In this document: one piece after another, positions 1 to 64,000 of the stretch | Position numbering within the stretch: the first letter of the stretch is position 1 | Layout: every line of letters starts with the position of its first letter | Source of the DNA: a virus | Taxonomy: Duplodnaviria; Heunggongvirae; Uroviricota; Caudoviricetes | DNA: 64,000 bases | Virus record (IMG/VR): IMGVR_UViG_3300032318_002198 | Reading direction: 5' to 3' (one strand) | Translations under genes and position numbers: made by a program | The notes under the pieces: generated by a model | Told to the model about the DNA's origin: nothing | The model's input: the letters and a program-made list of their open reading frames with translations, nothing else | The model's database searches: none

Positions 1-8061: not shown

Positions 8062-8933
8062 AAGCCTTGCCCGAAAAAATCGCTATCATTAAAATTTATA
8101 GGTATTGGATACGAAGCAGGAGCTCCTTGAGCTTGTTGTTCTTCAGTAGTCATTAATGTAAGCGGTTTTAATTCGTTATGTACTTTTAACTTATTTAGAT
8201 GTTTGTTGATACGATCAAACACATCCTTATCAACGTTATTAATATAATCCATTATGTTTTTACTATCGGTTACTTCTACTTCGGGAGTAACAATTTTGTA
8301 GATACTTTCACCAATAAGATTTACTGTGACTTGAGTGAGATTTGAAAAACTAGAATTAAATATTTCTAATTTTTTTTCATCAGTTAACTTGTCATCATTA
8401 ATAGCACTCATTATTTTATTAGCTTCGAAAGTCTGTAAACTAACTTTTGTCATGTGTTTATAAGTAAGAGGCTTTACATATATAAACAAATTAGAATCTA
8501 TATCTATTTCTTCGATCCAAGTATTGTTTTGTTGTTGATCTAGCAATATTCTAAGATCTAATTCGTATTCCACTTCTTCGTTAATTATAGGAACTTTGTT
8601 TTTTAATTGTAAAATTTCACCATACGTTGCTAATCTAATGGCAATTAATATTGTATCTAAATCTATAGAAGGAGTATCCCAGGCATTTTTGATATTAGGC
8701 ATGCAACTTTGAATTACATCGACTACTGCTTGTCCATTAAGGAGAGCGTCAGGAGTTTTAAACAAAAGTTCATCTTTTGCAGTCATTGAATAAACGGGAA
8801 ACTCTCCGTTTTCCGGAATTCTTATACTATTTTGTGGCCAATATTCTCCTCTACTGGGCAATGTTATATAGATTTTTGGTTGTCTCATATAATTTGCTAG
8901 TGGATTTTTATTGGTATTAACTCGAGTATTCAT
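8058..8933 (-). CDS. Baseplate hub assembly / tail chaperone, gp26/gp51-like
   Basis: NPLANYMRQPKIYITLPSRG, MTAKDELLFKTPDALLNG, DLDTILIAIRLATYGE; divergent from tape measure. Confidence 0.8.
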   Translation of the reverse strand: MNTRVNTNKNPLANYMRQPKIYITLPSRGEYWPQNSIRIPENGEFPVYSMTAKDELLFKTPDALLNGQAVVDVIQSCMPNIKNAWDTPSIDLDTILIAIRLATYGEILQLKNKVPIINEEVEYELDLRILLDQQQNNTWIEEIDIDSNLFIYVKPLTYKHMTKVSLQTFEANKIMSAINDDKLTDEKKLEIFNSSFSNLTQVTVNLIGESIYKIVTPEVEVTDSKNIMDYINNVDKDVFDRINKHLNKLKVHNELKPLTLMTTEEQQAQGAPASYPIPINFNDSDFFGQGF

Positions 8934-9006
8934 ATATTAACCTCTATAAATAATGTTATAACTACATTAATAGATATTTATGTAAGTACTTTATGGGTGA
9001 AAAATT

Positions 9007-11382
9007 ATGAGTGCAGCTTCAGAAGCCTTATTACAGGATATATTAGACCAAGCCAGAGTTACTAATACTAACCTTGCTGCGTTATTACGAGCTTCCGCAG
9101 GTGGCGGAGGTGGGGGTGGCGGCGGAGGCGGAGGTGGGGGTGGCGGAGGCCCTGATCCTAGAAGATTTAATGTTTTGAATGGTGTATTAACTAGTATTTC
9201 TTGGGCAGGTAATATAGTATCGAATGTATTTTCAAGTATAGGAAATTTTGCAGGAAAATTAGCCGGAGAGTTTGTTACATTAGCAGAGAAAGCATTTCAA
9301 GGATCTGCAAAATTTGGTGATTTATTTGGCGCAGCAACTAGGCTTACACAAGCATTACCATTATTAGGTGCAGTTCTTACTCCTTTAATGGGGGTTTTTG
9401 AAAAAATTATTGTATATCAAGAAACGTTATTAGAGCAATATCAATCATTAACAAAAAGTGGTGCAAGTTTTGCAGGTAGTTTAATTGAAATGAGATTATC
9501 GGCTTCTCGCGCCTATTTAACATTGGATCAATTTTCAAAAATTGTAAGAGAAAATAGTTCTTTATTTGCAACAGCAATAGGTGGTGTTAATGCTGGCATT
9601 AAAATATTCACAGCAGCGCAAAATAAGTTAGTTGATCCTAATGGACCATTTGGTAAAAACTTATTAGGTTTAGGTTATACAGCAGAAGAAGCCAGCGAAA
9701 TGTTGGGTATGTATATAAGTATGCAAGGTAATTTAAACAGAGCAAATAGGCAAAATACCTCACAAATGGCAGAAAGTACTAATAATTTAATAATGAATTT
9801 AGATGCCTATGCAAAACTAACAGGTGAAAGTAAAGAATCTTTAGAAAAAAAATTAAAAGAACAAACATTAGACGAAGAATTAAAAGCATTTTTATCAAGT
9901 TTGAATCCTGATGAAGTAGCTTCTGCTAATCAAGCGTTAGCAGCAGCCATGGTCTCCGGTGGAAAAGGCTTACAAGACGAAGTTAAAGTTCGTATTATGA
10001 GCAATAATAAAGTACAGGTTGCAGGAACAGAAGCTGCAAACAATCTTAGAGTAAGTTCTAGAAATCAAAGTGCTGCATCGGCGGACTTTTATTTTCAAGC
10101 ATTTAAAATGGGTCAAGGGAGTAAGAATTTTGTTTCTACATTGGAAAATGGAAGACGAATCTTAGCCGACGGAACTGGAAAATTTTTTAATGCAGTAGGC
10201 GGACCTGGTATGGCCGGAGTTATTTCCACGGTAGGAGGAGGTTTTAAAGTTGCTGCCGAACAAGCTAAAACATTTAATAGATTAAATGGTGAAACATTAA
10301 CAACAGAACAACGGTTACAAGAAATTCGAAAAGAACAAGAAAAGCAATTTAATTCTACAGCAGCCGCCTTAGCAGCAGCTCAAATGCAATTAAAGATATT
10401 TGGTAATCAAATAGGTGAACGATTCTTTCGTATGTTAGAACCTCTAAATGGTCCTATAATGGAAATAGGCCATTTACTAATGGATGCATTCGGCGGAACA
10501 ATAAATTATCTTACTGCTCCTAACGGTCCAATGAATAAATTAGGAACTGTTATAAATGATTATATTGTTCCTGCAATTAATTGGGCAGCAAATTGGATCA
10601 AAGACACATTTACTAGCCTAGCTAGTTCAAATACTACTCTGGAATTTTTTAAAAATTTATCTGATAGATTTAAAATTGCTTGGGAAAAAATATCTGAAGT
10701 ATTAGGCCCTCCGATAAAAAAATTCTGGGAAGAAACAGCAAAACCTATGTTAGCCGATGTTTTTACAGGAATAATGGATTGGATTATAACAGCCCTACGA
10801 AAAAATAGTTTGTTTGGTAGAATATTGTTTAATGAAACTGAGACTGAAAAAGAAGCTCGCAGGGCGAGAGAAGCAGATCCTTTATATCAAAAAATATACG
10901 AGGAACTTAGTATAAGGAATCCTCGTACTGGTAATGTTGCAGTCCGCCCAGAAGAATCCAGAGTAATCGAAGAATATCAAAGACAGAAGATTAAATTAGA
11001 AGCAGAAGCAAGGGATTTAGAGAAACAACGATTAATTAATGATTCTCAAAGATTAGAATTAATTAGAACATTATCTGAGCGAGAACGGGTAGTAGGGGGA
11101 CGAGCAGGTGGATCACTAGGTGCCACGGGAGGATTATTTGAAAATTTTGGATCAGGTACTCCTATGGAATTGCATGGTACAGAAGGAGTAGTTACGCCGG
11201 GTCAAATGAGTGATATAGTTGCAAATGCTGTAAAACAAGGAGAAAATACACAACTACTCGAAAAGTTTAATCAGCTAACTGCATTAACACAACAATTAGT
11301 AACGCTTATGCAAGAAAATGCTAACAATTCTCGTAGAAGTCTTGATGCAATTCAGAACTTGAACGGTAATTTGCTTGCTTAA
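9007..11382 (+). CDS. Tail tape measure protein (probable)
   Basis: 791 aa Ala/Gly-rich helical protein, Trp-spaced region, C-terminal GGSLG...LHGTEGVVTP; TATAAATA at 8945-8952; N-terminal poly-Gly. Confidence 0.7.
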   Translation: MSAASEALLQDILDQARVTNTNLAALLRASAGGGGGGGGGGGGGGGGGPDPRRFNVLNGVLTSISWAGNIVSNVFSSIGNFAGKLAGEFVTLAEKAFQGSAKFGDLFGAATRLTQALPLLGAVLTPLMGVFEKIIVYQETLLEQYQSLTKSGASFAGSLIEMRLSASRAYLTLDQFSKIVRENSSLFATAIGGVNAGIKIFTAAQNKLVDPNGPFGKNLLGLGYTAEEASEMLGMYISMQGNLNRANRQNTSQMAESTNNLIMNLDAYAKLTGESKESLEKKLKEQTLDEELKAFLSSLNPDEVASANQALAAAMVSGGKGLQDEVKVRIMSNNKVQVAGTEAANNLRVSSRNQSAASADFYFQAFKMGQGSKNFVSTLENGRRILADGTGKFFNAVGGPGMAGVISTVGGGFKVAAEQAKTFNRLNGETLTTEQRLQEIRKEQEKQFNSTAAALAAAQMQLKIFGNQIGERFFRMLEPLNGPIMEIGHLLMDAFGGTINYLTAPNGPMNKLGTVINDYIVPAINWAANWIKDTFTSLASSNTTLEFFKNLSDRFKIAWEKISEVLGPPIKKFWEETAKPMLADVFTGIMDWIITALRKNSLFGRILFNETETEKEARRAREADPLYQKIYEELSIRNPRTGNVAVRPEESRVIEEYQRQKIKLEAEARDLEKQRLINDSQRLELIRTLSERERVVGGRAGGSLGATGGLFENFGSGTPMELHGTEGVVTPGQMSDIVANAVKQGENTQLLEKFNQLTALTQQLVTLMQENANNSRRSLDAIQNLNGNLLA

Positions 11383-11434
11383 TATAACATTGTACACATT
11401 TTAAAACATAAATATAACACTGAGATATTAAAAC

Positions 11435-13213
11435 ATGAGCTGGCGAAAGTACTTTACACCAATAAAAACACAAACTTCGGGTCAAATGAGCCCAATAAGC
11501 GGCAGTGGATCATCTACGAATCCACTTAGAACTAACTATTCTAGCTTTTTACCCGACGTATATACTGGACATCCTAATCGTTTAGAACGTTATGGACAAT
11601 ATGATACGATGGATTGGGATAGTGAAGTTAATGCTGCATTAGATATATTGGCAGAATTTTGCACACAAATGAATGATGAGAATGGAACTCCGTTCCAAGT
11701 GTTTTATAAAGAACAAGCTACGCCAACTGAGATTAAAATAATTAAGAAATATCTTCAACAGTGGACAAAATTAAACAAATTTCATACTCGTATATTTAAA
11801 ATTGTACGTAATTCCTTTAAATATGGTGATGTTTTCTTTGTTAGAGATCCTGAAACATTGAGTTGGATGTATGTTGATCCAGCTAAAGTTGATAAAATTA
11901 TCGTAAATGAGTCCGAAGGTAAGGCCCCTGAGCAATATATTATTAGAGATTGGAACCCAAATTTAGAAACATTGGCTGCTACGGCTATACAACCAAGTAA
12001 TGTTCATGGTGGCGGTAGTACATTTGGTGGAAGTTATGGCACTGGCCAAGGTGGAGCAGGTGGTAGTAGAGGTATGGTCGGAGCTTTTCCGACTAGTACA
12101 AACTCTAATAGATTCCAAGTTGAGCAAAATCAATATCCGATAGATGCTAAACATGTAATTCATATATCCATGAGTGAAGGTTTAGATAACAATTATCCGT
12201 TTGGTAATAGTTTAATGGAGACTATTTTTAAAGTTTTTAAACAAAAAGAACTGTTAGAAGATAGTATTATCATTTATCGTGTACAACGGGCACCGGAACG
12301 CCGTGTATTTTATATAGATGTAGGTAATATGCCCAGCCATTTGGCTATGAGTTTCGTTGAAAGAGTTAAAAACGAAGTAAATCAACGAAGAATTCCTAGT
12401 AATACCGGCGGAAGTCAAACAGTAATCGATTCGGGATTTAATGCCCTCTCTATAAATGAAGATTACTTCTTTCCCACTACTGCCGAAGGACGAGGAAGTA
12501 AGGTAGAAATCTTACCGGGCGGAACAAATTTAGGAGAAATAGATGATCTTAAGTATTTTACTAATAAGTTGTTTAGGGCTTTGCGGATACCTAGTAGCTA
12601 CCTCCCTACTGGACCTGACGACGGAGGAAGCAACTTCAATGATGGTCGAGTTGGAACAGCATACATTCAAGAACTTAGATTCAACAAATACTGTGAACGA
12701 TTACAAAGTTTAATGAATGAAAGTTTCAGTAATGAATTTAAATATTACTTGAAAGAAAAAGGCATCAATATTGATTGGAATATTTTTGATCTAAAGTTTA
12801 ATCCACCACAAAACTTTGCTGCATATAGACAAAGTGAAATGGATTCAGCTAGAGTTGCAACATTTGGCTCAGTAGTAGGAGTACCATTTATTAGTAGACG
12901 TTTTGCATTGAAGAGATTCTTAGGATTAACTGCTGAAGAAGTTACTGAAAACGAAAAACTATGGAGTGAGGAAAATCAAGATACTAACGATGCTTTACCG
13001 TCGAGTGCCGAACTTCGCAGTGCAGGTATCACTGGCAATAGTATAGCAGGTGATATGTCTGCATTAGGTGATAATGAACCTCCACCCGAATTAGGCCCCG
13101 AGGGCGGTGAAGGCGGAATTCCTGCTGGAGGAGCACCGGGCGGAGCTCCTGGAGGAGCAACACCAGGTAGTCCTGCGCCCGGTGGAACATCACCGATTGG
13201 CGGAATGAGATAA
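11435..13213 (+). CDS. Portal protein, T4 gp20-like
   Basis: LLEDSIIIYRVQRAPERRVFYIDVGNMP, EDYFFP, GRGSKVEILPGG, ELRFNKYCERLQ. Confidence 0.96.
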   Translation: MSWRKYFTPIKTQTSGQMSPISGSGSSTNPLRTNYSSFLPDVYTGHPNRLERYGQYDTMDWDSEVNAALDILAEFCTQMNDENGTPFQVFYKEQATPTEIKIIKKYLQQWTKLNKFHTRIFKIVRNSFKYGDVFFVRDPETLSWMYVDPAKVDKIIVNESEGKAPEQYIIRDWNPNLETLAATAIQPSNVHGGGSTFGGSYGTGQGGAGGSRGMVGAFPTSTNSNRFQVEQNQYPIDAKHVIHISMSEGLDNNYPFGNSLMETIFKVFKQKELLEDSIIIYRVQRAPERRVFYIDVGNMPSHLAMSFVERVKNEVNQRRIPSNTGGSQTVIDSGFNALSINEDYFFPTTAEGRGSKVEILPGGTNLGEIDDLKYFTNKLFRALRIPSSYLPTGPDDGGSNFNDGRVGTAYIQELRFNKYCERLQSLMNESFSNEFKYYLKEKGINIDWNIFDLKFNPPQNFAAYRQSEMDSARVATFGSVVGVPFISRRFALKRFLGLTAEEVTENEKLWSEENQDTNDALPSSAELRSAGITGNSIAGDMSALGDNEPPPELGPEGGEGGIPAGGAPGGAPGGATPGSPAPGGTSPIGGMR

Positions 13214-13221
13214 ATAAAGTT

Positions 13222-13470
13222 ATGTTACTAAGGGAATTCATTTATTTTGATAAAGATCATGCTGAGCCTTACTCAGATGATCGTTATTTGCCAGACTTTG
13301 ATCAAACTATTCTTGATATGGATGATCTTAGAAAAACACCAAAGTTAACTTTAAGAGCAATAAATGATATACGTAAAGCCGGCGAAGCTAGGGAAAAAGA
13401 AGTTAAGGAAAATTTAGGTTTAATTAGAAAAATGTACGCAACTCCTGAGCCCGAGCAGGCTCCTATGTAA
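13222..13470 (+). CDS. Small head-assembly protein (gp67/68 position)
   Basis: Between portal and acidic core protein; TAAATA 5 nt upstream of ATG. Confidence 0.6.
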   Translation: MLLREFIYFDKDHAEPYSDDRYLPDFDQTILDMDDLRKTPKLTLRAINDIRKAGEAREKEVKENLGLIRKMYATPEPEQAPM

Positions 13471-13574
13471 ATTTTAATCAAAAATCGCGATTTTTCGCCT
13501 ATTATTGGCGTAAATTTTTATTATTCTGTAAATATATTACAGATCTTGCCGCAACCTACTAAGGAGAACAATGC

Positions 13575-14666
13575 ATGAGTACTAAATTTGAACAATTACT
13601 AGACTATTTAGTTAATGAAGAAATGGATAAAGCCAATGAGTTATTCCACGAAATCGTTGTTGAAAAGTCTAAAGACATATACGAAAATCTAATTTCTGAA
13701 GAAGAAGAGGATGAAGAAGTAGACGAGTCTGCTGACGACGAAGATGATGAATCTGTTGAAGAAGCAGCAGATGACGAAGATAATGAATCTGTTGAAGAAG
13801 CAGCAGATGACGAAGATGATGAATCCATCGACGAAGGCGAAGAAGAATTAGAAGACTCTTACGTAATGGATGGTGACGATGACACCGGAGATCCTACAGA
13901 TGACATGCTAGGCGATGTTGAAGCCGGTGCTGACGACGAAGCGGGCATGGATGCCGATGATGGCATGGACATGGGTGCCGATGATGGTATGGACATGGAC
14001 GGAGAAGGATCCGAAGACAGCGCCATGATGGATATTAAGAACGCCATACAAGAACTAGAAGCAGCATTTGCCGAATTAGAAGCATCACAAGGTGGTGCCG
14101 ATGATATGGGTGCTGATTTTGATGCCGATATGGGTGCCGATGATGACATGGGTATGGGTGCCGATGATGATGAATTAAAAATGGGCATGTATGAAGGAAA
14201 AAAGCGTGTAACACGTGAATATGTAGAAAAAGTCGGTAACGACTGGAATGGTAGCTCTCAAAAAGCCCAAGGTAAAGCTGTTGGAGCCGATACTGGTGAT
14301 AAAATGGGTAGCCCAGCTGAAGGAAAAAGCCCTATCAGTTCAGGAAAAGGTAAGCCAACTACAGGCGCAACCGCTGCAAATATTTTAGGCAGTAAAGGAA
14401 CTGGTGAAGGAACAAACACAGGAACTAAGCCTGCTGGTAAAGCTGGTGGATTCCTTAAGCCTGCCCAAGATATGAAGACTGGTAACGGAAACGTTCCTGG
14501 TGGTAAAATGGGTGTTAAGAATCTAAGTAAAGTAGCCGGCGGTCACGGTGCTGAGAAAAAATCTAGTGGACCTGGTCCAGTAGGTGCAGGTACAGGAGAG
14601 AAAGCAGGTCAAACCTCAATTGCTCCCGAAACCAAGAAGCAGTTCTTAAAGCCTTATAGCAAATAA
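13575..14666 (+). CDS. Acidic prohead core/scaffold-like protein
   Basis: D/E-rich N half with 36-nt tandem repeats (~13740-13826), G/K-rich C half; strong SD AAGGAG; precedes protease. Confidence 0.65.
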   Translation: MSTKFEQLLDYLVNEEMDKANELFHEIVVEKSKDIYENLISEEEEDEEVDESADDEDDESVEEAADDEDNESVEEAADDEDDESIDEGEEELEDSYVMDGDDDTGDPTDDMLGDVEAGADDEAGMDADDGMDMGADDGMDMDGEGSEDSAMMDIKNAIQELEAAFAELEASQGGADDMGADFDADMGADDDMGMGADDDELKMGMYEGKKRVTREYVEKVGNDWNGSSQKAQGKAVGADTGDKMGSPAEGKSPISSGKGKPTTGATAANILGSKGTGEGTNTGTKPAGKAGGFLKPAQDMKTGNGNVPGGKMGVKNLSKVAGGHGAEKKSSGPGPVGAGTGEKAGQTSIAPETKKQFLKPYSK

Positions 14667-14679
14667 TTAGAGAATCAGG

Positions 14680-15309
14680 ATGAAAATACGTTATCTACGT
14701 GAACATTTAAGTTTTGATCAATCTGGTATTATACTAGAAAGTGATGATAAAGATGGAAAAAATCTTTATCTAAAAGGTATAGCAATCCAAGGGGGTATAC
14801 GAAATGCCAATGGCAGAGTATATCCTGTTGACGAAATTGAACGTGCTGTAAAAACTTTAAATGATCAAATACAAAATGGTTATTCTGTCTTAGGTGAAGT
14901 TGATCATCCTGACGATTTAAAAGTTAATTTGGACCGAGTATCACATATGATTACTCAAATGTGGATGGAAGGTCCTAATGGTTATGGAAAAATGAAAATT
15001 CTTCCTACACCCATGGGCAACCTTATTCGCACAATGCTCGAAAGTGGAGTAAAACTTGGCGTAAGTTCTCGCGGTAGCGGTAACGTTAACGACGGAAATG
15101 GTCAAGTATCTGAGTTTGAGATTATTACTGTGGATATTGTTGCACAACCGAGTGCTCCGGGCGCGTATCCAACTCCTGTTTATGAACATCTCATGAACGC
15201 CCGAACTGGATATAAGGCTTGGCAAGTAGCAAGCGAAGTAAAAGAAGATCCAAAAGCTCAGAAATATTTACAGGAATCTCTTCTGCAAATAATTAAAGGT
15301 CTAAAATAA
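14680..15309 (+). CDS. Prohead protease, T4 gp21-like
   Basis: NANGRVYP, LGEVDHP, VSH, GVSSRGSG, TVDIVAQPSAPGA. Confidence 0.95.
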   Translation: MKIRYLREHLSFDQSGIILESDDKDGKNLYLKGIAIQGGIRNANGRVYPVDEIERAVKTLNDQIQNGYSVLGEVDHPDDLKVNLDRVSHMITQMWMEGPNGYGKMKILPTPMGNLIRTMLESGVKLGVSSRGSGNVNDGNGQVSEFEIITVDIVAQPSAPGAYPTPVYEHLMNARTGYKAWQVASEVKEDPKAQKYLQESLLQIIKGLK

Positions 15310-15923
15310 TGAAAACAGAAGCTTACTTATACAAATGGACACATATGCCAACAAACCGTTGGTATATAGGTTCCAGAACTAGAAAAAATTGTCATCCTAA
15401 TGACGGGTACATTTGTTCTAGTCGTTTAGTAAAACCATACATTTTAGAAAATAGGTCTGAATGGGTGAGAGAATTGATATGTATAGGAGAACCAGAATAT
15501 ATTAGAATTTTAGAAGGTCGTTATCTAGAACTGCTAGATGCTAAAAATGATCCAAGGAGTTTTAATAAACATAACGGAGATGGCAAATTTAGCACAACCG
15601 GAATGGCATCGTGGAATAAAGGTAAAAAAACTGGAATTGCACCTTGGAATAAAAATTTACCATCAACCGAACAACCGTTTTACGGAAAAACATTTTCTAA
15701 GGAAACTTGCAAACAATTGAGAGAATCTCAAACAGGTTCGAATAATTCGATGTATGGAAAAACTCCTTGGAATAAAGGTTTGACTGGAGTATTTCAGCAA
15801 TCTGCTGAATCTAATCAGAAACGCAGTGCAAAATTAAAAGGCATTCCACGGTCTGATGAAGTAATAGCTAAAATTAGAGCAACAAAAGCTGCTAATAAGG
15901 CTAAAAATATAGTAGGGGTGTAA
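15309..15923 (+). mobile_element. Free-standing GIY-YIG (Seg-like) homing endonuclease with NUMOD3-like repeats
   Basis: YLYKW...WYIGSR; SWNKG/PWNK/MYGKTPWNKG repeats; TAATG overlap with protease stop. Confidence 0.8.
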
Positions 15924-15929
15924 ATACTC

Positions 15930-16007
15930 ATGCTAAAAGAAGAAGATCCAAAGGCCCAGAAATATCTAAAAGAAAGTATCTTGCAGATTATTAAAGGTCT
16001 AAAATAA
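15930..16007 (+). other. Duplicated 3' end of the protease gene, forming a 25-codon mini-ORF
   Basis: MLKEEDPKAQKYLKESILQIIKGLK* versus protease end EVKEDPKAQKYLQESLLQIIKGLK* (15241-15309). Confidence 0.85.
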
Positions 16008-16023
16008 GCCCGAGGAGAAATAA

Positions 16024-17112
16024 ATGTTGGACGCATTCAAAAAATTAGTTGAAAGTGGTTTAATAAATGAGGATGTTAAATCTGAATTAGAAAACGCACT
16101 AACACAAAAACTACAAGAGAATCGCGACCAAGTTACCGCAGAACTTCGTGAAGAATTTGCACAAAAATACAATCATGATAAACAAATCATGGTTGAAGCA
16201 ATCGACAAGATGTTAAGCGAAAGATTGGTTGCGGAAATTTCTGAGTTCCAAGAAGACAGAAAATCTCTAGCTGAAGCAAAACAAGAATACAAAAAACGTA
16301 TTAGTGAAGATGCTCGTAAGTTAGAAGGATTTGTTATCAAACAACTCGGAAGAGAAGTATCGGAATTCCAAAGTGATCGTAAAAAAGTCACTGAAAACTT
16401 TAAAAAGTTAGAGCAGTTTGTTGTTCACGCTCTAGCTAAAGAAATCAACGAATTTGCTGTTGATAAACGTGATCTAGCTGAAACAAAAGTTAAACTAGTT
16501 CGTGAAGCAAAAACCAAATTTGAAGATATAAAACAGAGATTTATTCAGCGTTCAGCTAAAGTTGTTGAAGCAACAGTTACTCGTAAATTAACATCTGAAA
16601 TCAAGCAATTGAAAGAAGATATCGATAGCTCTCGCAACAATGATTTTGGACGCAGAATTTACGAAGCTTTTGCACAAGAATTTGCAGGTTCTTATCTTAA
16701 CGAAAAATCTGAAACAAGTAAATTGTTAAAGATTATTGATAAGAAAGAGCAACAATTGGCTGAAGCAAAAAATGTCATAACAGAAAAAAATACGTTAGTT
16801 GAATCTCGTAATCGCGAACTTCGCATCACTAAAGATTTAATGGAACGTAAACAAATTATGGCAGAAATGTTGGCACCTTTAAGTGCTGACAAAAAAGAGG
16901 TAATGCAACAACTCTTAGAATCTGTTAAAACAGAAAAACTAAGTGTTGCATTTGACAAGTACCTACCCGCAGTAATGGATGGCGGAAAGAAAAAAGTAAC
17001 CCAAAAAGTTTCTTTAACTGAAAGCACTGAAGTAACAGGTAATCGTGAGACCAAGCCTGAGGTAGGCTTAGACAACATATTAGATATCCGCAAATTAGCG
17101 GGTCTAAAATAA
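16024..17112 (+). CDS. Prohead scaffolding protein, gp22-like
   Basis: Long coiled coil between protease and MCP; SD GAGGAG; ends IRKLAGLK. Confidence 0.85.
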   Translation: MLDAFKKLVESGLINEDVKSELENALTQKLQENRDQVTAELREEFAQKYNHDKQIMVEAIDKMLSERLVAEISEFQEDRKSLAEAKQEYKKRISEDARKLEGFVIKQLGREVSEFQSDRKKVTENFKKLEQFVVHALAKEINEFAVDKRDLAETKVKLVREAKTKFEDIKQRFIQRSAKVVEATVTRKLTSEIKQLKEDIDSSRNNDFGRRIYEAFAQEFAGSYLNEKSETSKLLKIIDKKEQQLAEAKNVITEKNTLVESRNRELRITKDLMERKQIMAEMLAPLSADKKEVMQQLLESVKTEKLSVAFDKYLPAVMDGGKKKVTQKVSLTESTEVTGNRETKPEVGLDNILDIRKLAGLK

Positions 17113-17130
17113 TTCAAGGAGACAAAAAAA

Positions 17131-18312
17131 ATGTCAAAACTTTTAAATGAAAGATGGTCAGAGACCAAAGACGCTCTGCTTGAAGGCCTACAAGGTAACC
17201 GTCGTGCTGCAATGGGCGTTTGCCTAGAAAACACACGTAAGTACTTGGCTGAAAGCGCAACTGCTGGTGCAACTAGCGCCGGTAACGTAGCAACACTTAA
17301 TCGTGTTATTCTTCCGGTTATACGTCGGGTTATGCCGACAGTTATCGCTAACGAAATCGTTGGTGTTCAACCAATGACTGGACCTGTTGCACAGATCCAC
17401 ACTCTACGTGTTCGTTATGCAGATACAGCAGCCGGGGTTGTAGCCGGTGAAGAAGCAATGAGCCCATTCAAGATTGCTGAAGCATATTCGGGTAACGAAA
17501 GCACCAACAATCCTAAAGCTCAAGCTACAAGCACTCTTGAAGGTCGTCCTGGTAACAAGATGAACATTCAAATCTTGAAACAGACAGTTGAAGCCAAGAG
17601 CCGCAAACTAAGCGCTCGTTGGACCTTCGAAGCTGCACAAGATGCACAAGCCCAACAAGGCATTGACATCGAGGCAGAAATTATGGCTGCTCTAGCTCAA
17701 GAAATTACAGCTGAAATCGACCAAGAAGTTCTACAATCTCTACGTGCATTAGCAAGTGTAGAAGAAACGTACGACCAATCATTGGTTTCTGGTACAGCTA
17801 CATTCGTTGGTGACGAACATGCTGCTCTAGCTATCCAAATCAACCGTGTAAGCAACTTAATTGCTCAGCGTACACGTCGTGGTGCTGGTAACTGGGCTGT
17901 TGTTTCTAACCAAGCTCTTACAATTCTCCAGAGCGCAACTACAAGTGCATTCGCTCGTACTACAGAAGGTACTTTCGAAGCTCCTACAAACACCAAGTTT
18001 GTTGGTACACTAAACGGCGCAATGAGAATTTATGTTGACGCATATTTGAGCGATGCTACTGCTCAAGATAACAACCAAGTTCTTATTGGTTACAAAGGCT
18101 CTAGCGAAGCAGATGCTGCTGCGTTCTATTGCCCATATATTCCGTTGATGAGCTCTGGTGTTGTTCTTGACCCGGCAACTTTTGAACCAGTAGTTGGTTT
18201 CTTGACGAGATATGGCTACGTCGAGCTCACTAATACTGCTTCGAGCCTTGGCAATGCGGCAGATTATTTGGGGAAGGTAGCGATAACTGCTGCTAAAGTT
18301 AGCTTCAAGTAA
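17131..18312 (+). CDS. Major capsid protein, T4 gp23-like
   Basis: IVGVQPMTGP, KSRKLSARWTFEAAQD, EITAEIDQE, FYCPYIPL, GFLTRYG. Confidence 0.97.
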   Translation: MSKLLNERWSETKDALLEGLQGNRRAAMGVCLENTRKYLAESATAGATSAGNVATLNRVILPVIRRVMPTVIANEIVGVQPMTGPVAQIHTLRVRYADTAAGVVAGEEAMSPFKIAEAYSGNESTNNPKAQATSTLEGRPGNKMNIQILKQTVEAKSRKLSARWTFEAAQDAQAQQGIDIEAEIMAALAQEITAEIDQEVLQSLRALASVEETYDQSLVSGTATFVGDEHAALAIQINRVSNLIAQRTRRGAGNWAVVSNQALTILQSATTSAFARTTEGTFEAPTNTKFVGTLNGAMRIYVDAYLSDATAQDNNQVLIGYKGSSEADAAAFYCPYIPLMSSGVVLDPATFEPVVGFLTRYGYVELTNTASSLGNAADYLGKVAITAAKVSFK

Positions 18313-18338
18313 TATATTACTTGATTTTGTTAAATCAA

Positions 18339-18360
18339 AACCCGCTTCGGCGGGTTTTTT
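18339..18360 (+). terminator. Intrinsic terminator after MCP
   Basis: AACCCGC-TTCG-GCGGGTT followed by T run. Confidence 0.9.
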
Positions 18361-18415
18361 CTTGATTATATTTCTAAAAACAGTTAATATAGAATTAACA
18401 AACATAAATAATATT

Positions 18416-19084
18416 ATGAAATATAACAATTGGTACAACGATATTGTGGAAAGAGCCAGAGATAGAAATCTAGACACTTACACAGAAACCCACCATATTC
18501 TTCCTAGAAGTTTAGGCGGTGATGATTCTACAGATAATTTAGTAGAATTAACTGCGAGAGAACATTTTGTTTGTCATTGGCTTTTGGTAAAAATGACTAT
18601 AGGCGAAGCAAGGGGCAAAATGATTAACGCTCTTTATATGATGCAGGCAGAAGGGTCATATCAAAAAAGATACAAGACAAAAATAACTGGGCGCATATAT
18701 GAACATTTAAGAAAAGAGTATGCGCAATATATTTCTAAAAAGAATAAAGGCAGAATACAACCACCTGAAGAAAAAGAAAAACAGATCAAATCTCAGACAG
18801 GCAGAAAAAGAGAAACATTTAGTGTAGAATGGCGAGAGAAATTATCTCAAAATCATAAAAGTAAACAACTAGGATTTGATGGAACGTTGTCAAAAGACAC
18901 TCGTAAAAAGATGAGTGAGAAGGCAACAGGCAGAAAACAAAGCCCGGAAACAATTGCTAAAAAATCTGCTGCTATAAAAGGTTCTAAGAGAGAAAAACTC
19001 CTTTGCCCCCACTGCCAAAAACTAATATCAGTAAACACTTATCCTCGCTGGCACGGTGATAACTGTAAATACAAAAAGGAATAA
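18416..19084 (+). mobile_element. Free-standing HNH homing endonuclease with NUMOD3-like C-terminus
   Basis: ETHHILPRSLGGDDSTDNLVELTAREHFVCH; C-terminal CPHC...HGDNCK; start set at ATG 18416, 5 nt after TAAATA. Confidence 0.85.
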
Positions 19085-19263
19085 TGATGTCCAGATCTAT
19101 ATCAGAATTAAAAAACAACGAAAAGACATTGAGCCCTGAGTTATTATCTTTTTTAAAAGAGTTAAATATTGGCTCTAATAACAATATTAAGGATATACAA
19201 TTACAGATAGAAAATGCTAACAAAGAATTAGAATATAGAAGGAGTCTCGGTGAGAATATTTGA
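19084..19263 (+). CDS. 59 aa hypothetical protein (below ORF-track cutoff)
   Basis: SD AAGGA at 19076-19080; MMSRSISELKNNEK...RRSLGENI*. Confidence 0.55.
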   Translation: MMSRSISELKNNEKTLSPELLSFLKELNIGSNNNIKDIQLQIENANKELEYRRSLGENI

Positions 19264-19549
19264 AATAACTGATAAAAATAAAATAGTTATTGGTATATCC
19301 GACATTAATATTAATTTTGAAGCAGAATATCAATTTTTAATTAATTTGCTATTGGTCTTAATTAAATTAAAAACTCCGGCACGAAATCGAAAGGCATTGA
19401 GAAATATCGAAGATTTTAAAAATAGAATACATCATTTTCGTCAAAGTAACCTACTTGATAGATTAGATCCTGATATTATCGAATTAGACAATAAACTTCG
19501 AAAAATGGAATCTACTATAGATGCTCTTCTATCTCAATTACTTCTCTAA
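19250..19549 (+). CDS. Hypothetical protein
   Basis: GTG start with SD AAGGAG; N-terminal MRIFEIT. Confidence 0.55.
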   Translation: MRIFEITDKNKIVIGISDININFEAEYQFLINLLLVLIKLKTPARNRKALRNIEDFKNRIHHFRQSNLLDRLDPDIIELDNKLRKMESTIDALLSQLLL

Positions 19550-19568
19550 CCCGCTTCGGCGGGTTTTT
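19548..19568 (+). terminator. Intrinsic terminator, identical to the one at 18339
   Basis: AACCCGCTTCGGCGGGTTTTT. Confidence 0.9.
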
Positions 19569-19571
19569 CTT

Positions 19572-19635
19572 TATAAATACATTGTTCGCTCCGCAAGGGG
19601 GTTTATGTGGTTACCCGCCACGTAGGCAATAGAAC
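19572..19635 (+). promoter_or_regulatory. Late promoter TATAAATA plus structured 5' leader
   Basis: TATAAATA 19572-19579; GTTC/GAAC closing a CTCC-GCAA-GGGG hairpin and a 10-bp G-U-rich hairpin. Confidence 0.6.
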
Positions 19636-19660
19636 TGTCTTAACATAAAGGAAAAATAAA

Positions 19661-20542
19661 ATGGGACGTCCGATTAAGAAACAATTTTTTGGTAATTTAA
19701 ACACTCCGCCGATTGGAGGAGAAGGCATTAATACAGTAACAGTAATAAGCTCCGGTACATTATATAGCCAAGGTGCAACAGCAGTTATTACAAGTCCTCA
19801 AATACCCGATGGTGTAGCTCCTTCACTAACAGCCGGTATTAATAACGGCGGTGTTACTGTTGTAAGCGTAGGAACTGCTGGTTTAGGATATACTAGCACA
19901 GCAACTGTAACAATAACAACAGCCAGCGGTGTAACAAAAGTATCTACGGGTGCAGCTAGCACTACAACTATCACAGTAGCAAATACATCAGGTATTTTTA
20001 TTGGAATGACTATTACTGGCAATGCTGGCCTAGGCGGTGCAGGCGATACTGCTAGAGTTGTTGCTGTTCAAGGAACTTCTACCGTTATTACAAACGTAGC
20101 TAATGATGCAACTATGACTGGCGTTACCTTATCTTTCAGAGATTTAGGTAGTGGCTTTGCAGCAATAACATCTTTGACAAATACAAGGATCAATTCAATT
20201 AGATCTACAGCATTTATTCCGGCAAATGATGGTGGTACTGCGGCAAGAGAAGCAGACATCGTAAAACAAGAATCTAGTCGTCGTTATTTGGTAAAAACCG
20301 CTGAAGGAACAGGACAATGTCGATTAGTTGCGGTTGCTAATGCATCATTAGTAGCAGGTCAAATGAATATTCTTGCGACAGATATATTAGGTAGCACATA
20401 CTATGTTACTAAATTAACTGCTCGCCGTGCAACGTTGAGCACCGCAACTAACAATGGCGGATTTGAGTATGCTTCCGGTGCTGTGTCAGGTTGGTCTTTA
20501 AGTACAGCCACAACAGGAACTGTAAGTATATCAAATAGTTAA
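19661..20542 (+). CDS. Virion structural protein (beta-rich; decoration/fibre-like)
   Basis: T/G/S/A-rich, late promoter, own terminator, follows MCP locus. Confidence 0.65.
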   Translation: MGRPIKKQFFGNLNTPPIGGEGINTVTVISSGTLYSQGATAVITSPQIPDGVAPSLTAGINNGGVTVVSVGTAGLGYTSTATVTITTASGVTKVSTGAASTTTITVANTSGIFIGMTITGNAGLGGAGDTARVVAVQGTSTVITNVANDATMTGVTLSFRDLGSGFAAITSLTNTRINSIRSTAFIPANDGGTAAREADIVKQESSRRYLVKTAEGTGQCRLVAVANASLVAGQMNILATDILGSTYYVTKLTARRATLSTATNNGGFEYASGAVSGWSLSTATTGTVSISNS

Positions 20543-20560
20543 TTAAACTATTAACATACT

Positions 20561-20586
20561 AAAAAAGGAGCTCGGGCTCCTTTTTT
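20561..20586 (+). terminator. Intrinsic (bidirectional-type) terminator
   Basis: AAAAAAGGAGC-TCGG-GCTCCTTTTTT. Confidence 0.85.
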
Positions 20587-20623
20587 CTTTTAAAATAAAT
20601 TAATATTTTAGGTAAATAGGTAT

Positions 20624-21145
20624 ATGGCATCATTTTGGACATATCCTAATTTATTATCTCAGTCAGTAGAAACTGGAGCAGAAGAAATACATATTCCTTG
20701 GGGAAATCTTACTGCGGAATATACACGAACTACTGATAAATCATCTATTGTATCAAGTAAGAATCTATATCATATTGCACGAAGTCCTAAACATAATTTA
20801 ATGACTAAGACTTATTTTTTAAACGCATCTGGATTTAGATTTGAAAATCTTCCTACAACGTTATCGGGTGTGGAATTAAGAATTAACAGTAATCGGAGAG
20901 GTAGGATTATGGATGATACTATTGTTTTGTTAATGGGTGATCAACCATTGGGAGAAAATAAAGCAACGGATGAGATTTCAATGACTTCTTTATATGGATC
21001 TCCGACTGATACTTGGAGAGCCGAACTTACTATCGATGATATCAATAATCCTAACTTTGGAGTAATGTTGAGATACAAATCTCATAACAAATGGCCCCAT
21101 AGTGATCCTATGTTAATAAACTCTATAGAATTACGAATTTACTAA
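20624..21145 (+). CDS. Hypothetical late protein
   Basis: TAAATA 5 nt upstream of ATG; 173 aa. Confidence 0.65.
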   Translation: MASFWTYPNLLSQSVETGAEEIHIPWGNLTAEYTRTTDKSSIVSSKNLYHIARSPKHNLMTKTYFLNASGFRFENLPTTLSGVELRINSNRRGRIMDDTIVLLMGDQPLGENKATDEISMTSLYGSPTDTWRAELTIDDINNPNFGVMLRYKSHNKWPHSDPMLINSIELRIY

Positions 21146-21181
21146 AACAATAAATACTAAGAACAATAAACGGAAAATATA

Positions 21182-24100
21182 ATGGCAACAAGAGTAACAG
21201 GTACCAAAACAGTAACTAGAACAGGACCCAGTACAATATCTGCTCCTACTACTAGCATTAGTTTAGATGCGCCGACCGTTTATATAACCGGTGGTATAAG
21301 CATTACCGATGTTACTACTATCACTAATAAATTAGTTTTATCAACAGTAACAAATACTTCTTTATTAGCAAACGAAACTGTTTATTTTAATATTGACCAA
21401 ACGGCAAATGTCACTAATCCGTTAAATCAATTATATACTGCTACGAATATATACGGAACATTTACTCAAAGAATCGTAGGTGCAGTATATGTACCAGGTG
21501 GAGTTGGCATCGAAAAAGACTTAAATGTCGGCGGATTCATTTATGGTAGAGTTGCAGAAGCCAATACCAGTGTTAGTATTATAGTTACATCGACTAACGA
21601 AAATAACACATTCTATCCTTTATTTTCTAGAACATCCTCTGGTATAGGAGAAGTGTATACAGATATAACGGGAGAAAGAAACGGATTAACATACAACCCG
21701 TCAACTGGTAAATTAATTATAGATCGGATTCATGTTGCATCAACCGAAAGTTCGATAAGTCCCATAACCGGAGCATTCACTGTTTCGGGCGGTGTCGGTA
21801 TCCTGGGCGATGTAAACTTAGGAAAAAATTTAACAGTTAATGGAGATATCACTCCTGCACAAAACTTAATTCATAGTATCGGCACAACATCTAGTCAATG
21901 GTATGAAGGTTTCTTACAAAACATTTATACAAATGTAATTGCTTCAACTACCGGAAGTATCGAAATTAGACCAGATGCAGAACTTACCGACATATATGGT
22001 AATATTCGTGTACGCGGTGATAAACCACTCGGAACTGCACCTGTTGTTACCAATACTTTATATGTTACTGTTGATGGTAATGACACTAATGATGGTAGAG
22101 CACAAGATGCAAGTCGAGCATGTAGAACAATTGGCGGAGCATTAAACAGTCCGTATTATCAACCAGGTACTCAAATACTAGTAAGTCCAGGAAGATATTT
22201 AGAAAATAATCCACTAAGACTAAAACCATATACCAGTATTAGGGGTTCTGATATCAGAACTACTTTTGTTGAACCAATTAATAAAACTCAAGACCTATTC
22301 CATTTAGAAAGCGGATGTTATTTAAATTATATGACTTTCTTAAATGGCCGTTCAGGATTATTAGAAGGTCCTTATGCTGCTGGATACAATAGAGGAGCAT
22401 ATTGCACGGCATTTCCGCCCCTAGAAGGCAATGAAAGAATTGATTTATTCCACTCTCCGTACGTACAAAACTGTACTAATCAAAGCGGACCTTGGCTGAA
22501 AGATGGCTCATTATACCAGCCTAATCAAACTGTTCAAATTCCTGAAGCAGTCGGTACAGGGACGTGGGTAAAGAATACAACAACGTTAATTGTATATGTA
22601 AGCACAGGTACTATCAAACAAGGTATGAGCATTAACTCTGGTCAACAAAATCCAGGATTTTTCAACGCAAGAACCTTGATATTAGCAAATAAATCATTCT
22701 TACAAGAACAGGTTATAAACTATATTTCTAATCAAATTACTACTAATGTTGGAAACTCATCGAGCATTTGGTGGAATACATTAACCAATACTTCATTCAG
22801 TTACAATGAAGAAAAATGCAGACGAGATGTTGGTATATTAGTTGAAAATGTAGCATACGATGCTGCATTTGGAGGTAATCAAAAAGCTCGCGAAAGTGGA
22901 TTAGCATATTATAACGGTGTTGTAAGTTTGATTGCCGGTCAAGAAAAGCAAACAACCTCAGCTATTAACTATCTTAATACACTAACACAGTTAGTGATTG
23001 TTAATGCCACATGTCCTGTGATAGGAAGCAATATAGATCCTCAGATTAAAAATACAGCATTAACGAAAGGAAATATTGCTTCTCAATCAATCAATAATTT
23101 ATTTGGAATAATTACCAAAATTATAAATCAAGGACCTAGTGCCGCACCTGATTTATATTCGAGCCCAGGTCCAGATGCTGCATTTGTAAGTGCAGAAATA
23201 TTAATGCAAACAAATAGAAAATTCATACAAGAAGATACTATTAATTACATTAATAAAAATTTAATCGGAGCTACATTCCCATATAGTGAAATAAAATGTA
23301 GAAGAGATACAGGATTAATTATTGATTCTATAGCATTTGATATGCTATACCCTACAACGAATTACAGTCAATCAACCTTTGCAGGTCTTCAATATTGGAA
23401 ACAAAAAGACCTTGTGCCTACGATTACAGATGAAATAACTACTACAACATTAGCTATCTCATACTTAAAAGAATTAGCAGGTAAAGTAATATTGAACCTT
23501 ACACCTAACGATGATTTGATTCCTCGTTACCAAACTGTGATCGCTCAAAATACTACTACATACCAAGCAGCTACTTCAGATGAAGTTAATATTATCTATG
23601 AAAGATTTGATGAAATATTAGAAATATTGAGAGGTACAACAACCGGCTGGACCGATAGAATTGTACCGAACGGAAAGAAAAGTAATTTCCTTGCCGTGGC
23701 AAATGCAACATATAATTTATTAACAAATACAAATTATATGGCCCACGAAGTAACAGCATACATTAACTATGTTACTTCCGGAACAGGATTTGTTTATAAT
23801 ACTTCTACTTGCAGACGAGATATTGGATATATTGTAAACGCTGTGGCATTTGACTTATTACACAGTGGAAACCGACAATCTGTTCAAAATGGCTTATATT
23901 ATTATGGATTTAGTGTAACTACCTCATCAGTTGAAGCACAACAATCTCAAACCGTTGCAGCATTTAACTATCTGTCTTCGTTAACTAACAAGGTTATTCA
24001 AAATATTCCTGTTGTTGCTAAACAAGATAAAGTACCTCAGGTATTTACTTCGGTCACTGCAACTAATTCACAAGGCACCACATTAAATTCCGCGATAGGA

Positions 24101-26620
24101 ATTATTACAGGTATTATTACTGGAACTTCAACCGTAGCGTTACCTCCACAAACTATAGGATTTACTGCAAGCTCTGTAGTCGATGTTATTGAAGCTTTTG
24201 ATAATTTGTATGCTAATAAAAACTTCTTAATAGAAGAAGTTATTACGTATATCGACCAAACATATAATCCTACAGCATTCAATTATGATGAGGCAAAATG
24301 TTATAGAGACGTGGGGCTATTAATTGATGCAGTTAGCCAAGACATCTTATTAGGCGGAAATCAAAAAAGTATTGAAGCAGGGCAAGCATATTGGAGTGCT
24401 GGATATAATTACATAGCAGGCCAGGAAACAACTACGACTATGGCAATTAACTATGTGTCGTATCTATCTACTATGACAGCCGCTAATAAAGTAGTAACAC
24501 CTCAGACAAATACAGATGTTACTCAAGTTATTAATTCATTCTTTGAGTATGGTTGGGAATATGGACCGCAAGAAGCTATAAAACGTAACTACAATATCAT
24601 TACTGATATTATAAAAAATGGCCCTAATTATGCTCCACCTGTTTATGCAGGCGGTGGATTGTTTGCATTAACTGGATTAAATGGATCTGATGTTATTATA
24701 TCTCCAAAAGTAACTGCGGTATATACTGCATCGGGAGGAACTTTCTTAATTGGCTTGAATACTTCTACCGTAGGGTTTGGTATTAATTCGACTTTGTATT
24801 TTGGTAATACCACAGTATTTCCTTATACCGATAAAGAAGTAGAAGATTTAAGCTATGAACTTACTGGTAACACTAGCACATGGAATTCTCGTAAGACAGA
24901 TCCAATTGGATCTATGGGCGGCAGTTTAGTCGATGGTGGTGTAATTAGTGCAAGAAGCCCGATTCAATCATTTGTATATGATGCGTTTACACAAGTCAAT
25001 CAAGGCGGTAGAGGAGTTCATATAACTAATGACGGCTATGCCCAGTTAGTCTCAGTGTTTACTATATTCTGCTCAGTTGGCGTTCAAGTTGATAACGGTG
25101 GTATTGCATCTATCGTTAATAGTAACGCAAACTTTGGTGATATTTGCTTGTTAGCAAAAGGATTTGGAAAGCGTAAATTTAGCGGAACAATTTATAATCC
25201 TTCATTCAAAGCATTTAATCGTGACACGGGAGCAAGAGATCCTTCGTTTGACCAATATTTCCCAGACGGATTCTGGCCAAAAGCAGCCAGAGTTGAAGTA
25301 TTTGTTCCAGACATCGATGATAGACCACATATATCATTAATCATGGAAATCGAACCTCCGGAAGGGCATATCAATGAACAATTATTACCAGGATTCTTAA
25401 ATGCCATACCAAATAAAGCAATATTGAATACTGGATCGATTGTAATATCCGATATTGATACTGATGGTATAGCAATTGGAAATAGTTTATATATTAGAGA
25501 TATAAACAATAATAGAAATTATGTTGCAACAGGTACTGTTGTAACTGATATTGGTTACAGAAGCGTTGTATTAAACAAGGCATTAATCAACGGTGGCGGT
25601 GATGTCAATAACGACAATTTCTTTAATTTATATTTCTGTGGTAATGCTTATTACACCGTATTAGGAAGCACTGTAGCCGAAAATCCAAAAACAAATGGTA
25701 TTAATTTATTATCGACTAGTTCTACAGGCTTGGCCCACGATCAAGTTCAACCACATGCCAATGCTATACGATTTTTAAATAGTTTAACTCTACGAGTTAT
25801 TAGCAATCAAGCAATAACTTCGTTACAAACAGGTACAACGTATACACCGGATCCTTTAGTCACAGGAGGAGCACAAGCTTCTACATTTATTAATTTAAGA
25901 TTCAATGAAATTTTATCTATCTTAACTGCAACAAATGTTACAGCAGCCGAAGCAATTATTCCTGAAAGATTAAGAAATAAAACCGGTACCGCACCATTGG
26001 GTGCAAGTAGTGCAATTAATTTAATTAACAGAAATATCGAATTCTTAGCCGATGAAGTATCTGCATATACAACAAGCACATATGCAGGATCTATATTCTC
26101 AGGTATAAGTCAAGCTACTTACAACATGATTGTTGAGAAATGTCAACGTGACGTTAAGTTAATATTGAGAAGAATAATATATGATTTAGAATCGGGTGGA
26201 CGATACAATTCTGTAATGACTGGATTAAGTTACTGGTCTAGAAATGGAACTCATTTTATTGTACAAATGGCCGAAAATGTACGCAGAACTGATCTATTTC
26301 CAGACGGATCAACCGTTAATTTCTATCAAAGAAGTTACATGAGTGCTTCTGGTTATGTATTTGAATATGTGGGTGCAGGTACTAATTATGGGTCATTACC
26401 TCAAGTAGGAAGAGCAGACCCAGTACAAGGAAAAGAAACGGTTCAACTCAGTGGCGGCAAAGTATTCTTTACTAGTACTGATCAAAACGGCGATTTTAGA
26501 ATTGGTCCAGGGTTAGTTATTAGCCAAGCAACTGGAGTGTTGAGCGGAAGAACATTTACTAAGTCATTGTTTGCTAATATGACACCATTTATTTTAGCAA
26601 TCGAAGGCGGAGGAATATAA
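21182..26620 (+). CDS. Large virion structural / fibre-associated protein with internal repeats
   Basis: 1812 aa; repeated Y(N/D)ExKCxRD(V/T)G...D...GGN units, beta-helix-like SPYVQNCT/FTQVNQGG segments, C-terminal FTSTDQNGDFRIG. Confidence 0.75.
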   Translation: MATRVTGTKTVTRTGPSTISAPTTSISLDAPTVYITGGISITDVTTITNKLVLSTVTNTSLLANETVYFNIDQTANVTNPLNQLYTATNIYGTFTQRIVGAVYVPGGVGIEKDLNVGGFIYGRVAEANTSVSIIVTSTNENNTFYPLFSRTSSGIGEVYTDITGERNGLTYNPSTGKLIIDRIHVASTESSISPITGAFTVSGGVGILGDVNLGKNLTVNGDITPAQNLIHSIGTTSSQWYEGFLQNIYTNVIASTTGSIEIRPDAELTDIYGNIRVRGDKPLGTAPVVTNTLYVTVDGNDTNDGRAQDASRACRTIGGALNSPYYQPGTQILVSPGRYLENNPLRLKPYTSIRGSDIRTTFVEPINKTQDLFHLESGCYLNYMTFLNGRSGLLEGPYAAGYNRGAYCTAFPPLEGNERIDLFHSPYVQNCTNQSGPWLKDGSLYQPNQTVQIPEAVGTGTWVKNTTTLIVYVSTGTIKQGMSINSGQQNPGFFNARTLILANKSFLQEQVINYISNQITTNVGNSSSIWWNTLTNTSFSYNEEKCRRDVGILVENVAYDAAFGGNQKARESGLAYYNGVVSLIAGQEKQTTSAINYLNTLTQLVIVNATCPVIGSNIDPQIKNTALTKGNIASQSINNLFGIITKIINQGPSAAPDLYSSPGPDAAFVSAEILMQTNRKFIQEDTINYINKNLIGATFPYSEIKCRRDTGLIIDSIAFDMLYPTTNYSQSTFAGLQYWKQKDLVPTITDEITTTTLAISYLKELAGKVILNLTPNDDLIPRYQTVIAQNTTTYQAATSDEVNIIYERFDEILEILRGTTTGWTDRIVPNGKKSNFLAVANATYNLLTNTNYMAHEVTAYINYVTSGTGFVYNTSTCRRDIGYIVNAVAFDLLHSGNRQSVQNGLYYYGFSVTTSSVEAQQSQTVAAFNYLSSLTNKVIQNIPVVAKQDKVPQVFTSVTATNSQGTTLNSAIGIITGIITGTSTVALPPQTIGFTASSVVDVIEAFDNLYANKNFLIEEVITYIDQTYNPTAFNYDEAKCYRDVGLLIDAVSQDILLGGNQKSIEAGQAYWSAGYNYIAGQETTTTMAINYVSYLSTMTAANKVVTPQTNTDVTQVINSFFEYGWEYGPQEAIKRNYNIITDIIKNGPNYAPPVYAGGGLFALTGLNGSDVIISPKVTAVYTASGGTFLIGLNTSTVGFGINSTLYFGNTTVFPYTDKEVEDLSYELTGNTSTWNSRKTDPIGSMGGSLVDGGVISARSPIQSFVYDAFTQVNQGGRGVHITNDGYAQLVSVFTIFCSVGVQVDNGGIASIVNSNANFGDICLLAKGFGKRKFSGTIYNPSFKAFNRDTGARDPSFDQYFPDGFWPKAARVEVFVPDIDDRPHISLIMEIEPPEGHINEQLLPGFLNAIPNKAILNTGSIVISDIDTDGIAIGNSLYIRDINNNRNYVATGTVVTDIGYRSVVLNKALINGGGDVNNDNFFNLYFCGNAYYTVLGSTVAENPKTNGINLLSTSSTGLAHDQVQPHANAIRFLNSLTLRVISNQAITSLQTGTTYTPDPLVTGGAQASTFINLRFNEILSILTATNVTAAEAIIPERLRNKTGTAPLGASSAINLINRNIEFLADEVSAYTTSTYAGSIFSGISQATYNMIVEKCQRDVKLILRRIIYDLESGGRYNSVMTGLSYWSRNGTHFIVQMAENVRRTDLFPDGSTVNFYQRSYMSASGYVFEYVGAGTNYGSLPQVGRADPVQGKETVQLSGGKVFFTSTDQNGDFRIGPGLVISQATGVLSGRTFTKSLFANMTPFILAIEGGGI

Positions 26621-26631
26621 AGGAATAATAT

Positions 26632-27015
26632 ATGGCATTGATACCATTAAACACATTTAAAACTAAAACAGCAATATTAACAAATGTTAGTACCGCAACG
26701 GTATATACAGCACCCGTTGGAGTTACTTCTATTATATTAATGGCACAAATTTCTAATTTAACTTCCTCTACCCAACAAGCGACAGTAAGTCATTATAGAA
26801 ATTTACCAGTGCTCGCCGATGCCCAAGGTTTAGGTGGACAGGCGGCAAATACTATTTCCCCTTTAGTTAAAGATTTTGAAATACCAGGAAAAGATTCTGC
26901 AAGTGTTTTGACTGGAAAATTAATTATTGAAAGTTTAGATAGTGTCAGGGCATCATCATTAAATTCAGGAACATGTCAATTAGTATTAAGTATACTTGAA
27001 ACAGCTAACGACTAA
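26632..27015 (+). CDS. Small virion structural protein
   Basis: VYTAPVG...LSILE motif; in fibre operon with SD AAGGA. Confidence 0.65.
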   Translation: MALIPLNTFKTKTAILTNVSTATVYTAPVGVTSIILMAQISNLTSSTQQATVSHYRNLPVLADAQGLGGQAANTISPLVKDFEIPGKDSASVLTGKLIIESLDSVRASSLNSGTCQLVLSILETAND

Positions 27016-27029
27016 AATAGAGATTTATT

Positions 27030-29105
27030 ATGACTAGATTATTAAGTGGATCAACAATTAGACGAGGCGGTAGTGGGGAATTTATTGACCTCGCGGGCGC
27101 ACAGCCCCAACTCCCGCCGACGGATACAACTGCAACAGGTTTTACTTTAATTACCGATTCGCTATTAAGAACAACATATAAATCAAGTCTTGGATTTATT
27201 GAATTTACTTCTGCTACTATGTTTAGCAGTTTACCTTTGGGTACTATCAGAATAAGATCTACAGGCTCGACCTTCTTATCTATAAGTACAACAACTGGTA
27301 ATTTAGTAGTAGACGGTGGTATCGGTGTCGGCGGCAATATGAATATTGCTCGAGATATTGTAGTAAACGGTTTGACCATAGGAAAAGGATTTGAAGGCAT
27401 CAATAACATTGTTATTAAAGGTGTCGCCCAACCTCAAACGACAACTGATAATGATGGTCAAGCAAGCATTGCAATAGGTTATGATGCATTACAGGGCCTT
27501 ACTACTTCATATAAAAATATTGCAATAGGAAGATATGCATTAAGTTCGGGTACTAACTTATCGAATAATATAGCGATAGGCGATAGTGCTTTAAGAAATA
27601 TCGGAGTTATAAATGCATTACCATTAATTAATGTAAATGGAGCTTCTAACACCAACCCTGTAGTAATAACAACCCCGTCCGCACATAATTTAAATTCCGG
27701 AACTAATGTTAGTTTTAGTAATATGATAGGTATGACCGAACTTAACGGACAAACTTTTTATATTAGCAAACTATCGAATAATACGTTATCGTTGTATTAT
27801 GATAATATTTTATCTAATCCAGTTAATGGGACATTGTTTGACACTTATTTAGGCGGAGGTACGTTAGATCGAATCTTATTAAAAAATAATAATATTGCAA
27901 TAGGTACAGATTCTGGTAAAAATTTATTTGACGGCGAAAAGAATTTCTTTTTTGGCGATGGTGTTGGTACTAATTTAACAACTGGATCTAATAACTTTTT
28001 TATAGGTCATGATGTTGGTAATAATTTTATCTACGGAAATAATAATATTGCATTAGGCGGTGATAACTTAGTCAACGGATTAGATAATCAAGTTAACATC
28101 GGTAGTGTGTTTTATTATAATGGGTTAGGTGATTTACAATTAAATTCTGACACAGAAGTGGGATTAGGGACCACAGCAACAATAACACCGGCAAATGCAA
28201 TTGTTAGTACAAGTACATTTACCGGAGGTTTAGTAGTTATCGGTGGTTTGGTAGTTACTGAAAATTCGGTTCTTAATAAAGACATTAGAATATTATCATC
28301 GACACTGGCATCATCAACTGTTACCGGCGCATTAGTAATCGGCGGCGGAGTTGGTATAGGTGGTAATTTATATGTTGGTAATCAATTAAATGTAACTGGT
28401 AATGGCAGTGTAACACTGAATCCTCAAAATGCAAGTGTAGCAATTCAACCAACAGGCGTAGGAACAGTAGCAATACAACCAGTAAATGTTCCAGGTACAC
28501 TAGATAATGTTGATATTGGTAATCTAGTACCAAGACTTGGAACATTTATAATTTTAACCGCAACAACAAAAGTTAATGTATTGGGACAAGAAAATGCCGT
28601 AAGTACATCATCGGGTGCAGTAGTTGTACGCGGCGGAGTCGGTATTGGTAAAGATTTATGGGTAGGTGGAAAAATATATGGTCCAAATGTCGGCGGTCTA
28701 GACGGCCAACAGCTATATATTAATACAGCAACTGCCGGAACATATTATTTTGGTCTGACACAATCAATCGGGACTTTTTCAAACTTTAGCAGTACCAGTA
28801 CAATAACTTTTGATAATTCCTTAGGAAAATTAAATGTTTCGAGTACATTATCGAGTACGGTAACAAACAGTCAACAAGCAGTAGTAATCGGCGGAGGTGC
28901 TTATATCGATAAAGGAATCTACAGTTCAACATCTGGAAATTCATTTGAAAATAACTTAGTATACAGTCCAAGAGTTACTATTAGTACAACAACTCCATTA
29001 ACTCCTCGCGTCGGAGATTTTTGGATAGATCCAACTTATGGTGTTGAGCTACAATACGTTCAAGATGGAGCAAATAGATTTTGGGTACAATTTACAGGAT
29101 TATAA
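27030..29105 (+). CDS. Tail fibre protein
   Basis: GALVIGGGVGIGGNL repeats, NIAIG adhesin-head repeats, SNTNPVVITTPSAHNL...GMTELNG module. Confidence 0.75.
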   Translation: MTRLLSGSTIRRGGSGEFIDLAGAQPQLPPTDTTATGFTLITDSLLRTTYKSSLGFIEFTSATMFSSLPLGTIRIRSTGSTFLSISTTTGNLVVDGGIGVGGNMNIARDIVVNGLTIGKGFEGINNIVIKGVAQPQTTTDNDGQASIAIGYDALQGLTTSYKNIAIGRYALSSGTNLSNNIAIGDSALRNIGVINALPLINVNGASNTNPVVITTPSAHNLNSGTNVSFSNMIGMTELNGQTFYISKLSNNTLSLYYDNILSNPVNGTLFDTYLGGGTLDRILLKNNNIAIGTDSGKNLFDGEKNFFFGDGVGTNLTTGSNNFFIGHDVGNNFIYGNNNIALGGDNLVNGLDNQVNIGSVFYYNGLGDLQLNSDTEVGLGTTATITPANAIVSTSTFTGGLVVIGGLVVTENSVLNKDIRILSSTLASSTVTGALVIGGGVGIGGNLYVGNQLNVTGNGSVTLNPQNASVAIQPTGVGTVAIQPVNVPGTLDNVDIGNLVPRLGTFIILTATTKVNVLGQENAVSTSSGAVVVRGGVGIGKDLWVGGKIYGPNVGGLDGQQLYINTATAGTYYFGLTQSIGTFSNFSSTSTITFDNSLGKLNVSSTLSSTVTNSQQAVVIGGGAYIDKGIYSSTSGNSFENNLVYSPRVTISTTTPLTPRVGDFWIDPTYGVELQYVQDGANRFWVQFTGL

Positions 29106-29116
29106 AGAGATAAATT

Positions 29117-30658
29117 ATGTCATCATTAAACTTCCCATCAAACCCAACAATTGGACAGATACATACTATAGGCAATAATTCTTGGCAATGGACTGGATCC
29201 TCATGGATAAAAATTGAGCCTTTAGTTAATACATTTAATAGAGTTATTGTAACATCCTCGACGCAAGCAACATCGACAACTACCGGCGCATTAATTGTTA
29301 CAGGCGGTGTCGGTATAGGTGGAGATCTATATGTTGCAGGAACATTCTACGCCGGTGGCGATGCAGTATTAACGACCTCTAGTTTTGCTTATAGCGTAAA
29401 CGAAGGCGTTGATATGGAAATCGGCCTGAGTTCGGCGACTGGAGCGTTGATATTTTCTAATATTTCTACATTACAAAGTGTTACAACTAGAGGTTTTACA
29501 ACTTCTAATAGAATAAACATTACTAATATTACCGTTTCAACTAGTACCATGTCCGGAGCATTAGTTGTTACCGGTGGAGTTGGAATCGGTGGAAACTTAG
29601 TTGTTCAAAATAATATAAGCGGTGGTACTTTAACTGGCAGAAACTTAACTCAGGGTAGAATAGTTTTTGTAGGAACAAATAGTCAATTAACTGATGCAAG
29701 TAATTTAACTTATAATGATCTTATAAATGTTATATCAATAGGTGCAGGCAGTTCTACCACAGCAACTAATATAGCTGGCGGCGGCCCTGGTACAATACCA
29801 TATCAGCTAGCATCGGGAATTACTAGATTTGTATCAACCGGTACTGCTGGATTTATTCTCAGTTCAAATGGAACATCGCCTCCTACCTGGATACCAAATA
29901 CTTCTTTAATGACTACTGCAACTAGTATTTTTGGAGGTACTACTGGAGCAATTTTATATCAACAAACGGCAAATTCAACCACCTTCCTAACATTAGCCGG
30001 TACCGAAAATGCCATCGTAGCAGCAGGAACTAATGCTCCAAAATATGTAACACAGATCGAAGCAAAGTCGGGAATATCAAGTGCATCTACTTCGAGCTCG
30101 CAAAGTTTGCGAGTCACAGCAGGTGGACTAGGAATAGTCGGCGATAGCTATTTTGCAAACAATTTAGGTTTAGGTGCAACGTTAACAGTTTTTGGAGCCA
30201 CAGATTCGACCACTACCGCATCGGGTGCATTACAAGTTGTTGGAGGAGTAGGAATAGCGAAGAACTTAACTGTTGGTAATAGTATTACAGTCGGAAGTGT
30301 TCTTAATAGCACCGTTGTACCTGCCCTATATAGTAATAATTTTATAATGTCTAGCTATACAAGTCCGACTATTACAACGCCTGGATTAAAAACATTAGAT
30401 CAATTTGCAGAGGCGGCATATAGATCTGCAAAATACATGATTCAAGTTGTAGACGGAACAAATGTACATATTGTGGAAATTATGATAACACATAACGCAT
30501 CACACGTTTATAAAAATGAATATGGAATTATAACAACCGCCGGAGAATTAGGCACATTTAATGCAACAACAAACGGTACAACTGTTACATTAACATTTAA
30601 TCCTACATCTCCGTCAAATATGATTATTAAACTAGTAAGATTAGGGATAACTACTTAA
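29117..30658 (+). CDS. Tail fibre protein
   Basis: LNFPSNPTIGQ N-terminus, GALxVxGGVGI repeats, C-terminal YRSAKYMIQV domain. Confidence 0.75.
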   Translation: MSSLNFPSNPTIGQIHTIGNNSWQWTGSSWIKIEPLVNTFNRVIVTSSTQATSTTTGALIVTGGVGIGGDLYVAGTFYAGGDAVLTTSSFAYSVNEGVDMEIGLSSATGALIFSNISTLQSVTTRGFTTSNRINITNITVSTSTMSGALVVTGGVGIGGNLVVQNNISGGTLTGRNLTQGRIVFVGTNSQLTDASNLTYNDLINVISIGAGSSTTATNIAGGGPGTIPYQLASGITRFVSTGTAGFILSSNGTSPPTWIPNTSLMTTATSIFGGTTGAILYQQTANSTTFLTLAGTENAIVAAGTNAPKYVTQIEAKSGISSASTSSSQSLRVTAGGLGIVGDSYFANNLGLGATLTVFGATDSTTTASGALQVVGGVGIAKNLTVGNSITVGSVLNSTVVPALYSNNFIMSSYTSPTITTPGLKTLDQFAEAAYRSAKYMIQVVDGTNVHIVEIMITHNASHVYKNEYGIITTAGELGTFNATTNGTTVTLTFNPTSPSNMIIKLVRLGITT

Positions 30659-30720
30659 CTAATAAAAACTTTATTGAATAAATAAAATATACGTCGAAAG
30701 CGGAGAGGGAAACTAACGAC

Positions 30721-33700
30721 ATGGCAACTTATCCAGTTGACTTTAAAGTCAAAAACGGGCTGATAGTCACTAACACAGCTACTATTACTGAAACAGCAAA
30801 TGCGGTTAATTCTTCTACTGGTGCATTAGTTGTATCTGGCGGAGTTGGCATTCGAGGCGACCTCCACGTCGGAGGACTTATATATGGTACCGTAAATCAA
30901 ATTGGTTCGCAAGGCTTCCAAGGCGCTCAAGGTCTGATAGGCCATCAAGGATTCCAAGGCGCCAGGGGTAATCAAGGTTTTCAGGGATTTGTTGGCGCTC
31001 AAGGTATAGGTGGGCAAGGTTTCCAAGGTGCGCAAGGTATTCAGGGACCTCAAGGTATTCAAGGACCTCAAGGTTTCCAAGGTAATTCAGGTTTTCAAGG
31101 AGCGCAAGGTTTTGCTGGAGTCGGGAACCAAGGTGTTCAAGGCGCTCAAGGTATTCAGGGACCTCAAGGTATTCAAGGACCTCAAGGTTTCCAAGGTAAT
31201 TCAGGTTTTCAAGGTTCACAAGGTGCTGCTGGCGGATCGGGTGCAGCGTTAACCGCACAAAAGAACTTCTTTGCAACAGACGGCAATCCTAATATTACAA
31301 GTACCGGCTGTTTCAATACAGCAATTGGTCAAGGTGCTGGATGCGGGTTAACATTTGGTAGTTATAATAATTTCTTTGGTCGAGATGCCGGACGAAACAA
31401 CACAACAGGTAGCGGCAACACCTTCATTGGGAGTAGAGCAGGATTTGCAAACACCAATGGTAACAACAATAACTTCTTTGGTTGCTATGCCGGTCGAAGT
31501 AATACCGCTGGTAGTTATAATAATTTCTTTGGTAGATATGCTGGATCTAGCAACACCACCGGTGACAGTAACACCTTTATTGGTGCGTTTGCTGGTGAAT
31601 GCAATACTGTAGGTACTCATAATGTGGCAATTGGTTTCCGAGCAATGCGTGTTAGTAGCAACACATTATTATCTTTTGGTACAATTACGGGCGGCAGCGG
31701 ATACGATGATGGAACATATACTGGAGTAATATTAACACTTCATACTGGCAGCGCACCCACGGTGTTTCCAACTGCAACTATTGTGGTGAGTGGCGGAGCA
31801 GTTACCTCAGTTACACTAGAAACCGGCGGTAGCGGTGTATTTTCGAGCGCAGTATATACCTCTGACGCCATCGGATCAGGATCCAATTTTACTGTTGCAT
31901 CTGGCACCATTAGAAACGCATCTTTTAATTTTATTGCAGGACAGTGCGCTGGGCACTACAACGGAGGCTCTGATAATACCTTCATCGGTCAACTTGCCGG
32001 GCATCGTAACGCAAGTGGCTTTGGTAACTTCTTTGCTGGCGGATGTGCTGGCGTGTGTAACACAATAGGCTCTAATAATACCTTCATCGGCCAATCCGCC
32101 GGATTTTGTAATACAAGTGGCGCCGGTAACTTCTTTGCTGGTTCGTCTGCCGGAAGAAATAATACAACCGGCTCTAATAACTTCTTTGCTGGTTCGTCTG
32201 CCGGAAGAAATAATACAACCGGCTCTGATAACTTCTTTGCTGGATTGTGTGCCGGCCACCGAAACTCAACTGGCAATAGCAACAACTTCTTTGGTTCTTA
32301 TGCTGGATTCTGTAACACAATCGGCTCTAATAACTTCTTTGCCGGATCCCGTGCTGGATTCTGTAACACAACTGGCAACGGCAACAACTTCGTTGGTCGT
32401 TGTGCTGGTTGCAATAACACAACCGGAAGCAACAACAACTTTATCGGTTCCTCTGCTGGTAGCGGTAACACAACTGGCAGTTACAACACCTTCATCGGTC
32501 AGAGTGCTGGCCTAAACAACAGATTTGGTTCTCACAACCACTTCTTTGGCCGATATGCTGGATATTGTAACACTACTGGCTCTAATAACTTGTTCTTTGG
32601 TCGTTATGCTGGTTTCCGCAACACAACTGGCTGTAATAACTTCTTTGCTGGTGCATGTGCCGGATATTCTAACACCACTGGCAATGGTAACTTCTTTGCT
32701 GGATTCTGTGCTGGAGCGTGTAATACATCAGGTAATAATAACTTCTTTGCCGGTATATGTGCCGGAAGAAGTAATACAACCGGCGATTACAACCATTTCT
32801 TTGGTTCTTGTGCCGGTTTTTGTAATACAACTGGTTCTCACAATGTTTTTATTGGGGCGTTAGCAGGTTGCAATAACAGAGAATCTCATAACTTCTTTGT
32901 TGGACATTGTGCGGGATTCTGTAACATTACAGGTACCAATAATATTTTCATTGGCAGGTTCGCAGGCTTTTCTAACCGAACCGGCTGTGGTAACTTCTTT
33001 GCCGGATTCTGTGCTGGATTCAGTAACACAACTGGCAGTTACAACACCTTCATCGGTCAGAGTGCTGGTCGTTATAGCATGACCGGAATAAATAACACCT
33101 TTATTGGTGCATTTGCCGGTCGAGATAACAGGGGAATTAATAACACCTTTATTGGTAATGCTGCCGGTGTCGTTAACACCGCCGGTTCTAACAACAACTT
33201 CATTGGTTTTTGTGCCGGATATAATAATACAACCGGAAGCTACAATAACTTCTTTGGTTTCAATACTGGTCGTAGTAACACGACCGGATCTCATAACTTA
33301 TTCGCTGGATTGTGTGCCGGACGCTATAACAACGACGGTTCTAACAATACATTCGTCGGCCAAAATGCAGGAAGAAGTAACACAGACGGAAATAACAATA
33401 CCTTCGTCGGTTCATTGGCTGGGTGCTCCAATACAACCGGCTCCGATAACTTCTTTGCTGGTTTATGGGCAGGAAGAAGTAATACAACTGGTTCTAATAA
33501 CTTCTTTGCTGGATCTTGTGCTGGTGCATGTAGCACAATCGGCAGTTACAATACTTTCATCGGAGAGTGCGCCGGGTTTAGTAACACAACCGGCTCTAGT
33601 AACTTCTTTGCTGGATTGTGTGCCGGTGTATGTAACACTACTGGTTCTGATAACAATTTCATTGGTCAGTATGCTGGAATGTGTAATACATCAGGATGCA

Positions 33701-35688
33701 GTAATGTCTTTGTTGGATCCAGTGCTGGACGACAAAACACAACCGGCTTCAATAATAACTTTTTTGGTACATCGGCTGGTCGCTACAACACAACAGGTAG
33801 CAATAACACTTTCATCGGAGGGTGCTCTGGCAGGAACAACACCACAGGAAGTCATAATAATTTTATTGGTTTTGGTGCCGGACAGTGTAATACATTCGGG
33901 GGCTGCAATAACTTCCTAGGTCGCTTGGCAGGGTTTCGCAATAATACTGGTAATCATAACTTCTTCGCTGGATTTTGTGCCGGATATAATAATACAACCG
34001 GAAGCTACAATAACTTCTTTGGTTTCAATACTGGTCGTAGTAACACGACCGGATCTCATAACTTATTCGCTGGATTGTGTGCCGGAGCGTTTAACACAAC
34101 AGGTAGTAACAACAACTTCATTGGTCAATTCGCTGGTTTTTTTAATACTACGGGTAATAACAACAACTTCATTGGCACACAAGCGGGCGAGCGCAATGTT
34201 GCAGGTACTCATAATGTTGCCATTGGATTACACGCCTTGCGTTCTAATAGTACATTATCGTCTTTTGGTGCAATTACGGGCGGTTCACTATATCAAAATG
34301 GCACTTATCCCCTCGTAACATTAGAACTGGACAGCGGCGAAGCACCACTAGTATACCCTGTTGTAAATATTACAGTAAGTGGTAACGCAGTTACTGCCGT
34401 TACCCTAGTAACTGGCGGCAGCGGTGTAGTTGCAGGTGCAACATATACTATTGCTGCCTCAACCATCGGCGGAACTGGTCTTGGATTTAGTGTTGCCTCG
34501 GGTACTATTTTAAGCGGAAGTTTTAATTTTGTTGTGGGGCAATGCGCCGGGTACTTCGCTACAACCGGTTCTGATAATACCTTTATCGGTCAATTTGCTG
34601 GGTTTTGTAATACTATCGGCTCTAATAACTTCTTTGCTAGTTCATTTGCCGGAAGAAATAATACTACCGGATCTCATAACTTCTTTACTGGACAATGTGC
34701 CGGATTCTGTAACTCAACTGGTTGCTATAATAACTTTTTCGGTCGTTGTGCCGGATTCTGTAACTCAACTGGTTGCTATAATAACTTTTTCGGTCGTTGT
34801 GCTGGTTATTCGAACACCACTGGCTCTAATAACAACTTTTTCGGTCAACTCACCGGCTGGCAAAATAGTTCCGGCAACTACAATATTTTTATCGGTTGTA
34901 ATACCGGTTTTAGTAATCAAACCGGATCTTATAACAGCTTTTTAGGATCCGGTGCCGGATATAGTAATACAACTGGGTGTTATAATATCTTTGTTGGACA
35001 AAATGCAGGTAGAGGTAATACTACTGGTCGTAATAATGTTTTTATTGGATGTGCAGCAGGTCGCAATAATACATTTGGCGAAGCCAATAATTTCATCGGT
35101 CGTTATGCAGGACACCGGAATATATCTGGTTGCTATAATAACTTTTTTGGTTGCGGTGCAGGTCGCTGTAATACAACCGGGTCTAATAACTTCTTTGCAG
35201 GATTATGTGCGGGATTCTGCAATAGTACTGGCTCTAATAATTTGTTCTTTGGTTGCAATGCTGGTGTCGGCACTGCTGGTCTTGCTAATATCACAACAGA
35301 AGCCAATAGAATTATTATGGGCAATTCAAGTCATACTTGTGCTCAAATAGCAATTGGATGGACAACAGTTTCGGATTGCAGAGACAAGCACATATTCTGT
35401 AGATTGGATAAAGGCCGTGGATTCTTGGAAGGCATTAAACCGATTGTTTACAGTTTCAAAGATCGCGAAACCAACGTAATTACTGATATCAAGAAGCGTT
35501 ATGGATTTAGCGCACAAGAAATATTAGACCTAGAAGGTAACGAACCAGTGCTGGTCGGGGTAGACAATCCAGATAAACTAGGATTTACATCCGATTATCT
35601 AGTTCCTATTTTGGTTAATGCGGTAAACGAATTGTCTAAAGAGTTAGAACTGTTAAAAAATAGAGTAAAAGATTTAGAAACTAAATAA
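30721..35688 (+). CDS. Long tail fibre/adhesin: collagen-like segment, Cys-rich 14-aa beta-roll repeats, C-terminal S74 intramolecular chaperone
   Basis: (GxQ)n at ~30904-31225; dozens of NNFF(A/I)GxxAGxxNTTG units; SDCRDK...YGFSAQE...YLVPILVNAVNEL plus terminal coiled coil. Confidence 0.85.
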   Translation: MATYPVDFKVKNGLIVTNTATITETANAVNSSTGALVVSGGVGIRGDLHVGGLIYGTVNQIGSQGFQGAQGLIGHQGFQGARGNQGFQGFVGAQGIGGQGFQGAQGIQGPQGIQGPQGFQGNSGFQGAQGFAGVGNQGVQGAQGIQGPQGIQGPQGFQGNSGFQGSQGAAGGSGAALTAQKNFFATDGNPNITSTGCFNTAIGQGAGCGLTFGSYNNFFGRDAGRNNTTGSGNTFIGSRAGFANTNGNNNNFFGCYAGRSNTAGSYNNFFGRYAGSSNTTGDSNTFIGAFAGECNTVGTHNVAIGFRAMRVSSNTLLSFGTITGGSGYDDGTYTGVILTLHTGSAPTVFPTATIVVSGGAVTSVTLETGGSGVFSSAVYTSDAIGSGSNFTVASGTIRNASFNFIAGQCAGHYNGGSDNTFIGQLAGHRNASGFGNFFAGGCAGVCNTIGSNNTFIGQSAGFCNTSGAGNFFAGSSAGRNNTTGSNNFFAGSSAGRNNTTGSDNFFAGLCAGHRNSTGNSNNFFGSYAGFCNTIGSNNFFAGSRAGFCNTTGNGNNFVGRCAGCNNTTGSNNNFIGSSAGSGNTTGSYNTFIGQSAGLNNRFGSHNHFFGRYAGYCNTTGSNNLFFGRYAGFRNTTGCNNFFAGACAGYSNTTGNGNFFAGFCAGACNTSGNNNFFAGICAGRSNTTGDYNHFFGSCAGFCNTTGSHNVFIGALAGCNNRESHNFFVGHCAGFCNITGTNNIFIGRFAGFSNRTGCGNFFAGFCAGFSNTTGSYNTFIGQSAGRYSMTGINNTFIGAFAGRDNRGINNTFIGNAAGVVNTAGSNNNFIGFCAGYNNTTGSYNNFFGFNTGRSNTTGSHNLFAGLCAGRYNNDGSNNTFVGQNAGRSNTDGNNNTFVGSLAGCSNTTGSDNFFAGLWAGRSNTTGSNNFFAGSCAGACSTIGSYNTFIGECAGFSNTTGSSNFFAGLCAGVCNTTGSDNNFIGQYAGMCNTSGCSNVFVGSSAGRQNTTGFNNNFFGTSAGRYNTTGSNNTFIGGCSGRNNTTGSHNNFIGFGAGQCNTFGGCNNFLGRLAGFRNNTGNHNFFAGFCAGYNNTTGSYNNFFGFNTGRSNTTGSHNLFAGLCAGAFNTTGSNNNFIGQFAGFFNTTGNNNNFIGTQAGERNVAGTHNVAIGLHALRSNSTLSSFGAITGGSLYQNGTYPLVTLELDSGEAPLVYPVVNITVSGNAVTAVTLVTGGSGVVAGATYTIAASTIGGTGLGFSVASGTILSGSFNFVVGQCAGYFATTGSDNTFIGQFAGFCNTIGSNNFFASSFAGRNNTTGSHNFFTGQCAGFCNSTGCYNNFFGRCAGFCNSTGCYNNFFGRCAGYSNTTGSNNNFFGQLTGWQNSSGNYNIFIGCNTGFSNQTGSYNSFLGSGAGYSNTTGCYNIFVGQNAGRGNTTGRNNVFIGCAAGRNNTFGEANNFIGRYAGHRNISGCYNNFFGCGAGRCNTTGSNNFFAGLCAGFCNSTGSNNLFFGCNAGVGTAGLANITTEANRIIMGNSSHTCAQIAIGWTTVSDCRDKHIFCRLDKGRGFLEGIKPIVYSFKDRETNVITDIKKRYGFSAQEILDLEGNEPVLVGVDNPDKLGFTSDYLVPILVNAVNELSKELELLKNRVKDLETK

Positions 35689-35694
35689 AAATCA

Positions 35695-35723
35695 TTGACA
35701 TTTTTATTTTTATCTATTAATAT
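35695..35723 (+). promoter_or_regulatory. Sigma70-like promoter for the modification cluster
   Basis: TTGACA (35695-35700), 17 nt, TAATAT (35718-35723); ATG 6 nt later without SD. Confidence 0.55.
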
Positions 35724-35729
35724 TCTATT

Positions 35730-36386
35730 ATGAAACGAGTTCTTATTGCCACACCTTGCCTTGATCAAAAAGTAGATGCTTACTTTGTTCATAGTCTGTG
35801 CGAAAGTATTAAGCTTGGTCTTAAACACGACCTTGATATAAAATGTGTGTTTTTGGCAAACGAAAGCATATTGCCGATGGCTAGAAATGAACTTTTCAAC
35901 CTAGCCTACCACGACAACTATGACATTATGGTTTTTATTGACGATGACGAACAATGGGAACCCGACGCACTAATCGAGGTATTACTGTCTGAAAAAGATG
36001 TTGTTGCTATCCCAGTAGTCAACAAAGGCGACAAAAAAATAGAATTTAATATTTTGTACGATAAAGTTAATCTAGATACGGATGGATTTTTTGAAATCAA
36101 ATCATCCGGCACCGGGTTCCTTAAATTATCGAGAAAAGTTGTAGTAGATTTATATGAGTCAAATACTGAATTGGTGTTTAGAACTAAAAAATTAAGAAAC
36201 ATTTGCGAGTACACATACTTAAATGGTTCATTCGTTGGAGAAGACATAACACTTTGCAGAAAGATAAAAGAATTGGGATATAAAATTTGGGTAAATCCTA
36301 AGTTTACAGTGAATCATATCGGCAATAAAATGTATAAAGGCAATTTTATTGAAAAAATAAATGAACAATCTAACTCTATACTGTAA
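35730..36386 (+). CDS. GT-A fold glycosyltransferase-like protein
   Basis: VLIATP, ARNEL, FIDDD, GTGFL, GEDITLC, HIG. Confidence 0.75.
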   Translation: MKRVLIATPCLDQKVDAYFVHSLCESIKLGLKHDLDIKCVFLANESILPMARNELFNLAYHDNYDIMVFIDDDEQWEPDALIEVLLSEKDVVAIPVVNKGDKKIEFNILYDKVNLDTDGFFEIKSSGTGFLKLSRKVVVDLYESNTELVFRTKKLRNICEYTYLNGSFVGEDITLCRKIKELGYKIWVNPKFTVNHIGNKMYKGNFIEKINEQSNSIL

Positions 36387-37101
36387 CTCACACAACGGTA
36401 AAAAACCATTACATACACAATGTAACCAAATTATCTTAATGAATGGATCATACTTTCTGCCCGAGGAAGTAAAAAAACATTGCATAGAGCAGAATTATAT
36501 ATTAGATGACACCGACACAAACCTATCTCATTTAAATCATTATTTGGGCGACCTGACTGGTTTGTATTGGATATGGAAAAATACCGATCATGAATTTGTT
36601 GGCACTAATCAATATCGTAGATTTTATGACGATGACGAATTAAAAAATATTGATCTAAACGAAAATAACCTATATGTATCTGAATTTTTAAAATTTGATG
36701 TAGATGTTTGGAGCCAATACATTAACAGTCATGGTGCAATAGGTCTCAAAATACTCACTAAAGCAGCAAAACTTAAAAAAATAGCAATCACTGAAAACAT
36801 GATCAATGAATTTTATAAGATTAACTTATTGTCGACTTGTAATTCTTTTTTCTCACACCGGTCATTGTTTGATAAAACTTGTGAAATTTTATTTGAAATG
36901 ATTTTTGAATTATACAATGGTATGAAATATGCGTTGGATTTTGTTCAATTGGGTATTCATACCGGCAGAAGTTTTAATGAAAAAAGACTACTAGCATTTT
37001 TGGCCGAAAGAATGTTAACTGTGATGTATTACAACTCCGATTACTTTTATAACAAAAATATAAACATTGTACCAATAAAATATAAATTAATAAATGAATA
37101 A
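36361..37101 (+). CDS. DUF4422-like glycosyltransferase
   Basis: DDTDTNLSHLN, LTGLYWIWKN, VGTNQYRRF, AFLAER. Confidence 0.7.
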   Translation: MNNLTLYCNSHNGKKPLHTQCNQIILMNGSYFLPEEVKKHCIEQNYILDDTDTNLSHLNHYLGDLTGLYWIWKNTDHEFVGTNQYRRFYDDDELKNIDLNENNLYVSEFLKFDVDVWSQYINSHGAIGLKILTKAAKLKKIAITENMINEFYKINLLSTCNSFFSHRSLFDKTCEILFEMIFELYNGMKYALDFVQLGIHTGRSFNEKRLLAFLAERMLTVMYYNSDYFYNKNINIVPIKYKLINE

Positions 37102-37831
37102 TACAATCGATATTATTATTCCTACGATGTGGAGAGAAGAAAATCTAGTTACATACCTTAAAAACTATGTAGATAGTCAATATATTGGCAAAATTATTGT
37201 AATAGATAATGACTACATAAAAAGGCCAAAGTCTTTAATTTTTCAAAATAAAAAAATAGATATAGTAAATTACGGGCGTAATCTATATGTTAATCCTTCT
37301 TGGAACGAAGGTTATTATAGAAGCAACGCAGATATTCTTTGCATTTTAAATGACGATATTTGTGTAGATAATGATGTGTTTAGATTTATGTCATCTTTGT
37401 ATTTTACAGACATAGACATAATAGGAGTTCACTTAAAAGGCAGTGTCGATAACTTTCATATTATAGAACATCCTGACAAAAAAGAGGAACTGATTAGACT
37501 AAACTTAAATAGACATGAGCCCATTGGCGGACAAAGTTATGCGTTCGGCGTATGCATGTTTATAAAAAGAAGTGCATACAAAGTTATACCCAGTCTGTAT
37601 CAAATTTGGTACGGAGACGATTATTTGATACAACGTAACAAAAACATTTATGCATTAAAGACTAGCAAGATCACTGGAGAGATATCAAAAACTATAGTGG
37701 CATTTGATAAAAACACTGATATTCAAAAAAGAATTATACTAGATTCAAAAAATGCATATAGATTTAATCATTTTTTAAATTCTAAAAATTGGGACCTAGT
37801 AAAACAATATAACAAAAGGCAAATAAATTGA
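37094..37831 (+). CDS. Family 2-like glycosyltransferase
   Basis: IIIPTM, IVIDND, SWNEG, ILNDDI, WYGDD. Confidence 0.75.
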   Translation: MNNTIDIIIPTMWREENLVTYLKNYVDSQYIGKIIVIDNDYIKRPKSLIFQNKKIDIVNYGRNLYVNPSWNEGYYRSNADILCILNDDICVDNDVFRFMSSLYFTDIDIIGVHLKGSVDNFHIIEHPDKKEELIRLNLNRHEPIGGQSYAFGVCMFIKRSAYKVIPSLYQIWYGDDYLIQRNKNIYALKTSKITGEISKTIVAFDKNTDIQKRIILDSKNAYRFNHFLNSKNWDLVKQYNKRQIN

Positions 37832-38727
37832 AATATAGCATTTTTCACCTGCAAGGCGGCATAGGTAAACATGTTGCTGCAACTGCGGTTGCACAGGCAA
37901 TAGCAAACAACCACCCTGATCGTAAACTAATAGTAGTGTGTGCATACCCAGACATATTCATCAATTTAGATTTTGTTTATAGATGTTTTCAATTGGGCAA
38001 TACTAGTTACTTTTATCAAAACTATGTACAAGACAAAGACTCTATCATATTTCACCACGAGCCTTACTATACAACCAATCACATTCACAAACGAAAACTG
38101 CTAATTGAAAATTGGTGCGAAATGTACGGTCTTAAGTACAATGGCGAAAAACCAATTATCAAATTCAATAAGTTGCAATACGATGTTGCTAAACGATTTT
38201 GGAGAAAAAATAAACCCATTATGGTATTGCATACTAATGGCGGCGTAATGACTACCGATGCAAAACCCTATGCATGGACAAGAGACATGCCAGAAAATAT
38301 AGCACAGGCATTAGTAGATCACTATAAAAAAGACTACCATATATATCAGATTACAAAAATAAATTCTCCAAAATTAACAGGAGCCGATCACGTGTTTGCG
38401 ACACCGCAGCAATCATTATCATTAATGGAACTTTTTAGTATACTGTTGCATAGTAGCAAGAGAGTATTAATAGATAGTTGTATGCAGCATGCAGCGGCAG
38501 CATTAAAGAAACCCAGCACTGTGTTATGGAACGGAACTAGTCCTAAGGTTTTTGGATACAACCTTCATGAGAATATTTGCACTAGTGTTCCTTATGATTT
38601 TAAATTACCAAATAGTTATTTGTTTGATTTTGATTTTAATGGAAATGAAACAGAATACCCTTTCACAGAAGATGTAAATCTTTTTAACATAGATGCTATA
38701 ATAGAATCTATAAATAAACAGCAATAA
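37828..38727 (+). CDS. GT-B (family 9-like) glycosyltransferase
   Basis: GGIGKH, IDSCMQHAAAALKKPSTVLW resemble heptosyltransferase motifs; TTG start. Confidence 0.7.
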   Translation: MKYSIFHLQGGIGKHVAATAVAQAIANNHPDRKLIVVCAYPDIFINLDFVYRCFQLGNTSYFYQNYVQDKDSIIFHHEPYYTTNHIHKRKLLIENWCEMYGLKYNGEKPIIKFNKLQYDVAKRFWRKNKPIMVLHTNGGVMTTDAKPYAWTRDMPENIAQALVDHYKKDYHIYQITKINSPKLTGADHVFATPQQSLSLMELFSILLHSSKRVLIDSCMQHAAAALKKPSTVLWNGTSPKVFGYNLHENICTSVPYDFKLPNSYLFDFDFNGNETEYPFTEDVNLFNIDAIIESINKQQ

Positions 38728-38739
38728 AGGAAACCTAAA

Positions 38740-39711
38740 ATGAAAGAAATGATACGAGATATTATCAGAGAAGAAATAATGCGCAATGCATCCAAAACAT
38801 ATTATTTTATGGCTGGCTTGCCGAGGTCGGGTAGTACACTGCTTTCGTCATTGCTGAATCAGAATCCTAGATTTCATTCCGGTCCGAGCAGTCCGGTTGT
38901 ACCGACCATTGTGGCATTAGAGCAATCGTTGTCCAATGATGAATTATACCTGGCATACCCAAAGCCTGCACAAGGCGCGAAGATAATATCGAGTGTATTA
39001 GAAAACTGGTACAGTGATGTAGATAAGCCTGTAATATTTGACAAGAATAGATCATGGGTTAATAGATTACATTATATTCCGGGTTACTTTGGAATTCAAC
39101 CAAAAGTATTATATCCGGTCCGCGATATTTCCGAAATATTGGCATCGTTTATTAGTATGTACCATAGGAATCCTTATAAGGGAGAAGGCCGAATTCCTTT
39201 CTTAGATGAAATGCTGATAAAAGGTAATATTCCATTAAGTGACGACAACCGTTGTGAAGCATTATGCAAACCAATGGGTATAGTTGGTGCCAGTTATAAC
39301 GGATTAAAACAAGTCTATACCGAAGGAAAAGAAAGTCAGTTACACATTATTGAGTATAATGACTTGATTTCTAACCCAGAAGAAACTATGAAGAAGATTT
39401 ATGACTTCTTGGGAGAAGAATATTATCAACACAACTTTGAAAATATTGAAAATATTCATAAAGAAAAGGATCAAGAAGTATACGGCTTAGCAGACATGCA
39501 TGATGTAAGGAATACTTTAAGTAAAGTTTCTGTAAAGCCCGAAGATATCTTATCTGAAAATATTTTACAAAAATGTAAAGACGCTGAATTCTGGAGAAAC
39601 GTAAAACCATTAACAGATGTTGATCTAGAAAACTTAGAAGAAGCAAACTATTTGGATGATTTTTCTAACCCACCATTTAATGCTTCAAATAACGAAACTC
39701 TAATAGGATAA
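38740..39711 (+). CDS. Sulfotransferase family protein
   Basis: PAPS-binding GLPRSGSTLL loop, DKNR, VRDISEILAS, YNDLISNPEETMKKIYDFLG. Confidence 0.85.
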   Translation: MKEMIRDIIREEIMRNASKTYYFMAGLPRSGSTLLSSLLNQNPRFHSGPSSPVVPTIVALEQSLSNDELYLAYPKPAQGAKIISSVLENWYSDVDKPVIFDKNRSWVNRLHYIPGYFGIQPKVLYPVRDISEILASFISMYHRNPYKGEGRIPFLDEMLIKGNIPLSDDNRCEALCKPMGIVGASYNGLKQVYTEGKESQLHIIEYNDLISNPEETMKKIYDFLGEEYYQHNFENIENIHKEKDQEVYGLADMHDVRNTLSKVSVKPEDILSENILQKCKDAEFWRNVKPLTDVDLENLEEANYLDDFSNPPFNASNNETLIG

Positions 39712-39723
39712 AAGGAGAATAAT

Positions 39724-39987
39724 ATGAATAATGAACCAATGACAATGCAACAAATAGAAAGTACTGTTCGTGCAGCACGTGACAGTGTTTGGGTCGTAAA
39801 TGATCAACTTGCAAAGTTAACAAATGGTGCTGCCTGGACAGATGCACTCAAAGGCAATATTGAAAGAAATGTGGCACATCTAGAAATAGTAATGGCAAAC
39901 CCAGAAATAACAGGTGCAGGATTAGACCTAACAGATTTAACCGCTGCAATAAATGCAGGAAAGCAAGAATTACAAAATCGTCAATAA
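39724..39987 (+). CDS. Small helical hypothetical protein
   Basis: 87 aa, strong SD AAGGAG. Confidence 0.7.
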   Translation: MNNEPMTMQQIESTVRAARDSVWVVNDQLAKLTNGAAWTDALKGNIERNVAHLEIVMANPEITGAGLDLTDLTAAINAGKQELQNRQ

Positions 39988-40830
39988 ATGGCTACAAAAA
40001 TATTAGTAATGGGTTTACCTGGTGCAGGCAAAACATATTTTGCTGAAAAATTAAAAAAGTATCTAGAAGAAAATGCGGCCCCTATTCACTCTATGATCCT
40101 TAATGACAACGGGTATAGCAGTGCTAAGGCAGTAGTGAACTGGTTTAACGCAGATGATGTACGTAAAAAGTACAATGATTGGGATTTTTCTAAAGAAGGA
40201 AGAATTAGACAATCATTGAGAATGGCTAAGTTTGCTATAGAATCGCAGGGCGATTATGCTATCTGTGATTTTGTAGCACCCATTCCTGAAATGCGAGAAA
40301 ACTTTGACGCAGATTGGACCATATGGATAGACACTATTCATGAAGGTCGTTATGAAGATACTAATAAGTTGTTTGTAATGCCAGACAAATACGATTTTCG
40401 TATAACTGAGCAGAGCGCAGAAAAATGGGCTAAAACAGTAGGCGATCACATTATTAGTAATCGTCGCAGACCCGTGTTTGACTGGCGTAAAGAAACAGTT
40501 CAAATGCTAGGCCGGTGGCAACCTTGGCATCAAGGACATCGTGCATTGTTTGAAAGACTGTTGCAGAAGACAGGTCAAGTATGCATAATGATACGAGATT
40601 GTCAAGGATGGCAAGGCACAAATCCGTTTGCAATTGAAGAAATTAAAAACTTTATTCGCCGCGATCTTGATCTGTTGTACCAAGGCCAATATGAAATAAT
40701 GGTAGTACCTAATATTGTTCATATCGGCTGGGGAAGAGGCGTGGGTTATACGTCAGGCGAAGAAATATTTGACGATGAAATTACTAAAATATCCGGAACT
40801 GAAATTAGAAAAAGTATGGGGTTAGGTTAA
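39988..40830 (+). CDS. APS-kinase-like domain fused to HxGH nucleotidyltransferase domain
   Basis: GLPGAGKT P-loop, NADDVR, DFSKEGR; C-terminal GRWQPWHQGH and ISGTEIRK. Confidence 0.75.
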   Translation: MATKILVMGLPGAGKTYFAEKLKKYLEENAAPIHSMILNDNGYSSAKAVVNWFNADDVRKKYNDWDFSKEGRIRQSLRMAKFAIESQGDYAICDFVAPIPEMRENFDADWTIWIDTIHEGRYEDTNKLFVMPDKYDFRITEQSAEKWAKTVGDHIISNRRRPVFDWRKETVQMLGRWQPWHQGHRALFERLLQKTGQVCIMIRDCQGWQGTNPFAIEEIKNFIRRDLDLLYQGQYEIMVVPNIVHIGWGRGVGYTSGEEIFDDEITKISGTEIRKSMGLG

Positions 40831-40847
40831 TTACCTGACAATAATAT

Positions 40848-41552
40848 ATGTATGATGTACCTTTTGTTCATTCGGTTAAGGATGATTTTCTGGACGAATC
40901 TCTAGCAATTGACTTATCAAATGATTTTTTACCTTTCGAAGATTCAAATTGGTTTTGCTATAGCAATCCACTAGAAAACAAAAAAGCCTTGAACAATTGG
41001 TACTTGTTCCCGGAAAAAACTTATAAATTTTTTAGTTTTTTAAATTCCGAAAAGTTTATTAATAAGTTGCAATTAGAATTTAATTTACCAAATCTATATC
41101 CCGATCCTGGATTACACGGTGCTGGTTGGCATATTCACGGCCGTGGCGGAAAATTAAATGTACATTTAGATTATAATATACATCCAAAATTAAAATTACA
41201 GAGAAAATTGAATTTAATTTTATATCTAACTCCCGATTGGAATCCAGCGTGGGGAGGAAATTTAGAATTTTGGTCTCATGATTCATCTAATAATAGCCCG
41301 AAGCAATTAGAAAAGACTATAGATTGTAAGTTTAATCGTGCTGTTATTTTTGACACCACACAAAATTCTTGGCACGGATTTGCTCAAGAAATAACCTGCC
41401 CTCAAAACATTTATAGAAAAAGCATAGCAATGTATTATCTTGTAGATCCATCGTCTGATACAATCGACCGTTATCGAGCACTTTATGCACCCAGGGAAGA
41501 TCAAAAAAATAATATAGAAATTCAAAAATTAATCCAATCTCGAGTAATATAA
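40848..41552 (+). CDS. 2OG-Fe(II) oxygenase (prolyl-hydroxylase-like)
   Basis: HLD, RKLNLILYL, WGGNLEFW, SWHG, RKSIA. Confidence 0.85.
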   Translation: MYDVPFVHSVKDDFLDESLAIDLSNDFLPFEDSNWFCYSNPLENKKALNNWYLFPEKTYKFFSFLNSEKFINKLQLEFNLPNLYPDPGLHGAGWHIHGRGGKLNVHLDYNIHPKLKLQRKLNLILYLTPDWNPAWGGNLEFWSHDSSNNSPKQLEKTIDCKFNRAVIFDTTQNSWHGFAQEITCPQNIYRKSIAMYYLVDPSSDTIDRYRALYAPREDQKNNIEIQKLIQSRVI

Positions 41553-41553
41553 T

Positions 41554-42237
41554 ATGATCTATTATCCTTTCTTTTCTGATAAAGGAAAAGAAAAAATTAT
41601 AAAAATTATTTTAGATGAACATTATAAAGATGTATTTTCTGATGTTGTTTTGGCAACAGATTCCATTCCTGTTGACATCTCAAAATATAAAAATATTCAT
41701 CATGGATCTAAGATTGTTTTATTATTAGTCGATGTTGTTGACAATTCTTTTGTTCGAAAATACATTGATAAATTATCAACAGCTGACAAAATATGGTCAA
41801 CTGAGCCTAAGATAGTTGATTATTTGTTAGAGAATAATATACAAGCACAGTTTCTTCAAATAAAACATACTCCTCGATTAAAATACGCAAAGAAAAATAA
41901 TAATCCATATTTAGATGTTTTATTTTATGGTTCTCTTGACTTTTACACCACTAGTATTATAAAATTGTTAATAGATAATGGTTTAAAAGTGTTTCAAACA
42001 GATAATTTTGAAATGTTTAATAGTCATATATCAAATGCTAAGATAGTTTTAACATTGTCATCATTTCCTAATATGTATCAAGAACAAACTATAATACAAT
42101 ATTTGATATCTAATAATAAATTTGTGATTTCCGAAAAAAGAACAGTAAATTATTTTCCTGACATAATTGAAAAAGATAGATACGATTTAATACCAGAAAT
42201 TTTGTCAACGTTACAAAAAATTTCCACAAAAAGTTAG
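41554..42237 (+). CDS. Glycosyltransferase-like protein (GT-B C-terminal-like)
   Basis: DVLFYGS, NAKIVL, FVISEK; cluster context. Confidence 0.5.
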   Translation: MIYYPFFSDKGKEKIIKIILDEHYKDVFSDVVLATDSIPVDISKYKNIHHGSKIVLLLVDVVDNSFVRKYIDKLSTADKIWSTEPKIVDYLLENNIQAQFLQIKHTPRLKYAKKNNNPYLDVLFYGSLDFYTTSIIKLLIDNGLKVFQTDNFEMFNSHISNAKIVLTLSSFPNMYQEQTIIQYLISNNKFVISEKRTVNYFPDIIEKDRYDLIPEILSTLQKISTKS

Positions 42238-42247
42238 AAAGAAAAGC

Positions 42248-44023
42248 ATGAAGAATAAAAACAAAAAATTTGTAATGATGTCGATGTTCAAAAATGAAGC
42301 AAAGACCATTGGGCGGATGTTAGAATCATGTTACAAATATATTGATTTTTGGATATTGCAAGATAATGGATCGTCTGACGGAACTCCAGGAGTTGTAGCT
42401 GACTTTTTTAAAGATAAAAACATCCCAGGTTTTATCTATCAAGTAGCTGAAGGTTGGGTAGGATTTGGATGGAATAGAGACCATTTAGTTAAAACTGTAT
42501 GTAGTTCTAATCACGGATGTGATTGGATATTAAAAATGGACTGTGACGAAACACTAGTAGTCGACGATGATTTTGATTGGAGTGTGTTTGACGATCTGAC
42601 TGTACCAAGTTTTCACGTCCCGGCATTAGCCAACGGTGTTTTTTATCAACGAGCTTGGATATATAATGCAACATTACCGTGGAGATTTAATCACGACGAT
42701 GCGCATGAAACAGTATATATCGAAGGTCAAGGAGAAGGATTTAGAAGAGTTGACTTACCTATAAGTTTTAAACATGTAACATATACTGATGGTGAAAGTT
42801 ACGGTGTAAGAACCAAATATCTTTCAGATGCATTAAAATTTGAAGAAAAACTAATTAGAGAAGAAACACTGTTAACCGATCGATATCATTTCTGGTATAT
42901 AGGTAAGAGTTATTATGATTGTTTTAGAGGAGATTTTTATCCGTTCGGTAAAAAACATTCCGAAGAATTCGCACGTAGAAGTATATTCTATTTTGACGAG
43001 TTTGTAAATGTAACTCATAATTACGAAGTAACTGGTCGTGCTGATCGTATTGACGAGATGGCATATTATGCAATGATGCTTAATGCATTAACTTATAGAT
43101 ACTTAAACAATAAAGAAAAATCTATAGAATATTTACTAAAGGCAAATGATTTCGCACCTGTAAGAAATGAACATTGGATGAGATTAGCCGAGATATATTA
43201 TAATGATAGAGACTTTGAAAAACTTTACGAAACTACCCGTCTAATGTTACGGCCGGAAAGAGTTAATCCATTTCCAGAGTATCATTTTATCATCGAATCC
43301 GACGCATATCATAATACAGGAACTAAAATTATAGATTTGCATAGATATGCCGAAGAACAATTAAAGGAAAATGTTCCAACGATAGTTGAACAAAGTATCA
43401 ATTTATCTAATTCTACGGGGCCCGAAGTCATAGACGTCTCCGCATTAGGATTTAATTTGAAAGTAAGTCAAAATATGAAAAAACGTTTATTCATTGTAGA
43501 TAATTTTTACGACCAGCCTGACGAAGTTAGAAATTTTGCACTGAGTTTAGAATTTAAACCAGATATTCAATGGTACAAAGGATTACGATCAACTACTACT
43601 TGGCGACCAGATATTATTAAAGAAAAATTTGAGTCTATTATGGGAGAAAAGATCAATATGTGGTCGGATCATCACTTTAATGGATGTTTTCAAATAACAA
43701 CCGCAGAAGATCCGCAAGTTTATCATCACGATGCACAAAAATGGGCAGCAATGATTTATCTAACACCTGATGCTCCTATTGAAAGCGGTACGAGATTACA
43801 TCGCTCTAAAATATCGGGTGCAAGACATGCCGACGATCCTAGTATATCTACTGCTTTTTCTGGAGGATTTATTGATAGCACTAAATTTGATGTAGTTGAT
43901 AATGCCGGAAATATATTCAATCGTTTAGTTATAATGGATGCTAAATGTATACATTCTGCAGGCCCGTATTTTGGAACCAACACAAGTACCGGAAGATTGA
44001 TACATTTATTCTTCTTTGATTAA
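42248..44023 (+). CDS. Family 2 glycosyltransferase + TPR-like region + C-terminal 2OG-Fe(II)-like domain
   Basis: KNEAKTI, DNGSSDGT, MDCDE, HE; C-terminal IVDNFY, HHD, IYLTP, FNRLV, HSA, R..LFFF. Confidence 0.75.
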   Translation: MKNKNKKFVMMSMFKNEAKTIGRMLESCYKYIDFWILQDNGSSDGTPGVVADFFKDKNIPGFIYQVAEGWVGFGWNRDHLVKTVCSSNHGCDWILKMDCDETLVVDDDFDWSVFDDLTVPSFHVPALANGVFYQRAWIYNATLPWRFNHDDAHETVYIEGQGEGFRRVDLPISFKHVTYTDGESYGVRTKYLSDALKFEEKLIREETLLTDRYHFWYIGKSYYDCFRGDFYPFGKKHSEEFARRSIFYFDEFVNVTHNYEVTGRADRIDEMAYYAMMLNALTYRYLNNKEKSIEYLLKANDFAPVRNEHWMRLAEIYYNDRDFEKLYETTRLMLRPERVNPFPEYHFIIESDAYHNTGTKIIDLHRYAEEQLKENVPTIVEQSINLSNSTGPEVIDVSALGFNLKVSQNMKKRLFIVDNFYDQPDEVRNFALSLEFKPDIQWYKGLRSTTTWRPDIIKEKFESIMGEKINMWSDHHFNGCFQITTAEDPQVYHHDAQKWAAMIYLTPDAPIESGTRLHRSKISGARHADDPSISTAFSGGFIDSTKFDVVDNAGNIFNRLVIMDAKCIHSAGPYFGTNTSTGRLIHLFFFD

Positions 44024-44026
44024 TCC

Positions 44027-44785
44027 ATGTCAAAAATAGCAATATTTTATATGATAGGTCAGTACAGTGATAACTGGAAATCTGATTTCTATGATCATCA
44101 AATAAATTTGTTAAAAACATCGGGCCTGCATGATCAAATACAATTCATAGATATTTTTGTTAAAGGGACAGTTCCTATTATTGACCTCCCAGAAAAAGTT
44201 AATAATGTAACTTATCTAGGAGAATTAGAAGAAGATAGACTCACGAATAAAAAATTATATAGGGCATACAATTATATTCAACAACGAATATGGCATTTTT
44301 CTCAAGCTAATCCAGATTATAAAATTCTGTTCTTTCATTCGTTAGGTGTATCACATACTAACGAACTTTATAAAAAAAATAAACATGCTTGGCGAAGATA
44401 TCTTGAAACATTGTTAATAGAAAATTGGCAAACCTGTATAGAATTATTAGATTATTATGATTGTGTAGGATCCGATTATACTCCTACCGCATCATATGCA
44501 AACGAAACAATAACAATATCGGCACCTCACTATCAAGGATTTTTTTGGTGGGCAAATAGCAACTATATAAAAAGTCTTGATCCAACATATTTTTTTCAAA
44601 ATGTCATATGGCAATCGTGGTTATGTGAACTTTGGATTGGAACAGGAAATCCAAAAGCATATAGTTTCTTTAATAGTAATTTGAATCACTATCTTAACGA
44701 AATAAACCCGCCGTACGAATCTATATTAAAGATTTGTCACGATAATTTAGATTTTTTAAAAAAGAATAATAGAAAGATTATATGA
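44027..44785 (+). CDS. Putative glycosyltransferase-like protein
   Basis: FFHSLGVS, HYQGFFWWANSNYI, CELWIG; cluster context. Confidence 0.5.
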   Translation: MSKIAIFYMIGQYSDNWKSDFYDHQINLLKTSGLHDQIQFIDIFVKGTVPIIDLPEKVNNVTYLGELEEDRLTNKKLYRAYNYIQQRIWHFSQANPDYKILFFHSLGVSHTNELYKKNKHAWRRYLETLLIENWQTCIELLDYYDCVGSDYTPTASYANETITISAPHYQGFFWWANSNYIKSLDPTYFFQNVIWQSWLCELWIGTGNPKAYSFFNSNLNHYLNEINPPYESILKICHDNLDFLKKNNRKII

Positions 44786-46041
44786 ATTACAAATTTAGCA
44801 TCATTACGCCTGAACATAATGTTAAAAATATGCCATTTTTATTGGAACTATACGAAAGTATTTTATCTCAAACTTATGATAATTGGGAATGGATACTTTT
44901 CTTAAATGGAAAAATGACCAAAGATAAATTACCGAATAGTATAACTAGCAATAATAAAGTTATTATTATCGAAGATAAATCTGGCAATACAAATATAGGA
45001 TATTTAAAAAATAAAGCATTTTCATCTGGAACAGGAGATGTTTTAGTTGAAGCAGATCACGACGATATATTAATAGATACATGCCTTGAAAAATTAAATC
45101 AAGCATATAAAGATGAATCAATAGGGTTCGTATACAGTGACAATGCTGTATTACACATGACAGAAAAATTTACTCCATTTAATGAATTTTATGGATGGTC
45201 CCATAGAACATTTAAGTGGAAGAATGAAGAACTTATTGCAATGAATTCTTTCAAACCAACTAGCCACTCATTGGGTTATATTTGGTATGCACCGGATCAT
45301 GTTAGATCATGGAGAACATCGGTTTATCACGAAATAGGTGGCCATAATGTAGAACTATCAATATGTGACGACCATGAGCTATGCATTCGAACTTATTTAC
45401 ATACTAAAATGTATCATATCCCTGAGGTATTGTATATCTATAGAATCACTGGTGAAAATACATGGCTTGAACGTAATCAAGCTATACAAATTAAAACAGT
45501 CGAATTATTCAATCAATATGCTATGCAATTAGCAGAGAAAGATGCAGACGATAATGGTTTATTGAAAGTCGATATAGGCGGCGGATTAAATCCTAAACCC
45601 GGATACCTTACTATTGACAAAGAAGGTGCTCAGATAAATCATAATCTAGACAAAGGAATTCCACTACCTGATAATAGTGTTGGTGTGATTAATGCCAGTC
45701 ATGTGATCGAACACTTAAAAGATCCTATTAAAACTATGCGTGAAATACATAGAGTGTTAGCACACGGTGGTTGGGCTTTTATTGAAGTACCGAGCACCGA
45801 TGGTAGGGGAGCATTTCAAGACCCTACACATGTTAGTTATTGGAACGAAAATAGTTTTCTCTACTACACTGATGGATATCTTGCCAACTTCATTAGAAAT
45901 AAAGATATTAGGTTCCAAGAATTTAGAAAAGAAACATGGTTTCCAAATGAATGGCTAAAAAATTTAAATGTTTGTGTTGTAACAGCATGGTTAGTGGCTG
46001 TTAAAGATGGTTCGAGATTGCCACACGCATTGAAAATTTAA
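44782..46041 (+). CDS. Family 2 glycosyltransferase fused to SAM methyltransferase domain
   Basis: SIITPEH, QTYDNWEW, EADHDD, DDHELC; C-terminal VDIGGG, SHVIEHL, HRVLAHGG, DPTH. Confidence 0.8.
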   Translation: MNYKFSIITPEHNVKNMPFLLELYESILSQTYDNWEWILFLNGKMTKDKLPNSITSNNKVIIIEDKSGNTNIGYLKNKAFSSGTGDVLVEADHDDILIDTCLEKLNQAYKDESIGFVYSDNAVLHMTEKFTPFNEFYGWSHRTFKWKNEELIAMNSFKPTSHSLGYIWYAPDHVRSWRTSVYHEIGGHNVELSICDDHELCIRTYLHTKMYHIPEVLYIYRITGENTWLERNQAIQIKTVELFNQYAMQLAEKDADDNGLLKVDIGGGLNPKPGYLTIDKEGAQINHNLDKGIPLPDNSVGVINASHVIEHLKDPIKTMREIHRVLAHGGWAFIEVPSTDGRGAFQDPTHVSYWNENSFLYYTDGYLANFIRNKDIRFQEFRKETWFPNEWLKNLNVCVVTAWLVAVKDGSRLPHALKI

Positions 46042-46475
46042 TCACATAACAACTCGTGAATGAGTTGTATTTTCATTCGATTATTTTTTGAAGATAATGT
46101 TTGTTTCAAATTCTGATGTAAAGGCTTTGGCCAAGCATTGAAATTACACCATGCATATGCGGAATGCTCAAAATTCAATATGGGGATAAATTCTTTGTCA
46201 ACTAACAGAATATATGTATTATATTGAAAATTAAGATCCTTAGAAATAAACAATTCTAAAGGAATTATTTTCTTAATTTTAGGAATATGCCCTATTTCCT
46301 CACTGATTTCTCGATTCAATCCATCGATTAAAGTGTGATCATGGGGCTCTTTCTTTCCGCCGACAATACTCCAAATACCCAATGTTTTATTTGAAGTTCT
46401 TTGTAAAAATAGAAAACGTTTAGTATCTTGGGATAAAAATAACCCACCACTGCAAATTATAATACTAGCCTCCAT
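46038..46475 (-). CDS. NUDIX hydrolase
   Basis: GGKKE...LNREISEEIG Nudix box; LNFEHSAYAW. Confidence 0.85.
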   Translation of the reverse strand: MEASIIICSGGLFLSQDTKRFLFLQRTSNKTLGIWSIVGGKKEPHDHTLIDGLNREISEEIGHIPKIKKIIPLELFISKDLNFQYNTYILLVDKEFIPILNFEHSAYAWCNFNAWPKPLHQNLKQTLSSKNNRMKIQLIHELLCD

Positions 46476-47848
46476 AACAGTTGATCGTATACACCTTCAA
46501 AACTCTTGCTCCAACTACCATTGGACCATTTATATTGAATTCCTGTATATGAATTAGTTATATAAGTTACTGTTGAAGTTTGTGTAGAATTGAAAACGAT
46601 ATTCCAACTAGTTCCATTCCATTCTATAATATCATTCGCATATGCTTGAAAGTCTGTACCAGATGAATTTTTCCAAGCATCTGGCCCATCATATCCAAGA
46701 GTGCCGAACTTATCATTGATATTAATATCCTCTAATATCAAATATCTTATACCTGTTGTTTTATTAATCGGATTAAAAGTTTCGGGATTAACTATTGCAT
46801 CAACCGTGCCTCTGCCACTGATAATTGTGTTAGTAGGCACAGTATCAGAATCAATATTCAAAAGCATTTTTGTATCATCGTAAGGATCTAAACTTACATA
46901 TGCAACGATCTCAGTATTATCTGGTTTAGTAAATCTTAATTGACTCAATCCTGCTTTAAATTTTCCTGGATACATGTCCAACAATCTATACCACGATCCT
47001 TTGTTTTGGGGAAGACTGACGTCAATTTCGCCACCCTTACCGTTTCTTTTTATTAAGGTAGCAACATTGTTTAATACCAACAAATCATAATTTCCAGGAG
47101 TAACAACTATTTTTTCGTCAGGTCCGTCTAAAAATTCGACCATATTAGGATCTATAAAATTAGATTCAATAGTACCCGGAGCAATTGCATGAATATTAGC
47201 AATAATTTTTGTGATAATACCTAACTTTTTAATTTTTGCAGGAGGAGTAATCCATATAGGAGCAGAAAAAGTCAATGTTAAAATATCGATATCCTGTTCC
47301 AGTCCTTGTGGAATAGATCTACTGCTCCAATTTTGACCAGTTAGTTCTAATAAACTTAAACTAGTCCAATCAATATAATTATCCGTTGATTGAATTTCTA
47401 AACTAGGATTGAACAATACTACAATTTGTTCCCATAGTTGTAATTTTTGATCGAGATTGGTAGTCCACACATCGGCATTAAATGTAGCCAAATATGGCGT
47501 AGGCATCAGTCTTTCGACAGTGTAGTTTGCTCCTTGAACATTTAAGTATTCGTCATTAGCAGAGTCGAATTCTCTTTCTCGTATTTGTAACTTGCTTACA
47601 AAAGTTGGATCTTGCATTCGTGGACGATCAAATTGTAAATCTTTTATATAACAAGCAATAAACGGAGCACTAGGAATTGTGTTTTCTGAATTTTTCCTTA
47701 AGATTTGTGCAACTTGACGATTCATATCGCCATACCTAACAGGAATTTGAACTAACTGTCCTTTAGCATCCTTATAACTAAAATTGCTCATCGCTCTCAT
47801 AAATTGAGTAAGATAACGCCGACACTGCGAATCGTAAAAATAATCGAT
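46457..47848 (-). CDS. Tail terminator / sheath stabiliser, T4 gp15-like; true start uncertain (frame extends to ATC 47848, first ATG 47800)
   Basis: IPVRYGD, PTPY, QKLQLWEQIVVLFNP motifs; the frame upstream of ATG 47800 reads IDYFYDSQCRRYLTQFM, matching the expected gp15-type N-terminus. Confidence 0.75.
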   Translation of the reverse strand: MDYFYDSQCRRYLTQFMRAMSNFSYKDAKGQLVQIPVRYGDMNRQVAQILRKNSENTIPSAPFIACYIKDLQFDRPRMQDPTFVSKLQIREREFDSANDEYLNVQGANYTVERLMPTPYLATFNADVWTTNLDQKLQLWEQIVVLFNPSLEIQSTDNYIDWTSLSLLELTGQNWSSRSIPQGLEQDIDILTLTFSAPIWITPPAKIKKLGIITKIIANIHAIAPGTIESNFIDPNMVEFLDGPDEKIVVTPGNYDLLVLNNVATLIKRNGKGGEIDVSLPQNKGSWYRLLDMYPGKFKAGLSQLRFTKPDNTEIVAYVSLDPYDDTKMLLNIDSDTVPTNTIISGRGTVDAIVNPETFNPINKTTGIRYLILEDININDKFGTLGYDGPDAWKNSSGTDFQAYANDIIEWNGTSWNIVFNSTQTSTVTYITNSYTGIQYKWSNGSWSKSFEGVYDQLLWRLVL

Positions 47849-47863
47849 GATTGTACAGTGGTA

Positions 47864-48400
47864 TTAAACCACAGCCTCCTTGTCTAGCCATACTCTTTTA
47901 CCGTTAATAACTTTCCAAGTTTTTCCAGTATAATGTTGTGCTTTTAAATGTGCTTCTCGGTTTTTTTGTTTGTGTTCTTCTGAACAAATTTTACCTTTCA
48001 TAGGACCTCCGTCTTTTCTTTTCCAACCGCCGTCTCTTCCTTCTGATTTTCTTTTAGCATGTGCTAGCCTTTGTGCTTCCTTCATACGTTCGATACTATC
48101 AGGGCTGTGTTTTTTATTGTTCCCTGGTTGTCTAATATTGTAATCATTATTAATAGAATCATATTGCAAAACATATTTTTCTTCTAATAAATTTAATTCT
48201 TCTATTGAACTAGCAGTATCAATGACTTCCCATGTAAATGCATCTATACCGTATTTTCTCAATGCATTATGAAAATAATATGTTTTAGTTGAATGCTTGC
48301 TATCATTAATATGTTCGTATCTTCGTCGATTAGGATGCTGAATAGATTGACCTATATAGCATTTTCCAGAGTCTTTATGAGTCCATTTGTAAATGTGCAT
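47864..48400 (-). mobile_element. Free-standing GIY-YIG (Seg-like) homing endonuclease
   Basis: HIYKW...CYIGQS, FHNALRKYG, E...YNI, NUMOD-like KKHS/KGKICSEEHK. Confidence 0.85.
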
Positions 48401-48404
48401 TTAA

Positions 48405-49610
48405 TTATCCGTCTGCTTTTGGTTTCAAAGCTTTACTTAATGCTTGACGTTCTGGTACAACTTCACCAGCAATAGTTGCAGTATTGGTATTATTGATAAA
48501 ACCAGTTTTTTGTGTTTTACGAACTGCTTTGCCTGCATTAGGCCCGGTACTAACATCGTCGACACCGAAGTTATTCAACGTCATTCTAACATTATCTTCG
48601 TATTTAAGCCAATGTTGTCCATCAAATCTAAATAATCTATTTGGTAGATAATCTGTTCTAAGATAGAATTGTCCTCTAACAGCATTATTGGGAAATGTTA
48701 TACCGAATCCATATGGCGATCCATTAGTGGGAACACCATCGCCTGTTAGATACCCGACATACAGATCTTTCTTCGGACTATGCAATACTATACTTGCATC
48801 GTAACTGGCATTTTCAATACTTGCATCCTGATCTACGGTGGATGCATCGGCGATATCTAACAAACCATCTTCTCTTTTTGGTAAAACGTAAAGATGTTGA
48901 GTATCGTAACCGCTGAGAGGAGCATCTTCTTCGGCTTGTGCTATAATTTGATTATTAATATCGATACTTTGTTTATATGACGACAACAGATCTCGTAATG
49001 TACTACCGTCTCCTGCTCCCGAATCTTGATCGAGTATTTCTTTGAATTCCTGACTATCAACTAACGGAACACATTTGGCTCTTAATAAATGAGGATACCA
49101 TGTTGCACTGAAACCCGCCGCAGGTCTTGTAACATCTTGAACTACATAAAATCTACGTAATGCAACCAAGCTATCATCCAATGCATATTCGTCTTTTAAA
49201 TGAGGTAACTCTATAACATCGCCAGTCATGATTTTTCTACCTACCATATCGACACAATTTCTTAAATGAAAATGAATCATAATAGTATCGTTATTAAGAA
49301 ATAATCCAAATTGACTTAGATTAAAATCTAAATCTTGCATTTGGTAAATACCCCGCATTACATAGATATCCGGATCGTAATGTCTATCACGATTTTCCAT
49401 AAAAATTAGGTCTTGTATGCCTAATTCTGAAATAGGATTTGTATTATTTGGTAGTGAAGGAGAGCTTGCTCCATCTGCTGGATTTACAGGACCTAGATAT
49501 TTGTGTAAAAAACAATCAGTTCCTCCAACCTGGAACTGTTCGTTAATTACACGATCTAAAAATCGAAAATCGTTGCCCTTCTCGGGCCTATAAATGGAAA
49601 GACGTGGCAT
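48405..49610 (-). CDS. Neck/head-closure protein, gp14-like
   Basis: LSQFGLFL, GDVIELPHL; sits between gp13-like and gp15-like genes; TAAATA 7 nt upstream. Confidence 0.65.
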   Translation of the reverse strand: MPRLSIYRPEKGNDFRFLDRVINEQFQVGGTDCFLHKYLGPVNPADGASSPSLPNNTNPISELGIQDLIFMENRDRHYDPDIYVMRGIYQMQDLDFNLSQFGLFLNNDTIMIHFHLRNCVDMVGRKIMTGDVIELPHLKDEYALDDSLVALRRFYVVQDVTRPAAGFSATWYPHLLRAKCVPLVDSQEFKEILDQDSGAGDGSTLRDLLSSYKQSIDINNQIIAQAEEDAPLSGYDTQHLYVLPKREDGLLDIADASTVDQDASIENASYDASIVLHSPKKDLYVGYLTGDGVPTNGSPYGFGITFPNNAVRGQFYLRTDYLPNRLFRFDGQHWLKYEDNVRMTLNNFGVDDVSTGPNAGKAVRKTQKTGFINNTNTATIAGEVVPERQALSKALKPKADG

Positions 49611-49674
49611 AATAGTATATTTATCGAATAATATCTTAGAAATATTATCTTAACATGAAAAGATAAATATTACT

Positions 49675-50433
49675 ATGAATGAAAACGAATCAGAACGCCA
49701 AAAAGTAATCGAATATTGTCAACTTATGTTAGGCAGTGGTATTGTGGACGTGGAGTTAGATCCTGTACATTATAATATTGCGATAGATCGTGCCTTAAGT
49801 AAGTTCAGACAGCGTAGCAGCAATGCTATCGAAGAAAGTTATGCGTTTTTAACATTACAAGTTGATGTAAATGAGTATATTCTTCCAAAAGAAGTAATGC
49901 AAGTTCGTCAACTTTTTCGTCGTTCTATAGGTAGTCGTAGTGGCGGTGGTGATGGCGGGACATTATTTGAGCCATTCAATTTAGCATATTCAAATACGTA
50001 TCTATTAAGTAGTACACATATGGGCGGTTTAGCCACATATTATGCTTTTGCAAGTTATCAAAAAATGGTCGGTAAAATGTTTGGTAGTGATATTAATTTT
50101 ACATTTAATAAAACAACCAAGGTACTAACGTTAATGCAACGTCCTAGAGCTGAAGAAGAATTACTATTGTGGCAGTATAATTATCGTCCGGATTTTAATC
50201 TGTTGCAAGATCCATATGCAGGACACTGGTTAAAGGATTATAGCCTAGCCACTTCAAAAATTATTTTAGGCGAAGGACGAGAAAAATTCGCTCAAATCGC
50301 CAGCCCGCAAGGTGGAACGTCGTTAAACGGACAGGCTTTGAAGGCCGAAGGTAAAGCCGAAATTGAAGTTTTAGAATTAGATCTGATCAATTACAAGGCC
50401 GGCGACTCGCCGCTCACTTGGATCACCGGATAA
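49675..50433 (+). CDS. Neck protein, T4 gp13-like
   Basis: LGSGIVDVEL, WLKDYSLA...LGEGREKF, PQGGTSLNG. Confidence 0.85.
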   Translation: MNENESERQKVIEYCQLMLGSGIVDVELDPVHYNIAIDRALSKFRQRSSNAIEESYAFLTLQVDVNEYILPKEVMQVRQLFRRSIGSRSGGGDGGTLFEPFNLAYSNTYLLSSTHMGGLATYYAFASYQKMVGKMFGSDINFTFNKTTKVLTLMQRPRAEEELLLWQYNYRPDFNLLQDPYAGHWLKDYSLATSKIILGEGREKFAQIASPQGGTSLNGQALKAEGKAEIEVLELDLINYKAGDSPLTWITG

Positions 50434-50523
50434 TTTGTCAAAATAGCCCACATCCTTTTAAAATCATTGACTTTGTAACAATATAGTAATAAATTATACT
50501 ATATTCTTAACGGGGAAATATTT

Positions 50524-51162
50524 ATGATAGTAGGATTTACGGGCTTTATCTCGAGCGGCAAAGACACAGCAGCAGATTATCTTTGTAACATGCATGGTTT
50601 TAGACGAGATAGTTTTGCAAATTCTTTAAAAGATGCTGTAGCAAATGTATTCGGATGGGATAGAATCTTATTGGAAGGAAGAACCAAAGAAGCTCGTGAA
50701 TGGCGAGAACAAAAAGATGAATGGTGGTCTGAAAGATTAGGCAAAGATATAACACCCCGTTGGATTTTACAATATTGGGGAACAGAAGTATGCAGGCAAG
50801 GGTTTCACGACGATATCTGGATAGCCAGTTTAGAACACAGATTATTAAAAACCAAGGATGATGTTGTAATCAGTGATGTTCGTTTTCCAAATGAACTATT
50901 AGCAATCAAAAGAGCTGGCGGAAAAGTTATAAGAATAGTACGCGGTGAAGATCCTGAATGGTATGAAGATGCTAAATTAGCCAATGCAGGAGATCATGTT
51001 GTTGGATCGGCATTGGCTCGTGCTAGAATGAGAAATAGAGGTATCCACAGTTCTGAGTGGGCCTGGATAGGCAATCACATCGATTTTGAAATCGATAATA
51101 ACAACTCCATGGATAACCTCTTTAATCAACTTAAAAATAAAGTTTTAATTGGCAACCGTTGA
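50524..51162 (+). CDS. Deoxynucleoside monophosphate kinase, T4 gp1-like
   Basis: GFISSGKDT, FANSLKD, PRWILQYWGTE, ISDVRFPNE, HSSE. Confidence 0.9.
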   Translation: MIVGFTGFISSGKDTAADYLCNMHGFRRDSFANSLKDAVANVFGWDRILLEGRTKEAREWREQKDEWWSERLGKDITPRWILQYWGTEVCRQGFHDDIWIASLEHRLLKTKDDVVISDVRFPNELLAIKRAGGKVIRIVRGEDPEWYEDAKLANAGDHVVGSALARARMRNRGIHSSEWAWIGNHIDFEIDNNNSMDNLFNQLKNKVLIGNR

Positions 51163-51510
51163 TTTAGATTTTTTAGGATTATCAGGAATCAAGTCTCCTT
51201 GTTTCCATGGTAATTTTAGTCTATGTAAAATTCGTTGACAATTTGCACAAACAGTTTTTAAATTTGAAAACTGACAATTAGATGGATTTCCGTCTACATA
51301 AAAAACATCAAATTGTTCGGCAAATTTTGATGTATACCCACAACGATCACATACACACTTTTTTTTATATCCTGACAGTGCCCATAATGGATTCCCATTG
51401 ATCCTTTTTTTAGAGCAATGATCACATTTTGATCTATAAAATACCTGATCATTCCTGTGATAGTTTACAGCCACTGGCCTTCTCATACATTGTTTACAAA
51501 GATTCCTCAT
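51145..51510 (-). CDS. Zinc-binding HNH-like protein
   Basis: Four CxxC pairs; VDGNPSN...NLKTVCANCQR. Confidence 0.65.
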   Translation of the reverse strand: MRNLCKQCMRRPVAVNYHRNDQVFYRSKCDHCSKKRINGNPLWALSGYKKKCVCDRCGYTSKFAEQFDVFYVDGNPSNCQFSNLKTVCANCQRILHRLKLPWKQGDLIPDNPKKSKSTVAN

Positions 51511-51607
51511 ATACCCGCCCTTTAGTACACCTTTCTGAGTTTTATTTACCTTAAATTTTTTGGATTATTGCTAAATAATTGAAACAATCCATTTAAGGAG
51601 ATAAACA

Positions 51608-54550
51608 ATGGCACTAATGTCACCAGGAATTGAAGTAAATGTAATAGATGAGAGTTTTTATACTCCAGCAGCACCAGGAACAATTCCTTTAATATTTGTC
51701 GCGTCGTCACAAGATAAAACTAATGCATCCGGAACAGGAATTGCACAAGGAACAACAGCAGCAAATGCTGGTAAAGTCTATGTAATCACTAGTCAACGCG
51801 ATTTAACAGATACTTTTGGAACACCTTACTTCTATACAGATGCAAATGGTAATTCTGTTCATGGCAGCGAAATTAATGAATATGGTTTACAAGCAGCATA
51901 CAGTTTACTAGGTGTCAGCAGCAGAGCTTATATAGCAAGGGCAGACATCGACTTAGCACAATTAAATCCTACTACAGATGCGCCCACAGGCGACCCTGTT
52001 AGCGGAACGTATTGGTTTGATACTGATTCTACATTATATGGTATTAACGAATGGAATAGTACTACAGAAAGTTTTACTGTAAAAACACCGTTAATAATCA
52101 ACGACGACAATTACTTAACAGTAAGTTCCGGTGGAACCCCGAATAGCGATTTTGGTGATCAAGGTGACTATGCAATTTACGCTACTGCCAGCGGTTTGGT
52201 AAAATTATGGTATAAAACTACAGCAACAACCAATCCATGGGTAGCAGTATCTCAAGGGTTCAATGGTGGTAAAGAAGTAGCAATTACTCCTCACACTCAA
52301 TATCCGGAATGGACTTCGGCAAATCTTACAGGCAGTGTTTGGATTAAAACAACTACTCCTAGCAAAGGAGCAAACTATTCTGTTAAGTATTATAACGGTA
52401 CTACACAAACATGGTCTACCATTCCCGCACCAATTTATAATAATGCACTAAAATCATTTGATGGTCTTGACCTTGCAGGCGGCGGAAAAAATATTGCTGC
52501 TGGAACCGTATTTGTCGAATCAAGCCCTAGCCAACAAGGCATGGATACAACTGCTGAATTTAGAATAATGAGGCGCAACAGTGTCGGAAATACCGCGGTA
52601 ACCTCCAATGCTAATACAGCTACAAATGTGTCTACTGCAACTTTCTTTATTAGGGAAACTGTTAAGGTCGGATCTACTTGGACATGGTCAAGTACAGTTA
52701 CAGCAACTATTACACCTAGCACAACTACTAGTGTATTGAGCCGTTTACCCGCAGCTATTACTGGCTTAACAAACGTATCTGTTTCTTACGATAATACATC
52801 TAAGAAAATAACATTTACCCATTTGAAGGGCGGCGAAATACAATTTAGTAATGAGTTTACTAATTATGGATTAACAACGGCTAATACTAATGTTTACACT
52901 GTACTCGGTGCCAGTATTTTCACATTAGCTGGTTCAAATTGGAAGCCATTGACATTCGAATCTAAAAACAACGCACCTACTACGGATGCTCCGGATGGAA
53001 CACTGTGGTTCAACAATACTGTCGATGAAGTGGACATTATGATTCATGATGGTACTAAATGGGTAGGATATAAAAACTATGCTGCCACAAATGGTACAAA
53101 CCCAACCGGCCCTATTGTTAGTGCATTGGAACCTACTACACAATCAGACGGTACTACTGCACTTGTCGATGGTGATATTTGGATATCTACTGCCAATATG
53201 GAGAGATATGGCAAAGATATCTATGTTTACGACGGTATTAACAGCGTTTGGGTATTACAAGATGTAACAGATCAAGATAGTCCAGATGGTTGGTTATTTG
53301 CTGACGCACGTTGGGCAACAACCGGAACAACTATTACAAAATCGTCAATTGTTAGCCTGTTAAGCAGCAATTACGTTGATCCGGATTCTCCGGATCCTGC
53401 ACTATATCCAAAAGGTATGCGTTTGTGGAACACTCGTCGAAGTGGTTACAATGTTAAGAAATTTGTCAAAGGACATATTAACATTTACGCCAACAACGGT
53501 AACAATCAACGCTTCCCGTATGGTGCCGGTGAACCAATGGAAAACTATGAGACAGATCGTTGGATTAGCGCAAGTCCTAATAACGAAGACGGTTCAGGTA
53601 CTTTTGGCCGTTGGGCTCAACGAGCAACAGTGGTTAAAGAATTAAAGTCATTAATCGATACAAATGCAGCAGTTAGAGATACTGATACATTACCGTTCAA
53701 CTTAATTTCTTGCCCGGGTTATCCTGAGGCTATACAGAACATGGTTGGATTGAATGTAGACCGTGGTTTAACAGCATTTGTTGTTGGAGATACTCCATTC
53801 AGATTACAGCCTAACGGAACTGTTTTAACAAATTGGGGTAATAATGCAAGTTTAGCATTTGATAATGGTGATGACGGTGCAGTAAGTTACGACGAATATA
53901 TGGCCATGTTCTATCCAAGTGGTTACACTACCGATAATGCAGGCAATAGAATTGTTGTGCCAGCAAGTCACATGATGTTACGCACAATAATCAATAGCGA
54001 TTCTAAGAGTTATCAATGGTTTGCTCCGGCAGGTACACGTCGTGGCGGTGTCGACAATGTTACTTCTGTGGGTTATATTGATGCAGATAGCGGTGAATTC
54101 AAAACTGTCGCATTATATCAAGGTCTACGCGACGTATTAGCAGGAGTAAAAGTTAATCCAATTACAACTTTACCTGGAGTAGGTATTGTTAATTTTGGTC
54201 AATATACTCGTGCAAGAAATGCAAGTGCATTGGATAGAATTAATGTTGCTAGATTGGTTGCATTTATGCGTAGACAGCTTGAAATTCTCGCCAAGCCATA
54301 CCTTTTTGAACCAAACGATGCTCAAACACGTAGAGAAATCAAAGCAGCCGCAGAAAGTTTCTTACTTGAGTTAGCAGGTCAAAGAGCACTTTACGATTTT
54401 ATCATAATTTGCGATGAATCTAATAATACCCCGGCAAGAATTGATCGCAGCGAATTGTACATGGATATTGCGATAGAACCAGTTAAGGCTATAGAATTTA
54501 TCTATATTCCATTGCGTATAAAGAATACTGGTGAAATAGCATCAGGTTAA
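51608..54550 (+). CDS. Tail sheath protein, gp18-like
   Basis: SPGIEVNVIDES, WFAPAGTRRG, VNPI, LDRINVARL, FEPND, CDESNN; TAAATA 51572 and SD AAGGAG. Confidence 0.95.
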   Translation: MALMSPGIEVNVIDESFYTPAAPGTIPLIFVASSQDKTNASGTGIAQGTTAANAGKVYVITSQRDLTDTFGTPYFYTDANGNSVHGSEINEYGLQAAYSLLGVSSRAYIARADIDLAQLNPTTDAPTGDPVSGTYWFDTDSTLYGINEWNSTTESFTVKTPLIINDDNYLTVSSGGTPNSDFGDQGDYAIYATASGLVKLWYKTTATTNPWVAVSQGFNGGKEVAITPHTQYPEWTSANLTGSVWIKTTTPSKGANYSVKYYNGTTQTWSTIPAPIYNNALKSFDGLDLAGGGKNIAAGTVFVESSPSQQGMDTTAEFRIMRRNSVGNTAVTSNANTATNVSTATFFIRETVKVGSTWTWSSTVTATITPSTTTSVLSRLPAAITGLTNVSVSYDNTSKKITFTHLKGGEIQFSNEFTNYGLTTANTNVYTVLGASIFTLAGSNWKPLTFESKNNAPTTDAPDGTLWFNNTVDEVDIMIHDGTKWVGYKNYAATNGTNPTGPIVSALEPTTQSDGTTALVDGDIWISTANMERYGKDIYVYDGINSVWVLQDVTDQDSPDGWLFADARWATTGTTITKSSIVSLLSSNYVDPDSPDPALYPKGMRLWNTRRSGYNVKKFVKGHINIYANNGNNQRFPYGAGEPMENYETDRWISASPNNEDGSGTFGRWAQRATVVKELKSLIDTNAAVRDTDTLPFNLISCPGYPEAIQNMVGLNVDRGLTAFVVGDTPFRLQPNGTVLTNWGNNASLAFDNGDDGAVSYDEYMAMFYPSGYTTDNAGNRIVVPASHMMLRTIINSDSKSYQWFAPAGTRRGGVDNVTSVGYIDADSGEFKTVALYQGLRDVLAGVKVNPITTLPGVGIVNFGQYTRARNASALDRINVARLVAFMRRQLEILAKPYLFEPNDAQTRREIKAAAESFLLELAGQRALYDFIIICDESNNTPARIDRSELYMDIAIEPVKAIEFIYIPLRIKNTGEIASG

Positions 54551-54568
54551 TATAGGTTACACCTAAAT

Positions 54569-54596
54569 AAAAAGTCCGCATTGTGCGGACTTTTTT
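54569..54596 (+). terminator. Intrinsic terminator after sheath
   Basis: AAAAGTCCGCA-TTG-TGCGGACTTTTTT. Confidence 0.85.
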
Positions 54597-54646
54597 GTGA
54601 CTAATTATAAATAATTGCGTAATAACATTTATTGGGATCAATTTCT

Positions 54647-56191
54647 ATGTCTATAATTTGTAAAATTTGTAATAACGAGTTTAAAAAAATTATTCCTTGG
54701 CAACATTTAAAAACACATAACATCTCTTCGAGTGAATATCGAGATCAGCATGGGTCGTTGTATAGTCAACAAACCTTAGAAAAACACAAAAACAAAGTGC
54801 CTCATAATTTAGGAAAAAAAGTAACTGATCCTGAGCAGTTAAAAAAGATAAGAGAATCAATTGCTCGTCGAGAAGAGAAATTTCACCGCGGTGAAATTTC
54901 TAGAGGAGCCAAAAAGACTCAAGAGCAGAAAGCTCTATTGAGTTTAAAAACTAAAGAATATGCTGCTCAGCATACCGATGAACTTAAACTACGAGCACTC
55001 AAAGCCACACTAACCAAAATTAATAATGGATTTGATTTTGGCTCTCCTATGCGAGGGAAAAAACATTCAGAGGATACTAAACAAAAACTCAAAATACATA
55101 GAGAACTTGCAAATAAAAAGAAATCAGAGAAGTCGTATTCTCGTATTTTCGAACTACTTGACCAATATCGATTAACATTAAAGAACTCATTAACAGAAAA
55201 TATATTAAATCTTCAATGTAATCAATGTTCTACGCAATTTTCTTTCGGTAAGCAATATTTTACACCAAGCAAGACATTTAGCCAACTTTGTCCCGGGTGT
55301 TTTCCCCGAGAGCAAATTAGAAAAAGCAAAGGAGAACTAGAACTTTTTGATTTTATTGTTTCTATTTGTCCCGACGCCGTATCTGGTCATCGATCTCATT
55401 ACCACGACAAGGAAATAGATGTGTATATTCCTTCAAAAAAAATAGGGTTCGAATATAATGGTTTATATTGGCATTCTGAATCTGTTTTGGTTTCTAATAA
55501 TAAAGACCCAAAATCTGATTTTAAAAAATATCTTTATTTCAAACAAGATCAAATAAGAGTATTTGGAATTTTTAGCGACGAATGGGAGACTCACCCCGAT
55601 ATTGTTAAAAGTAGGATTAAAAATATTCTAGGAGTTACTCCACATAAAATATTTGCACGAAAATGTACAATCAAAGAAGTTAGTGTAAAAGATGCAGCGC
55701 AATTTTGTCATGATAACCATATAATGGGTCGAGGTCGTAGCAACATCAGGCTAGGATTATATTACGATAACTTATTGGTATCATTAATGACATTTGTTAA
55801 TACAAATTTATCTAGAAAATCTAAAGTTTGGGAAATTAATAGATTTGTATCGTCGAGGGACACTGTAGTAGTCGGGGGTGCAAATAAATTATTTAAAGAA
55901 TTTTTAAAAATAAAAAACCCTCAAACGGTAATATCATATGCAGACTCGCGTTGGTCCGACGGAAAGTTATATCAGGTATTAGGATTTGAAAAAACGTCAG
56001 ACGGAACACCAAACTATTGGTATTTTTTGCCTAATGCAAAATCAAGAATTCACAGGTTCACGCTGAGAAAAAACTCATCAGACAATCCGATGCTAACCGA
56101 ATACGAAAATCGAACAGCACAGGGATATCTAAGAATATGGGATTACGGCAGCAGCAAATGGGAGTGGAATAATCAATCGAATAGGCCTTAA
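54647..56191 (+). mobile_element. Hef-like free-standing homing endonuclease (PD-(D/E)xK) with zinc fingers and C-terminal GNAT-like domain
   Basis: CKIC...HLKTH, EIDVYIP...GFEYNGLYWHSE, ARKC, VVGGANKL, SYADSRWS, RIWDYG; own TATAAATA at 54606-54613; between sheath and tube. Confidence 0.75.
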
Positions 56192-56239
56192 TTTTTCGAC
56201 GTCCAAATGATAAATAATTACAAACAAAGGAGCACTTAG

Positions 56240-56875
56240 ATGCCTATCGCAAGTTTAAATAGATTTACTGTACCCTTATCAACAGATCAAAGTTCTGCTG
56301 TTCAAGGCCTATTAATGCCGAAACTGAAATATCGTTTCCGAGTAACATTAGATAGCTTTGGTGTTGCTGGAACTCCAAGTACAGAATTAACAAAACAAGT
56401 AATGAACGTAACTCGTCCGGATGTTACTTTTGCTGACATAACACTTAACGTGTATAATAGCACGGTTAAATTGGCAGGAAAACCAACATTTGCAAATGCA
56501 ACATTAACACTTCGTGATGATGTTACTGGTGCAACTACTCGTAAAGTTGGCGAACAATTGCAGAAACAATTTGATTTCTTTGAACAAAGTAGTGCTGCTA
56601 GCGGTATTGACTATAAGTTTAGAATGCGTGTTGAAATTCTTGACGGCGGCAATGGTGCATATGAGCCAACAAGTTTAGAAAGCTTCGAATACCTTGGATG
56701 CTATTTGCAAAACGTCAAATATCAAGGTGGCGATTACACCAGTAATGATCCAATGGATATTGCATTGACAATTTCTTACGATAATGCAATACAATTGAAC
56801 CGTCCGGGCGGCGAACGTGCTGGATTAGGTGTCGAAGTAGGACGTACAATACGTACCTTGGCACTTGGTGGTTAA
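56240..56875 (+). CDS. Tail tube protein, gp19-like
   Basis: PKLKYRFRV, LAGKPTF, LTISYDNA; TAAATA 56211 and SD AAGGAG. Confidence 0.88.
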   Translation: MPIASLNRFTVPLSTDQSSAVQGLLMPKLKYRFRVTLDSFGVAGTPSTELTKQVMNVTRPDVTFADITLNVYNSTVKLAGKPTFANATLTLRDDVTGATTRKVGEQLQKQFDFFEQSSAASGIDYKFRMRVEILDGGNGAYEPTSLESFEYLGCYLQNVKYQGGDYTSNDPMDIALTISYDNAIQLNRPGGERAGLGVEVGRTIRTLALGG

Positions 56876-56891
56876 TCGATAATCACTCCAG

Positions 56892-56916
56892 AAACCCGGT
56901 ATCTACCGGGTTTTTT
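56892..56916 (+). terminator. Intrinsic terminator after tube
   Basis: AAACCCGGTA-TC-TACCGGGTTTTTT. Confidence 0.8.
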
Positions 56917-56935
56917 ATTGGCTAAATAATACACT

Positions 56936-58078
56936 ATGAGCAATGCATTTACAAATTTCTTAGGTAGTGTGGCATCGGGTATTTTTGATACTTCTGCTGA
57001 TTTGAAAACATATCAACATGCAGATAGATTATATGTCAAAGATACATATGCACGTTCTCCTAAACTAGGCTTTTTATATTATGTCATTTTTGACATTAAT
57101 CGAGCTGCATTGAAAGATGCTAAATGGATTGATAGAAGTAAAAATGCTGTCGGTGTATTAGTTAAAACCATAGATCTCCCAAAGTTTCAAATTGCTGTCG
57201 AAGAAGTAAATCAATATAATCGCAAAACATTAATACAAACTAAAATTAAATATCAACCGATAAACATAACATTTCATGATGATAACAGTAACATCATAAC
57301 TGACTTGTGGAAAAATTATTATCAATATTATTTTGCAGATAGTAATTATGGTTCAACAAATAGAACAAATATAGAATCTTACCGAGATACAAAATATAAC
57401 GAAACTAGTTATACATATGGTCTAGCTAACTTTCAAAAAGATCCATTTTTTAATAAAATAGAAATATATGTTTTTCACCAACAGAAATATTCACAATATA
57501 GTTTAATAAATCCATTAGTATCGGATTGGTCTCATGATTCGTTGGAACAAGATCAAGGATCAAAAACTTTAACAAATAGAATGACAGTAAATTACGAAAA
57601 TGTAATTTACAATACTGATCCTGCTAATCGTGTTACAAAAAATAAGCCCGAAGGATTCAATCAATATTATGATAAAACACCTAGTCCGTTAAGCGTAGGC
57701 GGGAATGGTACCAACACAATATTTGGTCCTGGTGGTGTTATAGCCGGTTCCGACGGTGTTTTGGGTTCGGTAATGAACGCAAAAAGCCCATTGGATTTCT
57801 TAGGAGCAGGAATACAAGTAGTTCAATTAGGAAAAAATGTAAAATCTCTAAGTAAAGCAGGATTAAAATCTGAAGGATATAGTATCCTCGGAGGAGTATT
57901 AGGAAATATACAAACTACAGGAAATCAACCCGGGGGTGTTACTGATAGTATACGAGGATCTATTAACAACGGAAATTTTGGTGCATTGGGACAAACTGGT
58001 GTAGGGTTATTTAAAAATGCAACAGTCGATAGTACCACAACGGGTAATCTTAAAAAATTAACAAATAGAGGCGGCTAA
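56936..58078 (+). CDS. Tube-fold protein (gp19/gp54-like)
   Basis: VKTIDLPKF, NQYNRK, YQPINITFHDD, MTVNYE. Confidence 0.7.
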   Translation: MSNAFTNFLGSVASGIFDTSADLKTYQHADRLYVKDTYARSPKLGFLYYVIFDINRAALKDAKWIDRSKNAVGVLVKTIDLPKFQIAVEEVNQYNRKTLIQTKIKYQPINITFHDDNSNIITDLWKNYYQYYFADSNYGSTNRTNIESYRDTKYNETSYTYGLANFQKDPFFNKIEIYVFHQQKYSQYSLINPLVSDWSHDSLEQDQGSKTLTNRMTVNYENVIYNTDPANRVTKNKPEGFNQYYDKTPSPLSVGGNGTNTIFGPGGVIAGSDGVLGSVMNAKSPLDFLGAGIQVVQLGKNVKSLSKAGLKSEGYSILGGVLGNIQTTGNQPGGVTDSIRGSINNGNFGALGQTGVGLFKNATVDSTTTGNLKKLTNRGG

Positions 58079-58461
58079 TGGCAAAAGCAATATATAGTAA
58101 CTTACCTTCAACTACATCTAAAAAAAGCAGTAGTGATTTAACTGTTACTGCATTCGATACGTATTACTCAAAGCCATTAGAAATTAGTTCCGATGTTTTA
58201 AATGCTATAAGTGGGTATTTTCAAAACAAAGGTTTTAGCGAAGTTGCAGCAGAAAATGTTGCAATAGTTATTATTTCTCAGGCTAAAAAAGACAATTATA
58301 ATCCTATGCAAATATTAGATACATTAAAAGGATTAGATAGTGTTGAGATCAGTGCATTGGTTTCTGAAATATTAAATTACAATAGACTAAAAACTAGTTT
58401 TTTAGGGTATGCATTAAGTCCGGTTGCATTTGATGAAGTAGTAAGAAACATACAAGCATGA
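58078..58461 (+). CDS. Hypothetical virion-region protein
   Basis: Translationally coupled ORF, 127 aa. Confidence 0.65.
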   Translation: MAKAIYSNLPSTTSKKSSSDLTVTAFDTYYSKPLEISSDVLNAISGYFQNKGFSEVAAENVAIVIISQAKKDNYNPMQILDTLKGLDSVEISALVSEILNYNRLKTSFLGYALSPVAFDEVVRNIQA

Positions 58462-58904
58462 GTTTACAGTTCAGTAAAGGCGCATTCAAACTCAAACACC
58501 CGGAAAAATATGTGGGCAATAGACTTCCTATATATAGAAGTAGTTGGGAGTTTTCGGTAATGACAATGTGCGACAATAATCCTGCTATTCAACAATGGAG
58601 CAGCGAGCCTGTAAAGATCCCATATAGAGATCCGTTAACTGGAAAAAATACAGTATATGTTCCTGATTTTTTGGTTGTATATGTTGATAAAAATTTAAAA
58701 AAACATGCAGAACTGTGGGAAGTTAAACCAGCAAAACAAACATTTAGAGAACAAGTAGGAAAAAATCCCTACGATCAAGCACAATTCATTAAAAATCAAG
58801 TTAAGTGGGAAGCCGCTAGTAGATGGGCTAAAAATCATAATGTTCATTTTAGAATAATAACCGAAAACGAAATTTATGTTGGTATTAAAAAAAGAAATAA
58901 GTAA
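58458..58904 (+). CDS. Head completion nuclease, T4 gp4/TnsA-like
   Basis: PEKYVG, YRSSWE, WSSEP, YVPDF, EVKP, KWEAA, FRIITE. Confidence 0.9.
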   Translation: MSLQFSKGAFKLKHPEKYVGNRLPIYRSSWEFSVMTMCDNNPAIQQWSSEPVKIPYRDPLTGKNTVYVPDFLVVYVDKNLKKHAELWEVKPAKQTFREQVGKNPYDQAQFIKNQVKWEAASRWAKNHNVHFRIITENEIYVGIKKRNK

Positions 58905-58922
58905 AGATAAAAGGATTACATT

Positions 58923-59405
58923 ATGACTCGCAGACTTGAAGAAATTTTAAATATTGAACCTGCAGATAAAGAACCGATTATTCACCCTGAACCCGAAGAA
59001 GTTACTTCTTCTCAAATAGATTTACAAGACAGACTAGAAGAATTTGATAAAATAGCATCTGCATTGCCAAAAGTGGTAGGATTAGGAGAGTTAGCTGATC
59101 AAGAATTAGATGATTTAGCAAAAAAAGCAGAAGAAGCATATGGCAATTTAATGGATTTAGGTATGAGTGTCGAACCAAGATATGGCACACGTATGTTTGA
59201 GGTGGCAGCACAGATGATGAACGCTGCAATAACAGCTAAATCTCATAAAATTGACAAGAAGTTAAAAATGGTTGACTTGCAACTTAAAAAACTAGCGATA
59301 GAGAAAAAATCATCAACTAAAGAAGAAACTCCTATCGAAGGAGAAGGTTATATTATTACTGATCGTAATAGTATCCTCCAAAAACTTAAGAATTTGAATA
59401 AATAA
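58923..59405 (+). CDS. Probable terminase small subunit (gp16-like)
   Basis: Helical, LMDLG...RMFEVAAQM; upstream of terL. Confidence 0.6.
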   Translation: MTRRLEEILNIEPADKEPIIHPEPEEVTSSQIDLQDRLEEFDKIASALPKVVGLGELADQELDDLAKKAEEAYGNLMDLGMSVEPRYGTRMFEVAAQMMNAAITAKSHKIDKKLKMVDLQLKKLAIEKKSSTKEETPIEGEGYIITDRNSILQKLKNLNK

Positions 59406-59411
59406 TTAACT

Positions 59412-59999
59412 ATGAAAAATTTTAAAGACTATCTAACCGAATCAAAAAAGAATTATGATTTTCGAGTAAAAGTTGCAGGTGAATTTACCACCGAACAAGA
59501 ATCAAAATTAAAAGATCTTTTAAACCGATATACTGTTAGTGAATTCAAAAAGAAAGGTAAAACTCCTATACAAGAGTTACCATTGGATTTCCCTCAGGTA
59601 AAAAACTGTGAAGTGAATATTTTTGAATTTACTGTTGATTATCCAACTACATCATTTGAACTAACAGAATATCTAAGTTCTGGTTTAGGATTACATAAAA
59701 AATATTTGGTTGTACGTCGTCCGGGTGAGCCCGGCGAAGAATATCAACAGCCAGTAGAGGAACGAAAAGGTGCATTATTAACAGATCCTGATTATAAAGA
59801 AGCTCCTAATGCAAAATTTGAAGATTATTACGGCGACAAATACAATAGCGGTTTTGTCAAAGAATTAAACGACCTTCTTAAACTTCAACGTAAAGAACGC
59901 GGCGAAGAAATTCCAGCAACTGAAGCAGTAAAATATAATACTGATTCAGAAGCAGGAAAAACAACTGTGTTAAAAACATCACCCGACCCAAGGAAATAA
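59412..59999 (+). CDS. Hypothetical head protein
   Basis: N-terminal MKNFKDYLTE; TAAATA 7 nt upstream. Confidence 0.6.
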   Translation: MKNFKDYLTESKKNYDFRVKVAGEFTTEQESKLKDLLNRYTVSEFKKKGKTPIQELPLDFPQVKNCEVNIFEFTVDYPTTSFELTEYLSSGLGLHKKYLVVRRPGEPGEEYQQPVEERKGALLTDPDYKEAPNAKFEDYYGDKYNSGFVKELNDLLKLQRKERGEEIPATEAVKYNTDSEAGKTTVLKTSPDPRK

Positions 60000-60001
60000 C
60001 C

Positions 60002-60850
60002 ATGCAAATGATCAATGTATTAAAACGTCTACAAGAATTAGATGAAAAAAATCCACAAGTTGTTAAAGAATCTCAACTCACCGTTGAAGAGTGTGGCATG
60101 TTAGGGATGGGTGGTATGAATCAACCACATACACCTGCAAGCATCAATATGACTGCGAACAGTGGTCCGGAATTAACAGGAATGTTGAAAGACATAATGA
60201 GTCTTGCAGGATTAAAACCTGTTGGTGATAATGACCTCGGTAATGAACCTCCTCCTGCTATTGTGAGCACAGAGCCTGGAATGAGCGTAGCAAATGTCGA
60301 TGGTGATCAATCAGTTGGCGATGATGGTATGGCAGGTAACGATACTGGTGAAGAGCCGTTTGATATGAAAAATTTGGTTGCTAAAATCGATACTTTAAAT
60401 GAACCTGCCGACGACCAAGAAGAAAAAATCAAAGAGTGGGATAACGAACCTACAGACGACGTTGACGGTCAATTAGATAACGATGCTATGTTAAATACCG
60501 GCATGCATAATCAAGATCCTGCCGGAAACCCAGGAGTTGGTGACAGAATGGACGGTGATCGCCCAAGAGCATTTACAAAAGATGCAGCATATGAATCACT
60601 AATGGCAGAATATCAAAAATTTATTAATGAAGATAAGGAAGAAGATTCTCCGTTTGCAGATTTATACAACGAGAATGACGTAGACGACGGCGAAAAAGCT
60701 CATGCAAAAATTCATACTCCGGCAGTAACAAGAAAAGCGCAAGGTGGAGACTGGAAAGTTACTAAGAAAGATTTAGAAACAGAACCAGCAAGAACTGGAA
60801 CAAGTCCTGAAGGTTTAGATGCAATTAAAAAATTAGCAGGCCTAAAATAA
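60002..60850 (+). CDS. Acidic protein with LAGLK motifs, probable prohead core component
   Basis: IMSLAGLK internally and IKKLAGLK at C-terminus, like the scaffold C-terminus. Confidence 0.6.
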   Translation: MQMINVLKRLQELDEKNPQVVKESQLTVEECGMLGMGGMNQPHTPASINMTANSGPELTGMLKDIMSLAGLKPVGDNDLGNEPPPAIVSTEPGMSVANVDGDQSVGDDGMAGNDTGEEPFDMKNLVAKIDTLNEPADDQEEKIKEWDNEPTDDVDGQLDNDAMLNTGMHNQDPAGNPGVGDRMDGDRPRAFTKDAAYESLMAEYQKFINEDKEEDSPFADLYNENDVDDGEKAHAKIHTPAVTRKAQGGDWKVTKKDLETEPARTGTSPEGLDAIKKLAGLK

Positions 60851-60866
60851 TCAACGCATGCAAATC

Positions 60867-60895
60867 AAAATAGCCACCGCAGTGGCTATTTTTTT
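60867..60895 (+). terminator. Intrinsic terminator
   Basis: AAAATAGCCAC-CGCA-GTGGCTATTTTTTT. Confidence 0.85.
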
Positions 60896-60909
60896 CATTA
60901 AATACATAT

Positions 60910-61551
60910 ATGGGCAGCAAAAATCTTGACGGAAAAATTGTAAAACAGGCACACGCCACACAACGTTTTACAGAAGAAGATTTAGAAAATCTAACTAAAT
61001 GCATGGATCCAATTAATGGTCCACATTTCTTTCTTGAAAACTTTTTCTATATACAACATCCTGTTAAAGGAAGGATGAAGTATCAGCCGTTTGAATATCA
61101 ACGCAGGCTAATAGATAGTTATCATCAACATAGATTTAATGTAAATCTGTTAGGACGTCAGTTAGGAAAAACCACAACAGCATCTGGCTATCTATTATGG
61201 TATGCAATGTTTATACCGGATAGTACAATTCTTATAGCAGCACACAAATATACCGGTGCTAAGGAAATTATGCAACGTATTCGTTATGCATACGAAATGT
61301 GTCCTGATAATATTAGAGCAGGTTGTACAAGTTATAATAAAGAAAGTATAGAATTTGAAAACGGTAGTCGTATAGTTGCACAAACAACAACTGAAACAAC
61401 CGGACGGGGTATGTCCTTGTCACTATTATATTGTTTAGACGGAGAAACGTCATTCGTTAAGGTAAGAAATAAAAAAACCCTAATTGAAGAAGAAATTTCT
61501 CTCACCGAATTATATACAAGACTGTATAATCCTGTTAAAATTATCGAGTGA
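60910..61551 (+). CDS. terL: Terminase large subunit N-fragment (174 aa) fused to split N-intein (39 aa, 61432-61548)
   Basis: PFEYQ, GRQLGKTT Walker A, GRGMSLSLLY then CLDGETSFV intein block A. Confidence 0.92.
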   Translation: MGSKNLDGKIVKQAHATQRFTEEDLENLTKCMDPINGPHFFLENFFYIQHPVKGRMKYQPFEYQRRLIDSYHQHRFNVNLLGRQLGKTTTASGYLLWYAMFIPDSTILIAAHKYTGAKEIMQRIRYAYEMCPDNIRAGCTSYNKESIEFENGSRIVAQTTTETTGRGMSLSLLYCLDGETSFVKVRNKKTLIEEEISLTELYTRLYNPVKIIE

Positions 61552-61578
61552 CGAATTTGCTTTCGTATAAATAGCCGC

Positions 61579-62469
61579 ATGAATACTAAATTAACTCAAT
61601 TCATTAAAAGAAATCAGGTGCGAAATGCACACTTATATCAACCTGGATTAACACCGGGGTATGATTATGTGGTTTGCCCGGTCAGTAATCAAAGAATGAG
61701 CATGATAAAATCTTCTTATATAGAAAAGGTGTTAGGGCTAAGAGTAGATCAATATGATCAATTATATCCTGGTGCTAAGTCTGTATGCTCTAAAAGAAGC
61801 GAAAATATTAAAACTGGATTAAAACAAATTGATCCAAATACAGGTCTAACAAAATATCAAATTTCTCAAAAAAAAGCCAAACAACTTTTATCAACTCCGG
61901 ATCAAAATGGGATAACTGGTTATCAAAAGAAAGGTCAAAAGACTCGAAATACACATATGAGTAAAATTGATCAATTTGGTAGAAATGGATATTCTCAACT
62001 AGCATCCAGGGCAATTATCAAAGGAAATAATACAAAAGCCATTAAAGGAATAATTTCCTTAAATAAGGATGTATTTAAAAGATATAAAACAATTGTTTTA
62101 TATTTAACGGAAAAACACAGAAAAAAAATAACTGTTGGGTATGTTACGGGGTTAGCAGGAAAGGAAAATGCATGGCATATTGATCATAAATTTTCAATTC
62201 TAAAAGGTTATCAACAAAAAGTTAGTCCTTTTATAATTGGACATTTGTATAATTTAGAAATGGTGCCATGGAAAGAAAACATATCAAAACATTCAAAATG
62301 TAGCATAGATTTAAAAGAATTATTATTAAAATGTGATTACAATTTAAATCAATCAAATATTGAATTCAATAAAATTATTCAGTTAATCAACGAAGATATT
62401 AAAAATAGTATTCCGCCAAATGCTGCTTATTTAATAGAAAGATACAATGGAACAAATTTATTGCCCTAA
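61579..62469 (+). mobile_element. Free-standing HNH-type endonuclease between the split terL halves
   Basis: WHIDHKFS...HLYNLEMVPWKENISKH; own TATAAATA at 61566-61573. Confidence 0.78.
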
Positions 62470-63847
62470 CACCGATTACGAAATTTTGACACCAAATGGG
62501 TGGGAAGATTTTGAAGGAATATTTTTAAATAAAAACGCAAATAAAAAATCTAAAAAAATATTGTTTTCAAACAATACATTTATTACGGCAACAAACGAAC
62601 ACAAATTTTTTAAAGATAAAAAAGAAAGTATGGTAGACACATTAAATATCGGAGATTTTTTAGATTCAGAAGACGGGCCTTTAGAAATTACTGATATTAT
62701 TGAAACAACTCTTGAAGATACCTATGAAATTTTTAATGCAACTAACCATGTAATATTTGTAAATAAGATTAATTCGCACCAGTGCGATGAATTTGCGTTC
62801 GTAGCACCAAATATTGCATCCGAATTCTGGACTTCAATATCGCCCACTTTGGCAACAGGTGGTAAAGCAATTATAACCAGCACTCCGAATAGCGACGAAG
62901 ATCAATTTGCACAAATCTGGAAAGAAGCTAATAAGAGATTTGATGAGCATGGAAATACTACTGAAGTTGGACAAAATGGATTCTTTCCGTTCAGTGCTAA
63001 ATGGAATGAACATCCCGACCGCGACGAAGCTTGGGCCAATACAGAACGTAGTCGTATCGGCGACGAAAGATTTCGCCGAGAACATGATATTGAATTCTTA
63101 GTTTTTGATGAAACTTTAATTAGTTCAATAAAATTGGCCGAATTGAAAGGTCAAGAACCTATTATGAAAATGGGTCAATGCCGTTGGTATAAAAAAATTA
63201 ATCCAAAAAATACCTATATTATTGCTTTGGATCCAAGTTTAGGTACCGGAGGTGACCCAGCAGCAATACAGGTTATAGAATTACCTACTTTCGATCAAGT
63301 TGCAGAATGGACTCACAATCTAACACCTGTTCAAGGGCAAGTTAGAATTTTAAGAGACATTTGCAATTATATTAAAGACGAAGCTGCGAGAAAGAAATCT
63401 GACGTTTCTCTCTACTATAGTATCGAAAACAATACGGTTGGCGAAGCAGCATTAGTTGCAATGAGCGAAATAGGCGAGGAAAGCGTACATGGTTTATTTT
63501 TAAGTGAACCAATTAAAAAAGGACATGCCAGACGTTTTAGAAAAGGATTCAATACAACTCATTCTAGCAAAATTGCTATATGCGCAAAATTAAAACATTT
63601 AATTGAATCAGATAGAATGAAATTAAATTCTAAACAATTAATAAGTGAACTTAAAACATATGTTGCAAAAGGAATAAGTTTTGCAGGTAAGGGTGACATG
63701 AACGATGATTTAGTTAGTGCTATTCTATTAGCCCTGAGAATGATCATGATATTACAAGAATGGGATCCAGCAGTTTATGATAAACTTAGAGAAGAAATGC
63801 AGGACGAATGGATCATGCCTATGCCGATTTATATTAACAGCTTCTAA
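62447..63847 (+). CDS. terL: Split C-intein (112 aa, 62447-62782) fused to terminase large subunit C-fragment (354 aa)
   Basis: ILTPNGW, block B TNEHKF, block F DTYEI, block G NSHQ|C; then DEFAFV Walker B, ITSTPN, LDPSLGTGGD, DDLV. Confidence 0.92.
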   Translation: MEQIYCPNTDYEILTPNGWEDFEGIFLNKNANKKSKKILFSNNTFITATNEHKFFKDKKESMVDTLNIGDFLDSEDGPLEITDIIETTLEDTYEIFNATNHVIFVNKINSHQCDEFAFVAPNIASEFWTSISPTLATGGKAIITSTPNSDEDQFAQIWKEANKRFDEHGNTTEVGQNGFFPFSAKWNEHPDRDEAWANTERSRIGDERFRREHDIEFLVFDETLISSIKLAELKGQEPIMKMGQCRWYKKINPKNTYIIALDPSLGTGGDPAAIQVIELPTFDQVAEWTHNLTPVQGQVRILRDICNYIKDEAARKKSDVSLYYSIENNTVGEAALVAMSEIGEESVHGLFLSEPIKKGHARRFRKGFNTTHSSKIAICAKLKHLIESDRMKLNSKQLISELKTYVAKGISFAGKGDMNDDLVSAILLALRMIMILQEWDPAVYDKLREEMQDEWIMPMPIYINSF

Positions 63848-63875
63848 ATATCTTATATAAAAGGCTAAATACAGG

Positions 63876-64000
63876 ATGAAACCAATACAAATAATTTCTC
63901 AAGATCTGTTTGATAAAATTCGTAGTCGTTTTAATAATTTAGAAATGGGCGGCGAAGACGGCAATGTGACTATTGATCCAGCCGATGCAAGATTTTATGA
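63876..64000 (+). CDS. Hypothetical protein, partial (runs off window end)
   Basis: TAAATA 63866-63871, ATG 63876, MKPIQIISQDLFDKIRSRF... open to the edge. Confidence 0.6.
   Translation, partial: MKPIQIISQDLFDKIRSRFNNLEMGGEDGNVTIDPADARFY

Follow-up and report, generated by a model that had tools for sequence, protein, structure and literature searches.

Atypically split inteins of the large terminase subunit (TerL), among them AceL-TerL, GOS-TerL and their consensus intein Cat (PDB 6DSL), are the closest described counterparts of the locus analyzed here. Their N-terminal parts (IntN) are 25–37 amino acid residues long and contain block A only, and their C-terminal parts (IntC) comprise 104–122 residues with blocks B, F and G (PMC11766414; PMC2677866). 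Similar to them, the intein of this study resides in TerL, is split atypically (39 and 112 residues) and is followed by Cys+1. Different from them, it ends with Gln instead of Asn, possesses Glu (E94) instead of Asp at block F and shares only about 25–30% identity with them. Its insertion site probably differs as well. Here it is Walker B, whereas the C-extein of Cat begins with Cys-Glu, and relatives with an SHN/CEF-type junction occupy a second TerL site (RREx/.../CEFxxDETL, slashes marking the junctions).

The second related group is that of fractured genes. In these, a host gene is divided into two halves of the same strand, each with half of a split intein, and a free-standing endonuclease gene lies in between, as is the case here (Dassa, London, Stoddard, Schueler-Furman, Pietrokovski 2009, PMC2677866). 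One terminase locus, with a C part of unusual length (122 residues), was already among the fractured genes surveyed. The endonucleases were GIY-YIG or Vsr-like, and HNH genes were predicted to be able to fracture genes (Dassa et al., 2009; PMC2677866). The gene identified in this study, in contrast, is predicted to be His-Me/HNH-like and belongs to a family without a Pfam model. In addition, a mimic of the target sequence lies over its putative promoter, a feature that is not described by Dassa et al. (2009; PMC2677866).

Replacement of the terminal Asn by Gln is known from the Pol II inteins of Pyrococcus abyssi and Methanoculleus marisnigri and the RNR intein of Chilo iridescent virus. Gln-ended inteins are known to splice, their C-terminal Gln is presumed to cyclize in splicing step 3, and their splicing can be slow, as found for Pab Pol II (PMC4031507). 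These inteins are contiguous and found in other host proteins, whereas the one described here is naturally split and has a Gln that is fixed throughout a large phage group. I-TevI limits its own late transcription, and the late promoter immediately ahead of its gene overlaps with a sequence similar to its homing site (Edgell et al. 2004; PMC2988022). The resemblance is 15/20 in T4 (PMC2988022), compared with 16/18 for the mimic here. I-TevI is an intron-encoded GIY-YIG enzyme, whereas the gene here is HNH-like and lies within a split intein, and the operator role of its mimic is putative. Finally, the PA5oct-like phage MIJ3 belongs to the same phage group and also has a split intein whose halves are separated by an HNH gene, but its host gene (PolB), its canonical split point and its Asn end are all unlike those found here (PMC6892783).

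The overall layout, a split TerL intein with an endonuclease gene between its halves, is therefore of a kind already known. We consider it likely, with a probability of roughly 0.8, that the locus is a mobile fractured-gene cassette within the essential terL of an uncultured PA5oct-like giant phage. Trans-splicing with cyclization of Gln112 would restore TerL, a homing endonuclease would mobilize the cassette, and the mimic would limit late transcription of that endonuclease. This reading builds on the anatomy, homology, conservation and patchy distribution of the cassette.

Organization of the split terL and its intein

All coordinates refer to the whole stretch of 64,000 nucleotides that was analyzed (the window). 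Three ORFs were found on the + strand in the order terL-N (60910–61551), endonuclease gene (61579–62469) and terL-C (62447–63847), in agreement with the arrangement of a terL-N with a 39-residue N-intein, an intervening gene and a terL-C with a 112-residue C-intein that had been claimed earlier. terL-N starts 18 nt past a terminator-like hairpin with a T-run that closes the upstream gene (60867–60892, + strand, an 11-pair stem followed by the T run). Its 213 codons encode a 174-residue N-extein (60910–61431, TerL residues 1–174), which matched Terminase_6N (1e-7), contains the Walker A motif GRQLGKT and ends with SLSLLY, the hydrophobic strand of Walker B, and the 39-residue IntN (61432–61551). 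IntN starts at Cys1 (TGT, 61432–61434), possesses block A only and reads CLDGET...KIIE; its coding part is 61432–61548, followed by the stop TGA at 61549–61551.

The terL-C ORF is 466 residues long. It begins with the 112-residue IntC (62447–62782), whose own ATG follows a purine-rich stretch and which overlaps the 3' end of the endonuclease gene by 23 nt. IntC contains block B (T49-N-E-H52), block F (E94, H101) and block G (S110-H111-Q112, with Gln112 encoded by CAG at 62780–62782), so that the proposed short-N/long-C split with TNEH in the C part holds at 39 and 112 residues. The 354-residue C-extein (62783–63847) consists of Cys+1 (TGC, 62783–62785) and 353 further residues, including the Walker B D-E, the remainder of the ATPase and an RNaseH-like nuclease domain (Terminase_6C). 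Added together, the two extein halves (174 + 354) give a TerL of 528 residues. An alternative genetic code was considered and rejected, as long ORFs across the window read normally under table 11.

Comparison with contiguous TerLs of PA5oct-like phages and with T4 gp17 placed the insert such that a single residue separates it from the D-E of Walker B. In the alignment with the contiguous TerL of the Pseudomonas phage Paride (..SLVY/LDEMAFV..), both halves were colinear and only the insert was extra, and the Walker B of T4 gp17 (PDB 3EZK; ..MIY-IDE..) aligned to the insertion spot. The insert is in frame and absent from orthologues, and its removal restores the conserved Walker B motif. Moreover, an intein-less allele reading ..SLLY-[A/C/L]-DEFAFV.. 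was found in 54 loci (53 IMG/VR loci and the Paride record). The colinear alignments bear out the claim of the earlier note that terL is fractured at Walker B and that a SLLY-CDEFAFV join would give a 528-residue TerL.

Cys1 was found as Y/CLDG in 20 of 20 loci read, including L031/L032. T49, H52, H101, S110, H111, Q112 and C113 were invariant in 18 of 18 IntC sequences, and T/S-H of block B was retained in nearly all distant relatives. In a phmmer search against PDB, IntC matched CatC (6DSL_B) with an E-value of 1.1e-6, residues 10–114 being aligned. The AF2 model of IntC (pLDDT 81) had the same chain as its best Foldseek match (E 3.2e-4, TM 0.60), and the remaining matches listed for this model were inteins or intein-like HINT domains. 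As judged from sequence and predicted fold, IntC is a member of this known group of atypically split TerL inteins, and the suggested relation to AceL-TerL and GOS-TerL is supported in both ways. IntN gave no meaningful match against PDB, the query being too short, and it aligned with the N part of contiguous relatives. Given that contiguous versions and split versions without a homing endonuclease gene (HEG) both exist, IntN and IntC are parts of one splicing domain.

In ordinary inteins, the C-terminal Asn cyclizes. In block G of this intein, the penultimate His111 and Cys+1 are present, and the terminal Gln112 replaces the expected Asn; it aligned to the position of the catalytic Asn of CatC (6DSL_B, Ala in that crystal). 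The search for IntC+TerL-C identified 206 relatives from independent assemblies, 119 of which had a readable junction. The junction was SHQ/C in 118 of these close relatives, as the proposed His-Gln end before Cys+1 predicts, and SHN/C in the single exception. Both CAA and CAG were used for the Gln. The Gln-ended inteins fell mainly in one large group of a weakly resolved tree. On this comparison of junctions and codons, the Gln end is real, neither chance nor assembly error, and is an inherited trait of the large group. As a documented variant able to splice (PMC4031507), it does not exclude membership in the class 1 inteins. A strict coupling between Glu at block F and the terminal Gln was rejected, the counts being 18 for D/Q, 11 for E/Q and 10 for E/N. 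No published description of the large Gln-ended group was found in the accessible literature. The earlier view that the combination of split and Gln end is unusual is accurate for that literature but not for nature, where the combination is common, with hundreds of relatives.

The endonuclease gene and the target copy upstream of it

The gene of 296 codons between the intein halves (61579–62469, + strand) is predicted to encode a free-standing homing endonuclease with a C-terminal His-Me/HNH-like domain. The ORF is intact and had 168 matches that were 52–80% identical over the full length. Residues D202, H203, N225 and N234, which form a D-H...N...N motif, were invariant in 42 sequences. The protein matched PHROG 1035 ('endonuclease VII', 7.2e-5) and PHROG 5104 (function unknown, 3.7e-18, residues 161–265). 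No Pfam family was found for the protein itself or its 42 homologues, no GIY-YIG or Vsr-like match was found, and Foldseek with the whole model returned nothing at E <= 0.001. The weak Foldseek rows were enriched in Cas9 HNH and colicin DNases. VIA gave a weak match to the HNH protein of GVE2 (5H0O; Z 3.9, rmsd 3.6, 69 residues, 160–238) amid coiled-coil noise. In the model, strands at residues 199–203 and 226–230 are followed by a helix at 231–234, and the His-Me/HNH-like domain would cover residues about 160–240. The helical N-terminal part likely has a role in DNA binding. Of the 'HNH gene' of the earlier note, the endonuclease gene between the halves stands, whereas the HNH type is only moderately supported (no Pfam family, the PHROG match of 7e-5, the D-H...N...N motif and a weak fold similarity).

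Upstream of this gene, an out-of-frame copy of the target, or C-extein, sequence is found at 61547–61573 on the + strand, where it makes up a candidate operator and late promoter. Its 18-mer at 61550–61567 is identical at 16/18 positions to 62786–62803, the phage's own C-extein DNA, and searching with this 18-mer gave 2 matches vs 0.08 expected. The mimic runs into and overlaps TATAAATA (61566–61573), which lies 5 nt before the endonuclease ATG. TATAAATA was found 6 times in the window, compared with an expected count of 13 on both strands, and all 6 copies are on the + strand, 5–82 nt upstream of + strand genes. T4 and these window statistics suggest that TATAAATA may be the late promoter of this phage; nothing usable was found in the literature on PA5oct late promoters. 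The 4–5 nt that separate TATAAATA from the ATG are too short for a ribosome-binding site, so that a transcript starting from this box would be leaderless or serve only terL-C.

The mimic precedes the endonuclease ATG in 13 of 13 distinct endonuclease-bearing loci checked, and in relatives it equals the consensus of the intein-less allele (GAC GAG TTT GCA TTC GT). No other stretch of the region is as well conserved, its windowed identity being 0.83–0.86 vs 0.5–0.7 elsewhere. By analogy with I-TevI, the mimic is most likely an operator, to which the endonuclease would bind over TATAAATA and so limit its own late transcription. Alternatively, the mimic could be a conserved promoter-upstream element that does not bind protein. 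An RNA hairpin hiding the endonuclease start was rejected, because 61520–61620 folds at -8.2 kcal/mol (z = +1.26), no better than shuffles. A short stem within the DEFAFV codons follows from the codons themselves.

It is also quite possible, although we doubt it, that the copy at 61547–61573 has no operator function and is a scar left by the arrival of the endonuclease gene or a plain part of the promoter. Leftover sequence would fit two relatives: L078, where the copy is read in frame as the last part of the IntN ORF (..SGDEFAFV followed by the stop), and the contiguous P0020, where an in-frame remnant (..LSDEFDLE..) is found within the linker. A neutral scar should decay, however, and the copy instead surpasses the true coding copy in conservation, also at would-be synonymous positions ('third position' identity of 0.745 vs 0.485). 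Its position relative to TATAAATA and the ATG is fixed in 13 loci whose proteins are only 50–65% identical, and the copy is degenerate in L068, where another ORF is found in place of the endonuclease gene. These observations speak against this alternative.

Distribution, proposed splicing and homing

The distribution of the intein is sporadic. Relatives are intein-less, contiguous (P0079, P0020, P0022, P0077 and L031/32), split without an endonuclease gene (L061/62, with the stop/start overlap ATGA) or split with one. The closest TerL relatives (75–90% identity) are without the intein, and most intein-bearing loci have exteins that are only ~60% identical.

The splicing chemistry that we propose starts from two polypeptides, TerL(1–174)-IntN (39 residues of intein) and IntC-TerL(175–528) (112 residues of intein). 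IntN would bring the first strands and Cys1, and IntC would bring the rest of the HINT fold. After association of the two polypeptides, Cys1 would form a thioester and the N-extein would pass to Cys+1. Gln112 would then cyclize, as Asn does in ordinary inteins, and the intein would be released. An S-to-N shift would yield the 528-residue TerL with ..SLLY-C-DEFAFV.., completing Walker B. That trans-splicing takes place in this phage is suggested by the conservation of the residues involved. In mixed infections, the most likely target of the endonuclease is intein-less terL, which would be cut around the Walker B codons and repaired by copying in the whole cassette.

Instead of being spliced, the TerL halves might form a non-covalent two-subunit enzyme, for which the intein halves would serve only as association domains (cf. 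NrdA of phage Aeh1, which is split by mobE). Among T4-like phages, there are precedents for split genes whose products are not spliced (Dassa et al., 2009; PMC2677866), and a terminal Gln cyclizes more poorly in some inteins (PMC4031507). We nevertheless regard this possibility as improbable. Cys1, T-x-x-H, the penultimate His, the terminal Gln and Cys+1 are invariant or nearly so in more than 100 relatives. The contiguous forms of the same intein must splice, because a working Walker B would otherwise be interrupted. Moreover, the break is inside the Walker B strand, where an insert of 151 residues would be hard to tolerate.

Much the same judgment, at even lower odds, applies to recoding, by which a single contiguous intein with a nested endonuclease would be made through read-through of the TGA and a +1 shift into IntC. 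In this phage, a single TGA separates terL-N from the endonuclease ORF, which is in the same frame, and the endonuclease-IntC overlap of 20–26 nt is conserved in 13 loci with IntC always in the +1 frame. The shared frame was, however, found in only 3 of the 13 loci, the spacers between terL-N and the endonuclease gene varied (26, 27, 34 and 7 nt), and the stops are TAA in three loci. In the 13 endonuclease-bearing loci the ORFs are separate and each has its own conserved ATG; Met1 of IntC is invariant among the compared relatives and has the purine-rich stretch upstream. HEG-less split loci with the ATGA stop/start overlap also speak against recoding, as does the finding of no significant RNA structure at the first junction (z = +1.26).

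Metagenome assemblies can hold errors, and a stop and a frame change could be indels, but a decaying intein or an assembly artefact in a defective genome is hardly credible here, as many assemblies made independently show this architecture, with its ORFs intact, and the Gln codon varies synonymously, which also speaks against the earlier concern that the split or the CAG codon is an assembly error.

Implications for split inteins and homing endonucleases

Protein labelling makes use of the atypically split TerL inteins AceL, GOS and Cat, because their short IntN is accessible to chemical synthesis. For protein chemistry, a large family found in nature that is broken at the same place but ends with Gln would provide new and possibly orthogonal parts. 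Such a family is also a natural test of how Gln cyclizes efficiently, and the linked replacement of Asp by Glu in block F would be part of that test.

In addition, every stage of the path by which genes are proposed to break is represented in this family, whose members can be aligned with each other, including contiguous mini-inteins, split inteins without and with an HEG, one gene replacement and one probable re-fusion. The conserved mimic suggests, by analogy, that self-limitation of homing endonucleases through operator mimicry reaches beyond the T4 intron enzymes. A more far-reaching reading, which is tentative and on balance unlikely, is that the mimic is an operator throttling the endonuclease and possibly terL-C, and that the Gln end and the Glu of block F together are a tuned chemistry and not a handicap. 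If this were true, an I-TevI-style self-limiting circuit would have evolved independently in a split-intein cassette, and the inteins described here would be the first natural family of split inteins to splice by cyclization of glutamine.

Fractured terL gene and the insertion site

Three ORFs, all on one strand, fill 60910-63847; the window reads normally with the table 11 code. The first, terL-N (60910-61551, + strand), encodes 213 aa with matches to Terminase_6N and terminase PHROGs. Its extein, the TerL part flanking the intein, ends with ..TGRGMSLSLLY and is followed by CLDGETSFV...KIIE and a TGA stop. The middle ORF (61579-62469, + strand) encodes 296 aa. The third, terL-C (62447-63847, + strand), starts 23 nt inside the 3' end of the middle ORF and encodes 466 aa with a match to Terminase_6C, arranged as 112 non-terminase residues ending in ..NSHQ, CDEFAFV and the remaining TerL.

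In the closest cultured relatives, PA5oct-like Pseudomonas jumbo phages, TerL is a single gene. Aligned with TerL of phage Paride, the two halves were colinear and abutted at ..SLVY/LDEMAFV.. (the slash marks the junction), which, with the three ORFs, supports the earlier note's claim of a terL fractured into two halves. The sequence of T4 gp17 (PDB 3EZK) aligned at the insert point is ..MIY-IDE.., comprising the Walker B Asp and the catalytic Glu. Given both alignments, the insert lies one residue before D-E, the post-junction residue now being Cys; the break is thus at Walker B, as claimed previously.

An atypically split intein ending in glutamine

A sequence search of the PDB with the 112-aa C-terminal intein half (IntC) identified one structure, 6DSL chain B ('consensus engineered intein CatC', E 1.1e-6), and the alignment reached the C-terminal S-H-(Asn position, Ala in the crystal)-Cys. 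IntC modelled with AlphaFold on 18 natural sequences (pLDDT 81) also matched 6DSL_B first, and all other listed matches were inteins or intein-like HINT domains. Invariant in the 18 sequences were T49 and H52 of block B, H101, S110, H111, Q112 and C113. The proposed 39-aa N-terminal half (IntN), CLDGET...KIIE, was confirmed at the end of terL-N, and Tyr preceded its first residue, Cys1, in 20 of 20 loci read, L031 and L032 included. The same intein is contiguous in the relatives P0079, P0020, P0022 and P0077 and in L031/L032; comparison of the contiguous forms with the window's two proteins places the break in a variable linker between blocks A and B, after ~38 residues.

An atypical split was reported for a terminase locus (Dassa 2009; PMC2677866), and IntN and IntC are 25 and 104 aa in AceL-TerL and 37 and 115 aa in GOS-TerL (PMC11766414). 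The window intein has the same atypical split. The suggested kinship with these short-N/long-C inteins is upheld by the 6DSL_B matches in sequence and fold, and on sequence and predicted structure the intein belongs to the atypically split TerL kind.

Fusion of the ORFs by read-through or frameshifting is unlikely, as the frame relation between terL-N and the middle gene is kept in only 3 of 13 loci and IntC has its own ATG in every case, preceded at 7-9 nt by a purine-rich stretch. That the halves form a two-subunit enzyme without splicing is also unlikely, given invariant catalytic residues and the existence of contiguous forms. An assembly error is excluded by recurrence of the same arrangement in independent assemblies.

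The His-Gln end before Cys, also claimed earlier, recurred in the relatives. Among the 120 IntC plus TerL-C relatives listed, all from independent assemblies, 119 had a readable junction, which was H-Q/C in 118 and H-N/C in one. Their Gln codon is CAA or CAG, and the amino acid is therefore under selection. By these sequences, the Gln end is real and inherited. An exhaustive profile-free search yielded 322 clusters at 50% identity. Walker B-site domains, split and contiguous, ended with H-Q (25 representatives), K-N (27), H-N, S-N or, in a few, K/R/F-Q. In many distant Walker B-site relatives the penultimate His is missing and the end reads T-K-N/C or S-N/C, another non-canonical block G. On a weakly resolved tree of 83 Walker B-site domains, with the last three residues omitted, the Q/N label required 9 changes versus 22.9 for shuffled labels (0/500 shuffles as low); 22 of 27 Gln forms, the window's included, fell within one group of 29 and four more within a second starred clade. 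At the acidic position of block F, the window carries Glu, whereas Asp predominates in the broader family. The pairing of this position with the terminal residue (Asp with Gln, 18; Glu with Gln, 11; Glu with Asn, 10) shows a loose coupling of block F Glu and terminal Gln.

Inteins with a Gln end splice by cyclising this residue; the reaction is slow in Pol II inteins and efficient in the iridovirus RNR intein (PMC4031507). No description of a naturally split Gln-ended intein was found in the literature examined, several key papers being outside its reach.

The probable endonuclease gene and a target-site mimic

The 296-aa ORF had 168 matches at E <= 0.001. The 120 matches listed ranged from 245 to 403 aa (nearly all 291-316) with identities of 51-80%, covered 96% or more of the query with one exception, and had no Pfam annotation. 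D202, H203, N225 and N234 were invariant in the aligned homologs. Residues 161-265 matched PHROG 5104 (3.7e-18) and PHROG 1035 'endonuclease VII' (7.2e-5). The confident model (pLDDT 89.7) has a beta-beta-alpha element at 199-234; its sole compact structural match was the GVE2 HNH endonuclease (Z 3.9), and HNH domains were enriched among weak Foldseek rows. An HNH-like homing endonuclease is the best reading, at moderate strength. Of the claim that an HNH gene separates the halves, the intervening gene stands, whereas its HNH assignment is moderately supported.

Most intein-bearing loci have a homolog of this gene between the intein halves. L061 and L062 have no endonuclease gene, and their IntN stop and IntC start overlap as ATGA. 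At L068:3460-4000, an unrelated ~125-aa ORF without obvious family replaces it.

Directly after the IntN stop and out of frame, GACGAATTTGCTTTCGTA (61550-61567) is identical at 16 of 18 positions to the C-extein DEFAFV codons at 62786-62803; the expectation for the window, allowing three mismatches, is 0.08 matches. This target mimic continues into TATAAATA (61566-61573), 5 nt ahead of the endonuclease ATG. All 13 distinct loci with the endonuclease gene contain this module, separated from the ATG by 4-5 nt, and the mimic consensus is identical to that of the intein-less alleles. The mimic is the region's best-conserved stretch (windowed identity 0.83-0.86 versus 0.5-0.7) and is more conserved than the true coding copy, both overall and at would-be synonymous positions (0.745 versus 0.485). 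It is absent from loci without the endonuclease gene and degenerate in L068 (GAGTTTGAATTTGCATAAATA). No RNA structure for a hairpin mechanism was supported at the mimic region. The contiguous intein of P0020 has an in-frame mimic remnant, ..LSDEFDLE.., in its linker and looks like a split intein re-fused after endonuclease gene loss.

TATAAATA is the T4 late-promoter consensus. It is under-represented in the window (6 copies versus 13 expected), and its copies, at 7164, 8945, 19572, 38709, 54606 and 61566, all lie on the + strand, each followed 5-82 nt downstream by a + strand ORF, a number and placement consistent with T4-type late promoter use. No Shine-Dalgarno-like sequence precedes terL-N (60893-60912). 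Its ATG follows ATTAAATA after 5 nt (CATAT), and the endonuclease ATG follows TATAAATA at an equal distance, which hints that late transcripts may be leaderless or have very short leaders.

The closest precedent for the mimic, a candidate operator, is the operator of I-TevI, which resembles the homing site and overlaps the endonuclease's late promoter (PMC2988022).

Distribution among relatives and implications

The IMG/VR TerL genes most like the window's (75-90% identity, both exteins) were almost all intein-less, with the junction ..SLLY-A-DEFAFV.. or, in some, Cys in place of Ala. Extein identity was only about 60% for most intein-bearing loci. A few close relatives carried the intein; in P0004 the extein was 88% identical and IntC only 69%. 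The distribution across these sequences is patchy, as expected of a mobile element subject to gain and loss.

A second TerL site, RREx/C...N/CEFxxDETL, is occupied in P0079, P0020, P0022, P0002, P0006 and P0043. The second-site intein is contiguous in some relatives and atypically split in others, where ORFs carry an IntN of ~31 aa as their last segment; some relatives must therefore build TerL from three pieces. P0022 and P0077 have a third intein near Walker A (..GILSHN/T..). At L038:1641-2471, L039:328-1158 and L075:1-552, the fractured terL is directly preceded by a second TerL-like fragment, which is distant (~30-35% identical) and comprises only the ATPase part. In L006:1493-2992, L008:330-1829 and L014:1481-2980, a distant TerL-N-like match (about 35-36% identical) lies ~730-800 nt upstream of an N-extein match limited to residues 88-174; this reflects either a further insertion within the N-extein or an upstream TerL-like fragment as in L038. 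The terL region of L074:740-5401 is very complex: several segments weakly resembling IntC or TerL-N precede the fractured gene, and IntN is followed by GC-rich filler.

Fractured genes carrying atypically split TerL inteins form a known class, to which this locus belongs. It differs in its Gln end, probably in its Walker B site, and in its HNH-like endonuclease family and the conserved target mimic at the putative promoter of the endonuclease gene. The earlier observation and reading of the locus are right. The locus holds no new principle; its use lies in intein engineering and in understanding how split inteins evolve.
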